A stretch of DNA of 64,000 bases from an uncultured Candidatus Actinomarina sp. (lineage in GTDB: Bacteria; Actinomycetota; Acidimicrobiia; Actinomarinales; Actinomarinaceae), in NCBI GenBank assembly GCA_902555055.1, contig CACDQN010000001.1, positions 39,820-103,819 on the forward strand. Reading direction: 5' to 3'. Positions 1 through 64,000 of this stretch are shown here, one piece after another. Each line of letters begins with the position of its first letter. Position 1 is the first letter of the stretch. The notes under the pieces are model-generated. The model was not told where the DNA came from and did not search any database. It saw only the letters and a list, made by a program, of their open reading frames with translations. Made by a program: the position numbers and the translations under genes.

Positions 1-1033
1 AGTGACTAGCAAAAGTTGTTTTTATTTCTTTAGTAATCCTTACACGCATTTCTTGGACTCTTGCCATTCCAATCTTTCCAAGCATTGGAGTAAGCAACCA
101 ACCACCAAGACCCCAAGACATTCCGTAAGATCTTTTTAAAACTGTAGGAGATTGATCTAGACCACCATAAATATAAACTTGTTTATATGTTTCTGAACCA
201 TATCTTGAATATCGTTCAGTATTCTTATTAGCAGCTACCTCCATAGCTGTAAGAATCTGTCCAGGTAATTCTCCATTATTACCCCCTCCGGTTGCATCGA
301 ATCCTAATGTTGCTCCAGTTTCGACTAACGCATTTATTAGACTTTCCATAAAATCAGGATTGCTTGTATTACAAACATACTTCGCGCCAATATCTTTCAA
401 CTTCTTCACCTGTTCTTCTTTTCTAACAATATTTACGAGAGGAATGCCATCATTGTTACAAATTTTTATAAGCATCTGACCTAAATTAGAAGCAGCCGCA
501 GTATGAACAAGTGCAGAATGATTCTCCATTTTCATGGTTTCAACAAAAGATAAAGCAGTTAGTGGATTTACGAAGGAGGAGGCTGCTTCAGCAGGAGTAA
601 TCCCATCTTCCATCACTAAACAATTAATTGCAGGAGCACATTTGTATTGTGAGTACATAGAACCCCCTGCAAGGCCTACAGTTTTTCCAATGAGGCTTTG
701 TACATTAGCTCCCGCATCAACAACTACGCCTGCACCCTCATTTCCCGCTGCCATTGATTTATCTATTCTAGATTTCATCGATCTCATTACAGCAGGGTGA
801 ACTTTCATTGACGCAACTGTATCCTCACCTGTTCCAGAAATATTAATATTTGAGAGGTCTCCACCAAAAGTTGTAAGTAGTGCCAAGTCAGATGGGTTGA
901 TTGGAGCTGCTGATATTTCAATCAACACTTCATCATCAGTTGGTGTTGGAGTATCAATTTTTACTATAGACAGCTCAACATTTCCCTTACTTGTAATCGT
1001 TGATCTTATTTCTTTAGAGTGTTTACTTACCAT
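1..1033 (-). CDS. Medium-chain dehydrogenase/reductase family oxidoreductase (zinc-type ADH / NAD(P)H:quinone oxidoreductase-like); 3' end runs off the window
   Basis: Absent from the ORF track because it is open at the window edge. Hand translation of the minus strand from ATG (complement of 1031-1033), preceded by GGGGAGAG, gives MVSKHSKEIRSTITSKGNVELSIVKIDTPTPTDDEVLIEISAAPINPSDL...AAGNEGAGVVVDAGANV...VHTAAASNLGQML. This is the GroES-like N-domain plus Rossmann pattern of MDR oxidoreductases. Track ORFs 534-800 and 897-1115 are antisense to it. Confidence 0.7.
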   Translation of the reverse strand, partial: MVSKHSKEIRSTITSKGNVELSIVKIDTPTPTDDEVLIEISAAPINPSDLALLTTFGGDLSNINISGTGEDTVASMKVHPAVMRSMKSRIDKSMAAGNEGAGVVVDAGANVQSLIGKTVGLAGGSMYSQYKCAPAINCLVMEDGITPAEAASSFVNPLTALSFVETMKMENHSALVHTAAASNLGQMLIKICNNDGIPLVNIVRKEEQVKKLKDIGAKYVCNTSNPDFMESLINALVETGATLGFDATGGGNNGELPGQILTAMEVAANKNTERYSRYGSETYKQVYIYGGLDQSPTVLKRSYGMSWGLGGWLLTPMLGKIGMARVQEMRVRITKEIKTTFASH

Positions 1034-1111
1034 TGTCTCTCCCCAATTTTTAAAACATATGAAGTCTAACTGGATTTTAAATTGTTCGATGTCTAAAAAT
1101 TATACGTTTTA

Positions 1112-1570
1112 TTAAATGCCAGATTCAAAATATGAAGGAGCAGTTACAGCAATAGTAAGCCAACACTGCTCTTCCAGATTAGGGCATTCTGTTCTTTCAA
1201 AAACCCAAGTGATAACAAAATAGCTATTTGTTTTTGCCAGGACTTTTACTTCATAATGAATGTTAGTTTCATTTTCATATATAACTTCATAAGAGTATTC
1301 TTTTAAATCAATTATTGAGTCGTATGGCTCCGATACTAACATTTGAGAGAACCGTTCTTTTGGTCCCGTTATTTCTTTATTATCTTCATGCGCAAATCCC
1401 CAAATGGTATCAACTGCTTTTTCAGGGTTATTTGAAAAATTTTTATAACTATCAAATATTAAATTAAGAACCTCTTCTGAATCAAGGATTTTTGGTGACT
1501 CATCAACAATTGCTTGACCTCCAGAACAGGAAACTAGAAGAATGAAAAGAGCTAAAGCTTGTTTAACCAC
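1112..1570 (-). CDS. Hypothetical lipoprotein
   Basis: 152 aa ORF. N-terminus MVKQALALFILLVSCSGG has a signal peptide plus lipobox (LVS-C). No family recognised. Confidence 0.65.
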   Translation of the reverse strand: MVKQALALFILLVSCSGGQAIVDESPKILDSEEVLNLIFDSYKNFSNNPEKAVDTIWGFAHEDNKEITGPKERFSQMLVSEPYDSIIDLKEYSYEVIYENETNIHYEVKVLAKTNSYFVITWVFERTECPNLEEQCWLTIAVTAPSYFESGI

Positions 1571-1699
1571 CTAAGAACAGTGACACAACTAGGTATACAT
1601 GTAATACAAAAGCAATGGCTAGAAAACCAAAAAAAGATTTCTTTTCAACTTTATTCACAATCAAATACTAGCAACGGTTTAATTTATACGTAAACCGAG

Positions 1700-1855
1700 T
1701 TATTTATTTGCTTGTTCGTAAGCTTGGCTGTACAGGATAAGTGTTGGAGCCCAAAGACCTACGTAAATTGCAAGTTGAGAATCATCTAAAACAATATATA
1801 TAACTACAGATGCTAACACTGATATCATGCTTGCGTATAATCCAAGTTTTTGCAT
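1700..1855 (-). CDS. Small hydrophobic protein (51 aa), hypothetical
   Basis: Below the track size cutoff. Hand translation gives MQKLGLYASMISVLASVVIYIVLDDSQLAIYVGLWAPTLILYSQAYEQANK, with two hydrophobic segments. A 7-bp hairpin (1675-1681 / 1691-1697) lies 3 nt after its stop on the minus strand. Confidence 0.4.
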   Translation of the reverse strand: MQKLGLYASMISVLASVVIYIVLDDSQLAIYVGLWAPTLILYSQAYEQANK

Positions 1856-2096
1856 TTATTTCCTCTCTCAATTTAATTATACTATGTACTTTTGTTATGA
1901 TAAAAATATGTTAAATACAATTACTTCATCGCCCTTTTTCCTAATTCTCTTATTTCCAGTTGGTACACTTACTGTTTTTGTAATTGGCTTAATTCGCTTA
2001 GACATCAAAGACTTAAGAGGAAAGCAGACAGCAGGCCAAAAACTTGCTCTAGAAGAAGAATAGTAATTTGTCTCACTTGACTGTTTATATGTAATT

Positions 2097-2597
2097 ATGG
2101 ACAGGGAAAACCTAGAAATTTTAGACGAAGAATCTTTATTTAAGATCCAAAATATAATTTCTGAAATTATAAAAGAAAGAAACTTCAAAAAAGGTGACAT
2201 AGAGACAATCGTAGAGAATGCTTTCAGTGTTGCTTTTCCTAAAATAGACGGGCTAGGTTTAAACCCATGGGTAGAAGGATCTATCCTGATATGTCCTGGA
2301 GCAAGAATTGATAAGTCTCAGACAAGACATATCTGCAAATTTGTTGTTGTTGAAGAAGATTGGTCTTGGGAATCAAGTAATATGATAAATGATGTTATTA
2401 GAAGAGATCAGTCATCTAAAAATTTTAGACAACATTCAATTACATTAATCTCACCATTTGAAGGCATGTCGTTAGAAGTTGTGTCGCAAAAGTCACAAAA
2501 TGGAAAACACTTAGTAAACACGGTTGAATCCTACAAGTTTACAAATGGAAATTTAGAAAAAGTTATGACAAGATCCAGTAGATCAAGAGATCATTAA
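2097..2597 (+). CDS. Hypothetical protein (166 aa)
   Basis: Long ORF filling an otherwise empty interval. No motif recognised. Confidence 0.6.
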   Translation: MDRENLEILDEESLFKIQNIISEIIKERNFKKGDIETIVENAFSVAFPKIDGLGLNPWVEGSILICPGARIDKSQTRHICKFVVVEEDWSWESSNMINDVIRRDQSSKNFRQHSITLISPFEGMSLEVVSQKSQNGKHLVNTVESYKFTNGNLEKVMTRSSRSRDH

Positions 2598-4225
2598 ACA
2601 AACAAAGATAAAGTTCTCCACCCAAACAAATAGATTAAGATTACAAAAAACAAAAATAGAAGCAAAACTGCAATTCTCTTAGAAAGAGAATTTTCTAAAA
2701 ATATACCATCATCATTTGATTTGATCCTTGCTCTCAAAATCGTTACAAGTCGAGCAAAAGGGAAAAATTCTTGAGTTTTCAGATCGATTACATACGAGTC
2801 TTTATTTCTGGAAAAAGTATGAATTCCTTTGTATTTTGAATTTTTTGGAACTTCTATTTCTCCGATAATAACTTCTTTAAAATTATCGGGAGTTAAAATT
2901 TCAATCTTATTAAATATTATTGAAGTACCATAAATCGGGTAACAATTTTGCGTAGGTCTGATAATTGACTCACCCTCTTTAAAGATTTCACCACCGCCTC
3001 TAGAGGATTTAATATTTATTTTTACAGGATTTAATCTGTGTTCAGACCACTTAGTTAACGGGTTCTTAGAGTAATAAATATTTAAGTGAGAGTTGCTTCC
3101 CACAGATCCATCTGTAGCAAAAATATACCATAATCCGTTATACTCAACGATGCTTGGATCTATTCCAGCAAAATTTTCAACAACCGTGACAACTTCTGAT
3201 AGGGATTCATCATCATTTTTTTTATAGATTTTTATACAATTACTCTGAGCACCTTCAGGTATCATGTAGGTATCGTCATCGTATTCAAAAATGCATGGAT
3301 AGGAAAAGTGAAGATTACTTTCCGGTTTCAGATTACTTAATTCACCTGTATCAAGATTATATTTGGCAAGCTCTCCACGCCCAAGTAGGTAATTAAATTT
3401 TTCAATAAATAGACTATTTTCTGATTTTAAATAAAAAGGATCAGCTTTAAATTTCCATGTTCTATCATTAAATATTTTTCCAACTCTTTTTCCCTCGAGC
3501 ACGTTTTTAGTAAAAATATTAATAATTCTTGGGTATGTGTAAACACTCCAAGATGTGTAATAAAACAGTAATGAAGAAAATTTTAAAAATAAACTAGTAA
3601 TCCTAGAACGTTTCTCTATAAATAAGTTATCTTTGTTGTATTTAAAAATTTCAAAAGAATCTTCATATTCACTATGAATTAAAAACCTCAGCGTACTCAA
3701 ATTATTTGAAATTGATTTACTATTACTGAACTTAGCTTCTTCTGTCCAGCATCCATTGACAATCAAACACGTGCTTTTATTTTTTTTAGTTAGGTAAGTT
3801 ATAGAATTAAGCTCTTCAGAATCTCTTAATAGAAAATTTTTTTCAAATTTATGGTTACTTTTACTGTCACTAAAGTAATAAATATTTTGTTCATATTCAA
3901 ACTCAATTGGATTTTCAGAAAGCCATACCAAATCTCCTATTAACTGCACTCCTTTATTGAGTGAGAGCCTCTTCGTATTTTCAAAGAATTCTGAAATTGT
4001 AACTTGCGCTAAGCTGCTACACAAAAATCTCCTTAGTGTTAACCTAGGATTAATTGGGGCATTACCTGTTATATAAATAGTATTTAACAAACTATCTTTA
4101 CTTAGTTTATTAATTATTTGGAACTTCCAGTTACTAATTTTTTCACTATCAATAACAACTGATACTTTTTTCATTATCACCAGTCTATTTATATAAATTA
4201 AATAATTAAATAAGAAATAATACAA
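2594..4225 (-). CDS. Hypothetical membrane-anchored protein; the C-terminal half resembles the bacterial 'glucosamine inositolphosphorylceramide transferase-like' beta-propeller family (tentative)
   Basis: 543 aa ORF with a C-terminal TM segment ([19 protein letters not shown]). Segments ADPFYL, HFSYPCIF..DDDTYMIPEG, NGLWYIFAT and IIRPTQNCYPIYG match my memory of that family. The start is more likely the internal MKKVSVVIDS (ATG at 4174). Confidence 0.7.
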   Translation of the reverse strand: MYYFLFNYLIYINRLVIMKKVSVVIDSEKISNWKFQIINKLSKDSLLNTIYITGNAPINPRLTLRRFLCSSLAQVTISEFFENTKRLSLNKGVQLIGDLVWLSENPIEFEYEQNIYYFSDSKSNHKFEKNFLLRDSEELNSITYLTKKNKSTCLIVNGCWTEEAKFSNSKSISNNLSTLRFLIHSEYEDSFEIFKYNKDNLFIEKRSRITSLFLKFSSLLFYYTSWSVYTYPRIINIFTKNVLEGKRVGKIFNDRTWKFKADPFYLKSENSLFIEKFNYLLGRGELAKYNLDTGELSNLKPESNLHFSYPCIFEYDDDTYMIPEGAQSNCIKIYKKNDDESLSEVVTVVENFAGIDPSIVEYNGLWYIFATDGSVGSNSHLNIYYSKNPLTKWSEHRLNPVKINIKSSRGGGEIFKEGESIIRPTQNCYPIYGTSIIFNKIEILTPDNFKEVIIGEIEVPKNSKYKGIHTFSRNKDSYVIDLKTQEFFPFARLVTILRARIKSNDDGIFLENSLSKRIAVLLLFLFFVILIYLFGWRTLSLFV

Positions 4226-4259
4226 AGTCTAAAGAACTTATTTTGATGAATTTATCGAT

Positions 4260-6122
4260 TTAACTTAAATAATTTTTATGCCATTTAATAATGTGATCGA
4301 ATCTTTGTTTTCTGTGAACGGGTTTACCCGATCTTGAAAGCTCGTGACTCTCTCCAGGAAACCTTAACATAGCCGACTCCACACCCCGCCTTTTTAAATT
4401 TGAAAAAAGCTGTTCAGCTTGTTCTACTGGACATCTATAGTCTTCCTCAGAGTGGATTATAAGAGTTGGAGTTTTTATATTTGAAGCAAACGTGATAGGA
4501 CTTTTCTCCCTGTAAAGATTAATATTTTTAGACATATTATCTAAAAGATACATTTCAGGAAAGCCAATCCCAATATCTGAAGTACCAACCATTGTTTCCC
4601 AATTTAGCAATGCGCGTTCAACAATTGCTGACTTAAACATATTTGGTTTGTGGCTAATAATCCAAGACGTCATGAACCCACCATATGAACCACCCATGAT
4701 TCCATAATTTTTATTAGTAACACCCATAATTTTTACCATTTTTTTGAAAGAAGTTAAAACATCATGCATATCTGCAACACCCCATTGGTCCCCACAAACA
4801 TCTCTAAGAAAGTCATGGCCTCTACCACTAGAACCTCTCGGGTTACAAGCTATTACATTAAAACCTGCCGATGCATAAGTTTGAAATTCATCAAAAAAGG
4901 TAAATCCGTACTGTGATGCAGGACCACCATGGATATTTAAAAGGGTTGGTCGATCTTTACTTACAAAGATTCCCCATGTATCTATTTCTGATTCACCAGT
5001 ATTAATTCTTTTGTAGACACATTTGTGTGTTTTTACTTTATTGACAAAGTAATCGTTTGCTTTTGAATTTTTTATAATTCGACCATTTTCTATTTCATAA
5101 ATTTCATCAGGTTTTGAAAAAGAATTAGCAATTATATAAATCCTATCATCGTTGAACGCAAAATCTTTAATGGTGATATTAAGGTCAACTAAATCAATAT
5201 TATTTGTACCGTCGCGAAGTAAGGTTTTTCCTGAGTCTTCATATAAAAAATAAAGTATAGAATTATTAATTTTAGCTTTAGAAATATTCCTATCAAAGAG
5301 TTTAAATTTAAATGAAGCATGTCCAGGCTTAGAAAACTTGAGAATAGTTGGATTTGTTGGCCAGTCAAAACGATTTCTTAGGCCTACACCGTGTAAAGTA
5401 TCTTCATAGTAAAAGAGGTTGCTTATTGAACCTTTTTCAAAAATATTATCTATAGATCTATTTTTTACAACCCCAACCCTCTCTTCAAGCATTGTGCCTG
5501 CTAAGTTATATTGGCTATATGACAGTGTTATTGTATTTTTATGTTCAACTAATGAGTCAATTGAAATTATGTTCTCTTTATCACCATTAATAAGTATTGT
5601 TGATTTCTTAGATTGAAGATTTACTTTATAAACATGACTTCTTTTGTTGTAAATGATTCCCACACTATCAAAATGAAATGGAAGATTTTCATAGTACATC
5701 GGTTCCTCTTCCTTTTTTTCAATACTTTTAAAATCTTTAGACCATTCATTAGTTATTACGTAGATAAATTTTTCATTTTTACTCAAAATATAATTAGAGA
5801 TTTTTCCTTCAGTCTGAAAGACCGTTTCTGTTGTTCTTCCACTTTGAACTTGAATAGTGGAAGATACTTTTACTTCTTTATTCTTCGGTATTCTGGGTGA
5901 TTTTATATAAAAAATAGAGTTAGTTAATTTTGCAAATTTTGGGTTAGTGAAATTATAACTTCCTGATTTATATTTTTTCCAAGAACCTTTGTCCCCTTTC
6001 CATAGTTCAGATATATAAGTATTAGTCTCTAGATCCATGCGAGTACTTTGTACTATCAGGCTTGAAGCCTTTCCGTCTAGATTGGATAGGGAATTAAATT
6101 CTGTTAAGTTATTTGGCTTCAT
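4260..6122 (-). CDS. S9 family serine peptidase (prolyl oligopeptidase / acylaminoacyl-peptidase type)
   Basis: 620 aa. N-terminal beta-propeller-like region plus a C-terminal alpha/beta hydrolase domain with nucleophile elbow GGSYGGFM and a later D/H region (EEDYRCP, GESHEL). Confidence 0.9.
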   Translation of the reverse strand: MKPNNLTEFNSLSNLDGKASSLIVQSTRMDLETNTYISELWKGDKGSWKKYKSGSYNFTNPKFAKLTNSIFYIKSPRIPKNKEVKVSSTIQVQSGRTTETVFQTEGKISNYILSKNEKFIYVITNEWSKDFKSIEKKEEEPMYYENLPFHFDSVGIIYNKRSHVYKVNLQSKKSTILINGDKENIISIDSLVEHKNTITLSYSQYNLAGTMLEERVGVVKNRSIDNIFEKGSISNLFYYEDTLHGVGLRNRFDWPTNPTILKFSKPGHASFKFKLFDRNISKAKINNSILYFLYEDSGKTLLRDGTNNIDLVDLNITIKDFAFNDDRIYIIANSFSKPDEIYEIENGRIIKNSKANDYFVNKVKTHKCVYKRINTGESEIDTWGIFVSKDRPTLLNIHGGPASQYGFTFFDEFQTYASAGFNVIACNPRGSSGRGHDFLRDVCGDQWGVADMHDVLTSFKKMVKIMGVTNKNYGIMGGSYGGFMTSWIISHKPNMFKSAIVERALLNWETMVGTSDIGIGFPEMYLLDNMSKNINLYREKSPITFASNIKTPTLIIHSEEDYRCPVEQAEQLFSNLKRRGVESAMLRFPGESHELSRSGKPVHRKQRFDHIIKWHKNYLS

Positions 6123-6135
6123 GCTAATTCTTATT

Positions 6136-7500
6136 CTATTTAATTAATTTATCCGCAACAAGTGTAATTATCATTGAAGAAATTAAGGCAATAGCAAAAG
6201 TGTTTAGGTCTGCTAAACCATAAAGATCTGTGGGTATAAATACCCCTCCAGGATTTGCTTGAAGATCAATATATTGAAATCTATATATAAAAGCAGACAT
6301 AAGAGATCCAACGAAGGGAACTATAAGTAAGAAATCTTTGCTGGTTTTTTTTATTCTATAGAAAGCTGGAAACACAAGGCTAGTTGCAAACAAGTCAGCT
6401 ACTAAAAATACATTAAAAATACTAGTTACTTCAATTGATATTACTAATGCAATACATACAATTAATAATGTTATTAATTTAGCTTCTTCAGATTTTTTCT
6501 TAAGAATATCTAATGAAATAGTTGATGCAATTGCATTTTCTAGAGTATCAATACTTGATGTTACTAAAAGGGTTGCTAAAGAGACTAGCAATATAATTGT
6601 AAAATTATTCAAATTTAACTGATCAATGAAGCTTAATGCAGGAGATTCTAAACCCTTTCCCGCTCCAACTGCACCACCAATTCCCAAAAGAAGAATAGTT
6701 AAGAATGCACCCATTCCAGAAAAGATGCTTGCTTGTTTAATAGCTTTTGAGTTTTCTGCTGAAAAAGTTCTCTGCCAGTAACCCATAGAAAAAACCTCAG
6801 CTGCAGTTACAGCAATTATTACAGCTAATGCAGACTTAAGGCTAAAAGTTTCAAATGAGTTTAATCCTCCGTCGTTTGCAAAAGTTACTAACTCAGAAAG
6901 ACTGTTTTGGCTTAGCCATATGGTGAAAACAATAGCCAGTAACAAAATTATTCCATAACTTTGAAGCTTATCTGTAAAATAAGATGCTTTAAATCCATGT
7001 CTAAATAGGTAAGCCAATGTAGTCATAGCAATTAGCAAACTTATTAAAACCCCACGAACAGTTGATATTGATTCAAAAACGAAACCAATTGATGCAAACT
7101 CGGCTATTAAAAAAGCTCCCATATAAATTACCGCTACCATGGAAACTATTTTTTGAGCGATACTTCCATATTTTGTTTCGACAAATTGTGCAAGCGTAGC
7201 CCCTTTTGGTAACAAATCAGCAATCCTAGGGCCAAAAATATATATCAAAATAAAAGGAGTAGCTGCTGAAATAGCATAACCATAAATGTCGTACCCTAAC
7301 CCATACCAAGCAACCTCAGCCGGAGAGGTCAGAATCCAAAGTCCCATACCACTTGCGTAAAAGCTTAAACTTAAGCCAAGTACACCTTCTGACTTATTTA
7401 AAACAAAATACTCATCTTCATTTGACTTCAAACTTCTTGTTTGAAAGTAGATCCAAGTCAAAATTAATATAACTATTAAATAAACTACATTTGCGTTCAT
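6136..7500 (-). CDS. Sodium:solute symporter family transporter, TPP-riboswitch controlled (thiV-like; candidate thiamine-precursor/HMP importer)
   Basis: 454 aa polytopic membrane protein with an SSS-type N-terminus (EDEYFVLNKS..GLSLSFYASGMG). It lies immediately downstream of a TPP riboswitch on the same strand. Confidence 0.85.
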   Translation of the reverse strand: MNANVVYLIVILILTWIYFQTRSLKSNEDEYFVLNKSEGVLGLSLSFYASGMGLWILTSPAEVAWYGLGYDIYGYAISAATPFILIYIFGPRIADLLPKGATLAQFVETKYGSIAQKIVSMVAVIYMGAFLIAEFASIGFVFESISTVRGVLISLLIAMTTLAYLFRHGFKASYFTDKLQSYGIILLLAIVFTIWLSQNSLSELVTFANDGGLNSFETFSLKSALAVIIAVTAAEVFSMGYWQRTFSAENSKAIKQASIFSGMGAFLTILLLGIGGAVGAGKGLESPALSFIDQLNLNNFTIILLVSLATLLVTSSIDTLENAIASTISLDILKKKSEEAKLITLLIVCIALVISIEVTSIFNVFLVADLFATSLVFPAFYRIKKTSKDFLLIVPFVGSLMSAFIYRFQYIDLQANPGGVFIPTDLYGLADLNTFAIALISSMIITLVADKLIK

Positions 7501-7535
7501 AGATACTCATTCCTATAAAAGTAATGGGATTTGAG

Positions 7536-7611
7536 TCCGAGTTCCCTTCGTTAGAATTACCTAACAGGTTCATACGGTCGGCTTTTACACCCTCTCAGCT
7601 TTTGCTCCCGA
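7536..7611 (-). promoter_or_regulatory. TPP (THI-box) riboswitch aptamer
   Basis: The minus-strand RNA reads UCGGGAGCAAAAGCUGAGAGGGUGUAAAAGCCGACCGUAUGAACCUGUUAGGUAAUUCUAACGAAGGGAACUCGGA. It contains the invariant CUGAGA and the ACCUG..GGUAAU..CGAAGGGA pyrophosphate/pyrimidine-sensor helices of RF00059-type elements. It is a GC-rich island in AT-rich spacer, about 35 nt upstream of the transporter ATG. Confidence 0.8.
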
Positions 7612-7675
7612 TATTTTTATAATAGCCGTCACCACTATATAAAGTTATCTTTTTAGTGACATTAATATCCCTCTA

Positions 7676-8590
7676 ATGAGTTCACACAATATAGAAAAAC
7701 CATCTCAGCCTTCAATGATTCAAACATTCTCAGCAATAATAGTTGCGGCTATTGGATGGGGAACAGGAAATGTAATTTCAAGAAGCTTATTGATTGAGGG
7801 CATAGATGAAATCTATTTAATAACAATCAGAGTTGTTGTTATAGGTACAATATTAACTATTTATTACTTACTTTTTATAAGGGAAAAATTTGAAATTACA
7901 ATATTTAAAGAAGCTTCGTTGACTAGTATCTTCTCTTTGTTTGCTGTAAGTTGGTTTTTTATTTTTGCTCTCCAATATATTTCTTCTGGGTTAGTGACTT
8001 TATTAATTAGTTCTGCTCCAATATTTACCGCAATATGGTTGAAAATACTACTTAAAGAGGAAGATATTTCAAAAACACGATACCTTGCTATCTTTATAGG
8101 ATTAATTGGAGTTTCCTATCTGTTTTTAACTAAAGAAACTGGATTACTTGATGGGGGAGATATATTGATAGGAGGGACTCTGGCTTTTATGGGAGTTCAG
8201 TGTATAGCATTAGCTACAGTACTTAACAGAAAGTATGCACCAAATTATAAAGTCTTTACATGGCTTACATACCAGTACCCAACAGTTATTTTTTTAACAA
8301 TAATTGCGTTTTTAATTTTTGATATACAAATTGAGCCACTTACTACCTCGCAAGTTACGAGAATAACATTTCTCATAATGGCAAATTTAAGTGCCTTTAC
8401 ATCATTTACGTGGCTTATTAGGAGAGTTAGCGCTTTACAGGTTGCTTCTGTAGATTATCTTGTTCCGATTGTTGGAGTTTCAGCAGGAGTTGTATTCTTA
8501 AATGAATCTTTTAACTTCAATATAGTGATAGCGGGAGTGTTCATTTTCATATCTTTAGTTCTGAATACTAAAGAAGAGTTTTCAAATTGA
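7676..8590 (+). CDS. DMT superfamily (EamA-like) transporter
   Basis: 304 aa, about 10 TM segments in two EamA-like halves. Confidence 0.8.
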   Translation: MSSHNIEKPSQPSMIQTFSAIIVAAIGWGTGNVISRSLLIEGIDEIYLITIRVVVIGTILTIYYLLFIREKFEITIFKEASLTSIFSLFAVSWFFIFALQYISSGLVTLLISSAPIFTAIWLKILLKEEDISKTRYLAIFIGLIGVSYLFLTKETGLLDGGDILIGGTLAFMGVQCIALATVLNRKYAPNYKVFTWLTYQYPTVIFLTIIAFLIFDIQIEPLTTSQVTRITFLIMANLSAFTSFTWLIRRVSALQVASVDYLVPIVGVSAGVVFLNESFNFNIVIAGVFIFISLVLNTKEEFSN

Positions 8591-9196
8591 CTTTAATTCC
8601 TTTTTAACTTTTTTTAAATCCTGTTGTGTTAACCATTTTGGCTTACCCTTTTCGTCAGACGGATTTCTAAGTAAATATGAAGGGTGAAATATAGGCATAT
8701 ACTTTATACCACCTTTATTTATCCATTTACCTCTAATTTTTGATATAGGTTCATTTATATTCAAGTAAGACTGAACAGCAGTAGAACCAGCAAGAACTAT
8801 AACTTTTGGATCTATTAATTCGATTTGACCACTAAGCCATGTAATGCAATTTTCAACCTCAATATTTTTTGGCTTTCTGTTATTTGGAGGTCTACATTTA
8901 ACAATATTAGAAATATAACAATCCTTATTTGTGTCAATACCTACAGATAGAAAAGACTTATCCAACATTTTTCCAGCCCTTCCGACAAAAGCTAAACCTT
9001 GCTCATCCTCTTTTTGACCAGGAGCTTCTCCGATAATGAAGATTTTTGCTTTTGGGTTTCCTCTGCCAAAAACTACATTCGTTCTTTCTTTAGATAGAGA
9101 GCATTTTGTACACAAGATACAATTTTTTTTTAGTAAATTTAATTTAACCTGATCAACCATAGATAAAATTTTAGTAAAATTTGTATTTTTAAACAC
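8582..9196 (-). CDS. Uracil-DNA glycosylase, family 4
   Basis: Family-4 motifs: GEAPGQKEDEQGLAFVGRAGKMLD, N-terminal Cys cluster (CILCTKCSL), HPSYLLRN. The track start at 9196 is a GTG. ATG at 9160 (MVDQVKL...) is an alternative start. Confidence 0.85.
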   Translation of the reverse strand: MFKNTNFTKILSMVDQVKLNLLKKNCILCTKCSLSKERTNVVFGRGNPKAKIFIIGEAPGQKEDEQGLAFVGRAGKMLDKSFLSVGIDTNKDCYISNIVKCRPPNNRKPKNIEVENCITWLSGQIELIDPKVIVLAGSTAVQSYLNINEPISKIRGKWINKGGIKYMPIFHPSYLLRNPSDEKGKPKWLTQQDLKKVKKELKSI

Positions 9197-9322
9197 CCTA
9201 GAACAGAAGTTCTAAGGGGTTTTTGTATACCAACAACATAGGGAGCATGTGTTTGTAAGTAAAGTGTAAAAATCGAACTTAAATTAGAGGTAAATAAGCT
9301 ATAAACATTATATAAATGAGAA

Positions 9323-9372
9323 AACCCTTGAAAACTCCGCAATCTGTTTCCAGATTTCCTGCTTCAAGGGTT
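9323..9372 (-). terminator. Extended hairpin, possible intrinsic terminator of cbiM
   Basis: Perfect 10-bp outer stem AACCCTTGAA / TTCAAGGGTT (9323-9332 / 9363-9372). Inner 6-bp stem 9341-9346 / 9351-9356. On the minus strand it is followed by UUUCUCAUUUAU. It lies about 95 nt downstream of the cbiM stop. Confidence 0.35.
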
Positions 9373-9467
9373 ATCTCTTATTACTTCTTGTAATGATTAT
9401 CTATAAAGACTTTCTTCACAAAAAGTAATATAAATTTACATCAAAAAATTGTAAAAATCAAAAGATT

Positions 9468-10409
9468 TTAGTCAGAATTTTTCCCACTTTTTCTTCTGTT
9501 TACAACAAGGGTGAACATAGCAACAATTACTATTACGCCTAGTAATCCACTTAATACAGTTGAAATAAAGTTGTTATTTATGGAATTTATTCCATAGTCA
9601 TCTAACAGTAAGACAATGCCATCTGTTTCTTGAAATCCAAAGTTTTCTGCAACGGATTCTAACCCATCAGGAGATGATGAAGCAAAAGGAGTAATTAAGG
9701 TTAGTAATAAAATTAAAACTACAAACAGTCCATACAGGGAAACATTAGTAGTGTCACTATCGTTTCTATCATATGCATAAACTAAGTCAGGCCTAACACG
9801 AACTAAGAGACCAACTATTAGAGCAGTTATAACACCTTCGCCAATTCCTATCAAAAAATGGGTTGATATCATTGCAACCAGAACACTACTTACTGGAATA
9901 GAGATTGTACCTCCAATAGCGTACTCAAGTGTAAAAGCAATAGAAGAGAACACTACAGTTATGATGCCTGATACAACGCTAACACCAATTATTGATGTTT
10001 TATTTTTTCCAATAAATTTTAACCAGTACTTAACAATTACCCAGCCAGTCGAACATGTTACTATCGCCATATTGAGAACATTTACTCCAAGTGCGCTTAA
10101 GCCTCCATCAGCAAAAAGTAAGGATTGAATAATTACGACAACAGATAAGCAAATGAGACCTAGTCTTGGTCCTAATACAATTACTGCTAATGCACCACCC
10201 AGTAGGTGACCACTAGTACCAGCAGCTATGGGAAAGTTAATCATTTGTAGAACAAAAATTAATGCTGACATCATTCCTGTTAATGCAATAAATTTATCAG
10301 CAATTAGTGTTTTTGCTGATCTTATATATGCCCACAAAGTTCCAAAGCTCAACAAACCAGTAGCTGCAGAAACTTGAACATTTATAAATCCGTCAGGTAC
10401 GTGCATCAA
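9468..10409 (-). CDS. cbiM: CbiM/NikM-type ECF transporter substrate-capture component fused to a C-terminal PDGLE domain
   Basis: N-terminus MMHVPDGFIN is the CbiM signature. Several TM helices follow, then SSSPDGLESVAENFGF (PDGLE motif) and a terminal TM. Confidence 0.8.
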   Translation of the reverse strand: MMHVPDGFINVQVSAATGLLSFGTLWAYIRSAKTLIADKFIALTGMMSALIFVLQMINFPIAAGTSGHLLGGALAVIVLGPRLGLICLSVVVIIQSLLFADGGLSALGVNVLNMAIVTCSTGWVIVKYWLKFIGKNKTSIIGVSVVSGIITVVFSSIAFTLEYAIGGTISIPVSSVLVAMISTHFLIGIGEGVITALIVGLLVRVRPDLVYAYDRNDSDTTNVSLYGLFVVLILLLTLITPFASSSPDGLESVAENFGFQETDGIVLLLDDYGINSINNNFISTVLSGLLGVIVIVAMFTLVVNRRKSGKNSD

Positions 10410-10433
10410 TATATTTTATAATAAAATTTTATT

Positions 10434-10452
10434 ATTGCAAACTATTTGCAAT
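10434..10452. promoter_or_regulatory. 8-3-8 perfect palindrome ATTGCAAA-CTA-TTTGCAAT, candidate operator upstream of cbiM
   Basis: Read directly from the sequence. It lies in the 48-nt spacer, 25-43 nt upstream of the cbiM start codon. Confidence 0.3.
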
Positions 10453-10457
10453 AAGAT

Positions 10458-11198
10458 TCAAATTAATTTATTTTGATTTAACCAACTGTGAAGCTCACTT
10501 AATACAAAAGGTCTTGTGTCTTGATTAAGAAGCTCGTGCTTAGAGCCTTGAATTGGAACGTATGTTACATTTTGTAACTTACTTAACTCAAGCGATGATT
10601 CAATTGGAACAATCTTGTCTTCTTCACCATGAAATAAAATGGTTGGAAGTGAGAGATTTTCTATGCTTTTATTAACTAGTTCCTGAGATTTTAAAAGCTC
10701 ATTTCCGTATCTAGCTGTAACTGATCTAAAAACTAAAGGATCTGAAAAATAGTCACTAACTACACTTTTATCAGTTGATAAATTCTTTTTGTTCACAGAT
10801 GATGGAATCCTTAATTTTGGAAAAATATTTGCTATTGATTTAGACAAGGTCTTTATTATCTTTGGATAGTTATCTCCTAATGTTGGAGCTGAGAGTATTA
10901 AAAAATCAGGATTAATTAACTTAGTCAGTATTGAGTGAAGAGCTACTTGTCCACCAACAGAGTGTCCAAAAACAATCTTATTTTCATAATTCTTAATTTT
11001 TGCAAACCCATCTGCAACAGCTTTATCAATTTCCCCCCAAGTTTCTAAATCCCCTTTGACTAAAGCATCTTCTCCGTGTCCTGGTAAGTCAATTAAGTAG
11101 GTGTCAATTCCAAGATTGTTGAACCAGTCAGCATTAATTCTATGCCTTTCCTTGTGTTCAAAAAATCCGTGTATTAATAAGAGTCCAGTTTTATTCAT
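10458..11198 (-). CDS. Alpha/beta hydrolase (lysophospholipase / monoacylglycerol lipase-like)
   Basis: 246 aa. HGFFEH oxyanion region, nucleophile elbow GHSVGG, C-terminal GSKHEL. Confidence 0.85.
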   Translation of the reverse strand: MNKTGLLLIHGFFEHKERHRINADWFNNLGIDTYLIDLPGHGEDALVKGDLETWGEIDKAVADGFAKIKNYENKIVFGHSVGGQVALHSILTKLINPDFLILSAPTLGDNYPKIIKTLSKSIANIFPKLRIPSSVNKKNLSTDKSVVSDYFSDPLVFRSVTARYGNELLKSQELVNKSIENLSLPTILFHGEEDKIVPIESSLELSKLQNVTYVPIQGSKHELLNQDTRPFVLSELHSWLNQNKLI

Positions 11199-11229
11199 AA
11201 TTTTAATTATTTATATACAATGAATACTA

Positions 11230-11949
11230 ATGCATATTGATTATGTCAAAACACCATTTAGCAATAATCCCTCTATGCAGAAATATTCCGGTCCCCTGAT
11301 TGAAGAAAACCCTAGGAAAAAATATTTAGATGAAAAGCTTCTTCAACTTTCATCCCATGGGGATGACCTATATGGAGAGTCTAGAATTTTTACTAAAAAT
11401 AATTTGATTCAACTTGTAAGTAATACATTAGGGTTAGCCCCACAAGAAACATTAAAAGACCTCTCACTTCTAATTGAGGAAGACATTGCAGTTATGCATA
11501 AGGGAAGACTTGAAGCCATAAGTTTCTGCTTTCCAAGCGGCTGGGTTCCCTCCAAGGCTATAGGAGAAGATTTTACTTTTTTACACAATCCAGTTGCAGA
11601 TAATCAGCTTTTAATAAAATCTAGTGAAAAGCTAACAAAATATATGTGCAAAAACACAATTCAGAGATGGGTTTGGAATATCACTACTATTAATGGGCTA
11701 AGTAACCATCCTAAAACTCCGAGACCATTATTGAATAATTTTAACGATCTCTACTTTCGTGTTGAAACACAAATATCCACGCCTCTTGATGATGAAACCA
11801 GCTTGTTTTTGGTTTCAGTAGAAGTGGTTAAGTTAGAAGAAGTTTGGGACGAAAAAATACTAAAAAGCCTTAATTCAATGAGTGAAAGTATTTTGGAATA
11901 TAAACAACTAACTAAAATAAAAGATTATCTAAATAGCTTTATAATTTAA
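11230..11949 (+). CDS. Hypothetical protein (239 aa)
   Basis: Long ORF in a tight gene array. No confident family (a faint resemblance to DUF3445-type proteins is not supported). Confidence 0.6.
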   Translation: MHIDYVKTPFSNNPSMQKYSGPLIEENPRKKYLDEKLLQLSSHGDDLYGESRIFTKNNLIQLVSNTLGLAPQETLKDLSLLIEEDIAVMHKGRLEAISFCFPSGWVPSKAIGEDFTFLHNPVADNQLLIKSSEKLTKYMCKNTIQRWVWNITTINGLSNHPKTPRPLLNNFNDLYFRVETQISTPLDDETSLFLVSVEVVKLEEVWDEKILKSLNSMSESILEYKQLTKIKDYLNSFII

Positions 11950-11955
11950 GTACTT

Positions 11956-12363
11956 ATGAAATACGTATACATAGCTGGACCATTGTTTGACGACCACGAA
12001 AGACAATACTTGGAAGAAATTGCATTAGTTCTTGAAAATAATGAATTTGAGACATTTCTTCCTCATAGAGATGCAGGACTTGTTGAGGGTGAGTTTACTG
12101 ATAAGTTAAGAGAAGATATATTTACAACTGACATTGAAGCACTTGAAAAAGCTGATATAGTAGTCGCATTACTGACAGGACGCGACATTGACTCTGGTAC
12201 AGCTGCCGAAATAGGATATGCATATGCGCATAAAAAAGAATTAATTGGAGTTAGTGCAAATAATATAAAAGTACTAAATACTTTCGTTTGGGGTTTATTT
12301 GATAGTGGAAAAAAGATAGTTAATGACATAAATGAATTAGAGGAGTTTTTAGGTGCAAAATAA
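11956..12363 (+). CDS. Nucleoside 2-deoxyribosyltransferase-like protein
   Basis: 135 aa. YIAGPLF...FLPHRD...D..E...ADIVVALLTGRDIDSGTAAEIGYAYA matches the NDT/Rcl family core. Confidence 0.7.
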   Translation: MKYVYIAGPLFDDHERQYLEEIALVLENNEFETFLPHRDAGLVEGEFTDKLREDIFTTDIEALEKADIVVALLTGRDIDSGTAAEIGYAYAHKKELIGVSANNIKVLNTFVWGLFDSGKKIVNDINELEEFLGAK

Positions 12364-12550
12364 ATATTTAGGTATTTTCATTGTTTTCTTTTTTTCGGGT
12401 ACACTATCAAGTTTGACTTTTAGACTTCTTGATAATTCGGTTTTTAGAAATGCTGAATTTAAAATTCAGGATTGGATTTATGGTAATTTATTAATCTTAT
12501 TGATCTCAGTATTGGTAACTTATATTTGGGTTATTAAAAACAAAACCTAA
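12353..12550 (+). CDS. Small membrane protein (65 aa), hypothetical
   Basis: Two hydrophobic helices. Overlaps the preceding gene's stop by 11 nt. Confidence 0.45.
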   Translation: MQNKYLGIFIVFFFSGTLSSLTFRLLDNSVFRNAEFKIQDWIYGNLLILLISVLVTYIWVIKNKT

Positions 12551-13005
12551 CTTCCATACTTTTCTATAAAGTCATCCAAGTCTTTTTTTGCTTTATCCAC
12601 CTGTTCATTAGATATCTCCTGATCTCCGCTAATTAGACATTCTGAATTATTTTCATAGAGAGTATTGATTGATTTATAAACTTTTAATCGAACTTCTAAA
12701 TAGTTTTTGTATACCTCTTGATAGTTCCAATTTTTTTCTAGATTATCAAAAAAAGAATTTCTATCTTCATCTACAGAATTAGGAGAAATAGCATCTATAT
12801 ATTTATTTAGTTCAAAGCTTGTGTTGAATAGTTCATTGGATAAATCAATATATTCTTTTTCTATTTGCTCACAAAATGTCAAGTCCACCGAAGTGGATGT
12901 CGTTGTTTCTACAGTTTCATTAGATAAACTCACAGAACAAGAGGTAAAAAAAATAAGAATTATTAATAGCTTTTTTTCTTTCATGTTGATAAATTTTAAA
13001 ACCAA
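12547..13005 (-). CDS. Hypothetical lipoprotein
   Basis: 152 aa. Signal peptide plus lipobox (IFFTS-C). Confidence 0.6.
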   Translation of the reverse strand: MVLKFINMKEKKLLIILIFFTSCSVSLSNETVETTTSTSVDLTFCEQIEKEYIDLSNELFNTSFELNKYIDAISPNSVDEDRNSFFDNLEKNWNYQEVYKNYLEVRLKVYKSINTLYENNSECLISGDQEISNEQVDKAKKDLDDFIEKYGS

Positions 13006-13107
13006 TTTTTATAAGTTTAAATTAACAATACTGAAATTAGTAATTAATTTCTATTTTTTAAAATTATAAAGACAATGAAGAAGGTAAAACCTGTTGTTAA
13101 AGTATTG

Positions 13108-13182
13108 TGGGCCTAGTTAGATTTGAACTAACGACCTCATCCTTATCAGGGATGCGCTCTAACCAGGCTGAGCTATAGGCCC
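13108..13182 (-). tRNA. tRNA-Ile (anticodon GAU)
   Basis: Minus strand folds as a cloverleaf: GGGCCTA/TAGGCCC acceptor, GCTC..GAGC D-arm, CATCC-CTGATAA-GGATG anticodon arm, GTTAG-TTCAAAT-CTAAC T-arm. No encoded CCA. Confidence 0.95.
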
Positions 13183-13271
13183 ATATGTCTAATTAACAAT
13201 AGTCTATTGATAGAAATATTTAAATTTTTTTTTCATTTACTCTACAATTCAAGGCATAATATTAAAAGCGA

Positions 13272-13344
13272 GGGGATGTAGCTCAGCTGGAAGAGCACCT
13301 GCTTTGCAAGCAGGGGGTCGTGGGTTCAAGTCCCATCATCTCCA
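13272..13344 (+). tRNA. tRNA-Ala (anticodon UGC)
   Basis: Cloverleaf with CCTGC-TTTGCAA-GCAGG anticodon arm and the G3:U70 alanine identity pair (GGGGATG / CATCTCC). No encoded CCA. Confidence 0.95.
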
Positions 13345-13364
13345 CAACAAGGTAATCTTATATT

Positions 13365-13550
13365 ATGGATAAAAAAGATTTAGAAAATTTATCTGCATCT
13401 GAGCTTTCAGAGCTTAAAGATCAAATTGACGAGGTAATCACAAATCGTAGATATAGAAAGGTTTTGGCATCTACAAACACTAAAGCTGTTACTACAGTCT
13501 GGGTTGTTATTGCTGTTTTAATATCCCTGTATAGATACCTAACTATGTAA
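13365..13550 (+). CDS. Hypothetical tail-anchored small protein (61 aa)
   Basis: Acidic N-terminal helix plus a C-terminal TM. Its stop overlaps the next start (TAATG). Confidence 0.45.
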   Translation: MDKKDLENLSASELSELKDQIDEVITNRRYRKVLASTNTKAVTTVWVVIAVLISLYRYLTM

Positions 13551-13780
13551 TGGAGTACTTAATTGCTTTTACTATTGGTTTACTTATTTTTAGGTTTTTA
13601 AGAAATTCTATATTTTCCTTAGCAAGCATACCACCAGAAATTGACACAGATGATGTTGTAGAAATATCCCAATCATTTTTATGTAATAAATGTGGAACTC
13701 AGTTAACAGTTAATAGACAATCAGTAGTTGTTAACGAACCACCAAAACACTGTAAAGACGAAATGCAACCTCTGGATTGA
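13550..13780 (+). CDS. Hypothetical small membrane protein with a Cys-containing C-terminus (76 aa)
   Basis: N-terminal TM, then CNKCG...HC, a possible zinc-ribbon remnant. Translationally coupled to the preceding ORF. Confidence 0.5.
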   Translation: MEYLIAFTIGLLIFRFLRNSIFSLASIPPEIDTDDVVEISQSFLCNKCGTQLTVNRQSVVVNEPPKHCKDEMQPLD

Positions 13781-13807
13781 CTAAATTGAATTGGGAACTT
13801 ATCTCAG

Positions 13808-14062
13808 TTAGTTATAATTTGTGGTCATTAGGAAACCACCACCTATTAAAGCTAAACCACTCCACAGATACCACTTAGACACTGAACCTGGTAATAAAGT
13901 TAAATAATTTAGAACAATTAATAGAACTCCTATGACCATCATTGCAGTCATTGTTACTACATACCACCTTGGAGAAGGCCCTTTACCTGATGACATTTGA
14001 GTAGAAATATTTTTTGATTGAGTAGGTCTATTATTTTTTGTTCTTTTTTTTGATACTGGCAT
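13808..14062 (-). CDS. crgA: Cell division protein CrgA
   Basis: 84 aa. Basic N-terminus MPVSKKRTKNNR, SPRWYV, then two TM helices. This is the layout and size of actinobacterial CrgA, and it sits near pknB as in other Actinobacteria. Confidence 0.8.
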   Translation of the reverse strand: MPVSKKRTKNNRPTQSKNISTQMSSGKGPSPRWYVVTMTAMMVIGVLLIVLNYLTLLPGSVSKWYLWSGLALIGGGFLMTTNYN

Positions 14063-14081
14063 AATTTACAACTTAATATTA

Positions 14082-14912
14082 TTAAGAATTTATTTCAACA
14101 AGATTATTTTTCTTAATAGTAATTAATCCATCCTTTTCTAATGTAGTGGTTGCTTTTAAAAGCTTTTCTCTATCAACTGCAAGCGCCTTCTCTATCTTTT
14201 TTAAAGATAATTTGTTATTACTTAATAATAATTTTAATAAATCTCCACGCAGCTCTCTATTTGAACCAGAAAATGCTTCTTGAGGCCTCTTTATTTTTAC
14301 TATATATTTTTTACAATTATTTTCGAGAACACAAGAGCTACATAACGGATTTTTACTTTTACAAACCATACTGCCAAAATCCATAATTGCTTGATTTAAA
14401 TCTCTAGAGGAAACTCTGTCTAGAAGTGTTTTCTTATTGTTATGTATAAAAGTCTTCACTTCGTCTACTCCAAAATACCTTGAAAACACCCTGTCAACAT
14501 TTACATCTCTAGTTATAACTTTTTTATGATAAGCAAAAGATAATATTGCGTTATTTGTATACGGGCCCACTCCTGGGAGCACTTCAAAGTTTGGATACAA
14601 TTCATCAAATCCAGTTTCACATAGTATTTTAGAAGATTCATAGAGTCTCTTGGCACGATTATTGTACCCAAGACCAGACCATAGAATTAATACTTTTTTG
14701 AGTGAAGAAGAAGCCATGGTCTCTGGATTTGGAAACTCCTTGATGAATAATTTGAAGTAGGTATCTGCTCTATCTAATTGTGTCTGTTGAGATATTGTTT
14801 CCAAAAGAAGAATTTTCCAAGGATCGTTGGTTTCTCTCCAGGAGTAGTCACGTTTGTTATTCTTATACCAATTTAAAAGATCTCTTTTAAATTTCTTTGT
14901 TTTAATCTCCAA
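14082..14912 (-). CDS. HhH-GPD base-excision glycosylase, MutY-like (A/G-specific adenine glycosylase) without a NUDIX-type C-terminal domain
   Basis: LLETISQQTQ, HhH-GPD loop LPGVGPYTNNAI, catalytic-Asp region RDVNVDRV, 4Fe-4S loop C-x6-C-x2-C-x5-C (CKSKNPLCSSCVLENNC). The last ~60 aa look like a winged helix rather than a MutT-like domain. Confidence 0.8.
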   Translation of the reverse strand: MEIKTKKFKRDLLNWYKNNKRDYSWRETNDPWKILLLETISQQTQLDRADTYFKLFIKEFPNPETMASSSLKKVLILWSGLGYNNRAKRLYESSKILCETGFDELYPNFEVLPGVGPYTNNAILSFAYHKKVITRDVNVDRVFSRYFGVDEVKTFIHNNKKTLLDRVSSRDLNQAIMDFGSMVCKSKNPLCSSCVLENNCKKYIVKIKRPQEAFSGSNRELRGDLLKLLLSNNKLSLKKIEKALAVDREKLLKATTTLEKDGLITIKKNNLVEINS

Positions 14913-16671
14913 AACTCAACTCAACAAAACCTTCAGGGTCTATAAACGCACCTTCCTGAGGGGACTGTTCACTGACTCTACCTCCAGTATCTCCACTAGC
15001 TGATGGGAGAAGACCAATATCTTGAAGAATATTTGAGGCTTCTTGGTATGTAAATCCAATCAGGTTAGGAACTTCAACTTTAAAACCGAGTGAAACAATT
15101 ACTTTTATTATTTGATCATTAGTCACCAGCTCACCAGCTCTAGGTATAGTGTGCGAAACAAGTCCAACTGATACATTTTCCGAATACTCTTCAACAAACT
15201 CATACTCAAACCCAAGAGTTTCAAGAATTTGTATCGCATCTACAAGTGACTTTCTCGAAAGGTCACTTATTTCAATTAAGCTTGGTCCCGCAGAAATAAC
15301 AAGATCTACAGTTGAGTCTGGTCCCATTTTTGTTCCTGCAACTGGATTTTGGGAAATAATAAAACCTCGAGGAATATTGTCATCATTAATTTCCAACTGT
15401 TGTCCAACAACAAATCCACTTTCTTGTATAACATAAACACCTCTTGCAATTTCTAAATCAACTACATAAGGTATTGGAAAAGCTTCGGGTCCAACAGAAA
15501 CAATAATGGTTACAAGAGTGTCAGGATTAGTAATAGTATTTGCAGTAGGCTGCGTACTGATGACAAATCCTGCTGGAACGGATGAATCAGCAGAGTTCTC
15601 TATCCCTACAATAAATCCTAATTCTTGAAGGTCATTAAGAGCTTGTGCCTGTTCACTACCAGTTAAATCAGGAATTTCTACTAAAGACGGTGCACCCCCA
15701 TCGACAGGCAAACCTTCGAATATATTTGAAAGAGTCCAAACAGTTCCAAACACTAACATTATGGAAATCACCAATGCAGGTAGAGTAAACCTGAATTTTA
15801 TTTTAGGGTTTGTTAAATCAACCAGGTTTTCTTGAGTTTGATTAATCTGTATTTGTTTTCTTTGCTGAAGAAGCAAAGCTCTCAAATCTTCTGCAGATTT
15901 GAATCGATCATAGGGCCTCTTTTCAAGGAGTTTTAATACAGCATTTTCAAGCCCTTTTGGAATATCTTTTCTATATGTTGAGAGTTTTTCCGGTTTGTCA
16001 GTTAAATGTTTTGTTGCTGTTGCAATTGGTGAATCACCAGAAAAAGGAGGTTTACCTGTAATCAACTCATAGAGAACTGTACCTAGGGAATATAAGTCTG
16101 ATTCAAAGGATACAGCCTTTCCTTGAGCCTGCTCAGGAGAAATATAGCTTGCAGTACCAAGAACAGCTCCAGTTTTAGTAATGTCACTCTCTTCATTTTG
16201 TAAGGAAACAATGCCAAAATCAGTAACTTTTACTTTTCCACTTGGTGTAATCATTATGTTGCCAGGTTTTATATCTCTGTGAACTAAGCCATGCTTATGC
16301 GCCTCTTTAAGCCCACTAGCTACTTGAGAACCTATATACAATATGTCGTTTAACCCCACAGTTCTGTTACTTGAAATAATAGATGTTAAAGTATTGCCTT
16401 CGATATATTCCATAACGAAATAAGGCTCGTCTTCAATTCCCCAATCAAAAATTTGAACAATATTAGGGTGGTTTAAATTCGCAGCGGTTTGCGCTTCTCT
16501 TCTGAACCTATCAACAAATTTTTCCTGACTTACATAATTCGGCTTAAGGGTTTTTATTGCTACAGTTCTTTGAAGCTGCCTATCTTTTGCTTTATAAACA
16601 AAAGCCATACCACCTTCTCCGAGGATTTCCTCGATTTCGTAACGGTCTTTTATAATTTGTCCTATTTTCAT
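14902..16671 (-). CDS. pknB: Ser/Thr protein kinase with extracellular PASTA repeats (PknB)
   Basis: Hanks kinase motifs (GEGGMAFVYKA, HRDIKPGN, DFG, SPEQ), one TM (LPALVISIMLVFGTVW), then about four PASTA-like repeats (for example VPNLIGFTYQEASNILQDIGL). Confidence 0.92.
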   Translation of the reverse strand: MKIGQIIKDRYEIEEILGEGGMAFVYKAKDRQLQRTVAIKTLKPNYVSQEKFVDRFRREAQTAANLNHPNIVQIFDWGIEDEPYFVMEYIEGNTLTSIISSNRTVGLNDILYIGSQVASGLKEAHKHGLVHRDIKPGNIMITPSGKVKVTDFGIVSLQNEESDITKTGAVLGTASYISPEQAQGKAVSFESDLYSLGTVLYELITGKPPFSGDSPIATATKHLTDKPEKLSTYRKDIPKGLENAVLKLLEKRPYDRFKSAEDLRALLLQQRKQIQINQTQENLVDLTNPKIKFRFTLPALVISIMLVFGTVWTLSNIFEGLPVDGGAPSLVEIPDLTGSEQAQALNDLQELGFIVGIENSADSSVPAGFVISTQPTANTITNPDTLVTIIVSVGPEAFPIPYVVDLEIARGVYVIQESGFVVGQQLEINDDNIPRGFIISQNPVAGTKMGPDSTVDLVISAGPSLIEISDLSRKSLVDAIQILETLGFEYEFVEEYSENVSVGLVSHTIPRAGELVTNDQIIKVIVSLGFKVEVPNLIGFTYQEASNILQDIGLLPSASGDTGGRVSEQSPQEGAFIDPEGFVELSFGD

Positions 16672-16673
16672 AA

Positions 16674-17327
16674 CTAAATCACATTTATTATTATTGCTGA
16701 AATATTGTCTTTTGGGTTCTGTAGTAAAACTTCTCCAACTAAAGATTCTGCATTTATTCCATCTAAGAGTTTATTCTTTAAATACTCATCTCCAACTTCG
16801 TTGTAAATCCCATCTGTGCAAAGAAACACGACATCTCCAGAACTTAATTGGAAATCTTTATTCTGAATTGTTAATTTTTCTTTTGATCCTAGAGCTTGTG
16901 TAAGAACATTCTGATAACCTGGTACATTTTCATCTTCAGTCAGCTGGATCAAGTTTCTACTCGACAAAACATAACATCTACTATCTCCCACATGGGCTAA
17001 CGATAGAGTTCCATCTTGACTGATTTCAACAACAGTCATTGTGGTCCCCATTCCTTTAGCATCATCATTGCTTGATTGGTATTCTAAAATATCTCTATTT
17101 GCAGTTTTTACATAATCTGTGATGCTGTCAAAATCTTTATACATCGTTTTAGATGCAAGATCACTTGCAACTTCCCCCTTTTTATGACCGCCCATTCCAT
17201 CAAAAACCCCAGCTTTAACCGATGTTCTGGAAGAACCCGACTCTAAAGGAAATATAGAATCCTCATTCTTTTTTCTTACTGGTCCACACTCACTTTTAAC
17301 AGTCCAGATAAATTTATACTTTTTCAT
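16674..17327 (-). CDS. PP2C-family Ser/Thr phosphatase (soluble, no TM anchor)
   Basis: 217 aa. RKKNEDS, VFDGMGGH, GMGTT, LCTDG motifs. 3 nt upstream of pknB. Confidence 0.88.
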   Translation of the reverse strand: MKKYKFIWTVKSECGPVRKKNEDSIFPLESGSSRTSVKAGVFDGMGGHKKGEVASDLASKTMYKDFDSITDYVKTANRDILEYQSSNDDAKGMGTTMTVVEISQDGTLSLAHVGDSRCYVLSSRNLIQLTEDENVPGYQNVLTQALGSKEKLTIQNKDFQLSSGDVVFLCTDGIYNEVGDEYLKNKLLDGINAESLVGEVLLQNPKDNISAIIINVI

Positions 17328-17453
17328 TCCTCAATAATCATAGTTGTGAAATGTATTAGTTTTCCTAGACTTAATAAAGAACTAAAATACACAGCGAAAG
17401 TTAAAAAACCAGTGAGACAATATGTTTATTAAGAAATACAAGCTTTACAGTTT

Positions 17454-18437
17454 ATGAAAAGTAGCATAATTAAAAATTTTGGAATAGGTGTTGTATTAGC
17501 TGTTGTTTTATACACTGCCACATTTTATTTTCAAGAGTTCAATAGAGCCAATGAATTTAATGAATTTTTAGAAGATGCCTCAACTATTTCAGAGTTGCAC
17601 AGTACAAATGCAGTTAATTTTAGAGAAATATTAGATTTCTCTGAAGTTGATAGAGAAAGTTTTGAGAGGTTGCTTGGTCAAATACAGTCTAATTCTCAAG
17701 AATCCTATCAATTATTGCAAAATAGCAATATTGATTTTACTTCTAAGGAGAAGCAGTTTTTGGAGATTGCTACAAGTAGTTGGCTTGATGGGGTCGAGCT
17801 TTTTCAGGCTTCAATTACGACACTGATAGACAATCCAAGTACATTAAAAATTGAAGAGTCAATTGCGCAGAGCATTGTTAGTTTATCAATTGGTGATAAA
17901 GCATATGCAGAGTTTTTATTCTTAATAAAGCAGAATGCATCATTAGATGGAACTTTTTTGCCAAATTTCTACCAAATTGAATATATTGGACTTGAGGACA
18001 ATTCGTATAAGTTTGCTGACCTTCTTGTAGATAAAGCTAAGTCAAGTTCGGGAGGTTTATTTCTCCAAAAAAACCTAGCAATTACTGGCACAGAATTTAC
18101 ACCAATGCCTATTACTTTCACCGAAGATGGAGCAGCAGTACTTCTAGACGAACCAACATCACTTCAAGTTGTCATTTCAAATGAAGGTAATGTAGAAATA
18201 TATGATGTAGTTGTTCTGGTACTGGTTACAGATGAGTATGGAGATACTGTGTATGAGTTCCAAACAAAAATTAACTCTATTGGACCTAAAGAAAGTAAAA
18301 TTTTTCTATCCGATACCATTAATATAGAAAAAGGTGTTGTACACGAATGGTTTGTAAAAATTGAAGAAATTGAAAAAGAAGAAGAGCTCACAGATAATTT
18401 ATTATCTGTTTTTAGTTTCATTCCACCCGAAAGTTAA
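17454..18437 (+). CDS. Hypothetical membrane-anchored protein with a CARDB-like C-terminal beta-sandwich (tentative)
   Basis: 327 aa. N-terminal TM. C-terminus VVISNEGNVEIYDVVVLVLVTDEYGDTVYEFQTKINSIGPKESKIF resembles CARDB-type domains. Confidence 0.6.
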   Translation: MKSSIIKNFGIGVVLAVVLYTATFYFQEFNRANEFNEFLEDASTISELHSTNAVNFREILDFSEVDRESFERLLGQIQSNSQESYQLLQNSNIDFTSKEKQFLEIATSSWLDGVELFQASITTLIDNPSTLKIEESIAQSIVSLSIGDKAYAEFLFLIKQNASLDGTFLPNFYQIEYIGLEDNSYKFADLLVDKAKSSSGGLFLQKNLAITGTEFTPMPITFTEDGAAVLLDEPTSLQVVISNEGNVEIYDVVVLVLVTDEYGDTVYEFQTKINSIGPKESKIFLSDTINIEKGVVHEWFVKIEEIEKEEELTDNLLSVFSFIPPES

Positions 18438-18440
18438 TCA

Positions 18441-19691
18441 ATGCTAGATCCTGCAATTTTAAAAAATGATATTGAAAGCCTAGAGCTTAATTTAGAACGA
18501 AGAAACCTAGATATTGATTTGAAAAAGCTAACTGCTTTAGATGAACTAAGAAGAGAATTAAGATTTGAAGCGGAAAAGTTGAGATCTGAACAAAAGACTT
18601 TAGGTAAGCAAATCGCATCCGCAGATGAGAAAACTAAAAATGAATTACTTGACCAAGCATCACAGATGAGCGAAAAAGTTAAAGACTTATTTGAAAAGGT
18701 AGATCTTGCTGATAAAAATTTTATGGATATTTGGATAAAAATTCCAAATCTCATTTCAACCACTTCTCCTGATGGTACGTCTGATAAAGAGAATTCTGAA
18801 ATTAAGAAATTCGGAGAGATACGCAATATTAATAATCCCAAAGACCATCTTGAAATAGCAGAAAGTCTTGGATTGATTGATGTACAAAAAGCTTCTGAAG
18901 TTTCCGGTTCAAGATTTTCTTATTTGTTTGGAGACTTAGTAAAAATTGAGTTTAATTTAGTCTTGTGGGCTATGCAGCAATTATCTGACAAAGGTTTTAA
19001 ACCGACAATCCCTCCAGTTTTAGTCAGAGAAAATGCGCTTTATGGGACAGGATTTTTTCCTGATGATGCTGAACAGGTTTATGAAATTCCTAATGATGAT
19101 CTTTATTTAGTGGGTACATCAGAAGTTCCGCTTGCTGCATTACACTCTAATGAAATCTTAGATACTGCCACTCTACCAATAAGGTATGCAGGTTTTTCAA
19201 CTTGTTTCAGACGTGAAGCTGGAACATACGGAAAAGATACAACAGGAATTTTTAGAGTACATCAATTCGACAAAGTAGAAATGTTTTCATTCTGTAATCC
19301 TGAAAAATCTGAAGAAGAACATAAGTTTATCCTTTCAGTAGAAGAAGAGCTTTTGCAAGCTCTAGAAATCCCCTATCGAGTTGTAGACGTTTGTGCTGGC
19401 GATTTAGGTTCTTCAGCTTCAAAAAAATACGATATAGAAGCTTGGATTCCAAGTCAACAAGCATATAGAGAAGTTACTTCATGCTCTAACACAACAGACT
19501 TTCAAGCAAGAAGGCTTAATATCAGAGGAAAAGCAGATGGAGAAACTAATGTTTTACACACCCTAAACGGTACTGCTATTGCTGTCGGAAGAATATTAAT
19601 TGCTTTAATTGAAAACAACCAAACTGAAGACGGTAAAGTAGAATTTTCTGACAGTGTTGCTGAAATTATTGGTGTTAAAAACCTAAGCTAA
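18441..19691 (+). CDS. serS: Seryl-tRNA synthetase
   Basis: 416 aa. N-terminal coiled-coil arm and class II motifs (FRREAG, GTAIAVGRILIALIEN). Confidence 0.95.
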   Translation: MLDPAILKNDIESLELNLERRNLDIDLKKLTALDELRRELRFEAEKLRSEQKTLGKQIASADEKTKNELLDQASQMSEKVKDLFEKVDLADKNFMDIWIKIPNLISTTSPDGTSDKENSEIKKFGEIRNINNPKDHLEIAESLGLIDVQKASEVSGSRFSYLFGDLVKIEFNLVLWAMQQLSDKGFKPTIPPVLVRENALYGTGFFPDDAEQVYEIPNDDLYLVGTSEVPLAALHSNEILDTATLPIRYAGFSTCFRREAGTYGKDTTGIFRVHQFDKVEMFSFCNPEKSEEEHKFILSVEEELLQALEIPYRVVDVCAGDLGSSASKKYDIEAWIPSQQAYREVTSCSNTTDFQARRLNIRGKADGETNVLHTLNGTAIAVGRILIALIENNQTEDGKVEFSDSVAEIIGVKNLS

Positions 19692-20237
19692 TAACAAACT
19701 AGCAATCATACTTATTCCAAGCACAACATATGTTGCACGCGCAACTTTCTTGTTCTTTTCTAAACTATTCTGAAGCTGTTCCCCAAGTATTAACCATATG
19801 CCTACACAAAAAGGCAATACTAAAAAATATATAAAAGCCCCTTGGTTATTTGTAATGTTAAATGCCGTAAGGCCCGACACAGCCATGACAACACCTTTTG
19901 GATTAATCCATTGGAAAAGACAGGCCTGTATAAATGTAAAAGGTTTCTCTACTGAAGACCCTTTTTTATTTGTATCTAGTGAAGTTGTGGCAACTCTATA
20001 CGCAATGTATGTAATAACCGCATAACCAACATACTGCAGATAGGTAAAAATTTCAGCTGGTACATAGGTAAGTAAAAAACCACCAACAAAAAATAAAAAA
20101 GTGAACCCTAGCCAAATTCCAAGAAAATGAGGTATTGAAGCTTTTCTACCAAATTTTATTCCGGAGGCCATAAGTAAAGAATTGTTTGGTCCTGGAGTAA
20201 TTGCAGTTACAAATGCGAATATGAAAAACTCAAACAT
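19683..20237 (-). CDS. LysE/RhtB family amino-acid exporter
   Basis: 184 aa. N-terminal ITPGPNN signature, about 5-6 TM. Confidence 0.85.
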   Translation of the reverse strand: MFEFFIFAFVTAITPGPNNSLLMASGIKFGRKASIPHFLGIWLGFTFLFFVGGFLLTYVPAEIFTYLQYVGYAVITYIAYRVATTSLDTNKKGSSVEKPFTFIQACLFQWINPKGVVMAVSGLTAFNITNNQGAFIYFLVLPFCVGIWLILGEQLQNSLEKNKKVARATYVVLGISMIASLLLA

Positions 20238-20274
20238 TTGGCTATATTAACATCAACAATAGAATAAAAAGACT

Positions 20275-20733
20275 ATGAAATATAGATCAAATGAAGACAA
20301 GATGAAAGTAGCTCTTGACGAAGCAAGAAAAGCACTTGATATTGATGAAGTCCCCGTGGGAGCAGCAATATTTGATAAAGACGATAATTTAATATGTGCA
20401 AATCACAATAGAAGAGAATTAGACCAAAACCCAATGTCCCATGCTGAAATTCTAGTTTTAGAAGAGGCTTCCAAGATTTTAGGTACTTGGAGACTCGAAG
20501 AGACAACTATAGCTGTAACTTTAGAACCTGATGCTATGTGTGCTGGTGCTATTTCTCTGTCTAGAGTTAAAAAATTAATATATGGAGCTCAAAATGAAAA
20601 AGCGGGGGCAGCTTTTTCATTGTATAACATACCCCAAGATCCAAGATTAAATCATTTTGTTGAGATAAAAGATAATATACTTACCCATGAATCTGAAGCT
20701 ATATTATCCTCTTTCTTTGACAGCAAGAGATAA
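20275..20733 (+). CDS. tadA: tRNA adenosine(34) deaminase TadA homologue (non-canonical PDxxC zinc motif)
   Basis: CDA-fold motifs: VPVGAAIF, HAE (MSHAEILVLEEA), then LEPDAMCAGA where TadA normally has PCxMCxGA. Followed by a tRNA cluster containing tRNA-Arg(ACG). Confidence 0.85.
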   Translation: MKYRSNEDKMKVALDEARKALDIDEVPVGAAIFDKDDNLICANHNRRELDQNPMSHAEILVLEEASKILGTWRLEETTIAVTLEPDAMCAGAISLSRVKKLIYGAQNEKAGAAFSLYNIPQDPRLNHFVEIKDNILTHESEAILSSFFDSKR

Positions 20734-20760
20734 CTAAAATAGAATCTCAGGTTTTTTTTC

Positions 20761-20849
20761 GGAGGGATCGCATAGTCTGGCCTAGTGCGCACGCTTGGAA
20801 AGCGTGTAAGGGTTTATCCCCTTCGAGGGTTCGAATCCCTCTCCCTCCG
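20761..20849 (+). tRNA. tRNA-Ser (anticodon GGA)
   Basis: Class II tRNA with a long variable arm. Anticodon arm CACGC-TTGGAAA-GCGTG. T-arm GAGGG-TTCGAAT-CCCTC. Acceptor GGAGGGA/TCCCTCC, discriminator G. Confidence 0.95.
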
Positions 20850-20866
20850 CAAAAAACAGACCATCT

Positions 20867-20952
20867 GGAGGGATGGCCGAGCGGACGAAGGCGATAGTCT
20901 TGAAAACTATTGTATGTATTCCATACCGTGGGTTCGAATCCCACTCCCTCCG
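20867..20952 (+). tRNA. tRNA-Ser (anticodon UGA)
   Basis: Anticodon arm ATAGT-CTTGAAA-ACTAT, long variable arm, GTGGG-TTCGAAT-CCCAC T-arm. Confidence 0.95.
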
Positions 20953-20959
20953 CTGACTT

Positions 20960-21049
20960 GGAGAGGTGACTGAGTGGCCTAAAGTGCTCGCCTGCTAAGC
21001 GAGTGGGGAAGAAATTCCCTCGAGGGTTCGAATCCCTCTCTCTCCGCCA
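20960..21049 (+). tRNA. tRNA-Ser (anticodon GCU), CCA encoded
   Basis: Anticodon arm CTCGC-CTGCTAA-GCGAG, long variable arm, acceptor GGAGAGG/TCTCTCC, then G and CCA (21047-21049). Confidence 0.95.
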
Positions 21050-21050
21050 T

Positions 21051-21124
21051 GCGCCTGTAGCTTAACTGGATAGAGCATCTGATTACGGATCAGAAGGTTG
21101 GGGGTTCGACTCCCTCCAGGCGTG
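21051..21124 (+). tRNA. tRNA-Arg (anticodon ACG)
   Basis: Anticodon arm TCTGA-TTACGGA-TCAGA. Starts 1 nt after the CCA of the preceding tRNA. Confidence 0.95.
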
Positions 21125-21130
21125 CTAGAT

Positions 21131-21793
21131 CTAATAGTTCCAGAGAGGTTCTTCTATATTCCAGTTAGTTTCATTACCCCAAGTATTTAGATAAGTTACT
21201 TCATCAACGGGGTTTCTCTTAGCTACTCCCCACTTACCTAGTGGATATCCAGCAGTAATAACTGCATCAATTTTCCAACCTTTATCATTCGGTATATTTA
21301 AAATTTCAAATGCTTTTTCAGGCTTAAACATTCCCAGTACTGTGGTTAAACAAGTACCTATACCATGAGCTCTGCCAGCAAGCATAAGGCTCCAAATTGC
21401 TGGGAATATAGAAGACCCAGTAGGATCATTTCTAGATAACACAACAAACATCGCAGGAACTTTATGAAAATTCTCTGAAAGCCAAGCTGCTGACTTAGTA
21501 ATCCGAACTACTTGTTCAGCTTTTTTGTTATCAGTGACATTTGACGCCCCTAAGTCCGAACTACCTTCATAAAATTCTTTAACATACGAATCCCACGCCT
21601 CCCTGTAAGAGTCACCTAATTTATTTTTGATTTCAGGATCAGTAACTATAATAAATTTCCAACCTTGACGATTAGAACCGCTTGGAGCCCTGATACCCGC
21701 ATCAACCATTTGTTTTAATATTTCTTCTGGAATGGGATCTTCGCTAACTCTGCGCATTGCTCTGGTTGTATATAAAGCTTCGAAAGCATCCAT
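21131..21793 (-). CDS. Nitroreductase family protein
   Basis: 220 aa. TTRAMRRVSEDPIPEE...APSGSNRQGWKF is the nitroreductase N-terminal signature. Confidence 0.85.
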   Translation of the reverse strand: MDAFEALYTTRAMRRVSEDPIPEEILKQMVDAGIRAPSGSNRQGWKFIIVTDPEIKNKLGDSYREAWDSYVKEFYEGSSDLGASNVTDNKKAEQVVRITKSAAWLSENFHKVPAMFVVLSRNDPTGSSIFPAIWSLMLAGRAHGIGTCLTTVLGMFKPEKAFEILNIPNDKGWKIDAVITAGYPLGKWGVAKRNPVDEVTYLNTWGNETNWNIEEPLWNY

Positions 21794-21819
21794 TAGATAA
21801 TCTTACTAATATAAATTAA

Positions 21820-22629
21820 ATGGAAGAGAAGTTACTTAAAGAAATTAAGAATAATGTTGGCTATGTATGGATTAACAGACCTGATAAAAAAAATGCTTTA
21901 GACGCAGATGTTTGGTTTGGATTACCTGATGTTATCAATGAGTTGGATAATGACGATGAAGTCCGATGCATAGTAATTGCGGGAAAAGGGGAATGTTTTT
22001 CTGCGGGAATTGATATAACAATGTTTATGTCAGATTTTCAAATTAATGAAGATATGTCATCTACACCAGCCGATAGAAAAAAGCTAAAGAAACAAATTCA
22101 AAAAATGCAAGATGCATTTACTGCATTGTCTAAAACTTCAGTACCAGTCATTGCACTAGCTCACGGACATTGTATTGGTGGAGCAACAGCTTTGATATCA
22201 GCATGTGACATAAGAATTTCAACGAAAGACGCTAGGTTTTCAATTGGGGAAACAAAGTTAGGTCTAGTCGCAGATGTAGGAGTCTTACAAAGGATGCCAA
22301 AAATTGTATCTAAGGGAGATCTTAGGGAGCTTGCATACACAGGTAGAATATTTGACGGAGAATATGCTGAAAAAATACGATTTGTTAGTAGTACTTATGA
22401 TAATTTTGACGACCTGTTTGATGCAGGAGTTCAGCTTGCCGAAGAAATTGCTAGTAATGCTTCAAATATCGTTCAAGGAACTAAACAAGTCCTGGACAAG
22501 GGAGAAGACCTTACAACACAACAAGCATTAGATTTTGTTCAGCTCTGGAATACCAGTTTTTTAATAACCGAAGACTTAAGAGAAGGTGTTACTGCATTTA
22601 TGGAAAAGAGAAAGCCTAAATTTAACTAA
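21820..22629 (+). CDS. Enoyl-CoA hydratase/isomerase (crotonase) family protein
   Basis: 269 aa. NRPDKKNAL, FSAGIDI, GHCIGGA oxyanion-hole motifs. Confidence 0.88.
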   Translation: MEEKLLKEIKNNVGYVWINRPDKKNALDADVWFGLPDVINELDNDDEVRCIVIAGKGECFSAGIDITMFMSDFQINEDMSSTPADRKKLKKQIQKMQDAFTALSKTSVPVIALAHGHCIGGATALISACDIRISTKDARFSIGETKLGLVADVGVLQRMPKIVSKGDLRELAYTGRIFDGEYAEKIRFVSSTYDNFDDLFDAGVQLAEEIASNASNIVQGTKQVLDKGEDLTTQQALDFVQLWNTSFLITEDLREGVTAFMEKRKPKFN

Positions 22630-23602
22630 TTTTTTCATAAGTTGTGATAGCAAATCTATCTGTCATACCTGCAACATAGTCTATCGAGTTTGCTACATCA
22701 CTTTGATCTTGAGCATAGTTTTTGGGAAGTTTGTCAGGATTTTTTTCAAAATGCATTACCAAGGTCTCTACAATTTTTTTTGCCTCAGATCTTTGGTTTA
22801 AAGTTTCTTTTCTTAGATACACTTTTTCAAACATAAACTCTCGCAATTCATGCATAATACTTAAAATCTCTTCATCCATTTGTAAATCTCCACCAGAAGA
22901 TGCTTTAAATATTCCTGAAATTAAAGAATTAATCCAAGTTTTTCCTGGAGAACCCAATACGGAAGTGATGTTCTTTGGTATATCTCCCTCTTTCAAAACA
23001 TTTGCTCTAATAGCATCTTCAACATCATGTGATAGGTACGCTATTCTATCAGCAAACCTACAAATTAATCCCTCAGGTGAATAGGGAGGTTCTTCATATC
23101 TCCAAGGATGTTTTTCAATTCCATTTATTGTTTCTTTTGTAAGATTAAGTGGCTCTATTACTGAAAGCATTTTGACAGAATTTTCTGAGTGACTCCATCC
23201 ACCGTCTAGGATTTCATTTAAAACATGTTCGCCAGTGTGTCCAAATGGTGAATGCCCAACATCATGACCTAAACAAATTGCTTCAGTTAAGTCAGGATTT
23301 AATCCTAATGTTTTTGCTATAGATCTTCCAATCTGAGTTACATTAAGCGTGTGAGTCATTCTTGTAATAAAATGATCTCCATCTGGATTAATAAAAACTT
23401 GCGTCTTATGTTTCAACCTTCTGAATGTTTTTGAATGAATTATTCTGTCTCGATCTCTTTCAAAACACGTTCTAAAAGCATCGGGTTCTTCATCTTCATC
23501 TCTTCCTTGAGAGTTTGCTGCAAAGGTCGCATTACTTGATAAAGTAACACGCTCATTTTGCTCTCTCCAAGTTCTATCTCTTAGAATAAATGAATCGTTC
23601 AT
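22622..23602 (-). CDS. dgt: dGTPase-like HD-domain triphosphohydrolase
   Basis: 326 aa. RDRDRIIHS, THTLNVTQIGR, LGHDVGHSPFGH, C-terminal DYVAGMTD. Confidence 0.88.
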   Translation of the reverse strand: MNDSFILRDRTWREQNERVTLSSNATFAANSQGRDEDEEPDAFRTCFERDRDRIIHSKTFRRLKHKTQVFINPDGDHFITRMTHTLNVTQIGRSIAKTLGLNPDLTEAICLGHDVGHSPFGHTGEHVLNEILDGGWSHSENSVKMLSVIEPLNLTKETINGIEKHPWRYEEPPYSPEGLICRFADRIAYLSHDVEDAIRANVLKEGDIPKNITSVLGSPGKTWINSLISGIFKASSGGDLQMDEEILSIMHELREFMFEKVYLRKETLNQRSEAKKIVETLVMHFEKNPDKLPKNYAQDQSDVANSIDYVAGMTDRFAITTYEKIS

Positions 23603-23611
23603 AGTTTTACT

Positions 23612-24214
23612 TTACAAGTTGTAGTTTTCAAGTAAAGGAGATAATTCTTCCCAACTTTTTAAATCAACAGTACCTTCCACAAATCTGTTGTATTGCCTAA
23701 CAAATCTAAGTATTAGTTTTTCTGGTACATTTTCGACAAAGCTTTCTAACTGATGCGGTGCGTCATCAATATAAACGTCACAGCTAACTTTCCATTTGTC
23801 TTCAGTAAAGTGTATTTCTTTTGAGGGTATTTTATTTTCACCCAACCACATAAGAGTGTCATGTATTGACCACCATGGTTTTGATGAAATAATTACTATT
23901 TCATGGCCTTTTAATGAAAGATCTACTAATACCTCAATTGCATTATTGTAAGTTTTTAAATTTCTAAAAATTGAAGCACCATCAATATCTTTTGCCCAAT
24001 TCCAGAAGTCAACCTCTTCTTCAAAATGGGTTAAAGGCTTTGCAAGACCCCACTCTGTTATATCATTTTCACTTATTTTTTTACCGAAGTCTTTTTCATA
24101 CTGTGAGGTCCACCCATCAGTGAAATCAGCAACAACACCGTCTAAATCTACACCTATTCTCATTTGACTTAGTTTAATTGTATAGTGCATTATAGAAAGG
24201 AAAGATAGTACCAT
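23612..24214 (-). CDS. 5'(3')-deoxyribonucleotidase (NT5C-type HAD phosphatase)
   Basis: MRIGVDLDGVVADF carries the HAD DxDxV motif. The likely true start is this internal Met (ATG at 24163). Confidence 0.8.
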   Translation of the reverse strand: MVLSFLSIMHYTIKLSQMRIGVDLDGVVADFTDGWTSQYEKDFGKKISENDITEWGLAKPLTHFEEEVDFWNWAKDIDGASIFRNLKTYNNAIEVLVDLSLKGHEIVIISSKPWWSIHDTLMWLGENKIPSKEIHFTEDKWKVSCDVYIDDAPHQLESFVENVPEKLILRFVRQYNRFVEGTVDLKSWEELSPLLENYNL

Positions 24215-24222
24215 TTATTGAT

Positions 24223-25767
24223 ATGCAAGAAGCCTTTTATAGAAAATATAGACCAGCTAGCCTTGAAGAATTAGTTGGCCAGTCAGATGCCGTACAACTT
24301 ATTCAACAGCAGGTTAAAAATGACAATCTTAGTCACGCGTATCTATTTTCTGGGCCAAGAGGTGTTGGAAAAACTTCCTTAGCAAGAATAATTGCCACAA
24401 CCCTAGGTTGTGACCCTGTTTTTGATATAACAGAAATTGATGCTGCTTCACACAATAAAGTTGATGACATAAGAGACTTAAACGACAGTATTAATTTTAT
24501 TGCGAGCAGTCCAGGAAATAAAAGAGTTTTTATTTTAGATGAAGTACATATGTTATCAAATGCTGCTTCAAATGCTTTCTTGAAAACACTCGAAGAGCCA
24601 CCAGCACATGTAATCTTTATCCTTGCTACTACTGAACCAGATCGGGTACTTGAAACTATTAAAAGCAGGACAACTCATATCGCATTTAAAAGGATTAGTA
24701 ATGAAGAAATTGTTGAAACGCTTACAAGGATTGCAAAAAGTGAAAAAATTAAAATTGGCGACGAGATTTTAAAATATATCTCAAACCAAAGTGAAGGATC
24801 TCTTCGTGATGCTATCAATCTCTTTGAACAAACTCACAACACATTTGGAGATAAAGCAAATATAGATGATCTTTATAATATTTTAGGAAAAGTATCAAAT
24901 GCAGATATGTTCAAAATTATTGAGTCAATAAATGTACAAGACACTTCAGAAGTTCTCAACATATTGCAATCCAATTACAACAAAGGATTACAACCTTTAG
25001 ATATTCTAAATTCCTTAACTGGATTATTTAGAAATATATTCTATTTTAAGTACCTGCCTGATGACGTTAATTATTTAAACATTAGTGAAAATGAAAAAGA
25101 CTTAGTTAAAAATTCAAATGAATACATAAATGCTAGAGAGCTATCAAGAATCCTTGATATTCTTGATGAGCTAAATCAATCTATACAAAGTGCACCTTCT
25201 CAGGAATTAAAATTAGAACTATTTTTAATAAAGCTTATTAAACCCGAGTTAGCTTCTGATATTAAGTCTATTTCAAGAAGGGTAGATTTACTTGAAGGAG
25301 AAAGTACTTTAAAGCCAGGTTCAAAAAAAGTACAAAAAGTAACGCAGGATACAAAGGAAAATATAGAAGATAAAACTACGAAAAAAAAAATAAGTGAAGA
25401 ACCGTCAACTCCAAAATCTTCACCAAAAGATATTGGTAATTTTGATGTCTACTGGCCAAAAGTTCTCCAGAAGGCAAAAGAGGAATTAACTCCAAGAAAA
25501 TACTCCTACCTGACCTTAGTTTCCCCAGAGATAGATGATCAAAATAAATTAATTTTGCTTATTAATAAAGAAAATGAATATTTAATTTCAGAGTTAAATA
25601 AATCCAGTGATATAAAAGAATTTATTTCGTCATGTATTGCAAAAATGATGGGAATAAGTATATCTATCGAAATTAAAGCTATTGATGGAACTTCCGAACG
25701 TTTAGTTTCAGAAAATGGTTTTCAGGATAATATAAATGAAGTCTTTGATATCAAAAGCATGGATTAA
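24223..25767 (+). CDS. dnaX: DNA polymerase III subunit tau/gamma
   Basis: 514 aa. Clamp-loader AAA+ motifs (GPRGVGKTS, ILDEVHML, SRT), Lys/Ser/Pro-rich linker and C-terminal tau-specific region. An A10 run lies at 25381-25390. Confidence 0.92.
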   Translation: MQEAFYRKYRPASLEELVGQSDAVQLIQQQVKNDNLSHAYLFSGPRGVGKTSLARIIATTLGCDPVFDITEIDAASHNKVDDIRDLNDSINFIASSPGNKRVFILDEVHMLSNAASNAFLKTLEEPPAHVIFILATTEPDRVLETIKSRTTHIAFKRISNEEIVETLTRIAKSEKIKIGDEILKYISNQSEGSLRDAINLFEQTHNTFGDKANIDDLYNILGKVSNADMFKIIESINVQDTSEVLNILQSNYNKGLQPLDILNSLTGLFRNIFYFKYLPDDVNYLNISENEKDLVKNSNEYINARELSRILDILDELNQSIQSAPSQELKLELFLIKLIKPELASDIKSISRRVDLLEGESTLKPGSKKVQKVTQDTKENIEDKTTKKKISEEPSTPKSSPKDIGNFDVYWPKVLQKAKEELTPRKYSYLTLVSPEIDDQNKLILLINKENEYLISELNKSSDIKEFISSCIAKMMGISISIEIKAIDGTSERLVSENGFQDNINEVFDIKSMD

Positions 25768-26105
25768 TTTTCTTTAAGATTTAATTCACTTAAAGCAACT
25801 GTTATTCTTCTTGATCCTTGATTCTGAGCACTCTTACAGAGTTCAATAAAGCTTCTTAATTCACCGGTTCTAAACTTTTTCAATTCGTCCCCTGATTCCA
25901 CTTTTATGTTACGTTCTCTTTCTAAAAGCTTAATTTCTATCTCTTTTGCTCTAGCTAGGTAGGTACTACTAACTTCAAAAAGTGTATCAACTCCATCAGC
26001 TATTGGAGGATTAATATGACCCATCAGCACATCTATATAGTCATTAATTTCTTGATGCAACTCTTGTGCATTAGATAAACCTTTTTTAAGTGGAAATTTC
26101 TGCAT
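25764..26105 (-). CDS. Hypothetical protein (113 aa)
   Basis: ORF abutting murJ (1-nt overlap at 26105) and overlapping the dnaX stop by 4 nt. No family recognised. Confidence 0.55.
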   Translation of the reverse strand: MQKFPLKKGLSNAQELHQEINDYIDVLMGHINPPIADGVDTLFEVSSTYLARAKEIEIKLLERERNIKVESGDELKKFRTGELRSFIELCKSAQNQGSRRITVALSELNLKEN

Positions 26106-27604
26106 TATCTTCTTTTTGTAATATTAATATATTCAAATTTTAGCAAACGTATTGAAGCATAAGATATTAAAAATATTATTAACAGACTTATAAATGCACT
26201 AATAAACCCTGTAGTTATGAAGAATTGATTAAGTAAGAAATAAACAATTAATAAGATCAGAGAAGCTTTAGATAGGTCAATAATCATTGGTTTATTGAGA
26301 ACTTTTATATCATCAAACTTCACTGTAAAGAGTAATATCAATGAATACAAAAACAAAGAAAAAGTAATTACAATCGCATATTCTTCTGCAGTTTTATTTC
26401 CTGTCATAATTAATAACAGAACTGCGGTAAACGTTATTAAAGATCCACTTACTACAGGAAACCAAAATTTTTTTTGAATATAAAATGATCTTGTTAATAT
26501 TTGATTTATCGACCAAGGAACTATGGCAAACACAATAATAGAGAAGACGCTACTCACCCTCATTGTGTCTTGGCTTGAAAATGCTCCTCGTTCATAAATT
26601 AATTCAATTAAAAATTTTGAATTGGAAATACAGAAAACCATTATCGCTCCGTTCACTGTAAAAAGATAAATAAGCTGCTTTCTAACTAGCAAATTGAGCT
26701 CTTTAAAATTATTATTTTTAAATAGCTTTGCTAATAATGGATAACTAGCAACTCCTATCGCTTGTGCTATTACACCAACTGGTAATAACGCTATTCTTCT
26801 TGCATACCTAAACGAGGCTACACTTCCAGCGCTAAGAATTGATCCAAAAATTCTATACAACTGCTCATCAACAACAGCAATTGATTGACCGACCACAAGG
26901 GGAAAAGAAACAAAAAGGTATTCTTTGACGTATTTTAATCTAGGAGAAGTGAGATTAAATTTTAATCCAGATCTAGAAGCCCCAATAATTTGTAATACTA
27001 GGTGTCCTGTAATAGAGCCAATCAGAGTACCAATCGCAAAACCTCTTACAGTACTTTCAGGAGTTGATGAATTGATCCAACCAAATAAAATTATTGAAGA
27101 ATTGTAAATGACAGGGGCAAAAGCTGTGTAAATAAACTTTTCTCTTAAGTATTGATAAGACATGAGTATTGCTCCAATAAAAAAGAAAACTTGACTAAAA
27201 ATTATTGGAGTAAAGATTTCATTAAAATACTCAATAGATTCAACTCCCAAAAATTCAGCAAATTTATTTCTAAAACTATAAATTATTAAAGAAAACGTCA
27301 CAAACACTATTGAAAGACCATACAACAAAGAAAGAAAATATTCATTTAGTTCACTTTCTTTCTTACTACTCATAAGAGGAATTAAAGTAATCGCTAGATA
27401 TCCTCCTGCTGAAAGATAAAATAAGAAATCAGGAATTATAAAAGCTAAATCTAATGTATCTGCAAATTGTGTAACTCCAACCCACTTTGCAAGAAGAATT
27501 TCTCTGAAAAACCCCAATCCTCTGCTAGCAGCGTATGAAAAGGTGACAATAGAAATTGAACCAATTAGTTTTTTATAACTTTGCATGTGCGTCTTCCATT
27601 TCAT
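26105..27604 (-). CDS. murJ: Lipid II flippase MurJ (MviN family)
   Basis: 499 aa, about 14 TM, MOP-superfamily N-terminus (ASRGLGFFREILLAKWVG). Confidence 0.85.
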   Translation of the reverse strand: MKWKTHMQSYKKLIGSISIVTFSYAASRGLGFFREILLAKWVGVTQFADTLDLAFIIPDFLFYLSAGGYLAITLIPLMSSKKESELNEYFLSLLYGLSIVFVTFSLIIYSFRNKFAEFLGVESIEYFNEIFTPIIFSQVFFFIGAILMSYQYLREKFIYTAFAPVIYNSSIILFGWINSSTPESTVRGFAIGTLIGSITGHLVLQIIGASRSGLKFNLTSPRLKYVKEYLFVSFPLVVGQSIAVVDEQLYRIFGSILSAGSVASFRYARRIALLPVGVIAQAIGVASYPLLAKLFKNNNFKELNLLVRKQLIYLFTVNGAIMVFCISNSKFLIELIYERGAFSSQDTMRVSSVFSIIVFAIVPWSINQILTRSFYIQKKFWFPVVSGSLITFTAVLLLIMTGNKTAEEYAIVITFSLFLYSLILLFTVKFDDIKVLNKPMIIDLSKASLILLIVYFLLNQFFITTGFISAFISLLIIFLISYASIRLLKFEYINITKRR

Positions 27605-28451
27605 AGAGCAAATTTGAAGGAACCTTTATAGGATTATTCTCATATCCAATTCCAAGTAAGTTATTCGGTTTATTTTCACCATGAAAGTCACTTCCTCCTG
27701 AAGCCATTAAGTCATTATCAGATAGCAAGCTAAGAAGTCTGTCCCTAGTAGAAGGGCTGTAACCTGGGTAATAAACTTCAACTCCATCAATTCCAAATGA
27801 CTTCAAGTCTTTTAAATAATTACTGAACTGACTATTAACCCAATTGTTTCTCTTAGAAGAATCATTATTACTCATCAGAGTATGTGGATGAGCAAGAAAG
27901 ATTAAAGATTGAGATTGTTTTGCTAGGTCAATTACCTCTCTAATATCTAGTTGATGGCTATTCAAGTCTTCAATTTTTCCATTACCTAAATATTTTATAA
28001 AGGCTTCACTTATACTGCTCACATAATTTTTTTCAACCATAAGTTTTGCTATGTGAGGCCTTCCAGGAACCTTAGTTTCAAATAGATCAAGTTCTGAATT
28101 TTTAATATCTATATCAATACTTCTAAGATTTTCTAGAACTTTATAATTCCTCTCAACTTTTTGCCTTCTCACTTCTTCTAACTTTATATTTAATGGGTCT
28201 AATTTGTTGATAAAGTAGACCAAGAGGTGCACCCCGGCATATTTATTCTCTGTCTCTAAGCTATACCAGTTTGCACTTACTTCTACTCCATTTATTACTT
28301 TTACATCAGTAGAATTATCAAGCTCTGTGAGGTATTCGTGATCAGTAATAGAAATTGCTTCTAGCTGTAGTGATGCTGCTAATTCCAAGATTTCTTTAGG
28401 CTTAAGTGTCCCATCCGAATTAATTGAATGTGTATGCAAATCTATACTCAT
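27573..28451 (-). CDS. PHP-domain phosphoesterase (TrpH/YciV-like)
   Basis: MSIDLHTHSINSDGT and later AHPH, GSDFHG metal-binding motifs. Confidence 0.85.
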   Translation of the reverse strand: MSIDLHTHSINSDGTLKPKEILELAASLQLEAISITDHEYLTELDNSTDVKVINGVEVSANWYSLETENKYAGVHLLVYFINKLDPLNIKLEEVRRQKVERNYKVLENLRSIDIDIKNSELDLFETKVPGRPHIAKLMVEKNYVSSISEAFIKYLGNGKIEDLNSHQLDIREVIDLAKQSQSLIFLAHPHTLMSNNDSSKRNNWVNSQFSNYLKDLKSFGIDGVEVYYPGYSPSTRDRLLSLLSDNDLMASGGSDFHGENKPNNLLGIGYENNPIKVPSNLLYEMEDAHAKL

Positions 28452-28497
28452 AAAACAAGAGTACTAGGGTCTTTAATTCTTTAATAAACTAATTAGA

Positions 28498-29718
28498 ATG
28501 TTTCCAATGACTTTAATAGTACAAAAATATGGCGGAACTAGTGTTGCAGATACAAACTCGTTAAAACTAGTTGCTGAAAGAATTATTGAATGTAAGGAGG
28601 ACAATAATGATGTTGTTGTGGTACCTTCTGCAATGGGTTCAAGCACAGATGAATTAATACATCTTGCTAGTCAGCTTTCTGAGAAACCCACCCCACGAGA
28701 AATGGACATGCTGTTATCAGCCGGTGAGAGAATCACCATGTCGTTACTATCTATGCATTTAAATAGTTTGGGATATAGCTCTTTTTCTTTAACGGGCTCA
28801 CAAGCAGGAATCATTACAACATCTAGGCATGGAAAAGCAGAGATTGAAGAAATTACTGGAGAAAGAGTTAAAGAAGGAATAGACCAAGGAGATATTGTTA
28901 TTGTTGCTGGTTTTCAAGGGTTTAATAGAGACACAAGAGAGATCACAACCTTAGGAAGAGGGGGGTCCGACGCAACAGCGGTTGCATTAGCAGCAGCTTT
29001 AGGAGCTGAGCGATGCGAAATTTTTACAGATGTTGAAGGTGTTTATACAGCTGACCCAAGAATAATTACAAATGCACAATTAATAGATGAAATTACATAT
29101 GATGAAATGTTGGAAATGTCTTCATCAGGTGCAGGAGTACTAATGGCAAGGTCAGTAGAATTTGGTAGAAGGTATAATGTACCAATAATTGTAAAATCAA
29201 CATTTAAGAACAATAAAGGGACACTAGTAAAAGAAAAGGTTATGGAAGAAGCAATAGTAAGTGGAGTCACTCACAATGACAAAGAAATAAAGTTCACCTT
29301 ATTTGGCGTTCCGGATCAACCTGGAATTGCTGGAACAGTATTTGGGTCTCTTTCAGAAATTGGAACAAATGTAGACATGATTGTTCAAAATGTTTCCAAG
29401 GATTCCATTACCGATATTTCTTTTACGGCCCCTTCCGAACAACAAAGCGAAGTAGAAGAAGTTCTTAAGCAAATATCTGATAAGTTAAATGCTAAAGGAT
29501 TTGATGTAGATCAAAATATTGGCAGGGTCTCAATAATTGGCGCAGGAATGAAGTCTGAATCAGGAGTTGCCTCAAAAATGTTTAAAATTTTAGGAGAAAG
29601 TGGAATAAATATTTCTATGATTTCTACATCCCCAATACGGGTTTCATGTGTCATTAATAGTAAAGACATTGATCAAGCATTAAACGTTTTACATGAAGAA
29701 TTTATAACTAAAAAATGA
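28498..29718 (+). CDS. lysC: Aspartate kinase
   Basis: VQKYGGTSV, GRGGSD, two C-terminal ACT domains. An in-frame internal ATG at 29242 (MEEAIVSGV) matches the position of the beta-subunit start known in Corynebacterium and Mycobacterium. Confidence 0.95.
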   Translation: MFPMTLIVQKYGGTSVADTNSLKLVAERIIECKEDNNDVVVVPSAMGSSTDELIHLASQLSEKPTPREMDMLLSAGERITMSLLSMHLNSLGYSSFSLTGSQAGIITTSRHGKAEIEEITGERVKEGIDQGDIVIVAGFQGFNRDTREITTLGRGGSDATAVALAAALGAERCEIFTDVEGVYTADPRIITNAQLIDEITYDEMLEMSSSGAGVLMARSVEFGRRYNVPIIVKSTFKNNKGTLVKEKVMEEAIVSGVTHNDKEIKFTLFGVPDQPGIAGTVFGSLSEIGTNVDMIVQNVSKDSITDISFTAPSEQQSEVEEVLKQISDKLNAKGFDVDQNIGRVSIIGAGMKSESGVASKMFKILGESGINISMISTSPIRVSCVINSKDIDQALNVLHEEFITKK

Positions 29719-30701
29719 AAATAGCTGTAGTTGGCGCAACTGGTCTTGTTGGTCGAAAGATTATTAATCTCTGTGAAGAGTATTTTGAGAGCGACGTTCA
29801 ATACTCTTTATACGCATCTAGTAAATCTGCAGGATCTGAATTAACTATAAATAATAGAAATATTGTAGTTCAGGAATTAAATGAAAAAAATATACTTAAT
29901 TTTGATCTAGTACTTTTCTCAGCTGGTGGTGAAAGAGCTCAGTTGTATGCTAAAAGTTTTGTTGATAAAGGTGCTTTTGTAATAGACAATTCTTCAGCTT
30001 TCCGGATGCTTGATGACGTACCGCTAGTAGTTTATGGAGTTAACGAAGAAGCAATTACCAAAAGCACTAAACTGATTTCCAATCCTAATTGTACGACAAT
30101 GGGACTTGTAATGTCTCTGAAGCCATTACACGATGCTTTTGTTTTAAAATCGATCACCCCAACTTCCTATCAGGCAGTATCTGGATCCGGAACAAGAGCT
30201 GTTGAGTCACTTGAGAAAGAACTAACTTTAAGTGATAATCTACTATCAGATTATTCTGAGGGATTCTACGGACAACCAGTAGCTAAAAATGTTATACCTG
30301 TTGCGGGTAACCTTCTTGAAAATGGGTACTCAGATGAAGAGATGAAGTTTGTAAACGAGTCTAGAAAAATTCTCTCAATGAAAAATTTAATCGTGGAACC
30401 CTCCAATGCAAGGGTTGGGGTTAAAACAGGTCATGGAACATTTTGTTCAGCAGTATTTGAGAATCAAGTTGATGTTGGTAGTGCTATTAACTTACTTTCA
30501 CAATTTGATGGAGTTGAATATTGGTCGGATAAATTGGCTACACCTCTTGATGCTGAGGGACAAAACAATGTCTTAGTTTCAAGATTAAGACAAGGTCTTT
30601 CAAGTAATAAAATTTTAAACTTCTGGGTGGTCTCAGATAATTTGCTTAAAGGGGCTGCTTTAAATGCTGTACAAATTGCAAAACATGTTTCAACGTTATG
30701 A
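29715..30701 (+). CDS. asd: Aspartate-semialdehyde dehydrogenase
   Basis: VGATGLVG Rossmann motif, SNPNCTT active-site Cys. Its start overlaps the lysC stop (ATGA), the ask-asd arrangement typical of Actinobacteria. Confidence 0.93.
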   Translation: MKIAVVGATGLVGRKIINLCEEYFESDVQYSLYASSKSAGSELTINNRNIVVQELNEKNILNFDLVLFSAGGERAQLYAKSFVDKGAFVIDNSSAFRMLDDVPLVVYGVNEEAITKSTKLISNPNCTTMGLVMSLKPLHDAFVLKSITPTSYQAVSGSGTRAVESLEKELTLSDNLLSDYSEGFYGQPVAKNVIPVAGNLLENGYSDEEMKFVNESRKILSMKNLIVEPSNARVGVKTGHGTFCSAVFENQVDVGSAINLLSQFDGVEYWSDKLATPLDAEGQNNVLVSRLRQGLSSNKILNFWVVSDNLLKGAALNAVQIAKHVSTL

Positions 30702-31360
30702 ATGATTCTAAATCACTACTGTCTCAGAAGAAAAGAAAAATTTTGGGCCCAATTGGAAGAATATTATTAAAAGTATTTAATTGGAAGATTGAGGGTGAAA
30801 TCCCTGACTTAAAAAAAATGATATTAATTGGCCTTCCCCATACCGCAATGAGAGATGCATGGTATGCGTTACTTGCAGTTTGGGCGTTAGATTTAAAAAT
30901 TAATTTTTTTGGCGCTGCATGGGTGTTTACTCGACTTCCAAGCCTTTTTACTATTTCAAAAAATTTAGACAGACTTGGAGTTCCGTGGCCATTATGGTGG
31001 TTGCAAAAATATTTAATGTTAAAACTAGGAGGTATACCTGTTTATAGGGTTAATTCAAAAGGCTTAATTCACGGAGCTGTAGAAGAATTTAAAGATATAG
31101 ATAATTATATTTTAGTGATTGCACCTGAAGCAGGAACTGAGCCTGTCAAAAAGTTTAGAAGTGGATTTTATTATTTAGCCAAAGGTTTAAACATTCCTTA
31201 TGTGCCAATTGAAATAGATTTTAAAAATCGTTGCTTCAAGATTCATCAACATAGATTCGTTAAAGGAAGTTTTGAAGAAGAATCAGAAAAAATAATTGAC
31301 CTTTTTGAAGGAGTTCAGGGAGCAACTAGATCGTTTAAAATGCTACAAGAAAAGGAATAA
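30698..31360 (+). CDS. PlsC-like acyltransferase (tentative)
   Basis: 220 aa. HxxxxD motif (PHTAMRD) and later IAPEAGT block. Confidence 0.5.
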   Translation: MNDSKSLLSQKKRKILGPIGRILLKVFNWKIEGEIPDLKKMILIGLPHTAMRDAWYALLAVWALDLKINFFGAAWVFTRLPSLFTISKNLDRLGVPWPLWWLQKYLMLKLGGIPVYRVNSKGLIHGAVEEFKDIDNYILVIAPEAGTEPVKKFRSGFYYLAKGLNIPYVPIEIDFKNRCFKIHQHRFVKGSFEEESEKIIDLFEGVQGATRSFKMLQEKE

Positions 31361-32051
31361 ATAAACTTAATATGTAGTTTCCGACTGGGATTTTTTTTAT
31401 TCCCAAAAGATTTATTCCAACACCAATTAGTAAAATTCCACCAATACCTGCTATGGAGTCCGAAATCCATGGCTCGATATTTGAATTTATTAATAAAGCG
31501 CATAGAGTAAAGAAACCCTGATAAATTAATATTGAAACTCCAGAATATACTGCTCCTTTACCACCACTAGATGTAATAAATATAACTAAAAAACAATCAA
31601 GTGCAGTTTTTATTAGAAGTAACTCTAAATTAGATTCAACAACATCGAAAAAAGGGCCAATAATAGCCAAAGGACCAGTTACAACTATTAAGGTTGTAGT
31701 TAAATAGCTTTCAATAAATCGACTTTGATCAGGGTCAGATTTTTCAAATTTCTTATATAGGTAATCTCCAAAATTTTTAATTTTATCCTCAATTTTTAGA
31801 AGATTTCCAAGTACAGCCCCTAGGATTATTGCGAAAAGGGTAAATATAAAACCTGATATCTCAAAGCTTAGGATTAGAACATAGTCAGGACTTTTTAATG
31901 TTTCTCTAAAACCCAGAGCTAACACTAATAAACCTAGAGGAAGTAAGTTTTCTTCAAAATTCCTCACCTCTTTTTTGAATATTATACGAGATAAAATACC
32001 AACAAATAGTACGCCTACTCCATTAACAATTGTCCCGATACCAGGAATCAT
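31335..32051 (-). CDS. DUF554-type integral membrane protein
   Basis: 238 aa. N-terminus MIPGIGTIVNGVGVL and overall TM layout resemble DUF554 (YdfK-like) proteins. Confidence 0.65.
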   Translation of the reverse strand: MIPGIGTIVNGVGVLFVGILSRIIFKKEVRNFEENLLPLGLLVLALGFRETLKSPDYVLILSFEISGFIFTLFAIILGAVLGNLLKIEDKIKNFGDYLYKKFEKSDPDQSRFIESYLTTTLIVVTGPLAIIGPFFDVVESNLELLLIKTALDCFLVIFITSSGGKGAVYSGVSILIYQGFFTLCALLINSNIEPWISDSIAGIGGILLIGVGINLLGIKKIPVGNYILSLFIPFLVAF

Positions 32052-32614
32052 TTTCTATTAAAATCTGTATGGCTTTTGCTTGGAGTAGGACCTTCTTGAC
32101 CTTGATATTTACTTCCATACAAATCAGAACCATATTCTGATTCTGATGGAGAGTTAAGGTAGTAAAAAGATATTTGTCCAATTTTCATTTCTGGATAAAT
32201 TTTTATAGGAAGATTTGCAACATTAGAAAGTTCTAATGTTAAATATCCAGAAAAACCTGGGTCGACAAAACCTGCAGTGGAGTGAATTAGTAATCCAATT
32301 CTACCTAAAGAACTTTTACCTTCCAGTCTTGCAACTACTTTGTTTGATAGCGTTACCTTCTCATAAGTTGTTCCCAAGACAAATTCTCCAGGATGAAGTA
32401 CAAAAGGCTCATTCTGAGAAGCGGTAACCAAGGTTGTTAAATCATCTTGCTGTGCTTTTGGATCAATATGAGAATATTTGTGATTTTCAAATACTCTAAA
32501 ATCTGAACCTACCCTCAGATCTACACTCGATGGTTGTATATAGTCTTCATCTAAAGGGGATATTTCTATCTCGTTGTTTTTTAAAGATTTTTTTATGTCT
32601 TTATCTGATAACAT
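32048..32614 (-). CDS. dcd: dCTP deaminase (possibly the bifunctional dCTP deaminase/dUTPase form)
   Basis: 188 aa. MLSDKDI, QPSSVDLR, HSTAGFVDPGF, LELSN motifs. Confidence 0.92.
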   Translation of the reverse strand: MLSDKDIKKSLKNNEIEISPLDEDYIQPSSVDLRVGSDFRVFENHKYSHIDPKAQQDDLTTLVTASQNEPFVLHPGEFVLGTTYEKVTLSNKVVARLEGKSSLGRIGLLIHSTAGFVDPGFSGYLTLELSNVANLPIKIYPEMKIGQISFYYLNSPSESEYGSDLYGSKYQGQEGPTPSKSHTDFNRK

Positions 32615-32659
32615 TTAATCCCTTTGTTCTTTGAATATAATAACCTATTTTTTTGAATT

Positions 32660-32860
32660 TTATCTACTTATTAAAGAAGCAATTGACCAAATACTAATGA
32701 CTAGACCTACAGATAATAGAAACAATGTTCTTGATAGAAAAAGTTCAGTATTATCTCTTTTCGATTTAATAATTGCTGCAAGATTTCCAGCAACCATTGC
32801 TGTACCAACTCCAAAGATCAAGAGAATTATCGTTAAATCTAATGCGAAGGGATCATTCAT
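32660..32860 (-). CDS. Small two-TM membrane protein (66 aa), hypothetical
   Basis: MNDPFALDLTIILLIFGVGTAMVAGNLAAII...LFLLSVGLVISIWSIASLI. It fills the dcd-kinase spacer. The competing plus-strand reading (32631-32870) has no kinase-like sequence. Confidence 0.4.
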   Translation of the reverse strand: MNDPFALDLTIILLIFGVGTAMVAGNLAAIIKSKRDNTELFLSRTLFLLSVGLVISIWSIASLISR

Positions 32861-32870
32861 ATCTTATATT

Positions 32871-33728
32871 ATGATAATGAATATGTTTGAAGTAAATAAA
32901 ATCGTTGATATATTTTTAAAATATCAAATCTCAACTGAAAAAGATACCAGTAATTATTTGATTAGGCCAATGGAGGGTGGAATCACCAATACTAGTTTTA
33001 TTGTTTCTGTAAACAACTTCACTTATGTCATAAGAATTCCTGGTAATAATCCAGATGTAATTAATAGAAAAGCGGAAAAACATAATATGAAAAAAGCTGA
33101 AGAATTGGGAATAACCCTTCCTTCTATATTCTTTGATGAGGATAGTGGAATCAAGATTTCCGAATATTTCGACATTTACACATATAGTAAATCTGACTTT
33201 CAAAATAACACTATGAGGGAGAATGCCTTAAAAAAACTAAAAGAACTTCATGAGTCTAACATAATTTTTCAAGAGAACTTCTCACCTTTAACTGTATTTA
33301 GAAATATTGCAGACGAATCTTCAAATTTAGAACTGGAAGCTAAAGAAGCTGGAGAAAAAATAATTGTAAAATTGTTAGATATTGGAATTGAAAGCAGGCC
33401 CTGTCACCAAGATTTGTACCATGGTAATTTTATTATTTATAAAGATGAGACCTTACTAATTGATTGGGAGTACTCATCAATGGGAGATATTTACTTTGAT
33501 TATGCTGATTTATTTTGGCAAAATGAGTTTGATCACGATTTAGATCTTAGAAAAAAAACCTTAGAAGAGATTGGTATTCAATCAATTGAAAACAAAGAGA
33601 AATTTGAGTATTTTGAAGTGTTATCAATGATTACCTGGGGATTATGGGCAATGAAAAGATCTTCTAATAGCCCGCATGGAAAAAAGGCATTAAATAATGC
33701 AATTACACTTTTAGAAAATAAAAATTAG
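32871..33728 (+). CDS. Choline/ethanolamine kinase-like phosphotransferase (APH family)
   Basis: GGITNTSF P-loop-like motif, Brenner motif CHQDLYHGNF, IDWEYSSMGD. The start is set at the first ATG (32871) after the hydrophobic antisense-like extension of the track ORF. Confidence 0.8.
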   Translation: MIMNMFEVNKIVDIFLKYQISTEKDTSNYLIRPMEGGITNTSFIVSVNNFTYVIRIPGNNPDVINRKAEKHNMKKAEELGITLPSIFFDEDSGIKISEYFDIYTYSKSDFQNNTMRENALKKLKELHESNIIFQENFSPLTVFRNIADESSNLELEAKEAGEKIIVKLLDIGIESRPCHQDLYHGNFIIYKDETLLIDWEYSSMGDIYFDYADLFWQNEFDHDLDLRKKTLEEIGIQSIENKEKFEYFEVLSMITWGLWAMKRSSNSPHGKKALNNAITLLENKN

Positions 33729-33799
33729 AAAAGATTTTCATTTAATAGTAGAAATGGGTTAGAATTTCGCAGTTAGGAAAAAAGGAAAAAATTTTAATT

Positions 33800-33896
33800 T
33801 ATGGGATCTTTGATTAAAAAAAGACGTAAAAAAATGTCAAAACATAAATATCGTAAACGTCGTAAATCAAACAGACATAAAAAGAAGAGCGTCTAG
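33800..33896 (+). pseudogene. 30S ribosomal protein bS22-like gene, split between two frames by one extra A in an A-run (as given)
   Basis: From ATG 33800 the reading is MGSLIKKRRKKMSKT*, with TAA at 33845-33847. The +1 frame continues KHKYRKRRKSNRHKKKSV* to TAG 33894-33896 and has no start codon of its own. Joined, the sequence resembles actinobacterial bS22 (MGSVIKKRRKRMSKKKHRK..., recalled from memory). Three A-runs (A7, A7, A5) lie at the junction. An AGGA-rich RBS lies upstream. Confidence 0.6.
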
Positions 33897-34745
33897 TTAA
33901 AGATCTCTCTCTTCATTAAGAAAATCTTCAATTTGTTGAACGAGGTTATCTTCTGAAAAATTGTCTTCTATACTTACTTCAGCTTCTTCCAATTTAGATA
34001 CATATTCGGCTAAATCTTGGGAGTTCTCCATAGCTTTATTAATCTTTAATTCAAATTGTTGTCCTTCACTTTGAATACCAGAGTCGTCAATATCAATTTT
34101 TAATATATCAGATGTTTTACTCAATAATGCTCCCATACCTTTAGGGTAACCTCCACTACTTAAGTAGTGAGGGACTGCAGCCCAAAGACCAGAAGTTTCT
34201 ATACCACTATCTCTGAGTGATTGTCCTACAACACTGGTAATGCCTGTTGGGCCAGAGTAATTTGGATTCAGTACATTGAACCTTGAATGGAAAGTGGGAT
34301 CACTACTTACTCCAAAGATTGGTACAGGAAGGGTGTGGGCTACTTGCCCAAAAAAAGCACCAAGAGTAACAGCCTTTTTTACTCCAAGCTCAAGAAGCGT
34401 TTCAGTAATATTTTTTGAATATTCTTTCCATCTCATGGAAGGCTCCTCACCAAAAACTAAAATTAAATCACTCTTTAACTTATAGTCTTCAATTGAATAA
34501 AAAGATGTTTGTGGCCAGTGAAAATTTCTCTCCCCAAAGTCTTTTACTTCTACTACAGGTCTTCTCATTTGATAGTTGTAATAAGAATCAGAATCCAACT
34601 CTGCAAAAGGTTCCACTTCATATGTACAACTTAAATTTTCTACACATCCGGTAGCAGTATTTCCAGCGTCACTCCACCCTTCAAAAGCAAGGATTGCGAC
34701 GGGCTCTGATAAAAGAGGCTTACGATACCAAACTACATCTTCCAT
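33897..34745 (-). CDS. PAC2 (proteasome assembly chaperone 2-like) family protein
   Basis: 282 aa. N-terminal LAFEGWSDAGN and acidic C-terminal tail, as in actinobacterial PAC2-family proteins. Confidence 0.75.
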   Translation of the reverse strand: MEDVVWYRKPLLSEPVAILAFEGWSDAGNTATGCVENLSCTYEVEPFAELDSDSYYNYQMRRPVVEVKDFGERNFHWPQTSFYSIEDYKLKSDLILVFGEEPSMRWKEYSKNITETLLELGVKKAVTLGAFFGQVAHTLPVPIFGVSSDPTFHSRFNVLNPNYSGPTGITSVVGQSLRDSGIETSGLWAAVPHYLSSGGYPKGMGALLSKTSDILKIDIDDSGIQSEGQQFELKINKAMENSQDLAEYVSKLEEAEVSIEDNFSEDNLVQQIEDFLNEERDL

Positions 34746-34788
34746 AATGAAAGGTTAACCCTGAATCAAATTTATTTAATATAAATTT

Positions 34789-36885
34789 TTATAGTTTTCT
34801 TGCTGAATTAAGCACTACTGAAATACTTGATAGAGCCATTGCCAAAGCAGCAAGGTTAGGAGTGATTAAACCAACTACGGCCAGTGGGATCATCAAAGTA
34901 TTGTAAATAAAAGCTAAAAATAAATTTTGATTAATCCTAAATTTTGATTTTTTTGATAAATTAAAAACTTCATTTAATGTTTCAAGACCTCCTTTGTAAA
35001 TCAGAATATCACCTGAAACTTGTGCTATTTGACTACTAGAGGATGTTGTCACACCAACGTCAGCTTGTTTTATTGCAGGAGAATCATTGATGCCATCTCC
35101 GATAAATATAACGCCACCATTGTTTTGTCTATCTTTTATAAATTGTAGTTTCTCTTCTGGATCTTTATTTGAGTAGTATTCAGCTATTCCATGTTTTTCT
35201 GCAAATCTCCTAACATTATCTTCTTTATCTCCAGATAAAATAGTGATGTTTTTTTCTTTCCTTAATTTTTCTAAAAAGTTTAAATCGATGGCTGATTCCT
35301 CTTCTAGGTTTAAAATAAATTCTTTTTCATCAATCATAATTTTTAAAGAGGGCAAGTTGCTATTTTTATTTTTTGTAATAACAATCATTTTCTCTGCAAC
35401 AAATCCTTCTATGCCAACACCTGAAGTTTCCTTAACATTCGAAGCTGGTAAAAGCTCTAAATCCCTAAGCTCAGCTTCATAAACAATACTTTTTGCTATT
35501 GGATGCTGAGAATAGTTCTCAAGACTACTTACTAACTGAAGTAAATTCTCTTCTGTAATATCTTGGTATGGATTTTCAATTTTAGTAATTTTAAAAATAC
35601 CTGAAGATAAAGTACCTGTTTTGTCAAAGACCATATTATTTATATCGCCAAATCTCTGAAGTATGTCAAAGTTCTTAAACAAAAAACCTCTCGTTTTGCT
35701 TACAGTGGCAGTTTTAAATAACACTATCGGTGTAGCTAGCCCCAGGGCACAAGGACATGCAATAACTAATATAGCTATGGTATTTCTTAAGGCATCTAAA
35801 ACTTCAGCATCTTGAAATATAAAATTATAAATAAAAGTAGAAAAGCTAATAAACAGCACAAGAGGAACAAAAAGTTGGGTTATCCTATCAAGAGACTTTT
35901 GAATTTTTGGCTTTGTTGCTTGTGCGTTACGAATTAAATCTTCAATTAGATTGTATGTAGATTGCTGATAGGACTCCACAACCTCAATCTTTAGTAGTCC
36001 TTCAAGATTAACACTACCTCCTACAACTTCTTCTCCAACATCTTTTCTGATAGGAAGAGCTTCTCCAGTAAGAAGACTTTCATCTACTGTAGATTTTCCT
36101 TCAACAATAATTCCATCAACAGGGATAATTTCTCCAGCTTTAACATCAAATAAATCTTCTTTTTGAATTTCCTTAATTGGAATATCAATTTTCTTATTAT
36201 TCCTTAATACGATAAGAGTTTTTGGCATTCTGCTTTTGATAGACTCAGATGTTTTTACAGATTCTTCAATAACCCTATCTTCAACAGATTTACCTATTAA
36301 GAGAAATGAAATTATAAAAGCACCTGTATCTAAAAACATTTTATTATCATTTATTGAAATTGAAGTTGAGGTAATTAGCTCAACTGGGATAATTGATATT
36401 ATTAGTGAACTTAAACTACCTAAGGAAATTAAAGTATCCATATTAAAATCAAGATGTCGTAATTTCTTAATTGCCGAAATATGAAAATTTCTGCCTAAAA
36501 ATAAAATAATAAAAAAACCAAGAGTGTATGCGATCAAATCGTAACCTGATTGAAAAAAGTATTTTAAGGAAGCAGCTAATAAAATTGATAATATTGGCAC
36601 ATATAAATTAAATTTATTTTTTTTATGTTCGTTCTCTTCTTGAGCCTCTCTTGCTTTATAGCCGATTTTGTTAACTGATTCGATAACTTCTTCTAACTGA
36701 AAATTACTATTTTCTATAATGTCTATTGTTGCTAATTTCAAAGGGAAGCTGACTGAGGAGTCTAGAACATCACTATTTTTAGATAAGATACGTTCGATTC
36801 TTGCTGCGCAGGCAGCACAAGTCATACCATCAATGTCTAAATTGATTGATTTAGTTTGATTCGACAACTGTATAGCCTTGTTCAT
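34789..36885 (-). CDS. copA: Copper-translocating P1B-type ATPase
   Basis: N-terminal HMA domain ([12 protein letters not shown]), TGE, CPC ([11 protein letters not shown]), [17 protein letters not shown]. Confidence 0.92.
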
Positions 36886-37060
36886 CTAACAAACTGGTTA
36901 CAACCCCCATGTCTATTGCATCAGTTGAATTAACTTCAACTAACTTCTTGTCAATATTGACAGATACATCTTGAACCGATTCGATAGTATTTATAGCTGA
37001 CTCAATTGTTTCTTTACAATGTCCACAGCTAATTTCAGGTACAGTAAATTTTGTTTCCAT
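36851..37060 (-). CDS. copZ: Copper chaperone CopZ (HMA domain)
   Basis: 69 aa. [20 protein letters not shown] carries the MxCxHC-type metal site. Overlaps the copA start by 35 nt. Confidence 0.88.
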
Positions 37061-37093
37061 ATCTTTATAATAATATTGAGTAATTTATAAAAT

Positions 37094-37114
37094 AAGCCCC
37101 TAAATTAGGGGCTT
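37094..37114 (-). terminator. GC-rich palindrome AAGCCCCTAA-A-TTAGGGGCTT: intrinsic terminator of the upstream small gene and/or operator of copZA
   Basis: On the minus strand the hairpin is followed by AUUUUAU and lies about 50 nt after the stop of the 37165-37359 gene. It also sits 34-54 nt upstream of the copZ ATG. Confidence 0.6.
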
Positions 37115-37164
37115 ATAAGAAACCTCTTGGGGGAGATTTCGATAGGGGGGGGGATGGTTAAAAC

Positions 37165-37359
37165 CTAAGCAGTTTCTTGTAGAATTCTGCCTCTTACTCT
37201 TGGGTATTTCACAGGAGCATGGTTAAAACAATGATCTCTTTTGTTATAAATACTTAATTGAGTGCTACAAGATTCATCTTTACACACTCTGCCCTGGTCA
37301 AAACTTTTAGAAGGTCTTATTCCACCTTTAATTTGACTCGCTTTTAGTCCGTCTGTCAT
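37165..37359 (-). CDS. Small Cys/His zinc-ribbon protein (64 aa), family not recognised; paralogue of 61738-61938
   Basis: MTDGLKASQIKGGIRPSKSFDQGRVCKDESCSTQLSIYNKRDHCFNHAPVKYPRVRGRILQETA. Ligand pattern C-x4-C-x12-C-x2-H. AAGGA RBS, own terminator, and more than half of the positions identical to the second copy. Confidence 0.75.
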   Translation of the reverse strand: MTDGLKASQIKGGIRPSKSFDQGRVCKDESCSTQLSIYNKRDHCFNHAPVKYPRVRGRILQETA

Positions 37360-37378
37360 TTTATTCCTTTATATACTT

Positions 37379-37394
37379 TGTGAATATATTCACA
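37379..37394. promoter_or_regulatory. Perfect CRP/FNR-family box TGTGA-ATATAT-TCACA
   Basis: Part of an 18-bp perfect palindrome TTGTGAATATATTCACAA (37378-37395), centred about 27 nt upstream of the start codon of the 37165-37359 gene. Confidence 0.45.
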
Positions 37395-37459
37395 AGCTTA
37401 ACACCTTTATTTAAGATAGCAACTTTAATTTATTAAGTTTTTTATTTTAGATACGCAGT

Positions 37460-39358
37460 TTAATTTATCAAGTTTTTTTGAAATAAAAATGCTTCATCAT
37501 TCCAATCTCTGCCTAAAAAATTCTTAACCATTGACTCTGCAGGTACAGTACCTCCCGGCTTTAATATTTTATTTTTGTACTCAACCCCAACAGAATTAGA
37601 CAGCACACCTTCATTTTCAAATCTACTAAACATATCATCACCAATAATCTCAGCCCACAAGTAACCATAGTATGCTGCATCATATCCACCAAGCAGATGT
37701 CCAAATGCTGGAAGATGATTCGTATCTTCAGGATAATTAATATTTGTAACCTCTTGTGATGTTTTTTCTATATAATTTAGAGAATTATTAAAACCCTCTC
37801 CATGTAAGTGTTGGTCAGCTAAACCAAAAGACACTTGTCGCAAGGCAAGAAGGCTAGCACCAATATTTTTTGAACTCTTTAGCTTTTCACATATATCTTC
37901 TGACAAGGGTTTACTCGTTTCAATATGTCTTGAAATTCTCTTTAAGCATTCAACTTTCCAAACCCAGTGTTCCATAATTTGACTAGGTGCCTCTACAAAA
38001 TCCCACTCACAGTTAGCACCGACAAATCTTGTATATTTTGATTTCCCTATCCCATTATGTAGGACGTGGCCAAATTCATGAAACAAAGTTTCTACTTCAT
38101 CAAATGTCATTAGCCCATCTCCTGTATTAGGATTTGGAAAATTTGCAACCATGGAGCAAACCGGCAATTCTTGCCTTACTGATCCACCTGAAGATATATC
38201 GAATACTGCTGCATGTGTGTATTTGCCCTCTCTAGGATGTAAATCTAGGTAAAAATAGGCTAACTGTTCTCCATCTTTTTGCCATAAAGACCATAGCTCT
38301 ACGTCCTCATGCCAAGCTGATTCATTTGACTCAGGTTTAATTACTAAATCAAAAACTTCTTCACACACTTTAAACATTTCATTTTTTACATCATGAATAA
38401 AAAAATATTTTTTTAGTTCGCTGTTCTCAATATTGCTGACTTTACTTCTTTCTGAGGAAATAAAATACCTAATGTCCCAAGGTGCAATATCTTTTATCTC
38501 AATATTGTCAATAACTAGCTCTTTCTTTTCCACTTCGGCAGCTTTTTGCAGTTTCGGAATTAAGTTATCATACATAGCTTCAACATTTTTTGGAGATTTA
38601 GCCATTCTGTTCTGCAGTCTGTACTCTGACCATGTATTAAATCCAAATAATTCAGCTTTCTCATTTCTTAATACAACAGCTTCTTTAAGAATTGGACTAT
38701 TTTCATTTACAGCTCTGTTGTTGAAAGCTTTCCAGGTAGTTTCTCTCGTTTTTCTTACAAGACAGTTTTCCATTACTGCATTTATATCAGGATATGACAT
38801 TGTTATAACAAACTTTTCACCACTTTTTTTTAAGTTAGTAAGTTCATTACTACTCAGCCCTCTTAGCTCATCTTCAGAAAATTGAAGCTCTGTCTTATCT
38901 TTAGCTATATTTTCTGAAAATGATATACCTAGCTGTATTAGTTTTTTATCAATTTCTAATAATCTACCTTTATTTTCATGTGTAAGACTATGGCCAGCAT
39001 CATTAAAATCTATTTCAAGATCTTTATGAAATTCAACTTCCTCAGCGTCAGAATCATCAATCTCTATTTCATTAAATTTTTTGTAAATATCTGGGTCATT
39101 AAAAATCTGCAATGCAAAATTTTGTATTTCTGAATCTGCTTCATTGCCAAATTCCCTAATCTTTTCATCCGGGTGAACATCTCCTAAAAAAGCTATTCTT
39201 CCAGAAAGATCATATACAACACTTTCTAATTCATTGAAATGACTCAAGCTGACATTTTTTGAAGATTTAATACCATCAACCAACGAATTACATTCACGAA
39301 TAGTAAGTTCCAAATCTTTTTTTAAGCTTTCTAGATTTATATTCGAATAGTTAAACAC
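37460..39358 (-). CDS. M3 family metallopeptidase (oligopeptidase A / dipeptidyl carboxypeptidase type)
   Basis: 632 aa. HEFGHVLH zinc motif, downstream EAPSQ block, typical M3 length. Confidence 0.9.
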   Translation of the reverse strand: MFNYSNINLESLKKDLELTIRECNSLVDGIKSSKNVSLSHFNELESVVYDLSGRIAFLGDVHPDEKIREFGNEADSEIQNFALQIFNDPDIYKKFNEIEIDDSDAEEVEFHKDLEIDFNDAGHSLTHENKGRLLEIDKKLIQLGISFSENIAKDKTELQFSEDELRGLSSNELTNLKKSGEKFVITMSYPDINAVMENCLVRKTRETTWKAFNNRAVNENSPILKEAVVLRNEKAELFGFNTWSEYRLQNRMAKSPKNVEAMYDNLIPKLQKAAEVEKKELVIDNIEIKDIAPWDIRYFISSERSKVSNIENSELKKYFFIHDVKNEMFKVCEEVFDLVIKPESNESAWHEDVELWSLWQKDGEQLAYFYLDLHPREGKYTHAAVFDISSGGSVRQELPVCSMVANFPNPNTGDGLMTFDEVETLFHEFGHVLHNGIGKSKYTRFVGANCEWDFVEAPSQIMEHWVWKVECLKRISRHIETSKPLSEDICEKLKSSKNIGASLLALRQVSFGLADQHLHGEGFNNSLNYIEKTSQEVTNINYPEDTNHLPAFGHLLGGYDAAYYGYLWAEIIGDDMFSRFENEGVLSNSVGVEYKNKILKPGGTVPAESMVKNFLGRDWNDEAFLFQKNLIN

Positions 39359-39395
39359 ACAACTCCTTTAACTTTTTATATGATACTATTTAGAT

Positions 39396-39632
39396 ATGGA
39401 TATCAAACTTGAATTTTGTGTAGTTTGAAACTACACACCTCGTGCAGTTAGTACGATTGAAGATATTTTAGAAAAATATGGAAATACAGTTAAATCAATT
39501 AATTTAATTCCAAGCGGTGGAGGAGTGTTCGAATTCCAATTAAATGAAAAATTACTTTTTTCAAAAAAAGAATTAGGACGACACTCTGAAGATGGAGAAA
39601 TTCTTAAGTTAATTGAAGAAGAACTTGGTTGA
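39396..39632 (+). CDS. SelW/Rdx-family redox protein with in-frame TGA (candidate selenocysteine) at 39426-39428
   Basis: Not in the track because the TGA splits it. Translation: MDIKLEFCVV[TGA]NYTPRAVSTIEDILEKYGNTVKSINLIPSGGGVFEFQLNEKLLFSKKELGRHSEDGEILKLIEEELG. The C-V-V-U motif and the GGGVFEF...KLLFSKK block parallel SelW (VVYCGAUGY...TGFFEV..GKLIHSKK, from memory). TACTAT lies 6 nt upstream of the ATG. The stop overlaps the next start (TTGA). Confidence 0.6.
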
Positions 39633-40363
39633 GCTTTCCATTTGAGTTAACTTTATTTGAAGTAATTTTTATTGCTTCACTATTGTTCATCAGCTCCGCA
39701 GTGCAAGGCGTTCTTGGATTTGGCTTTGCAGTAATTGCCTCTCCTATAATTGTTCAAATTGAACCAAACTTGGTTCCACAATTATTATCTTTACTAGGTC
39801 TTCCACTAGCAATCAGAGTATTTTACCGAGAGAAGGAAGAAGTTGATCTTTCTAAAGTAAAACCACTCATTATAGGTAGGTTAGTTGGCGGACCAATCGG
39901 GCTTTTTTTACTTTTAAATCTATCAGAAAAGTACTTATCGATCGCCGTGGGATTTATAGTTTTTATTGCTGGTGTAGGTTCTTTTTTTGGTTGGGTTATA
40001 AATAGAAATATCTTAAATTCCTTTCTCGCAGGAACTTTTTCAGGTGTATTTGGAATGGTTGCAGCAATTGGTGGTCCTCCGGTTGCACTTCTGTATAGGA
40101 ACACTAGATCTGAAGAGTTTCGTCCCTCTCTTAATAGTGTTTTTAGTATAGGTATTGTTATAACACTCTCACTTTTATTACTTAGTGGCAACTTGCTATG
40201 GGATCATTTTTTATTATTTACTATATTTATTCCATTTGTATTAATTGGAATTAGGGTTTCGAGTTCAATGTTTTCTAAAGTTTCTGATCAATTCATTTCT
40301 CAAGCAGTAACTTATTTCTCAGTACTGTCTGGAATATATGTAATCTTGAGAAACATAAATTAG
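39629..40363 (+). CDS. TauE/SafE (DUF81) family anion exporter-like membrane protein
   Basis: 244 aa, about 7-8 Gly-rich TM helices with internal duplication typical of TauE/SafE. TTG start overlapping the SelW-like stop. Confidence 0.75.
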   Translation: MSFPFELTLFEVIFIASLLFISSAVQGVLGFGFAVIASPIIVQIEPNLVPQLLSLLGLPLAIRVFYREKEEVDLSKVKPLIIGRLVGGPIGLFLLLNLSEKYLSIAVGFIVFIAGVGSFFGWVINRNILNSFLAGTFSGVFGMVAAIGGPPVALLYRNTRSEEFRPSLNSVFSIGIVITLSLLLLSGNLLWDHFLLFTIFIPFVLIGIRVSSSMFSKVSDQFISQAVTYFSVLSGIYVILRNIN

Positions 40364-40400
40364 TTTATTTCAATAAAAGGGATTATTAACATATAAGCAT

Positions 40401-41897
40401 ATGTTTATGAACGCCATTATTGCCGGCTTACTTTACTTCCTAAGCTTTCCTCCATATGATTTTTGGTATTTGATTTTTCCTGCACTTTATTTCTTTTATT
40501 ATTCATTGCTATCAAAAGAAAAATCTTTTTTATCAGGTTTTATCTTTGGGTCTATTGCGTACGGTGTAATTTTATTAGGAATTCAATCAATAGGACTTGA
40601 AGCCTGGATTCCCCTAACCATTTTAATGGGATTGATGTACGGAATATTCGCAAAACTATTTTCCTCTCTAAGTTCAAAATTTGAAAACAATTTTTATGTT
40701 TTATTGTCAGCTATAGCAATTTTTGATTTGCTGAGAGCATATTTTCCATTTGGAGGTTTCCCCTGGGGTTTCCCATCAACGGTATTATTATCCGGCCCTA
40801 TAGATAGTTTCTACATGACAGGTGCTCGTTTATCTTTCGAAGGTTTTGGACCAACCGGATCTTCTCTTTTATTACAATCCCTTCCTTTAATAGTTTCACT
40901 CGGAGTCTATTCAAAAAACAAACAAAAAGATTACTTTAAAAATTACATGATATTTTCGTTAGTAGTTTTTTCAATATACGTTTTCAATCATATAATTATT
41001 GATTTTAATTACCAGGATGTAAATATAGAAACATCAGAACTAAACATAGCAATCGTTCAAGGCAACAGCCCGTGTCCTGGTGCAAAAAACAGATGCAGCA
41101 ATGAAAGACAAAAAATCTACGATAGCCATTTAAACCAAACACAATCTCTTAATGGGAATTTTGACCTTGTAGTTTGGCCTGAAAGTTCAACAGGATTTAA
41201 CAACGATCCCGGAATACACAGTAGAGTGCAAAACGATATTTCTACTCAAGCTATGAGATTAGATTCATATTTTTTAATAGGAGGAGACAGGCCTGTACAA
41301 AATCAATATTTTGAAAATTATGGAATCTTTATAAACAAAGACGGTGAGATTGTAGACCAGTATTTAAAACAGCACCCTGTTCCTTTTGGAGAGTATATTC
41401 CATTTAGAAAATATTTAGACTGGATTCCTCCATTAGCGTTAGTTCCACGCGACATGATTAGGGGCGATGGTCAAAAAATATTTATGGTAAAGGATACAAA
41501 AATTTCAACTGTTATTTCATTTGAAGGTTCGTTCCAAAGATATATCAGAAACAGTGTCCAGGATGGTGCAGAGTTAGTTGTAATCCTTACTAACCAAGCA
41601 AGTTATGGAGAAAGCGGCATGTCAGATCAATTCATATTAATGTCTAGGGCAAATGCAATTTCAAATGGTAGGCCGATTGTGCACGCAGCAATAACTGGTA
41701 AATCAGCATTTATAGATCATAAGGGAAAAGTAATTTCCAAAACTGAATTATTTGAAACCGGAGTACTGATTGAAAAAATTGAGGTAAAACAGACAGAAAC
41801 TCCTTACAGCAAATTTGGAAATTACTTAAATTATATTTTTATAGTATTTGGAGCCATCAGTCTTTTGTGGCCAAAGAATATATTTAAGAAAATTTGA
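40401..41897 (+). CDS. lnt: Apolipoprotein N-acyltransferase (Lnt) homologue with Ser at the nucleophile position
   Basis: 498 aa. N-terminal polytopic domain plus CN-hydrolase domain: VVWPESS (Glu), YLKQHPVPFGEYIPF (Lys), VISFEGSF where Lnt has ICYE. Confidence 0.8.
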   Translation: MFMNAIIAGLLYFLSFPPYDFWYLIFPALYFFYYSLLSKEKSFLSGFIFGSIAYGVILLGIQSIGLEAWIPLTILMGLMYGIFAKLFSSLSSKFENNFYVLLSAIAIFDLLRAYFPFGGFPWGFPSTVLLSGPIDSFYMTGARLSFEGFGPTGSSLLLQSLPLIVSLGVYSKNKQKDYFKNYMIFSLVVFSIYVFNHIIIDFNYQDVNIETSELNIAIVQGNSPCPGAKNRCSNERQKIYDSHLNQTQSLNGNFDLVVWPESSTGFNNDPGIHSRVQNDISTQAMRLDSYFLIGGDRPVQNQYFENYGIFINKDGEIVDQYLKQHPVPFGEYIPFRKYLDWIPPLALVPRDMIRGDGQKIFMVKDTKISTVISFEGSFQRYIRNSVQDGAELVVILTNQASYGESGMSDQFILMSRANAISNGRPIVHAAITGKSAFIDHKGKVISKTELFETGVLIEKIEVKQTETPYSKFGNYLNYIFIVFGAISLLWPKNIFKKI

Positions 41898-41939
41898 GAA
41901 GCTTATCTATTAAATTTGTGAAACTTTTAATTGTCTAAA

Positions 41940-43151
41940 CTATATTTCTGAATCAATTATTGGCAAGCCTCTTGCAGCAGCGGCCTCTACAGTACCATCT
42001 TGAAATGCTCTTAGTCCAAACTTTGGTAACACTGCAAATATATGATCAAATATATCAGATTGTATACCTTCGTATTCAACCCAATCAATTGTATTTGTAA
42101 AGGTATATAACTCTAGAGGAACTCCTGTAGTAGTTGGCGATAGTTGTCTTACCAGTAAAGTCATAGTTTCTGTATTTAGACCCTCATGATTTTGTAAATA
42201 CTTCACAAGATATGCTCTAAAAGTTCCAAGATTTGTGAGTCTTCTTTTTTCTTTTTCTTTATCGACCAAAGAGTTGAATTTTTCAATATCTTTTATTTTT
42301 TCAGAGAGATATTTATTTACAGTTGGGATTTTCATTAGTTTATCAATATCTTTTTGCTCCATAAATTTAACACTTGATATATCTATGGATATTGATCTTT
42401 TAATTCTTCTTCCTCCATACTCTGACATTCCTCGCCAGTTTTTTACAGATGTGGTGACTATCTTTGATGTAGGAATCGTTGTGATGGTTTTATCCCAGTT
42501 TTGCACCTTAACTGTATGCAAGGCAATATCTATAACATCACCATCAGCACCATATTCTGGTACCTCAATCCAGTCTCCATTATTAATAATGTTATTCTGA
42601 CCAATTTGTACTGATGCTATAAACGATAAGATTGTGTCCTGGAAAACCAATAACAACACCGCTGTAAGGGCACCTAAACCACTAATGTAATAACTAACTG
42701 GTTGACCTGTTATTATTGCAAAAATAATTATGAATATAAAAGAGTTAACAACAATTTTAATAATCTGAACGTAGCCCTTAATTGGCTTATTTTTTAGTGA
42801 TTTGATATTTTCTGAAACCTTATTTAACACATTCAACATCTCAAGAAGGGTTAGTCCAATGAACAATGTTAAAAGCGCACTAGCAACTCTTTTGAAAATT
42901 TCAGTATTCAATATTTCTAAATTGAACTGTGGTGTAGCAATTAAAAAATTAAATAAAACAAAAACGAATACATAAGAAACTCTATTTAAAAATTTTTTAT
43001 CTAGGAATAGGTCGTCTATGTATGTACTTGTTTTACTTGCACCACGTTTAATTATTGGAAAAATAACTGATCGCAGTATTAGGTAGGAAGCAATAAGAAT
43101 TCCAATTAAATAGGCAAGTGTAGGCAAGTCTGATGCTGTTATGTTATTCAT
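41940..43151 (-). CDS. Mechanosensitive ion channel (MscS family)
   Basis: 403 aa. TM region followed by NNGDWIEVPEYGADGDVIDIALHTVKVQNWDKTITTIPTSK, the MscS beta-domain signature. Confidence 0.85.
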   Translation of the reverse strand: MNNITASDLPTLAYLIGILIASYLILRSVIFPIIKRGASKTSTYIDDLFLDKKFLNRVSYVFVFVLFNFLIATPQFNLEILNTEIFKRVASALLTLFIGLTLLEMLNVLNKVSENIKSLKNKPIKGYVQIIKIVVNSFIFIIIFAIITGQPVSYYISGLGALTAVLLLVFQDTILSFIASVQIGQNNIINNGDWIEVPEYGADGDVIDIALHTVKVQNWDKTITTIPTSKIVTTSVKNWRGMSEYGGRRIKRSISIDISSVKFMEQKDIDKLMKIPTVNKYLSEKIKDIEKFNSLVDKEKEKRRLTNLGTFRAYLVKYLQNHEGLNTETMTLLVRQLSPTTTGVPLELYTFTNTIDWVEYEGIQSDIFDHIFAVLPKFGLRAFQDGTVEAAAARGLPIIDSEI

Positions 43152-43165
43152 ACACTAATCCTACT

Positions 43166-43903
43166 CTAAAAACCTTTTTGTTGACTTTTCCATGGTGCTG
43201 GAGTGTTATTAATAAACTCATCAACACTTGGACCGCCAAGAGACTGTAATTTATTTTGTCCAATGATATAAGTAATGACTAATAAAATTAATGTTGTCTG
43301 ATTTGATGATAAAAGTTTAATTGTTACAAGTATTTCAGGGGAATTGAAAAAGATTATTTGAAGACCACCCTTTGTAAATAAGTATAAAGTCCAAATTATT
43401 GCAACTCTTGTATACGCAGGACGAACAAGTTCATGTAGGTACCATTCTTGGGGCCATTTTCTAATTGCTTTAGAACTATAAATAGTAAATGGTTTCTTCA
43501 TTATTATTGAAACAAAACCAACAACAGCAATTGACATATCTCTAATGATTCCAGGAATAAAAAAACCAGATGCACTTCCTTGAACTCTTGCTAAGAGAAG
43601 CGCTACTAATGTTCCCACTAATCCATAGAATACAAATTTTAAATCTTGCTTTTTTAGAAGACGATAAAGAAACAAAAGTAGTAACAGAATACCTGTATAT
43701 AAAATTGCCTGATTAAGAGTTGTAAAATTATTGGTTACTACAAAGAAGATTGGGGCAACTATAGAATCAAAAACTCCTTCTTGGTTAAAATTTAATTCTT
43801 TTAACTCTTCTTTGATTTCTAAATATTTTTTATAAAATGTTCTCAATTTATTGAAATTTATCTTTAAATTTATTTTGATCCACATTTTTCTGTATATCAT
43901 CAT
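43166..43903 (-). CDS. Integral membrane protein, family not recognised
   Basis: 245 aa, about 6 TM. All candidate starts overlap the purB 3' end by at least 38 nt. Confidence 0.6.
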   Translation of the reverse strand: MMIYRKMWIKINLKINFNKLRTFYKKYLEIKEELKELNFNQEGVFDSIVAPIFFVVTNNFTTLNQAILYTGILLLLLFLYRLLKKQDLKFVFYGLVGTLVALLLARVQGSASGFFIPGIIRDMSIAVVGFVSIIMKKPFTIYSSKAIRKWPQEWYLHELVRPAYTRVAIIWTLYLFTKGGLQIIFFNSPEILVTIKLLSSNQTTLILLVITYIIGQNKLQSLGGPSVDEFINNTPAPWKSQQKGF

Positions 43904-45110
43904 TAAAGTCTGGGAATTTTACATTGAACTCAACTTGTAGATTCTCTTTAAGTTCATTTAGGGGAGTGTCTTTAAATATTTCATCTTGTATTTTTCTGTA
44001 TGCAGTATCTCTATCAATTCCATTATTTACTAGATGTGAAAGAAATTTTTGACTCATTGACTTATTTTTTGCATCCTCTAAATTCTTTTTAATTTTGTCA
44101 TGATTTATTACTAAATTGCTAATAATCATATTCAATTCACTTGTCATAAAGCTAATTAGATGAAATGCATCGGGAAGAATAATTCTCTCAACTGAAGAAT
44201 TTGAAATATCTCTTTCATTCCATAAAACCATATTCTCTAAGCTGGTGTTAACATAGGACCTCATAATTCTGGATAAACCAGTTACTCTTTCACTACCAAT
44301 AGGATTTTTTTTATGAGGCATAGCAGATGATCCTTTTTGCCCCTCTTTAAATGCTTCAAACATTTCGGATATTTCAGAACGTTGATAGCTTCTGATATTT
44401 GTAGCAATTCTTTCATAGGAAGAAGCAAGGATGCCAAGAGAACTTACAACTTCTGCGTACCTATCTCTAGCTACAATTTGGTTTGCAAATGTTTCTGGCA
44501 CCAATCCTAATTTTTTAAGTGACAACTTCTCCATTTCCTCAGTAACAACTGAGTGATTTCCGACAGGACCACTAAATTTGCCAAAAGCAATATTTTCTTT
44601 AGAATTTTGAATTCGCTTTAAGTTCCTTGAAACTTCTAAATACCAATTACCAAAAATATTTCCTAAAAACGTCTCTTCTGCATACACACCATGTGTTCTG
44701 CCAATCATTAAGGTGTCCTTTTCCTCCATTGCTCTATTTTGTAATGTTGAAAGGAGATCGTTCATCAATTCAGTAACAGTGTCTATAGATTGCATAATTA
44801 AAATGCTGTTTGCGGTATCGACTATATCTGAACTTGTTAGACCATAGTGTATCCAATTTGAGCCTTTACCTACTTTTTCTTGAAGTATGTCTACAAATGA
44901 AGCTAAATCATGATTAGTTACTTCCTCCCGTTCGTAAACTTCTTCTTTTAGTACCTCAGTTTCTTTAATTTTTTTTGATATCCCTTTATCAGCAATGTTT
45001 AACTGCTCTAAGGTTTCAAGATATTTTTCTTGAACTAATTTCCATGTATCAAATTTATTTTGATCATTCCAGATTGCATTAATTTCACTATTTAAATATC
45101 TATTAATCAT
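43848..45110 (-). CDS. purB: Adenylosuccinate lyase
   Basis: 420 aa. Fumarate-lyase signature GSSAMPHKKNP. Confidence 0.95.
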   Translation of the reverse strand: MINRYLNSEINAIWNDQNKFDTWKLVQEKYLETLEQLNIADKGISKKIKETEVLKEEVYEREEVTNHDLASFVDILQEKVGKGSNWIHYGLTSSDIVDTANSILIMQSIDTVTELMNDLLSTLQNRAMEEKDTLMIGRTHGVYAEETFLGNIFGNWYLEVSRNLKRIQNSKENIAFGKFSGPVGNHSVVTEEMEKLSLKKLGLVPETFANQIVARDRYAEVVSSLGILASSYERIATNIRSYQRSEISEMFEAFKEGQKGSSAMPHKKNPIGSERVTGLSRIMRSYVNTSLENMVLWNERDISNSSVERIILPDAFHLISFMTSELNMIISNLVINHDKIKKNLEDAKNKSMSQKFLSHLVNNGIDRDTAYRKIQDEIFKDTPLNELKENLQVEFNVKFPDFNDDIQKNVDQNKFKDKFQ

Positions 45111-45111
45111 T

Positions 45112-46383
45112 TCAAATAATTATATTTTCTGTTCTCTCTGGCCCTACAGAGATAAACGTAATGGGTACTGCAATAAAGTCTTCAATAGCTTTCAAGTAGG
45201 TTTTAGCATTTGCTGGTAAGTCATCATAGTTTTTTACGGATGAAATATCGTCACTCCATCCATCAAACGTTTCGTATACTGGCTCAGCACTCTCAAGTGT
45301 TGTAAGTTCATATGGATAATCAGTAATAACTTTATTTTCTGTGTTGTAACCAATGCACAATTTCAACTCATCAAGCCCAGAGAGAACATCCAATTTAGTT
45401 ATAAATAGCTCAGTCAATGAATTAACTCTTACTGAGTATTTTAAAGATATTAAATCAAGCCACCCACACCTTCTTCTCCGACCAGTGACTACACCAAATT
45501 CTGCACCTTTTTCAATTAGATAATCTCCAATTTCATTTTTTTGTTCCGTCACAAAAGGCCCACTTCCAACACGAGAAATATATGCTTTAGTCACCCCAAC
45601 AATTCGATCTATGTTTTTAGGACCGACTCCAGAACCAACAGCTGCATTACCTGAAGATGTATTTGAGCTAGTTACAAATGGATAAGTTCCATGATCAATA
45701 TCTAAAAGTGTTCCTTGAGCTCCTTCAAATAAAATTGACTTCCCATCTTTAATTGCCTTGTCAATTAATAGTGATGTATCTGTTATATGATTGGTAACCA
45801 TATCAGTGTAAGACTTAAATTCATTAATTATCTCTTCAGCAACTAAAGGACGTTTATTATAGATTTTTGTAAGAGTTAGATTAGTTTCCTCAATATTTGC
45901 TTTAACTTTTTTCTCAAATAGATCTTGATTTAATAAGTCTTGAACTCTTATGCCTCGTCTTTGAATTTTATCTGCATAACATGGCCCAATTCCCTTTTTA
46001 GTAGTTCCTATTTTATTTTCACCTAAACTTTCTTCAATTAATTCATCAAGTAATTTATGGTAAGGCATTACTACATGGGCATTTGGGGAGATTGCTAATT
46101 TTTCAGTATTGACATTTCTTTCATTTAGCATCTCAAGCTCTTCTTTTAAAAACCCAAGATCAATTACACATCCCGAGCCAATGACCGGAATACAATTAGG
46201 ATAAAGGACTCCAGATGGTGTTAAAGACAATGCTAACTTTTCATCTCCAACTACAATAGTGTGGCCTGCGTTGTTTCCACCTTGAAATCGGACTACAAAA
46301 TCAGCGGATGATGCAAAAAAATCTGTGACTTTACCCTTACCTTCATCACCCCACTGGGCACCGAGAACTACGGTAGTGGACAA
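45112..46383 (-). CDS. purA: Adenylosuccinate synthetase
   Basis: 423 aa. GAQWGDEGKGK P-loop, GNNAGHT, GTTKKGIGP. Confidence 0.96.
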   Translation of the reverse strand: MSTTVVLGAQWGDEGKGKVTDFFASSADFVVRFQGGNNAGHTIVVGDEKLALSLTPSGVLYPNCIPVIGSGCVIDLGFLKEELEMLNERNVNTEKLAISPNAHVVMPYHKLLDELIEESLGENKIGTTKKGIGPCYADKIQRRGIRVQDLLNQDLFEKKVKANIEETNLTLTKIYNKRPLVAEEIINEFKSYTDMVTNHITDTSLLIDKAIKDGKSILFEGAQGTLLDIDHGTYPFVTSSNTSSGNAAVGSGVGPKNIDRIVGVTKAYISRVGSGPFVTEQKNEIGDYLIEKGAEFGVVTGRRRRCGWLDLISLKYSVRVNSLTELFITKLDVLSGLDELKLCIGYNTENKVITDYPYELTTLESAEPVYETFDGWSDDISSVKNYDDLPANAKTYLKAIEDFIAVPITFISVGPERTENIII

Positions 46384-46584
46384 ATTTTCTCCTTAGTTAC
46401 AACATAAGATATTAATGGCTCTTTTTATTAAACAGAACATGTTTCTTAGTCAATTTGGCAAATAATGCAAATAGTTTAATTTTTAAAGCTCTATTTTATT
46501 GAATCAAAATCAATACTGTATTAAATTAATAATTAGTCGGCTTCTAAATGAAGCTGTCTACTTTTAATTAAAAGGAGATAAACA

Positions 46585-47661
46585 TTGAATAAAAAAACAA
46601 TCGTTTTTCTGCTTGTACTTGCGTTAGTAGCCGTTGCATGTGCTACTGACACAGCAACAGAAGAGGTGGCTGTTGAAGAAGAGCACGACCATGAGGATCA
46701 CTCAACTCTTGAAGAAGTTCAAGAGCGTGGATTCCTTAAGTGTGGTGTTTCTGGTTCTGCAGTTGCTTTCTCTGAGACACAAGCTGATGGTTCTGTAACA
46801 GGAATTGATGCTGACTACTGTTATGCAGTTGCAGCAGCAGTTTTTGGTGATTACAGCAAAGTTGAATTTACAGCGCTTACTGCTGCTGAAAGATTCACTG
46901 CTTTATCAGCTGGTGAAGTAGACCTATTAATCAGAAATACAACATGGACTCAAAGCCGTGATACCGAGCTAGGTAACGACTTTGGACCAACAACCTATTA
47001 TGACGGACAACAATTAATGGGTAGAAACTCTGATGGTCTTTCTGCTTCATCTACTCTTAAAGACATTGATGGCTTAAGAGTGTGTACTAATGCTGGTACT
47101 ACAACAGAAAAGAACATTACTGAAGGTGCAAGATTAGCTGGAGCAGCTATTGAGCTTGTAACAGTTGAGGCATTCCCAGAAGCTATGGAGAAATTCAAAG
47201 CTGGAGAATGTGATCTTGTAACAACAGACGGTTCTGGTCTTGTTGGTAACAGAGCTAAAGAGGGTGCATTGAATGACTGGGCAATTTTCCCAGCATCACC
47301 AATCTCTAAAGAACCTCTTGGTCCTGTATATCGTTCAAACGATAGCCAATGGGCAGATGTCGTTAACTGGACTGTTTATGCTACATTCATCGCTGATGAG
47401 TATGGTGTAGGTAGAGCCAACGTTGATTCTTTTGACTATGATGCAAATCCAGAAATGGGAAGACTCATGGGCAAGAACGACGGCGAATTGCAAACAGTCA
47501 TGGGCTTAAGTGCCGATGCTTTCTATAACGTTATCAAGCAAGTTGGTAACTATGATGAGATTTATTCTAAAAACTTAAATCCTGTCGGACTTTATAGAGA
47601 AGGTTCTGCAAACGCACCTTGGACTGATGGCGGATTAATTTACGCACCACCAGCCAGGTAA
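46585..47661 (+). CDS. Amino-acid ABC transporter substrate-binding lipoprotein (AapJ/BztA-type, general L-amino acid)
   Basis: TTG start behind AAAGGAG. Signal peptide plus lipobox (AVA-C). The mature part resembles AapJ-type family-3 solute-binding proteins. Confidence 0.88.
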   Translation: MNKKTIVFLLVLALVAVACATDTATEEVAVEEEHDHEDHSTLEEVQERGFLKCGVSGSAVAFSETQADGSVTGIDADYCYAVAAAVFGDYSKVEFTALTAAERFTALSAGEVDLLIRNTTWTQSRDTELGNDFGPTTYYDGQQLMGRNSDGLSASSTLKDIDGLRVCTNAGTTTEKNITEGARLAGAAIELVTVEAFPEAMEKFKAGECDLVTTDGSGLVGNRAKEGALNDWAIFPASPISKEPLGPVYRSNDSQWADVVNWTVYATFIADEYGVGRANVDSFDYDANPEMGRLMGKNDGELQTVMGLSADAFYNVIKQVGNYDEIYSKNLNPVGLYREGSANAPWTDGGLIYAPPAR

Positions 47662-47682
47662 TAAAAACTTAATTGTTTTTAG

Positions 47683-47704
47683 AAAGGGGCCGAAAGGCCC
47701 CTTT
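47683..47704 (+). terminator. Intrinsic terminator/attenuator after the binding-protein gene
   Basis: AAAGGGGCC-GAAA-GGCCCCTTT hairpin with a GNRA loop, followed by a T-rich stretch. Confidence 0.7.
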
Positions 47705-47773
47705 CATATTTCTTCTTAAAGACGAATGGAAATGAAAAAGCTAGGGTGGTATTATCAATTTACTTATTGAATT

Positions 47774-49321
47774 ATGAAAAACTTTAAATTAAACACAGCG
47801 TTTTGGCGAGATGTAAGATTTCTAAAATGGGCTGGCCAAATTCTATTCTTGTTATTTATTCTTAATTTAATTCAAAACTTCTTTGGTCAGGCTATTAGAA
47901 ATTTAAATGCAACAAACCTTCCTTTTTCTTGGAGATTTTTAGGATCTACGCCTGGTATTCAAGTATCTGAAGGATTTGTTACCTATCCTGAATCTGGTTT
48001 ACAAGCTCTCCAAATTGGTATGGCTAATATGCTTAGAATTACTGTATCTGGAATATTTTTTGCAACTTTTCTTGGAACTTTAATGGGTATTGCAAGACTA
48101 TCTAAAAACTGGATAGTTGAGAGAGCAACAACAGGATTTGTCGAAACAGTCAGAAATATTCCTCTTTTAGTTCAAATATTCTTTTGGCAAGCTGTTATTT
48201 TATCTTTTCCAAGACTTGAAGAAGTTGATAGGGGACAGCACTTAGTTCATATAAGTGCAAAAGGTATCGCATTTCCATGGCTTGATGCCGGAGAGGCAAG
48301 CTGGCTATTTGGGGTGTGGTTCTTACTATCATTTTCAGTTGCTAGAAGGGTTTTTAAACTAAGGGTTGCAAAACTAGAAAGAGAGGGTGTTGATACAAAG
48401 CCAGGGCTCTTTTCTATGGGTGCTTTTATATCTTGGAATATCATAGGATGGTTTGGAGGATACAAAGCTGTAGGTGCTTTAGGACTCATTGCTTCATATA
48501 TTGCCATGTTTTTTGATTTGTTGCCACGAATTGGCCTACAAGTCCTATTTATTTCTCTTGCTTCTTATTATGCATATAAATATATTTCAAAAGAAATTAA
48601 AAGAACAAGAAGTGCTGAAAACAGAGGAATCTTAACTGATGATGATGTATTTAGAATTATTGTTGCTGCCTTATTAGTATTAGTTTTAATCGTTGGATTA
48701 TTCTTGCCTCTAGGAACTGCATTTATAGACTTTTTAATTGGAGATGAATTATTTTTTAAGGCAGATTGGGGTATACCCCAGTTTTTTGATGGAATTCAAA
48801 ATAAATTAAATTGGGAATATTCAGGCTCTCCATTTACGCTTAGTTACCCAGAAGCAATTCAGGCTGGTACATCGAAATTTACTAGGTATTCTCCAGACGT
48901 TGGAAAAATAATGTCAGTCGGATATTTTGCAACTTGGGTAGGAGTAATTTTATATACTTCTGTATTTATTTCTGAAGTTGTTCGTTCAGGAATTATGGCA
49001 GTTGCAAAAGGTCAGAGTGAAGCTGGACTATCTTTAGGATTGAGAAGAAGAACATTACTTAGGCTCATCGTCCTTCCCCAAGCGTTAAGAATAATGCTGC
49101 CGCCTATGGGTAATCAATATTTAAACTTAGCAAAAAATACGTCTCTTGGTATTGCTGTTGCCTATCCTGAGATTGTTGCAGTTGGCCAGACACTTTATAA
49201 TCAGGAAGGACAAACAATTGCAGTCTTTATTATTTGGATGGCTTTCTATTCAACAATAAGCTTAACCCTTTCATCGATAGTGAATTACTACAATAGAAGA
49301 ATGAGGATTGTGGAGAGATAA
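47774..49321 (+). CDS. Amino-acid ABC transporter permease (AapQ/BztB-like), extended
   Basis: 515 aa. C-terminal EAA-loop region (AVAKGQSEAGLSLGLRRRTLLRLIVLPQALR). Confidence 0.88.
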   Translation: MKNFKLNTAFWRDVRFLKWAGQILFLLFILNLIQNFFGQAIRNLNATNLPFSWRFLGSTPGIQVSEGFVTYPESGLQALQIGMANMLRITVSGIFFATFLGTLMGIARLSKNWIVERATTGFVETVRNIPLLVQIFFWQAVILSFPRLEEVDRGQHLVHISAKGIAFPWLDAGEASWLFGVWFLLSFSVARRVFKLRVAKLEREGVDTKPGLFSMGAFISWNIIGWFGGYKAVGALGLIASYIAMFFDLLPRIGLQVLFISLASYYAYKYISKEIKRTRSAENRGILTDDDVFRIIVAALLVLVLIVGLFLPLGTAFIDFLIGDELFFKADWGIPQFFDGIQNKLNWEYSGSPFTLSYPEAIQAGTSKFTRYSPDVGKIMSVGYFATWVGVILYTSVFISEVVRSGIMAVAKGQSEAGLSLGLRRRTLLRLIVLPQALRIMLPPMGNQYLNLAKNTSLGIAVAYPEIVAVGQTLYNQEGQTIAVFIIWMAFYSTISLTLSSIVNYYNRRMRIVER

Positions 49322-51156
49322 TGTCTGATAATTTAAATACACAAGAAAGCCCACCAGAGATTCAATTTGCTGGTGTTAATAGGTGGTTAAAAGAGAATTT
49401 ATTTTCAAGTACAGGATCTTCTATTTTAACTTTCCTTTCTGTTGGTGTAATAATTGGACTGTTTAGGTCAATTATTGGTTTTTTTATTTCTCCTGAAAGA
49501 GAGTGGACAGCAATCACATATAACTTAAGACTTTATATGGTTCAAGCCTATCCAGAATCTGATTTTATTAGAGTGTGGATAACTATTGGATTAGTTTTGG
49601 GGTTACTTGGTTTAACGTGGGGATTTAATAGTGTCAGCGAAAAAGTAAGTTTAAAGTCAACAAGCACAACGTTTATGAAAGTATTTTCCTCTATTTTTTT
49701 TCTAATACTAATTGCACCTTCTACAGTCGTAATTGACAAAGTTGAAGGAACTGAGGCTGAAGTACTCCAGCAATCACTTAGATTTTATTTACTTGGTATA
49801 TTTGGAATTTTGCTTTTATCTTCTTATTTCATTAGGACAAGATTGGCAAAGCAAGAAATGGCTAAAGACTATCTAAATATTCTTTATGTAGGTTTACTAG
49901 TCGTCGCTTTGTGGTTAATTAAAGTCCCTACTGTAACTTTTGATTCTTCTAACGTGAGGCTAGATCCAGACCCTTATATGTCACTGGCTACATCAACAAA
50001 GATTCCTTGGACTTTTCTCTACGTTCTTTTAGTTGCGACATTTTTTATTGGAAAGTATTTAAGCTCTAAAAATATTAAATCAGTCAAAAGAATTTTACCA
50101 GCTTCATGGCTACTCACACCTCTTGTAGTTGTTACATGGATTTATAGAAAACCTGATTTCACAATGACACAAATAGCAACACTAGACCTTCCAATCATTA
50201 TAGGATTTTCTCTGATTGGATATTTAGTTATTAATTTTCTAAATTCAGAGAAACTTGTACAGTATCAGAGGTTCTTTGTGTACGGCTCTTTGTTAATTGC
50301 TCTAGTGGTCTTTTCGCTTCCAGTGGTGAGGCAATTAAAACTTCCTCTCTTTATGTTGTGGATTTTGATTTCGATTGCTCCAACAATTGCAAATTCAAAA
50401 GAATCAGCTCGAAATCTGTTTATTGTTTGGACTGTTTCAATAGCAATACTGATACTTTTGATGAGAGGTGGAGCTTCAGAATCATTGATTGTTGTTCCAG
50501 GTTCTTCAATTTATGGTGGTTTTGCATTAACGTGGGTTATCGCATTTTTTGGAATTGCTATATCATTTCCATTTGGAGTAATACTCGCTCTGGGAAGAAC
50601 ATCCACTTTTCCAATAATCAGAATTATTTGTACTGCATTAATTGAGCTAGTGAGATCAGTACCGTTTATTACATGGTTGTTTTTTGGTAGCGTAATGTTG
50701 ACCTTCTTCTTACCTTCCGGAGTTGAGTTTGATGAAGTTGTAAGAGCTGTTGTGGTTACATCTATTTTCAGCGCCGCCTACTTAGCTGAAAATGTTAGGG
50801 GAGGACTTCAATCTATTAGTAAAGGACAATTTGAAGCTGCTGATGCAGTTGGATTAAGCACACTGCAGAGAATATCTCTAATTGTAATGCCACAAGCATT
50901 GAGGGCAGTTATACCTCCAATTGTCAGCCAAGTGATCAGTTTATTTAAAGACACTAGCTTAGTAGCTATTGTCGGTCTCTTTGACTTGTTATATATTGGA
51001 TCAAAAGTTATTCCAAATCAGTCACAAGGTGCAAACTTTTTAGGAACAATTCAAGAGAATATATTATTCTGTGCAATTTTTTACTGGCTATTTACTTATA
51101 GCTTTGCAAGAAGAAGCATGAAAATTGAAAAACGATTAGGATTAGGAGAAAGATAA
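49321..51156 (+). CDS. Amino-acid ABC transporter permease (AapM/BztC-like) with a long N-terminal polytopic extension
   Basis: 611 aa. The conserved permease core lies only in the last ~230 aa ([31 protein letters not shown]). Confidence 0.88.
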
Positions 51157-51163
51157 TCAAATT

Positions 51164-51892
51164 ATGAGCATAATACAATCAATCGATGTAAAAAAATGGT
51201 ACGGCGACTTCCAAGCCTTAAAAGGAATAACAATGGATATTGGCGAAGGTGAAGTTCTTGTTATTTGTGGACCGTCAGGATCAGGTAAGTCTACGTTTAT
51301 TAGGTGTATTAATAGACTTGAACAACATCAAGATGGACAGATAATTGTTGACGGTATTGAGCTTACCAACGATCTCAAAAACATTGAAGCAATTAGGTCT
51401 GAGGTTGGAATGGTGTTCCAAAGTTTTAATCTGTTCCCACATTTAACAGTTTTACAAAATATCACCCTAGCACCGATTTGGGTTAGAAAAAAAAGCAAGG
51501 CTGATGCTGAAGAAAAAGCAATGGAATTACTTGAGAGAGTTGGAATACCAGAACAAGCAGAAAAGTTTCCAGGACAGCTTTCAGGAGGCCAACAGCAAAG
51601 AGTAGCTATTGCGAGAGCTTTAGCAATGGAGCCAAAAATAATGCTATTTGATGAACCAACATCGGCATTAGACCCTGAAATGATAAAAGAGGTTCTTGAT
51701 GTTATGAAAGAGCTTGCTCAATCAGGAATGACAATGATCGTTGTGACTCATGAAATGGGATTTGCTAAGGAAGTAGCTGATAGAGTTATGTTATTTGACG
51801 AAGGTCAGTTAGTTGAAGAAAATACACCTGATGAGTTCTTTAATAATCCAAAGAGTGATAGAACAAAATTATTCTTAAGCCAAATACTTTAA
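51164..51892 (+). CDS. Amino-acid ABC transporter ATP-binding protein (AapP/GlnQ-like)
   Basis: Walker [25 protein letters not shown], Walker [12 protein letters not shown]. Confidence 0.95.
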
Positions 51893-53031
51893 AGTCTATC
51901 CCAAAGATTCTTTTCAGCTAAGTCAATTATTGTAGCTCCCATAGCATATGCTCCATCATAGATTGCTTTATGACCTCCTTCAGTCAGGGTGGCAGCAGCA
52001 TATTCTGGTTGATGGTTTACAGCTATTTTTTCATCAATCGACAACATAGGATGTATTGATGGGAAAGCTTGAGATATATTTCCCATATCTGTTGAGCCCA
52101 AGCCCGGTCTTGTTGCATCTTTTTGCAGAATCATTTTCCTATCAACATCTAAAGCATTACTCATGAAAAGTTCATACATTGTTGTATTGTTGTTGATTTC
52201 TTCATATCGATATTCTGGTGACGTAATTTTTACTTCACATTTTGTTGATAGAGCGGCTGCATTTGCAAAGTTGTAAAAATCTTGTTCGATTTGGTCTAAG
52301 CCTTCTTTATTTAACGATCTTAAATACCATTCTGATTTTGTATAAGAGGGAATTATATTTGGCTTAAACCCGCCTTCTCTAATTACACCATGCATCCTAT
52401 TATCAGATTTCATTTGCTGTCTGTAGGTCGAGGCATTGACAAATAATTGAATCTGAGCATCTAATGCATTAATTCCCTGGTCTGGCGCACCTGCAGCATG
52501 AGCATCTTTTCCAAAAAACTCAACTGTATATTGTTGAATTGTTGTAAAAGTTGGGTTTACAACATCTTCATAACCTGGATGAATCATCATAGAACATGAA
52601 GCACCTTCAAATGCGCCGTTATCAAGAAGAATTATTTTCCCACCCCCACCTTCTTCTGCTGGAGTTCCTAAAAGTTTAACCCTTATTCCAAGGGCTTCAG
52701 CTAGGTTACTCAATGCTAGACCAGCTCCTATTGAAGCAGTAGCGATAATATTATGACCACAAGCGTGACCAATTTCAGGCAATGCATCATACTCTACACA
52801 TATAACAGTTAAAGGACCAGAATCTCCATAAGTTACATCAAAAGCAGTATCTAGATCGTGTGAAGGATAATTAACTTTTTGAGAATGATTCTCTATGAAG
52901 TTTACTAAATATTTAGACGTTTCATATTCTTCAAAGCCAAGTTCTGGATTATGGTACATCCAATCACTTACATCACATAAGCCTTTATAAATACTATCTA
53001 AGGATTTTTTAAATCTGTCTTTATTGTTCAT
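51889..53031 (-). CDS. M20 family amidohydrolase/peptidase
   Basis: 380 aa. HACGHN metal-binding motif and PAEEGGGGK block. Confidence 0.85.
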
Positions 53032-54317
53032 GATTCAATTTTAGTAAAATATTCTACCTCATACTGGCTAGAATTGTTCCAAATAATCCAATCTAGGTTT
53101 TTATTTTCAGCTGCTTTTATATTTAACTGTACATCTTGTGTGTCATGCCAAAAGCCTTGAAGAAATGGCCTAATCTTTTCTTCTTCTATGCCTCTATTAA
53201 TTCCATCATTAAGTGCAGCAGAAACTACTTCATATGGAAAATTATTTGGATCCTGATATCCAAATGACCCTTTTGAGTAGTGAGATGGGTAAACCATTGG
53301 AGAGATAAAATCTACTGTTTCAGCTATAGTCTCTAGATGTTGTCCTATACCATTATCTGCTTTAGTTTGTAAAACATAACCAAATATATCTGCTGAAACT
53401 AAACAGCCCATTCCATTTAAAATATCTCTTGAAAATCTTAAAAAAGAATTTATGTTTTCAATTCTATTTTCATAAGTATTTTCATTTTGATAATTCAAAT
53501 CTTTTTTATTTGTGTCTGGATATCGTATATAATCAAATTGAATTTCATCGAAACCTAAAGAGCAGGCTTCAATTGCAACATTTAGAACATAATCTCTAGC
53601 TTTTTTATCTCCAGGATCTAAAAAATATTGGCCATTCTGTGAATAAGGAGAATTAGTAGTTGCATCTATGACAGATGAGTTTTTAAAATTTTTTGCAAAA
53701 TAAGGATCTTGAAACGCCACGACTCTTCCAATTAAATATATATTGAATTCTTTTTTGAATTCAAGTAATAAACTTTGGTCATATTTAACTCTTTTGTTGT
53801 TTAGTTCATTAACTTCCTGTAAGTTACTGTCATATAAAATATGACCGTTATCTGTTTTTACATCTAATACAATGGTATTTACTTTGGTTTCTGAAAGAAT
53901 AGTACTTATTGAATCCATCTTTTCTGAGTTGGTGAAATCGTAACCGTTTAAATATATACCTTTGACACCACCTTCATTTTCTTTAAGTGAACGCCATTCA
54001 AATTTTGCTAAGTACGTATTGATATTTTTGTTATTAGAAGTAGCTTCACTGGCATAAATCGTAATTAAATTTTCTAAATTTTTAGCTTCAATTATTCTAA
54101 ATTCTTTAGATTTTTTATTTAATAATAATCTATCTTCTTCATTGAAAACCAATTCATTTGGACTTGTTATTTCAGTTTTTACAACGATTGAAATGATTTC
54201 ATTTTTTAATTTCTTAACTATCTCAAAATAGCTAACACCATCATCATTTACAGAATTGATAGAGAATGGAACTATAAGAAGAATTATAAATGCTATAAAA
54301 AAAATTACCCTGTTCAT
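53028..54317 (-). CDS. Putative secreted TIM-barrel glycoside-hydrolase-like protein (DUF4015/GHL-type, tentative)
   Basis: 429 aa. N-terminal signal anchor. NTIVLDVKTDNG and FDEIQFDYIRYPD blocks recall that family. Confidence 0.6.
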   Translation of the reverse strand: MNRVIFFIAFIILLIVPFSINSVNDDGVSYFEIVKKLKNEIISIVVKTEITSPNELVFNEEDRLLLNKKSKEFRIIEAKNLENLITIYASEATSNNKNINTYLAKFEWRSLKENEGGVKGIYLNGYDFTNSEKMDSISTILSETKVNTIVLDVKTDNGHILYDSNLQEVNELNNKRVKYDQSLLLEFKKEFNIYLIGRVVAFQDPYFAKNFKNSSVIDATTNSPYSQNGQYFLDPGDKKARDYVLNVAIEACSLGFDEIQFDYIRYPDTNKKDLNYQNENTYENRIENINSFLRFSRDILNGMGCLVSADIFGYVLQTKADNGIGQHLETIAETVDFISPMVYPSHYSKGSFGYQDPNNFPYEVVSAALNDGINRGIEEEKIRPFLQGFWHDTQDVQLNIKAAENKNLDWIIWNNSSQYEVEYFTKIES

Positions 54318-54374
54318 AAGCCTATTTTTAGATTACTTTACAAATTCTTTTATTGCTAGTTTTATAATGCATGT

Positions 54375-55124
54375 ATGGAAAATCAGAGATATAAGAAAGC
54401 TGAAAAATTTTTCGAAGTGCCGGTAATGATATCTGTACTTATGCTTATACCAGTATTAATTATTGAATACTCTCAACAAAATTTAAGTAATATTGCTTAT
54501 TATTTGAATTGGGGAATATGGCTTGTTTTCCTCCTGGAATATACTGTTTTATTATATTTTGCAGAAAATAAATTTAAGTTTATTAAAACCCATAAAATTG
54601 AATTATTTATTGTAATCTTTTCTTTCCCTATCGTTCCTGAGGGCTTGCAGTCATCTGGATTTTTAAGATTCGCAAGACTACCCAGGCTTTTAAATGCATT
54701 TAGGTTCTTTAGATTAGCTGCTTTACTAACAAGATTTTCCTCAACAGTTAAATCTATATTTAACTCAAAAGGTCTCAGATTTATTGTTTACGCAACTATT
54801 GGGATAGTTTTGTTTTTTGGCTTTTTATTTTATATTTCAGAACCGGCTGTAGAAACTTTTAGTGATGGTATCTGGTGGGCACTAGTCACAATTACTACAG
54901 TAGGTTATGGAGATATCACACCACTTACTAACCTTGGGAGAATTATTGCTAGTTCTTTAATGGTTATGGGTATTGGCTTTATTGCCACAATTACTGCTGC
55001 AGTATCTTCCTATTTTATTTCTAGCTTTAGCGATAAAGAAATAACTATTAATGAATTAGGCGAAAAACTAGATAGACTTGAACAAGAGATTAAAAATTTA
55101 AAAAAGGACCTTAATGACAACTGA
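54375..55124 (+). CDS. Voltage-gated-type potassium channel (6-TM, Kv-like)
   Basis: S4-like helix with Arg every third residue (RFARLPRLLNAFRFFRLAALLTRF), selectivity filter TTVGYGD, C-terminal coiled coil. Confidence 0.88.
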   Translation: MENQRYKKAEKFFEVPVMISVLMLIPVLIIEYSQQNLSNIAYYLNWGIWLVFLLEYTVLLYFAENKFKFIKTHKIELFIVIFSFPIVPEGLQSSGFLRFARLPRLLNAFRFFRLAALLTRFSSTVKSIFNSKGLRFIVYATIGIVLFFGFLFYISEPAVETFSDGIWWALVTITTVGYGDITPLTNLGRIIASSLMVMGIGFIATITAAVSSYFISSFSDKEITINELGEKLDRLEQEIKNLKKDLNDN

Positions 55125-56805
55125 TTTACTTGTACAACTATCAAATGATTTTTTTCAAAACTCTTTAGATTCTTCACCCACATCTGCAATTATGCGTGGT
55201 CATAAAACATATTTTGACAAGTTAGAAGAACTTACGGATGAAACATTTATTGAGGAAACTAAGGTAGTCGATGGGTTTATTTCTAGGCTAGGAAAAATTG
55301 ACCAAGTTACTTTGTCAGATAGAGAAAAAGTAACTTACGGCATGCTCGATTTTGCTTTAAGTTCAAATAAAGACTCACTACTAGATAGGAGTTGGGAATT
55401 TGGTGCAGGAGTATCGGGCTTTACTGGATTTCTTATTGACTACAACCAACAAATGTTTGTTCCAGATATAGAGTCAGCCGACATGTTACTTAAAAGACTA
55501 GAGCTGTATAAGAGATTGTTTACCCAAATAGCTGCTGTGCAAAAAGTAGGATTAGATAATAATAGAGTTGCTACTGAGAGAAACTTACTTAGAACAATTG
55601 ATCAGCTAGAGAATTATCTTTCTTCAGCTATAGATCAAGACCCATTATTACTTGTAAATTTTTCTCCAGAAATATCTGATTCTCAAATATCAGAATGGAA
55701 AGAAAAAGCTAAGAAAATTATTGAATCGAATATCAGACCAACTGTATTGACTTATATGGAGCAGCTTAAATTAGAGCATCTTCCTAACGGTCGACCAGAT
55801 GAAAAGTCAGGCATTATGTGGATTGAGGGTGGAGAAGAAACATATCTCAGAGCTTTAAGAAAATATACAGGCTATAAAAATATTACAGTTGAAGAAGTAC
55901 ACCAGGTAGGGCTTTCTGAAATTGATAGACTAAAAAAAGAGTTTTTTGAAATTGGAGAAGGTGTATTTCCCGGAGTCATTACGCCAGAAGAAGTACTTCA
56001 TAAGATGCAGACCGATCCGTCAATGAGGTATGAAAGTAAAGAACAAATGCTTCAGTTAGCTGTTGATACTATTGAGAGAGCTTATAAGCCTCTTGGGGAA
56101 TGGTTTACGGTATTTCCAAAATCACCATGTAAAGTATTACCAGTCCCTGCCGCATCCGAGCAACACGCACCACCTGCGTATTACTACCCTCCATTACCTG
56201 ATGGATCAAGAGATGGAACCTATTTCTTAAATACATATAAAGCTGAGACAAAAAGTATCTTTGAAGCAGAATCTGTTGCTTTTCATGAGGCTATACCTGG
56301 ACATCATTTAGATAGAACTATTGCAGTTGAATTACAAGATGTTCCAGACTTTCAAAAGTATGTTGCTTCTACAGCATTTGTTGAAGGTTGGGGGCTTTAT
56401 TCAGAGCAATTAGCAAATGAAATGGGTCTTTACTCAAATGACGTTCAACAGTTAGGAAGACTTGGAAATGACGCTTGGAGAGCTTGTCGTCTAGTTCTTG
56501 ATACAGGCATGCATGGTATGGGATGGTCTAGAGATAAAGCAATTGAATTTTTTAAAGCAAATTCACCTATTGAAGAAATAAATTCTGAAATTGAGACCGA
56601 TAGATACATTGCTTGGCCAGGACAAGCTTGTTCCTATAAGATGGGCCAACTAAAGATTGAAGAACTTCGGAGAAAAGCCGAAAATGAGCTAGGTGATAAA
56701 TTCGACATCAGATACTTCCATGATGAAGTCTTATGCGATGGGGGAATAACGCTTCCAATTTTAGAAAATAAGATTGATACATTTATTGCAAAGCATAAAA
56801 GCTAA
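55114..56805 (+). CDS. DUF885 family protein (metallopeptidase-like)
   Basis: 563 aa. HEAIPGHH motif and overall DUF885 length. Confidence 0.8.
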   Translation: MTTDLLVQLSNDFFQNSLDSSPTSAIMRGHKTYFDKLEELTDETFIEETKVVDGFISRLGKIDQVTLSDREKVTYGMLDFALSSNKDSLLDRSWEFGAGVSGFTGFLIDYNQQMFVPDIESADMLLKRLELYKRLFTQIAAVQKVGLDNNRVATERNLLRTIDQLENYLSSAIDQDPLLLVNFSPEISDSQISEWKEKAKKIIESNIRPTVLTYMEQLKLEHLPNGRPDEKSGIMWIEGGEETYLRALRKYTGYKNITVEEVHQVGLSEIDRLKKEFFEIGEGVFPGVITPEEVLHKMQTDPSMRYESKEQMLQLAVDTIERAYKPLGEWFTVFPKSPCKVLPVPAASEQHAPPAYYYPPLPDGSRDGTYFLNTYKAETKSIFEAESVAFHEAIPGHHLDRTIAVELQDVPDFQKYVASTAFVEGWGLYSEQLANEMGLYSNDVQQLGRLGNDAWRACRLVLDTGMHGMGWSRDKAIEFFKANSPIEEINSEIETDRYIAWPGQACSYKMGQLKIEELRRKAENELGDKFDIRYFHDEVLCDGGITLPILENKIDTFIAKHKS

Positions 56806-57947
56806 ACAAAAAGATAAGTAAGTTTTCTCCAGAACCATTCAAGCGGACCATATCTCCACTTATCTAAAATTGGTTTTGACCAGTATATTTGCAACCCCCA
56901 AATAATGACTATATACAGAACTAATTGAGACCTTGAAAAAGTTCCAATTCCAAATAAACTGCCAAGCACAAATACACCAAGCAATGTTTGAGTTATATAG
57001 TTTGTAAATGCCATCTTCCCACATGCACGTAATCTAGTTGAAATACTTTCTCTGAGTTTTATATTCATTATTGTTAGCAACCCAACATAGCCAAGCACCA
57101 TTGGAATTACTGAGAAAGAAAGCCAGAACCAGCTTGTAATTGCAGTTGCAGCGCTGTATTCAGTTGAGACACGCAAATAAATACTATAAATTGAAAAAGG
57201 TAAACCTATGCAAAATCCATAAAACATCAATTTTTTATAAAAATTTAAACCTCTTGTTCCTTGAATAACGTTTAGTCTATACAGTAAAATTCCAACAACC
57301 ATTAAAGCTATTGCTCTCAAGAAGCCATCTAGAACAAACATAAGTCCTATTATATTTCCAAACTCAGATTCCCCAGGAAACCAAAACTTTCCTAAATTTA
57401 AAGAACCACCCTCACTTGCAGCAACTACCCAGGCTGAATCTAAAATTAAATTTCCAGAATTGTCATATATAGAATCAATATAATTTATGAGCAAAAGGTC
57501 TATGACAACAAGAAAGGTGATAAAAAATATTGTTATTTTATTATTTTGAATTTGAGGAAATAAAACTATGCAAAAAGCGCACAAAGCATATGATATGAGA
57601 ACATCTCCTTCCCAAATTGATATGTGAATAATGCCGAATAATAGTAATAAAAAGTTTCTCCAAAAAGATAGTAATTTAGGTCTTTTAACTTTTTGTTTTG
57701 CATTATCAAGAAAAATCATTAATCCTACACCAAAAAGCATTGAAAATAAGCCCATCATTTTAAATTCAAAAAATACTGAAGAGATAACGATAACAATCCA
57801 ATCTAGTAAATTTTCAGCACCATATGTAGAGTGATTAAATAAAGCTGTAATTGGTAAACCAAATGATATTACATTTATTATAAGTATTCCAAGAACAGCA
57901 AAGCCTCTTATGAAATCAAGATTTGTAATTCTTTGAGAAGAATTCAC
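56802..57947 (-). CDS. DUF418 (YeiB-like) membrane protein
   Basis: 381 aa. N-terminal RITNLDFIRGFAVLGILIINV and C-terminal GPLEWFWR motifs. Confidence 0.75.
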   Translation of the reverse strand: MNSSQRITNLDFIRGFAVLGILIINVISFGLPITALFNHSTYGAENLLDWIVIVISSVFFEFKMMGLFSMLFGVGLMIFLDNAKQKVKRPKLLSFWRNFLLLLFGIIHISIWEGDVLISYALCAFCIVLFPQIQNNKITIFFITFLVVIDLLLINYIDSIYDNSGNLILDSAWVVAASEGGSLNLGKFWFPGESEFGNIIGLMFVLDGFLRAIALMVVGILLYRLNVIQGTRGLNFYKKLMFYGFCIGLPFSIYSIYLRVSTEYSAATAITSWFWLSFSVIPMVLGYVGLLTIMNIKLRESISTRLRACGKMAFTNYITQTLLGVFVLGSLFGIGTFSRSQLVLYIVIIWGLQIYWSKPILDKWRYGPLEWFWRKLTYLFV

Positions 57948-57951
57948 TCAA

Positions 57952-58167
57952 TTAATCTTCTTCTGAATAACTTTTATTGAACATCCACAAGACGGTATAG
58001 GCTAGGGCAAGACCAAATATATAGAAATTAAAGTTTGTAAGCTCATTAATTTCCAATCCAAAAATACCATCCACTATAGCTATCACAACTCTGAGGAGTA
58101 TTCCAGAACCAATTAACCGGCCAAAACTAAATTTTTTTAAAAATGAAATAATATTTCCTGTATCCAT
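57952..58167 (-). CDS. Small two-TM membrane protein (71 aa), hypothetical
   Basis: Hydrophobic ORF between hspR and the DUF418 gene on the same strand. Confidence 0.45.
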   Translation of the reverse strand: MDTGNIISFLKKFSFGRLIGSGILLRVVIAIVDGIFGLEINELTNFNFYIFGLALAYTVLWMFNKSYSEED

Positions 58168-58177
58168 AAAATTTATT

Positions 58178-58567
58178 TTATAGGGTTCTTCTAATTGTTT
58201 TCTCAGTTTTTTTAACTATTTCATTTTTGTAGCTTTGATGAATTTCTTTCTCTTTGGTTTTAGAATCAATTTTTTGGTTTGAAATTTCATTTTCTAAAGA
58301 AACAATCTTATCCTGAAGTTCTTCAATTTTTTCTTTCATCTCATAAATTATTTTTATACCGTCTAAGTTAATTCCCCTTTGAGATAAATTTTGAATTTGA
58401 ATCAGTTTATCTATATCTTCTTGGGAATACCTTCTAGTACCCCCTCCAGTTCTGAAAGGCTTAATTAACCCTTTTTGTTCATAGGTTCTAATTGTTTGCT
58501 GGTGTATACCGGAAAGAGTAGCTGCAACAGAAATAAAATAAATTGCTTTTGAATCTTCCTTACTCAT
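58178..58567 (-). CDS. hspR: Heat-shock repressor HspR (MerR family)
   Basis: 129 aa. MerR-type HTH (YFISVAATLSGIHQQTIRTYEQKGLIKPFRTGGGTRRYS). Last gene of the dnaK-grpE-dnaJ operon, as in Actinobacteria. Confidence 0.88.
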   Translation of the reverse strand: MSKEDSKAIYFISVAATLSGIHQQTIRTYEQKGLIKPFRTGGGTRRYSQEDIDKLIQIQNLSQRGINLDGIKIIYEMKEKIEELQDKIVSLENEISNQKIDSKTKEKEIHQSYKNEIVKKTEKTIRRTL

Positions 58568-59429
58568 CTAAATACTCTCTCGGTGAGTTACCAGATTCAA
58601 ATTGGTCTCTAAATTTTTCAAGATGTTTTTTGGCTGATCTTGATAGGTTTGTTGGTGGAGTTATAAACACCTTTACATATAAATCTCCAGGTCTTCTACC
58701 TTGTGGAGAAATTCCCTCTCCTCTAATTTTAAAAGTTTTTCCGCTTGGAGTTCCTGATGGAATTTTTAATGTAACTGATTTTGTAAGTGTTGGAATTTTT
58801 ATACTGGCACCTAAAGCAGCTTCTGAAAATAATAATGGAACTTCGAGTATTAGGTCCATGTTTTTTCTTTTAAAAAACTTATGTGGCTCGACTGAAACTT
58901 GGACTAATAAATCTCCATCTGGCGCTCCAGCAGCTCCAGGGCCACCTCGACCCCTCAGTCTTATTACACTTCCATTATCTACACCTGCTGGTACCTTAAT
59001 TTTTAATGAATCACTTTCTAAAGGGAGAACAACTTCAATACCAGAAGCAGCTTCGAGAAATGATATATTGATATTAGTTTGATATGTTTGACCTTTTCTT
59101 CTTCCTCCAAAACCAAAAATATCACCTAGATTTTCAAAAATATCACCAAAATCATCAACAGTAAATCCCTGACTACTAAACCCTCCGAATCCGGATGCAC
59201 CCATTGAACGCATTTGGTCGTATTCTTGTCTTTTTCTCTCGTCTCCTATTACAGCATTAGCTTCAGAAACTTCTTTAAATTTTTTTTCTGCTTCAGGGTC
59301 TCCGGGATTAAGATCCGGGTGGTTTTCACGAGCTAGTTTTTTATATGCTTTTTTTATATCATCTGTACTCGCATTTTGGGGTACACCTAATATGGCATAG
59401 AAATTCTTATCTAGCCAGTCTCTACTCAC
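58560..59429 (-). CDS. dnaJ: J-domain co-chaperone DnaJ, class II (no Cys-rich zinc-finger domain; CbpA-like)
   Basis: J domain (YAILGV...HPD), G/F region, then directly the C-terminal substrate-binding domains. No CxxCxGxG repeats. Confidence 0.88.
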   Translation of the reverse strand: MSRDWLDKNFYAILGVPQNASTDDIKKAYKKLARENHPDLNPGDPEAEKKFKEVSEANAVIGDERKRQEYDQMRSMGASGFGGFSSQGFTVDDFGDIFENLGDIFGFGGRRKGQTYQTNINISFLEAASGIEVVLPLESDSLKIKVPAGVDNGSVIRLRGRGGPGAAGAPDGDLLVQVSVEPHKFFKRKNMDLILEVPLLFSEAALGASIKIPTLTKSVTLKIPSGTPSGKTFKIRGEGISPQGRRPGDLYVKVFITPPTNLSRSAKKHLEKFRDQFESGNSPREYLDE

Positions 59430-59913
59430 TTTTTACTTTTACCATTGATGGACGAATTAAATTACCTTGAAACATGTACCCTTTTCTTAATACAGCATCA
59501 ACCACTTGTAAATCTCCCTCGCCAGTATGCTCAACAGCTTCATGAATAGATGGGTCAAAACTTTCTCCCACGGTTCCCACTTCTTCTAATTGTAAATTTT
59601 CCAGTATTGACTGAAGAAGGCTATTAAAAGCTTCCGTCTCTTTACTAATTTCATCTTGTGACATAGCCATTTCAAAATTGTCAATTAGTGGAAAAAGGGC
59701 ATTAATAAAATATGCTAAAGTGACAGAACTTATATTTTCTTTCTCTTTTTCAGCCCTTTTTTTATAATTGTCAAAGTCTGCAGCTAGCCTAAGGTGGTCG
59801 TCCTTAATTTTTTCATATTGAGAAAGAGGAACACTAGGTTCTTCAGGTGTTTCTTCGACCCCTTCTGTTGAATCACTATCTACTTCCTCAACAGGGAGTT
59901 CTTCTTTACTCAT
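59422..59913 (-). CDS. grpE: Nucleotide exchange factor GrpE
   Basis: 163 aa. [12 protein letters not shown] and C-terminal beta-domain motifs. Confidence 0.92.
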
Positions 59914-61714
59914 CCTCTACAACTTCACCTTCGACTACATCATCTGACTCATCTGAAGATGGGTTAGGAGAGTCATTTTGAGTCTCTGCATATAATTTTT
60001 CTGCAAATGATTGACTAGCTTTTGAAAGATCTTCAATACAAACTTTAAGGTCATTTATAGCTACATCATCACCTTCTAGTAATTTTTTTAACTTATCATT
60101 AGCCTCTGTGATTGCGGTTACTTCCTCTTCGCTTGCCTTATCTTTATTGTCTTCAAGCATTTTTTCTGTTGAAGTTACCATTCCCTCAGCCATATTTCTT
60201 GTTTCAATAAGCTCTTTCTTTTTAGCATCTTCATTAGCATGTTGTTCTGCATCTTTTATCATCCTGTCAATTTCATCATCTTCGAGAGCAGTACCTCCAG
60301 TAATTGTGATTGCTTGCTCTTTACCTGTTCCAAGATCTTTAGCATTAACATTTACAATTCCATTAGCGTCAATATCAAAGGTAACCTCTATTTGGGGCGT
60401 TCCAGCCATTGCAGCTGGTATATCTGTTAATGTAAATCTACCTAAAGACTTATTACCGGATGCCATGTCTCTTTCGCCTTGAAGAATATGAATTTCAACT
60501 TGAGTTTGGTTATTTTCAGCAGTACTAAATACTTCTGACCTTTTAGTCGGTATTGTAGTATTTCGCTCTATCATTTTTGTCATGATGCCACCCTTAGTCT
60601 CTACTCCTAAAGTAAGAGGAGTCACATCTAAAAGTAATACATCTTTCACATCACCTTTTAAAACTCCAGCTTGAATAGCAGCACCTGAAGCCACAACTTC
60701 GTCAGGATTAACACCTTTATGAGGGTCTTTACCTGTTAATGTTTTTACAAGTTCCTGAACAGCAGGCATTCGGGTTGAGCCACCAACTAAAATAATGTGA
60801 TCTATTTCTGAAAATTTCATACCAGCATCAGATAGAGCTTTTTCTACTGGTTCTTTAGTACGCTCAACTAAATCTGCAGTAATCTTTTCAAATTCTGATC
60901 TACTAAGTTTTTCAAGTAAATGCTGAGGGCCTGCATCATTAGCAGTAATAAATGGTAAATTTATTTCAGTTTCACTTGTTGAAGATAATTCAATTTTTGC
61001 CTTTTCAGCACCTTCTTGGACTCTCTGAATGGCCATTTTGTCTTTTGAAAGATCTATTCCGGTTGATGATTTGAATTTTTCAATTAACCAATCGATGACT
61101 CTTTGATCCCAATCATCTCCACCTAATTTAGAATCACCAGAAGTTGATTTTACTTCAAACACACCTTCAGAAATTTCTAATACTGAGACGTCAAATGTAC
61201 CTCCACCAAGATCGAAAACAAGTATCTTCTGATCTTCACTATTTTCAAGGCCATATGCTAGTGAGGCTGCAGTTGGCTCGTTTATTATTCTTAAAACATT
61301 TAATCCGGCAATTTGTCCAGCTTCTTTTGTTGCTTGTCTTTCTGCATCGTTGAAATAAGCAGGTACAGTAATAACAGCTTCAGTTACATCATCTCCTAAA
61401 TATGATTCAGCATCTCTTTTAAGCTTTTGGAGTATTCGTGCTGAAATTTCTTGTGGGGTATATTCTTTGCCTTCGAAAGTTTCTTTCCAGTTTGTTCCAA
61501 CCTGTCTCTTAATTGATCTAACGGTATTATCAGGATTTGTTATTGCTTGTCTTTTTGCTAACTCTCCAACTAGAACTTCTTCAGATTTAAACGCAACGAT
61601 AGATGGAGTAGTGCGGTTACCTTCGGCATTAGCTATTACAGATGGCTCACCACCTTCTAGTACTGCTACAACACTGTTTGTAGTCCCTAAGTCTATTCCA
61701 ACGGCTTTTCCCAT
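59906..61714 (-). CDS. dnaK: Chaperone DnaK (Hsp70)
   Basis: 602 aa. [25 protein letters not shown], acidic C-terminus. Confidence 0.98.
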
Positions 61715-61737
61715 AATGTTAATCCTCTCTTAAGTGT

Positions 61738-61938
61738 TTAATTAATTTCTTGCTCTCTAGGTAGGTGACCACGTACTCTTGGATAGGAGACTGGTGCATG
61801 AAGAAAGCAAAATTTCTTTTTGTTATACATGCTTATTACAGTTTCACAAGATTCAAATTCACAGACACGACCAGAAGTGTATTTTTTTGACCTTCTAATA
61901 CCTGGTTTAACTTGTGATGCAGTTAATGTTCCACTCAT
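61738..61938 (-). CDS. Small Cys/His zinc-ribbon protein (66 aa), paralogue of 37165-37359; first gene of the dnaK operon
   Basis: MSGTLTASQVKPGIRRSKKYTSGRVCEFESCETVISMYNKKKFCFLHAPVSYPRVRGHLPREQEIN. Same C-x4-C-x12-C-x2-H spacing. AGGAG RBS. Only 23 nt separate its stop from the dnaK start. Confidence 0.75.
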   Translation of the reverse strand: MSGTLTASQVKPGIRRSKKYTSGRVCEFESCETVISMYNKKKFCFLHAPVSYPRVRGHLPREQEIN

Positions 61939-61970
61939 TTTTTCTCCTAATCTATATAATAAATTATATA

Positions 61971-61996
61971 AAATCTAAGTAAATATACTTAGATTT
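61971..61996. promoter_or_regulatory. HAIR-like inverted repeat AAATCTAAGT-AAATAT-ACTTAGATTT, candidate HspR operator
   Basis: Perfect 10-bp arms (11 if the first spacer pair is counted). On the minus strand it is followed immediately by TATATAAT, then AGGAG and the ATG of the 61738-61938 gene. It resembles but does not equal CTTGAGT-N7-ACTCAAG. Confidence 0.45.
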
Positions 61997-62099
61997 AATT
62001 AAAAATATATCATATATCAGAATTTATGCAAAACATTTTCAAATAAATTTTAAATTTTCAAAAATTAGTAACTTATCACCCACCTGATAGTATTAAATA

Positions 62100-62900
62100 A
62101 TGGAAAAAACCGATATTCATATAATTGGTCTAGGTAACCTTGGTTCCGCTTTTCTTGAGGGATTAATGACATCTAATAAAGAACATTCAATAAAAGTATA
62201 TGAATTAGATACCAGTGTTTTAGAGGTTTATGAAAAAAAATATCCAGAAAATGATTATTTTAATAGTTTCGATGAATTCAAGTCCGGTGTGTTAATTTTG
62301 TGTGTAAAACCACAATCGATTAATGAAATTTTTGTTCAAATTAAAGACAAGATTCACGAAGGTGTTTTAATTTGCTCCCCTGTTGCGGGATTAGACATTG
62401 ATCATATTGAAAAATCAATAAGTAATAAAATAATAAGAATTATGCCAAATTTACTAATTAGAAATAATAAAGGTTTTATTCCTTATTCTAAAAATTATGA
62501 AAATGATTACCTAGATTTTATTCAATCAACTCTTAATCATCTAGGCAGAACAAAAGAATTTTCCGAACAATACTTTCCGGTAATTACGGCATTATCAGGT
62601 AGTGGACCAGCATGGTTTTTCCTACTCTCCAATGAGTTAATTAATGCTGGAAATAAATTGGGACTTTCAAACCAGGAATCAGAAATACTTGTTAATGAGA
62701 TTATCAAAGGTCTACCAGAGTTAATATCTGATGATGTTACATACCCAGATCTTATTAGTAAAGTTAAGTCCCCTAAGGGAACAACTGAAGCTGGGCTCAA
62801 TTCGCTTAAAAATGACTCCTTTGATACAATAATTCTCAATGCCATTGAAAAAGCCACACAAAGATCAATTGAATTATCAAAAGAGTTAAAAAGTGAATAA
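62100..62900 (+). CDS. proC: Pyrroline-5-carboxylate reductase
   Basis: 266 aa. IGLGNLGSAF Rossmann motif, SPKGTTEAGL C-terminal signature. Confidence 0.9.
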   Translation: MEKTDIHIIGLGNLGSAFLEGLMTSNKEHSIKVYELDTSVLEVYEKKYPENDYFNSFDEFKSGVLILCVKPQSINEIFVQIKDKIHEGVLICSPVAGLDIDHIEKSISNKIIRIMPNLLIRNNKGFIPYSKNYENDYLDFIQSTLNHLGRTKEFSEQYFPVITALSGSGPAWFFLLSNELINAGNKLGLSNQESEILVNEIIKGLPELISDDVTYPDLISKVKSPKGTTEAGLNSLKNDSFDTIILNAIEKATQRSIELSKELKSE

Positions 62901-64000
62901 AATATTCAAAAATTTTAAAGCAAATGATTATGTACTTCTATTTTCCGCCGGAGCATCTATAGGAACTCTTTTTTTATGGGGCGCAAGTTATATATTCCCT
63001 GAAGGAGAAATAGTTGGAGGTAGAAGAGTATTTGAAAATATTCCAAAAGTTCTTCAATATATTTTTTATGTTCTTAGTGCTGCGACAATTTTTATTTCTG
63101 GGTATCTCTTTTCCTTAAGAGTTAAAAATTGGACTAGAGGTACGGAGGAAAAAAGAAAAGTAAAACTAAGCCAACGAATTTTTAGTTTTCTTGACGGCAT
63201 AACTATGAGAACAGTTTTGAGATTCAAAGCTGCTGGTTTAATGCACTCATTAATATATGTTGGATTTCTGGGATTATTTGCAGGAACTGTCACCTTAGAG
63301 GTTCATCACTTATTGCCACCTTCTTTAAAATTTTTACAAGGCACTACCTATATCATTTATTCGTTCACCTTAGAGCTTGCGACCATTGCGTATTTAACAG
63401 GTTTATTTTGGGCTTTGGCAAGAAGGTTAAGAGGTGCTGAATACAGAATTCAAACAAAAACAACATCTGATGACTATTTAACACTTTCACTTTTAATTTT
63501 TATAGGTATTTCTGGAATTACTACTGAAGCTGGTCGAATAGCCTTAGAGGGGTTTCCCGACTATGAAAAATGGTCCTTCATAGGTTATGCTTTTGCTGAT
63601 TTAATAAACCTCACTAACCCGAGCTTATTTCATAGAGTTTCCTGGATACTACATGTTGTCTCCTTCTTTGTCTTTCTTATTGCAATTCCTTTATCTAAAT
63701 TAAGACACATTTTTACTTCACCAATCAATATGTTTATGTCACCAAAAGAACGACATAAAGGTGCCATGAGGGATATTGGAAACTTACTAGAAGCAGAAGA
63801 TATTGATAATGTTGGGGCAGGAATAATTGATCACTTTACATGGAAACAGTTAATGGACTTAGATGCATGTACGGTTTGTGGAAGATGTACTTCAGTATGT
63901 CCTGCTAATCAGACTGGGAAATCTCTTGATCCAAGGGAAATAATATTAAAAGTTGGTCAAGTTATGTCGGAGTCAGGAGATCCAGCAGTTCCAGCTACAG
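62893..64000 (+). CDS. Membrane-bound iron-sulfur oxidoreductase (NarI-like TM domain plus 4Fe-4S ferredoxin motif; heterodisulfide-reductase-related); 3' end off window
   Basis: Open to the window edge, so it is not in the track. Hand translation from GTG 62893 (overlapping the proC stop) gives several TM helices, then DLDACTVCGRCTSVCPANQTGKSLDPRE. The start codon is uncertain. Confidence 0.75.
   Translation, partial: MNKIFKNFKANDYVLLFSAGASIGTLFLWGASYIFPEGEIVGGRRVFENIPKVLQYIFYVLSAATIFISGYLFSLRVKNWTRGTEEKRKVKLSQRIFSFLDGITMRTVLRFKAAGLMHSLIYVGFLGLFAGTVTLEVHHLLPPSLKFLQGTTYIIYSFTLELATIAYLTGLFWALARRLRGAEYRIQTKTTSDDYLTLSLLIFIGISGITTEAGRIALEGFPDYEKWSFIGYAFADLINLTNPSLFHRVSWILHVVSFFVFLIAIPLSKLRHIFTSPINMFMSPKERHKGAMRDIGNLLEAEDIDNVGAGIIDHFTWKQLMDLDACTVCGRCTSVCPANQTGKSLDPREIILKVGQVMSESGDPAVPAT

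Follow-up and report, generated by a model that had tools for sequence, protein, structure and literature searches.

The window, by which we mean the whole 64-kb stretch of Ca. Actinomarina DNA that was analysed, contains two small genes encoding basic proteins with a Cys3His site, here called copy 1 and copy 2 (Table 1). The two proteins align without gaps by BLASTP with 36 of 62 identities (58%; E 9e-27) and have the same ligand spacing, C26-x4-C31-x12-C44-x2-H47, which agrees with the first-pass annotation of this DNA, where the two ORFs of 64 and 66 aa were described as over half identical with a shared C-x4-C-x12-C-x2-H motif. At the codon level, the motif pattern is matched only by copy 1 and copy 2 within the window, and 100 shuffled sequences gave 0 matches. 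A Shine-Dalgarno sequence is present ahead of both genes. Compared with their Ca. Actinomarina orthologues, the copies show dN/dS values of 0.00-0.05 (0.04-0.05 for copy 2) at dS of 0.6-2.2. For example, the copy 1 protein is 100% identical in three relatives at dS of about 0.9, where CopA shares 48-71% identity and the M3 peptidase 68-90%. Both copies are real genes under extreme purifying selection; lack of conservation in relatives, which had been named as a possible refutation, was not what we found. The two ORFs are paralogues of an undescribed family of small zinc-binding basic proteins.

Table 1. Features of the two loci, in coordinates of the window; all promoters and operators here are in silico predictions.
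Feature	Position	Strand	Description	Basis
Copy 1	37165..37359	-	64-aa Cys3His zinc protein, class II (M3-peptidase-linked) paralogue, apparently monocistronic	ORF
M3-family oligopeptidase	37460..39358	-	Conserved upstream neighbour of class II	Pfam Peptidase_M3, 5.6e-113
Predicted promoter of copy 1	37395..37422	-	-35 TTGCTA (37417-37422), 16-nt spacer, -10 TAAGCT (37395-37400)	Read from alignment
Perfect 18-bp palindrome	37378..37395	.	TTGTGAATATATTCACAA; TGTGA-N6-TCACA, Crp/GlxR-like, right after the copy 1 -10	
Probable intrinsic terminator	37081..37116	-	11-bp stem (37092-37116) then AUUUUAU, in the gap between copy 1 and copZ	
copZ, copA, PAC2-family protein	33900..37060	-	copZ 36851-37060; copA 34789-36885; PAC2 about 33900-34745	Pfam HMA, PAC2
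Copy 2	61738..61938	-	66-aa Cys3His zinc protein, first cistron of the dnaK operon	ORF
Shine-Dalgarno of copy 2	61944..61948	-	AGGAG, 5 nt ahead of ATG	Read from sequence
Putative HspR operator	61971..61996	.	HAIR-like inverted repeat AAATCTAAGT-N6-ACTTAGATTT, overlaps predicted transcription start	
Sigma-70-type promoter for copy 2 and dnaK	62004..62032	-	TTTGCA-17-TATATT, TG extension	Promoter scan
dnaK-grpE-dnaJ-hspR	58178..61714	-	Downstream of copy 2; dnaK 59906-61714; grpE 59422-59913; dnaJ 58560-59429; hspR 58178-58567	Pfam; NCBIfam HspR; ORFs

For copy 1, the promoter pattern TTGC.. -15/17- TA..CT is kept in six relatives; a consensus promoter scan nearby picked another site, TTGATA-16-TAAAAT (37471..37444). 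The palindrome that follows is unique within the window and is identical in seven Actinomarinales genomes despite diverged flanks. Folded as an RNA hairpin it is weak (-6.4 kcal/mol, z -1.5); the palindrome serves either as an operator or, at the 5' end of the transcript, as a hairpin. When the window was searched by tblastn, it turned out to contain no gene for an ECF sigma factor, RsrA, DUF2342, TilS, CsoR, RbpA or Crp/GlxR. The gap of 104 nt between the end of copy 1 and copZ contains a U tract preceded by a strong hairpin, and the fold of 37075-37168 on the minus strand reaches -26.4 kcal/mol (z -5.0), with 0 of 200 shuffles equally stable; the consensus terminator scan did not list this terminator. 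Copy 1 apparently forms a separate transcription unit with its own predicted promoter, palindrome and terminator. The cop genes are a variable cassette located between the zinc protein gene and PAC2. In two relatives PAC2 comes directly after the zinc protein gene without any cop genes, and across the relatives the copZ-copA cassette is missing in some loci and lies on the opposite strand in others. Besides, many of the relatives' cassettes carry a regulator gene of their own, CsoR/RicR-like or CueR-like, in the space that separates copZ from the zinc protein gene.

A gap of 23 nt separates the end of copy 2 from dnaK. Its promoter-proximal place in dnaK-grpE-dnaJ-hspR, already recognised in the first pass, is supported by the ORFs, Pfam and NCBIfam, in which the last gene of the operon scores 112 bits against an HspR cut-off of 105. 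The DnaJ of this operon contains only the DnaJ and DnaJ_C domains, with the zinc-finger domain absent (Pfam). The -35/-10 arrangement of the promoter is kept in five relatives. The HAIR-like repeat is the sole exact match within the window, and in six Actinomarinales genomes its arms ATCTAAGT and ACTTAGAT are conserved while the 6-nt spacer is variable. The canonical HAIR operator is CTTGAGT-N7-ACTCAAG, from which the copy 2 repeat, ATCTAAGT-N6-ACTTAGAT, departs in both sequence and spacing.

Orthologues of copy 2, 86-91% identical, lie directly ahead of dnaK in five relatives. Among non-orthologues, the class II copy of Actinomarina comes nearest (60%), and sigH-linked members average 38%. 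For this reason we rejected the idea that the dnaK-linked copy is a relocated sigH-linked orthologue. Judged by sequence similarity, copy 2 is an Actinomarinales-specific duplicate of the M3-peptidase-linked paralogue, and copy 1 is the ancestral Actinomarina copy, still positioned after the M3 peptidase. In the streamlined Ca. Actinomarina, the duplicate stands installed at the head of dnaK-grpE-dnaJ-hspR, behind the predicted sigma-70-type promoter and the putative HAIR-like operator.

The family comprises at least 835 clusters at 50% identity (representatives at E <= 1e-3), nearly all of them from MAGs labelled Acidimicrobiia or Actinomycetota, together with 58 viral contigs. To count loci, we scanned genomes with a degenerate codon pattern of the motif, and the 120 matches listed are the basis of all locus counts given below; all 120 are true members, found in MAGs or SAGs labelled Acidimicrobiia or Actinomycetota. 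Named members are all annotated as "hypothetical protein", with Acidimicrobiia as the main source. The proteins have about 60-70 residues and are strongly basic (pI about 9.7, net charge +6 to +9). Their core is a single Cys3His site, R-x-C-x4-C-x-T-x-[LI]-S-x-Y-N-x4-C-x2-H, flanked on one side by a basic N-terminal arm and on the other by the invariant tail P-R-x-R-G, after which comes a variable stretch. Over 39 diverse members (alignment A3), the invariant residues are R24, C26, C31, Y38, N39, C44, H47, R56 and G57. The AlphaFold2 model has a mean pLDDT of 82.9, rising to 94 across residues 21-40. Neither window protein has a match in Pfam or NCBIfam, the PDB sequence search with a single protein as query gave a chance match alone (E 1.8), and Foldseek with the AlphaFold2 model returned 0 matches in PDB and, in BFVD, nothing other than non-significant matches to uncharacterised phage proteins. 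None of the proteins of known function covered by Pfam, NCBIfam, PDB or Foldseek searches resembles the family significantly, and we found no description of it in the literature on the motif, on Acidimicrobiia signature proteins or on Actinomarina. The first-pass annotation had not recognised the family, and the profile and structure searches it proposed (Pfam, PDB, Foldseek) likewise gave no confident match to a characterised one. This family, undescribed before, belongs to Acidimicrobiia and their phages.

To see the wider genomic context, we summarized the neighbours of the zinc protein gene in relatives. In class I, sigH-rsrA lies immediately upstream (42 of 120 listed loci), with 18-90 nt between the rsrA stop and the start of the zinc protein gene; sigH-rsrA was identified by SigH_actino (244 bits) and antisig_RsrA (76.5 bits, cut-off 62.5). 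A DUF2342 zinc metalloprotease gene and then tilS-hpt-ftsH follow downstream in 49 listed loci, with gaps down to 18-50 nt. The sigH gene appears leaderless with TAGGGT as the -10 ahead of it. A sigma-R-type autoregulatory promoter (GGAAT-N18-GTT) ahead of sigH was considered and rejected, being found in just 3 of 36 loci. In class II, the constant neighbour is the M3 peptidase, and the order M3 peptidase then zinc protein gene occurs in about 34 of the 120 listed genomes (tblastn synteny in 28-35 loci). In the high-GC class II genes the 5' leaders are long, and GGCCC...GGGCC stems surround the Shine-Dalgarno sequence; the hairpin there is no better than in shuffles (z -1.0).

In 48 of 120 listed loci, the motif GGAAC-N16-18-CGT[CT] is found no more than 320 nt upstream of the zinc protein gene, against about 1 expected (0.0097 per locus). 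This is a predicted sigma-H/sigma-E-type promoter: the actinobacterial form is GGAA(T/C)-N17-19-GTT or GGAAC-N17-18-cGTT, and GGAACA-N16-CGTT is the consensus driving dnaK, dnaJ2, clgR and sigB in Corynebacterium glutamicum (PMC10012870). In at least nine class II loci the ECF-type motif is wholly intergenic and every spacer is different. The class I motifs belong to one related group and fall within the rsrA 3' end, so that their conservation may be for coding reasons. The motif is absent ahead of both window copies, with none in the Actinomarina class II loci and 0 of 5 in class III. In most lineages the gene is tied into the ECF sigma-H/E and RsrA thiol/heat-stress circuit, either by its position as third gene after sigH-rsrA or by a predicted GGAAC-N16-18-CGTY promoter.

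This genomic context points to stress and not to metal. Where the first-pass annotation had attached the two genes to stress and metal operons, the stress part (dnaK, sigH-rsrA) stands, and the sigH-rsrA operons and sigma-H/E-type promoters in relatives make it stronger than could be seen from the window. The metal part is not supported: copy 1 is adjacent to copZ-copA, as had been said, but a probable hairpin/U-tract terminator stands between them and they apparently do not share an operon. Nor is a copy always ahead of dnaK or copZ, as the class I and class II neighbours demonstrate. A metal-handling role, as a sensor of zinc or copper, a metallochaperone or a metalloregulator for copZ-copA or the neighbouring zinc metallopeptidases, would draw on the adjacency of copZ-copA, seen in the window as well as in about 23-28 of 120 listed loci, on a few loci where the zinc protein gene is divergent from the cop genes like a regulator, on the HExxH-type zinc peptidases that adjoin in both main classes, and on the ability of Cys3His sites to bind Cu(I) or Zn. 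Such a role is very improbable in view of the predicted terminator, the regulators that many cop cassettes bring with them, the class II loci without cop genes, and the lack of metal genes near the dnaK copy and in the largest class (sigH-rsrA). Besides, models of TRASH/YHS, HMA, CsoR and MerR find no match in family members.

Several phage lineages carry the family, and the phage copies are located in replication or recombination modules. Phage long forms carry a second, Cys2HisCys-type cluster, ordered as in Zn2 of the plant SBP domain. Against a cultured-phage database, a marine phage member used as query gave no match, while a high-GC member gave weak Streptomyces phage matches only.

For these proteins we favour, tentatively and at a little short of an even chance, a zinc-thiolate stress factor that binds nucleic acid or RNA polymerase, that is, an accessory stress transcription factor. 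The protein would be made upon protein or thiol damage, and its zinc-thiolate module would shape the two basic arms so that they bind a conserved partner that contains nucleic acid. The likeliest such partner would be DNA or RNA polymerase at promoters, where the protein would act on stress transcription. Oxidation of the thiolates could expel the zinc and so switch the protein, and phages may carry copies to manipulate the same host target. The binding of nucleic acid or RNA polymerase is suggested indirectly, because the proteins are basic, Arg, Tyr and Asn make up their invariant residues of surface type, the motif is nearest, below threshold, to zinc modules that bind DNA or putatively do so (SBP, EsV-1-7 and CxC6), the phage copies sit in the modules described above, and the N-terminal arm is RbpA-like.

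Proteostasis genes adjoin in every conserved context (DUF2342 and tilS-hpt-ftsH; M3 oligopeptidase and PAC2; DnaK), and since such neighbours occur in all three, a protein-directed role fits them as well as a transcriptional one. The zinc protein might then be a proteostasis cofactor, namely a redox-sensitive zinc holdase, a co-chaperone, or an adaptor or regulator of the adjacent peptidases and DnaK, with a logic analogous to Hsp33 or the zinc-finger domain of DnaJ, the domain that this operon's own DnaJ is without. Membership of the sigma-H/E regulon is also typical for chaperones (PMC10012870). We consider this unlikely: the protein is small and highly basic with few exposed hydrophobic residues, its invariant Arg, Tyr, Asn and Arg-Gly are of the nucleic-acid-binding type, the phage copies are not found beside chaperones, and the searches revealed no resemblance to Hsp33 or the CXXCXGXG repeats of DnaJ.

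Hardly any members of the abundant Acidimicrobiia, which include Ca. Actinomarina (among the smallest free-living marine cells), have been cultured, and the stress regulation of the class is known solely by analogy to Streptomyces and Mycobacterium. The family is among the most conserved proteins at these loci, is retained as two copies by a genome that measures about 1 Mb, and lies within both master stress circuits (sigma-H/RsrA and HspR/DnaK), yet has no name, model or literature, and annotation pipelines at present overlook or mislabel its genes. Knowing its partner would bring a new component into the actinobacterial thiol/heat-stress response and would provide a clean system for testing a minimal Cys3His switch of the redox or zinc type.

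Among known families, the first-pass annotation had proposed kinship with the short, type-Z ribosomal protein uS14. Both are small and basic with a single zinc site (about 61 aa in uS14, about 65 here), both have 12 residues between ligands 2 and 3 and S-V-Y (S-[IV]-Y) at an equal offset, and the P-G-V-[RQ]-K tail of uS14 is similar to the family's P-R-V-R-G. However, uS14 has two C-x2-C knuckles where the family has C-x4-C and C-x2-H, with His as the last ligand, and the C-terminal signature LPGV.K.SW is missing from the family, which ends in P-R-x-R-G and a variable tail. The uS14 gene belongs to the spc operon, whereas the window copies stand beside dnaK or M3 peptidase/copZ, the relatives' genes beside sigH-rsrA/DUF2342, and no ribosomal-protein gene adjoins either copy. 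We rejected the kinship, since hhalign of A3 against three PDB-verified type-Z uS14 proteins gave a probability of 0.12% (P 0.48), PF00253 had no match at E <= 10 in the 2 window proteins, 39 A3 members and 10 further members, and BLASTP gave nothing; no uS14 gene was found in the window itself. Taken more broadly, the first-pass idea becomes a stress-specific small zinc-ribbon protein on rRNA or the ribosome, either derived from uS14 or similar in action to a small zinc ribosomal protein. The conservation of copy 1 is at the level of ribosomal proteins, so a ribosome partner would fit too; the 5' leaders of high-GC class II genes recall autoregulated ribosomal-protein mRNAs, and marine phages carry small ribosomal proteins such as bS21. 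We hold this reading to be distinctly unlikely, given the uS14 comparison and the predicted signals of these genes, which are of ECF or HspR stress type and not those of growth-rate genes.

Other zinc proteins were compared in the same way. The TRASH/YHS/zf-FCS fingers have C-x19-22-C-x3-C with [FY]-C-S-x2-C, in place of which the family has [FY]-C-x2-H, and the YHS, TRASH and zf-FCS models found no match at E <= 10 in family members. The zinc protein is also without the H-x3-C-x2-C of the ZAS anti-sigma factors (RsrA/RshA) and has no match to TIGR03988 or zf-HC2; TIGR03988 is matched by its upstream neighbour.

The nearest motif is the Cys3His site shared by Zn1 of the plant SBP domain, which binds DNA, and the EsV-1-7 repeat (PF19114), at a level below significance: they agree with the family in ligand order and local motif, C-x4-C ... 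[LM]-[ST] ... Y ... C-x2-H-[AS]. The best PDB sequence matches of the family profile are to SPL5 (E 0.6, non-significant), and hhalign against SBP aligned all four ligands (P 0.004, probability 8.7%). SBP (PF03110) combines Zn1, C-x4-C-x16-C-x2-H, with Zn2, C-x2-C-x3-H-x11-C, whereas the family has x12 and its cellular members lack Zn2; PF03110 finds no match in family members. The scores for EsV_1_7_cys (17.7 bits, cut-off 25) and CxC6 (PF18721; 17.4, cut-off 27.5) are both below threshold, and such sub-threshold matches recur in several independent members. SBP and EsV-1-7 occur in plants, algae and large DNA viruses, the zinc protein family in bacteria and phages. Homology is unproven because spacing, second site, scores and host range all differ.

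The Wbl (WhiB-like) proteins, which are specific to actinobacteria, are likewise small Cys-metal proteins, and a genome has several paralogues of them. They have links to redox and stress, and in Corynebacterium and Mycobacterium whiB1/whcE lies near sigH. Wbl proteins bind [4Fe-4S] via C-x(n)-C-x2-C-x5-C and also possess a G[VI]WGG turn; the family (alignment A3) shows neither feature, and there is no Pfam match to Wbl (PF02467) in family members. Actinophages, too, carry Wbl proteins (PMC4255298).

A further parallel is RbpA, which binds RNA polymerase in Actinomycetia. Streptomyces RbpA, a small actinobacterial protein, combines a C(H/C)CC zinc site with a basic, flexible tail at the N-terminus (PMC3675491). 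RbpA residues 1-11 fit the M-[AS]-[DE]-x-x-L-[KR]-G-x-R-[LI]-x-G of many family members, and in a search with the N-terminal profile RbpA was in the top 12 of 177,635 PDB sequences (E 0.4-0.8, non-significant). The RbpA gene is a sigma-R target. Homology of the whole proteins was rejected: the RbpA ligand order, C-x3-H-x17-C-x2-C, differs, the family is without RbpA's sigma-interaction helix and beta-barrel core, there is no match to Pfam RbpA (PF13397), and hhalign of whole proteins aligns nothing. We take the N-terminal resemblance as an analogy and a lead, not as membership. A more specific form of the stress-factor reading, which we regard as unlikely, would be a class-specific zinc-thiolate general stress transcription factor docked on RNA polymerase, sensing thiol oxidation via zinc loss and copied repeatedly by marine and soil phages to redirect host transcription. 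Its N-terminal arm would be inserted into the enzyme as in RbpA and its P-R-x-R-G tail would touch promoter DNA, and the protein would fill in Acidimicrobiia the niche that RbpA and WhiB-type factors hold in other Actinobacteria.

The two small ORFs that the first-pass annotation had presented as a duplicated pair with identical ligand spacing are both present with the sequences quoted there, and their proteins align without gaps at 58% identity (36 of 62 residues; E 9e-27). The ligands C26-x4-C31-x12-C44-x2-H47 are common to both, and the corresponding codon pattern has two sites in the window, which are copies 1 and 2, and none in 100 shuffles. A Shine-Dalgarno sequence lies ahead of each copy, and both proteins have a pI of about 9.7. 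Comparison with orthologues from elsewhere in Ca. Actinomarina gives dN/dS values of 0.00-0.05, with dS of 0.6-2.2. The copy 1 protein is unchanged in three genomes where synonymous sites are near saturation; in the genomes with identical copy 1, CopA shares 48-71% and M3 peptidase 68-90% identity. Both copies are thus genuine, very strongly constrained genes, and the family is functional, as was argued from their retention. This degree of conservation agrees with a ribosome partner, a rival to the reading we favour, a stress-induced factor that would bind DNA or RNA polymerase.

Features with coordinates (in the window, except gp164)
Feature	Position	Strand	Description
tRNA-Ile(GAT) and tRNA-Ala(TGC)	13107-13345		divergent, opposite strands
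Three tRNA-Ser genes and tRNA-Arg	20761-21125		tightly clustered
C-rich tract	37125-37160	-	CCATCCCCCCCCCTATCGAAATCTCCCCC, nine consecutive C
Copy 1	37165-37359	-	64-aa ORF
DnaJ of the copy 2 operon	58560-59429	-	289 aa
Copy 2	61738-61938	-	66-aa ORF
Inverted repeat of copy 2	61974-61993		ATCTAAGT-N6-ACTTAGAT, ~10 nt after promoter
Predicted sigma-70-type promoter of copy 2	62032..62004	-	TTTGCA-17-TATATT + TG extension
Streptomyces phage BillNye gp164	2348-2629 of L183		93-aa hypothetical protein

The window has a G+C content of 32-35%, and it encodes proteins that are the same, or nearly so, in genomes from single cells and metagenomes that bear the name Ca. Actinomarina. Its tRNA-Ile/tRNA-Ala pair belongs to the usual occupants of rRNA spacers, and an Rfam search found no rRNA in the window.

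Neither copy has a match in Pfam-A or NCBIfam at E <= 10, and no description of the family was found by full-text literature search, so the earlier view that it is unrecognised holds. With a profile of 10 sequences, an exhaustive HMMER search gave at least 835 representatives of clusters at the 50% identity level (E <= 1e-3), nearly all of 55-120 aa; 82 of them reach E <= 1e-10. A 39-sequence profile, used in a word-indexed search, gave 314 clusters, in which the source-given names are all “hypothetical protein” from Acidimicrobiia/Actinomycetia MAGs; a single marine cluster of the family holds 588 member sequences. Among 39 diverse members, R24, C26, C31, Y38, N39, C44, H47, R56 and G57 are invariant and S36 and R54 almost so; the family consists of a conserved zinc-ligand module and two conserved basic arms. 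The AlphaFold2 model (mean pLDDT 82.9; 94 over residues 21-40) has almost no regular secondary structure, which is how a small metal-knuckle module should appear in such a prediction, and the Cys3His site would bind zinc. Foldseek returned 0 matches for this model in the PDB and no significant match in BFVD. One database protein, P0027 (88 aa, ENA metagenome), joins a ribosomal protein S17 N-terminus (PF00366) to the family core at (I/V)RRSKKY, and this is most likely a chimera, produced in assembly at a k-mer that the two share, rather than a real fusion.

To locate the genes in relatives, we ran a codon-pattern scan over one genome per GTDB species, which gave at least 120 loci. All 120 listed translate to true family members, and with few exceptions they are labelled Acidimicrobiia, Acidimicrobiales, Ca. 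Actinomarina, Ca. Microthrix or unclassified Actinomycetota. Flanking ORFs were clustered and the clusters named by NCBIfam and Pfam, and it turned out that three contexts recur. In class I (42 of the 120, plus 16 with the downstream part only), the order is ECF sigma, RsrA-type anti-sigma, zinc protein, DUF2342 metalloprotease, tilS, hpt, ftsH and folE. The sigma factor is SigH-type (TIGR02947, 244 bits) and the anti-sigma RsrA-type (TIGR03988, 76.5 bits, exceeding the cut-off). Wherever rsrA is cleanly called, 18-90 nt separate its stop from the zinc protein start, and therefore the zinc protein gene is the third gene of a sigH-rsrA unit. Class II (34 of the 120, window copy 1 included) has the order M3 oligopeptidase, zinc protein, an optional cop cassette and a PAC2-family protein. 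In class III (5 of the 120, plus window copy 2), which among the matches listed occurs only in Actinomarinales, the zinc protein gene directly precedes dnaK-grpE-dnaJ-hspR. The zinc protein belongs to the sigma-H/E-RsrA circuit in most lineages and to the HspR-DnaK operon in Actinomarina, and the stress attachment proposed earlier is upheld. The neighbours in all three contexts also agree with a proteostasis cofactor, which fits as an alternative to a DNA- or RNA polymerase-binding factor.

Some loci stand apart. At six (L031, L047, L051, L068, L108, L118) the gene and its neighbours are typical of Acidimicrobiia, and the MAG label reads Acidobacteriota, Methanobacteriota archaeon or Kiloniellales, probably through binning or labelling errors. 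Another, L098, bears the label Solirubrobacterales; there the zinc protein gene comes after sigH-rsrA, and the family may therefore reach into Thermoleophilia. Class I sigH genes often have a tRNA gene just 5' of them. In many Acidimicrobiia (for example L016, L022, L057, L072, L078, L085, L100 and L103) a TAGGGT-like -10 lies only 7-10 nt before the sigH ATG/GTG, which suggests leaderless sigH mRNAs.

The motif GGAAC-N16-18-CGT[CT] was found in coding-strand orientation no more than 320 nt 5' of the start codon at 48 of the 120 loci listed (class II, 19 of 34; class I, 18 of 42; class I*, 8 of 16; other, 3 of 23; class III, 0 of 5). The remainder of those loci gives 50 matches in 1.66 Mb, or 0.0097 per 320 nt, from which about 1.2 would be expected in 120 loci. 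In Corynebacterium glutamicum, GGAAC-N17-18-cGTT (= GGAACA-N16-CGTT) is the experimental sigma-H and sigma-E consensus, and the promoters read by both include dnaK, dnaJ2, clgR and sigB (PMC10012870). Class II motifs lie at about -64 (GGGAACAA-N16-CGTTGA) or about -180 (GGGAACC-N17-CGTCT). At no fewer than nine class II loci about 30-250 nt separate the M3 peptidase stop from the -35 element downstream, which makes the motif intergenic at these loci, and the motif spacers all differ. The class I motifs sit inside the rsrA 3' end in one related group and are therefore possibly conserved for coding reasons. The zinc protein would be induced by heat or thiol stress.

High-G+C class II genes have their Shine-Dalgarno sequence enclosed in GGCCC-(7-13 nt including AGGAG)-GGGCC, some 10-35 nt 5' of the start codon (L007, L009, L031, L067, L068, L081, L090, L093, L099, L110, L114, L118). 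Their leaders are long (about 150 nt) and contain more inverted repeats, for example CGCAC-N4-8-GTGCG. These leaders could serve translational control, e.g. as RNA thermometers or in autoregulation; a single GGCCC-GGGCC stem, when folded, was no more stable than shuffles.

Copy 2 is promoter-proximal in the dnaK-grpE-dnaJ-hspR operon, as first described, with a predicted promoter ahead and a final gene that exceeds the NCBIfam HspR cut-off. The arms of its inverted repeat are kept, with a variable spacer, in six Actinomarinales genomes, and the window contains no second good copy. We read this repeat as a diverged putative HspR operator, which would make copy 2 the first product of a heat-shock operon. 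Copy 2 shares 86-91% identity with class III genes, 60% with the Actinomarina class II copy and a mean of 38% with class I, which points to a lineage-specific class II duplicate and rules out a relocated class I gene. Other genomes hold multiple paralogues too, for instance a 492-kb contig with two (L037, L104). The operon DnaJ matches Pfam DnaJ and DnaJ_C without the zinc-finger (CXXCXGXG) domain; this J-protein thus lacks the usual zinc module, and a separate zinc protein heads its operon.

Copy 1 is regulated separately from copy 2. Its predicted promoter (TTGC..-N15-17-TA..CT) is conserved and directly followed by a perfect palindrome, TTGTGAATATATTCACAA, identical in seven genomes and occurring once in the window. 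The palindrome core is TGTGA-N6-TCACA, the pattern of a Crp/GlxR-type site, and the window contains no crp gene; as an alternative it could form a 5' RNA hairpin, although it folds weakly as one. Between the copy 1 stop and copZ, an 11-bp G+C-rich stem followed by AUUUUAU (region fold z -5.0) makes copy 1 most likely monocistronic. The C-rich tract sits 5' of this probable terminator hairpin and directly 3' of the stop, and is highly unusual for a genome whose G+C content is 33%. Elsewhere in class II, large zinc protein-copZ gaps contain a CsoR/RicR-like or CueR-like regulator, two loci (L045, L054) have no cop genes and PAC2 directly after the zinc protein gene, and in five (L086, L088, L112, L119 and also L010) that gene is alone on its strand within the cluster. 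The proposed metal-operon membership is not sustained, and metal handling, which agrees with the cop adjacency only, is the weakest of the alternatives to a stress factor.

Phages carry the zinc protein as well. The codon pattern matched 58 IMG/VR contigs, all encoding family members of about 58-70 aa in several unrelated gene orders, such as DnaB helicase, zinc protein, unknown gene and primase; SLT-domain protein, zinc protein and SET-domain protein; or the zinc protein gene adjoining metallophosphatase. PHROGs gave weak matches only (phrog_10853, unknown function). Long forms of 103-148 aa (loci L121-L124 and L132; proteins P0058, P0100, P0105, P0141, P0143, P0151, P0152, P0155 and P0183) carry an extra C-x2-C...H...C cluster. 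Four are on phage or phage-like contigs, and P0100, P0141 and the viral L132 form directly precede a Mu-type portal gene. BillNye gp164, flanked by a RecB-like exonuclease and RuvC, has two C-x4-C-x12-C units and carries RVC-x4-C-x-T-x-LS-x-YN-x4-C-x2-C; the first unit matches zf-CGNR weakly, and the second (RVCATSGCDTRLSRYNDGKVCQKC) comes close to the family core, His being replaced by Cys.

Binding to DNA or RNA polymerase is suggested by the charge of the protein, by the kind of its invariant residues, by nearest motifs that are DNA-binding modules, by phage copies among DNA-metabolism genes and by an N-terminal motif resembling the RbpA N-tail. Of the overall first-pass reading, an unrecognised, functional and stress-attached family stands, while uS14-like ancestry and a place in a metal operon do not.

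The family does share the x12 spacing and the S-[IV]-Y triplet with uS14, but this likeness fails on testing. Three type-Z uS14 sequences, verified against the PDB and aligned, gave an hhalign probability of 0.12% (P 0.48, 16 columns) against the family profile; no member tested matched PF00253, BLAST gave nothing, the window has no uS14 gene, and ribosomal gene context was never seen at the family's loci. The two differ in the first knuckle (C-x4-C in the family), the fourth ligand (His in the family) and the C-terminus. The top PDB matches to the family profile, both non-significant, were SPL5 (plant SBP first zinc site; E 0.6) and a CHORD domain (E 1.3). With five PDB-verified SBP sequences, hhalign brought each of the four ligands into register by means of one gap of 4 residues (probability 8.7%, P 0.004), and the Cys3His and Cys2HisCys order of the long forms resembles the two SBP sites. 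Pfam EsV_1_7_cys and CxC6 match several independent members below threshold, the EsV_1_7_cys repeat being C-x4-C-x16-C-x2-H whereas the family's middle spacing is x12. RbpA, which has a zinc site and a basic flexible N-tail (PMC3675491), came within the best 12 (residues 1-11; E 0.4-0.8) when the N-terminal profile was run against 177,635 PDB sequences; given these E values and a phosphoserine aminotransferase motif that outscores it, we take this as a lead only. SBP, CHORD, EsV_1_7_cys, CxC6 and the BillNye protein are treated as the nearest known patterns rather than as established homologues. We regard the family as new, and as one of the putative stress factors of the small zinc-finger kind; its regulatory placement is unusually informative.

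Follow-up and report, generated by a model that had tools for sequence, protein, structure and literature searches.

A SelW-like gene with a conserved in-frame UGA and a predicted bacterial SECIS in Candidatus Actinomarina

The window analysed here, a 64-kb stretch of DNA, belongs to Candidatus Actinomarina (Actinomarinales), a host with approximately 32% GC content and the standard genetic code. On its plus strand lies a frame that starts at an ATG (39396), passes through an in-frame TGA (39426-39428) and closes at a second TGA (39630-39632), which overlaps the start of a permease gene. The features of this locus, in order of position, are the following.

39381..39389, plus strand: extended -10-like promoter motif TGATACTAT, read in the sequence and conserved at the same spacing
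39396..39632, plus strand: SelW-like (Rdx-family) selenoprotein gene of 78 codons, with predicted Sec at codon 11 in C8-V-V-U11, assigned from translation and profiles
39417..39437, plus strand: perfect hairpin of 9 bp whose triloop is the UGA, lineage-restricted and of conjectural role
39426..39428, plus strand: in-frame UGA, read as selenocysteine on the basis of its conservation in genome loci and database homologues
39440..39456, plus strand: predicted bacterial SECIS, with a 6-bp stem (UCGUGC/GUACGA) and apical loop AGUUA (G22, U23), starting 11 nt after the UGA
39629..39632, plus strand: TTGA overlap in which the TTG start of TauE sits on the TGA stop of the selenoprotein gene, a putative translational-coupling junction
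39629..40363, plus strand: TauE/SafE (TSUP) family permease of 244 aa (Pfam PF01925), the second cistron

Translation of 39396-39632 opens with MDIKLEFCVV, continues beyond the UGA as NYTPRAV, and runs through GGGVFEF and LLFSKKELGRHSED to a final ELG, giving 78 sense positions. All of the coordinates given for this frame in the original prediction match the sequence. Its argument that a conventional shorter ORF could not account for the gene is also borne out: the first in-frame ATG, GTG or TTG after the TGA is a GTG at 39525, 33 codons on and already past the GGG motif. Gene length is constant at 78 codons among the Actinomarinales orthologues. In a set of 32 distinct Actinomarinales genes, codons 2-10 have a pN/pS of 0.09 and codons 12-78 one of 0.26, and purifying selection therefore acts on both flanks of the UGA. 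A scan of the window for ORF pairs joined by a single TGA returned one other sizeable candidate (534-1113), which was rejected as its translation is of the low complexity typical of an antisense frame.

Upstream of the ATG, a TACTAT hexamer ends 6 nt before the start codon and a Shine-Dalgarno sequence is absent, both as originally described, and this combination implies a leaderless mRNA. The layout is made plausible by conservation of the -10-like motif across the order: almost every Actinomarinales orthologue has TGATA[C/G]TAT at the same spacing, even if the remaining upstream region diverges. The divergent M3 peptidase gene carries AAGGAG, so the organism does use Shine-Dalgarno sequences. 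The transcript is thus probably leaderless, with a predicted transcription start at or next to the AUG that would be driven by the extended -10 motif.

At the other end of the gene, the downstream ORF matches PF01925 over residues 18-237 (E=1.5e-21; 77.6 bits against a cut-off of 32.6). The predicted stop/start overlap is present, and it is conserved in every Actinomarinales locus examined. TTGA is invariant in 25 distinct junctions from this order, in which the last residue of the upstream protein varies (G, S, D or V) and is always encoded by an NNT codon. TauE lies directly downstream of the Rdx gene in 47 of 47 Actinomarinales loci when located by tblastn; an apparent clade of the order with no adjacent TauE (L007-L011) proved to be an error of the gene calls, and tblastn places TauE next to the gene there too. 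The overlap of the stop with the TTG start suggests that ribosomes which have read past the UGA probably go on to translate the permease by termination-reinitiation. Both the leaderless start layout and the TauE overlap are conserved in the Actinomarinales order only. None of 44 loci from other phyla has a TauE-like ORF at a distance of up to 3 kb from the gene, and the neighbours in those phyla are heterogeneous, with no recurrent partner gene.

The resemblance to SelW/Rdx proteins put forward in the original prediction is confirmed by profile matches that run across the TGA. With Cys put in place of the UGA in the query, Pfam PF10262 (Rdx) matches at E=1.6e-16 over positions 2-73 of the 74 in the profile (60.7 bits against a cut-off of 22.6), and NCBIfam TIGR02174 (CXXU_selWTH) at 51.2 bits against a cut-off of 34.2; the Campylobacter-type equivalog NF041051 falls just below its cut-off (82.3 against 88). 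Sequence matches in the PDB (2fa8, 3dex, 2ojl and 2p0g) align their CxxC with C-V-V-[UGA], such that the UGA takes the place of the second Cys. In 2fa8, 3dex and 2ojl this motif is CTQC, and it aligns with C8-V-V-[UGA]11 directly after beta-1, which spans residues 2-8 in the structural model. This AlphaFold2 model is of a 94% identical orthologue (P0002) with Trp standing in for Sec; it has a pLDDT of 86.9 and is the only confident one of five models. Its elements (strand 2-8, helix 14-31, strands 34-40, 45-49 and 52-56, helix 68-77) follow the beta-alpha-beta-beta-beta-alpha order of a thioredoxin-like fold. In a Foldseek search with the same model, the top 21 matches are all bacterial SelW-related structures (TM 0.78-0.83, E down to 2e-7). 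The gene product is accordingly a putative thiol/selenol oxidoreductase.

The in-frame UGA is itself conserved throughout the family. All 80 genome loci have a TGA at the CxxU position; they span Actinomarinales, Marinimicrobia/Fidelibacterota, Chloroflexota, one Bacillaceae MAG and Wukongibacter. In all 93 full-length database homologues the same position is written as W, a misreading by gene callers. A Cys form at this position was found in none of the 80 genome loci and none of the 93 full-length homologues; the comparison suggested in the original prediction, between Cys and TGA at the CxxU position, gives TGA in all of these.

The original prediction described two hairpins at the UGA and expected that any recoding signal would be unusual and non-canonical. 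This expectation was not upheld. A third hairpin, overlooked at that point, occupies 39440-39456 and has the canonical layout, with an 11-nt spacer, covariation in its stem and invariant rare codons. The 17-nt stem-loop corresponds to nucleotides +15 to +31, counted from the U of the UGA, and is predicted in every fold of the region. Among 22 distinct Actinomarinales sequences, 100% of the cells in the stem are paired, as against 4-49% in slid controls. Pair 15-31 is U-A in 16 of these sequences, C-G in 5 and G-C in 1, which are compensatory changes, and pair 19-27 is G-U in 15 and G-C in 7. The observed covariation score is reached by 0 of 500 shuffles, for a set of related sequences in which only one stem pair changes on both sides. 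The loop reads A-G-U-U-A/G, with G22, U23 and U24 invariant in all 22. At the codon level, codons 16-18 and 20 (CGU, GCA, GUU and ACG) are devoid of synonymous variation in 32 of 32 sequences, even though CGU and ACG are rare, making up 7% and 6% of their codon families. The stem by itself is thermodynamically unremarkable (-6.6 kcal/mol, z = -1.3), and a search with Rfam at gathering thresholds returned tRNAs only, with no match to any SECIS family. An analogous stem-loop is seen in other phyla, where all 38 sequences have a loop G26 and 34 of them have U27. The predicted SECIS would bind SelB-GTP-Sec-tRNA(Sec) while the UGA sits in the ribosomal A site.

Profiles, UGA conservation, selection and SECIS therefore agree with the proposal of a hidden SelW/Rdx selenoprotein bearing UGA at the CxxU position. 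We estimate a probability of about 0.92 that 39396-39632 is a genuine SelW-like gene whose UGA at codon 11 is decoded as Sec via a conventional bacterial SECIS. We infer that Sec is inserted at codon 11, so that a C-V-V-U redox motif would lie after strand beta-1 and before helix alpha-1 in the thioredoxin-like fold.

One reading of the hairpin that encloses the UGA, in line with the original prediction, takes it for the recoding signal or an indispensable component of that signal, and hence for an unusual, non-canonical SECIS. The structure is present as described, a perfect 9-bp stem (TGTGTAGTT-TGA-AACTACACA, 39417-39437) with the UGA as a 3-nt loop. It is stable (-8.7 kcal/mol, z = -3.5), to a degree matched by 0 of 200 shuffles; by chance, 64 kb should contain about 4 perfect hairpins of at least 9 bp, and about 11 independent ones are present. 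Of 16 distinct Actinomarinales contexts 15 have the UGA hairpin, as do two other lineages with a CV[VS]U motif (L092 and L080), and its synonymous sites depart from genome codon usage (GUA in 30/31, AAC in 29/32 and UAC in 32/32, versus 33%, 24% and 28%). Across the Actinomarinales 91% of cells are paired, at least one mismatch is found in 10 of 22 distinct sequences, and all 17 departures are unpaired cells, none of them compensatory. The hairpin is also missing from most lineages of the family, including L039, L094 and about 36 sequences from other phyla that retain the same UGA, and immediately downstream there is a canonical-type SECIS whose stem shows covariation. By established ribosome geometry, the 5' arm of the UGA hairpin is inside the ribosome while the UGA occupies the A site, and the hairpin would consequently not exist at the moment of decoding. 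We therefore consider it very unlikely that the UGA-centred hairpin is the recoding signal. An alternative hairpin (39429-39449) was also proposed, and it can indeed be drawn, with 8 pairs and one A-C mismatch; it never varies informatively, however, and competes with the SECIS.

Decoding by a conventional SECIS has also to be weighed against near-cognate read-through, in which a Cys or Trp tRNA would be used without selenium and the downstream hairpin would merely slow termination. This is highly improbable given that in position, size and loop GU the hairpin corresponds to a SelB-binding SECIS, and that Rdx/SelW is already established as a selenoprotein family. Furthermore, selA, selB, selC and selD have been reported for the genus, with selC, selA, selD and a divergent selB described in all 84 complete Actinomarina genomes (unreviewed preprint, bioRxiv 10.64898/2026.04.03.716425). 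Within the 64-kb window itself we found no Sec machinery genes, and neither ARAGORN nor Rfam found a tRNA-Sec. Two ORFs at 4260-7500 (620 aa and 454 aa) have the sizes of selB and selA and turned out to be a Dpp5-like peptidase and a sodium/solute symporter; ten further ORFs checked for Sec machinery are likewise unrelated (PASTA kinase, DnaK, SerRS, MurJ and others).

A pseudogene, in this case a CxxC Rdx gene killed by a nonsense mutation, would explain why standard gene callers give no full ORF here and why some public annotations (P0095, P0099 and P0100) begin downstream of the TGA. It is scarcely credible for a TGA that is kept across phyla with the Cys form absent from its close homologues, in a gene with purifying selection on both sides of that codon, a conserved SECIS, a conserved 78-codon length and TauE junction, and orthologues in which no frameshifts or scattered stops were seen. 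Equally hard to credit is a tryptophan reading of TGA (genetic code 4), in keeping with which the genome is low in GC, the 93 database entries are translated in this way and public calls yield a protein of 84 aa that has CVVW and ends in 6 extra residues, given that TGA is an ordinary stop in 9 of the 46 long ORFs of the window, Trp is TGG in 210 of 210 codons, the family residue at the UGA position is Cys or Sec and not Trp, the read-through tail is not conserved, and the conserved TTG start of TauE overlaps the second TGA.

With selenocysteine decoding as the preferred reading, a further question is how the gene relates to the permease downstream. The original prediction saw the two as a functional pair. 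Their invariable adjacency in the Actinomarinales hints at such a pairing, and the loci of other phyla, with no TauE nearby, weigh against it; a literature search for a link between TSUP/TauE proteins and selenium returned nothing relevant. A more elaborate scheme, which we regard as rather unlikely, is that the locus is a selenium-gated leaderless bicistron in which the UGA-triloop hairpin is an accessory element and the permease handles a sulfur or selenium oxyanion. Ribosomes could then load only at the 5' AUG, TauE having a TTG start, no evident Shine-Dalgarno sequence and the conserved TTGA overlap. Synthesis of the permease would be confined to ribosomes that had inserted Sec at codon 11, and its expression would therefore track the supply of selenium (i.e. 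of Sec-tRNA and SelB). The UGA hairpin might replace the lower SECIS helix in such a scheme, or hold the first ribosome until SelB is loaded. The coupling of the Rdx gene to TauE on which this would depend is suggested by gene order and the junction.

The preprint cited above also bears on the identity of the gene. Using deep-Sep, its authors found a 78-aa 'uncharacterized' selenoprotein to be the commonest predicted selenoprotein family in Actinomarina, and Rfam models found no SECIS in the genus (bioRxiv 10.64898/2026.04.03.716425). That family and the gene described here have in common the genus, a length of 78 aa, a single Sec and the highest abundance per genome (bioRxiv 10.64898/2026.04.03.716425). 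Likened by length and abundance, they are probably the same, in which case the commonest 'uncharacterized' selenoprotein of Actinomarina is thereby named. A family is in any case now assigned to a gene that is absent from public annotation, cut short in it, or translated wrongly there with Trp and a spurious tail, and the lineage gains a concrete SECIS with which other selenoproteins of the genus can be sought. In other respects the biology is as expected: the family is known, the SECIS is of canonical type, and Sec machinery had already been reported for the genus. Novelty, if substantiated, would be limited to two features, the conserved coupling to TauE and the hairpin that encloses the UGA.

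The recoding element can be compared with the SECIS of E. coli fdhF, in which an 11-nt spacer precedes a 17-nt upper stem-loop at nucleotides 15-31; the Actinomarina element shares this spacer, the size and position of the stem-loop, and a GU in the apical loop (PMC8659212). The register of the GU is one nucleotide off (22-23 in Actinomarina, 23-24 in E. coli), and the bulged U17 of E. coli is absent, the stem being uninterrupted with G17-C29 and U18-A28 paired. Moreover, no Actinomarina fold forms the lower helix that pairs nucleotides 4-14 with 32-41 in E. coli; the pairing partners of nucleotides 4-12 are instead the 9 nt that precede the UGA.

At the protein level, Cys-type bacterial Rdx proteins of known structure (2fa8, Atu0228; 3dex, SAV_2001; 2ojl, 2p0g, 2obk and 2oka) share the fold with a TM of about 0.8 and are alignable in sequence. 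They differ in having Cys where Actinomarina has Sec and in being about 25 residues longer, and identity is 16-26%. Mammalian selenoprotein W (2npb) and MIEN1 (2ljk) have in common with the Actinomarina protein the Rdx fold family and a CxxU/CxxC motif (TM 0.64-0.66), although sequence similarity to eukaryotic SelW is distant and the latter is decoded with a 3'-UTR SECIS and SBP2. Another close parallel is with the bacterial SelW-like selenoproteins (PF10262, former PF05169; TIGR02174, NF041051) known from the Sargasso Sea and GOS metagenomes, with which the gene shares a full-length domain, a CxxU motif in which Sec is the second redox residue, small size, a SECIS right after the UGA whose small apical loop contains a G, and an origin in marine surface waters. 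The Actinomarinales form is set apart from these by its lineage-specific CVVU, the UGA-enclosing hairpin, the leaderless layout and the 4-nt overlap with the TauE gene.

The window contains a forward-strand frame that runs from an ATG at 39396 through an in-frame TGA, reading MDIKLEFCVV-TGA (39426–39428)-NYTPRAVSTIEDILEKYGNTVKSINLIPSGGGVFEFQLNEKLLFSKKELGRHSEDGEILKLIEEELG-TGA (39630–39632), in agreement with the original prediction. The earliest start codon 3' of the internal TGA is a GTG at 39525, 33 codons downstream and past the GGG turn. With Cys put in place of the TGA, the encoded protein matches the Pfam Rdx profile (PF10262) over positions 2–73 of 74 (E=1.6e-16; 60.7 bits, cut-off 22.6) and NCBIfam TIGR02174 'CXXU_selWTH' (51.2 bits vs 34.2), bearing out the proposed identity of this hidden gene as SelW/Rdx, and falls just under the threshold of the Campylobacter-type equivalog NF041051 (82.3 vs 88). 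The solved structures nearest in sequence are bacterial SelW-related proteins (2fa8, 3dex, 2ojl, 2p0g, 2obk and 2oka), whose CxxC aligns with the C-V-V-[TGA] of the Rdx gene. The AlphaFold prediction for an orthologue at 94% identity (pLDDT 86.9; only one of five models was confident) adopts the beta-alpha-beta-beta-beta-alpha Rdx fold, with a TM of about 0.8 to the bacterial structures and 0.64 to mouse SelW.

When each species was represented by a single genome, the closest relatives in the scan were Candidatus Actinomarina and other Actinomarinales single-cell and metagenome-assembled genomes (best 95% identical), and long marine metagenome contigs have the same gene order at the locus. Reading the TGA as Trp under genetic code 4 is how the gene appears in databases: 'W' occupies the UGA position in 93/93 full-length homologues, whose identity ranges between 95% and 52%, and in most is followed by a second W and a short non-conserved tail. 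That pattern is the signature of table 4 gene calling on short low-GC contigs; the GC of the window is 31–37%. Code 4 is excluded as an explanation because TGA is an ordinary stop, ending 9 of the 46 window ORFs that reach 200 aa, and Trp is always TGG (210 times). In public protein collections (39396–39650; P0001–P0094) table 4 calling has mostly turned the gene into an 84-aa product that carries Trp at the Sec site and ends in a spurious 6-residue tail. Others are truncated calls, fragments of 42–65 aa starting 3' of the UGA, one of them attributed to 'Flavobacteriaceae bacterium TMED206'. In loci L007–L011 this calling problem has placed a false 190-aa minus-strand ORF on top of the genuine gene for the TauE/SafE (TSUP) permease.

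A query starting after the UGA retrieved 80 genome loci, from Actinomarinales, Marinimicrobia/Fidelibacterota, Chloroflexota, a Bacillaceae MAG and the cultured Wukongibacter baidiensis. In their DNA, the CxxU position is TGA in all 80, with no Cys form among them. In a set of 32 distinct Actinomarinales genes, the nine codons lying between ATG and UGA have a pN/pS of 0.09 and codons 12–78 one of 0.26. Both flanks of the UGA are thus constrained as coding sequence, and many orthologues have in-frame stops shortly before the ATG. This evidence excludes both a pseudogene and a short ORF starting downstream of the UGA. One low-coverage 655-bp contig (L094:95–352) has variant first 10 codons (MIDVTLEYCMS-U) with an AAGGAG Shine-Dalgarno upstream and is identical to an Actinomarina clade from the UGA on; either its 5' end is recombinant or the contig is an assembly chimera. 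On comparative sequence evidence, the Rdx gene is a genuine selenoprotein gene that annotation has missed. It belongs to a well-known family and has a canonical-type SECIS, and its identity had been called correctly.

The host genus was recently reported to use selenocysteine. A 2026 preprint reports that in 84 complete Actinomarina genomes selC, selA and selD are present throughout, selB is divergent, selenouridine synthase is absent, about five selenoproteins are predicted per genome and Rfam SECIS models find no match (bioRxiv 10.64898/2026.04.03.716425). No tRNA-Sec, selA, selB or selD lies within the 64-kb window; a seryl-tRNA synthetase gene (18441–19691) sits roughly 1 kb away from a group of three tRNA-Ser genes and one tRNA-Arg gene (20761–21125), with no tRNA-Sec among them. 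The commonest selenoprotein predicted in the preprint is a 78-aa family called uncharacterized, lacking a UniRef90 or KEGG assignment (bioRxiv 10.64898/2026.04.03.716425); judged by length and abundance, it is almost certainly the Rdx gene. Another group, in 49 genomes, 'matches K07090' (TSUP/TauE family), and predictions were mapped to gene calls via same-strand overlap (bioRxiv 10.64898/2026.04.03.716425). Since Rdx and TauE overlap by 4 nt (39629–39632), our guess is that Rdx predictions could have been mislabelled as K07090. The novelty here is modest: a family assignment and a SECIS for the Actinomarina selenoprotein, and a conserved, plausibly leaderless Rdx-TauE bicistron.

At the 5' end of this bicistron TACTAT ends 6 nt upstream of the ATG, as part of an extended -10-like TGATA[C/G]TAT that ends 6 nt before the ATG order-wide, even where other upstream sequence differs. 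No Shine-Dalgarno lies upstream of the Rdx ATG, whereas AAGGAG is found at the M3 peptidase gene, which is divergent and 37 nt away. Because of the conserved motif and the lack of a Shine-Dalgarno, a leaderless mRNA is plausible. At the 3' end the Rdx stop overlaps the TTG opening the 244-aa TauE/SafE ORF. This TTGA junction is invariant in 25 distinct Actinomarinales sequences, in which the gene is always 78 codons long and its final residue can be G, S, D or V, each encoded by an NNT codon, a layout compatible with translational coupling. TauE lies directly 3' of the Rdx gene in 47/47 Actinomarinales loci (91% down to 48% identity), and no TauE-like ORF is found within 3 kb in 44 loci of other phyla, where neighbours vary by lineage (FecR-like proteins, a CCG/4Fe-4S protein, tRNA synthetases, an AraC regulator). 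Because of this distribution, the pairing is an order-level operon feature and not a family-wide functional pair; the operon layout originally proposed is right or plausible.

In one Actinomarinales clade (L039, L041–L046, L007–L011) the M3 oligopeptidase is absent from between a 64-aa gene and the Rdx gene, leaving these as divergent neighbours; the -10 motif, Rdx gene, TTGA junction and TauE are all kept. The 64-aa protein (37165–37359, minus strand) has a Cys/His-rich motif (CKDESC...CFNH), matches no Pfam family and is kept beside the locus in all related contigs. Just upstream on the minus strand (34789–37060) are a copper-type P1B ATPase (698 aa, HMA and E1-E2 ATPase) and a 69-aa HMA (CopZ-like) protein; the ATPase is in four fragments in L002, through frameshifts or assembly errors.

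Two stem-loops lie at the UGA or just after it:

39417–39437, + strand: perfect 9-bp hairpin with the UGA as triloop (UGA hairpin)
39440–39456, + strand: UCGUGC-AGUUA-GUACGA, a hairpin in every fold of the region, absent from the original prediction (SECIS)

The UGA hairpin (-8.7 kcal/mol, z = -3.5) is present as predicted, as is an alternative hairpin with one A-C mismatch. The window has about 11 independent perfect hairpins with 9 bp or more vs about 4 expected, and most of those seen are intergenic; perfect 9–11 bp inverted repeats in short intergenic gaps (10432–10454, 14870–14893, 37092–37116, 47682–47705 and 61971–61996), probably terminators, explain most of the excess. The UGA hairpin is stable in 15/16 distinct Actinomarinales contexts and recurs in two other lineages, both with CV[VS]U then NY: a Logan contig (52% protein identity, identical 24-nt segment) and a Caldilineaceae genome. 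Codon choice at its synonymous sites differs from that of the genome as a whole (GUA 30/31 vs 33%, AAC 29/32 vs 24%, UAC 32/32 vs 28%). All 17 departures from its pairing are uncompensated, at least one mismatch occurring in 10/22 distinct sequences, and it is absent from one Actinomarinales species (CITU), the CMSU variant contig and about 36 sequences of other phyla, the last of which still keep the UGA and SECIS. From ribosome geometry, it would be unable to form when the UGA occupies the A site, since the ribosome then encloses its 5' arm. The UGA hairpin does not serve as the recoding signal. It may have a lineage-specific accessory role, or may simply follow from the sequence that encodes CVVU-NYT. 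On a much less likely reading, TauE synthesis would be gated by Sec insertion with the hairpin as accessory.

The SECIS occupies nucleotides 15–31 counted from the U of the UGA, an 11-nt spacer followed by 17 nt. All six of its pairs are 100% intact in 22 distinct Actinomarinales sequences, against 4–49% in slid controls. Pair 15–31 occurs as U-A (16), C-G (5) and G-C (1), its 3' side altering the amino acid (Ile, Val, Leu) and its 5' side being the third position of a Pro codon, and pair 19–27 alternates between G-U and G-C. Codons 16–18 and 20 (CGU, GCA, GUU, ACG), which include the rare CGU (7% of Arg codons) and ACG (6% of Thr codons), show zero synonymous variation in 32 sequences, whereas the gene's other four-fold sites mostly vary freely. 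Taken alone, the Actinomarinales stem is thermodynamically ordinary (z = -1.3). Other phyla have a GC-rich stem pairing 21–24 with 30–33, in which one position takes six pair types and another takes three, and an N-G-U-N-Y loop in which G26 is invariant (38/38). The E. coli SECIS has a bulged U and a lower helix that the Actinomarinales stem does without, and its upper stem-loop shares the geometry described here, with G23 and U24 in the apical loop (PMC8659212) where Actinomarina has G22 and U23. Judged by this geometry and the six intact pairs, the recoding signal, originally expected to be unusual, is of the canonical bacterial type.
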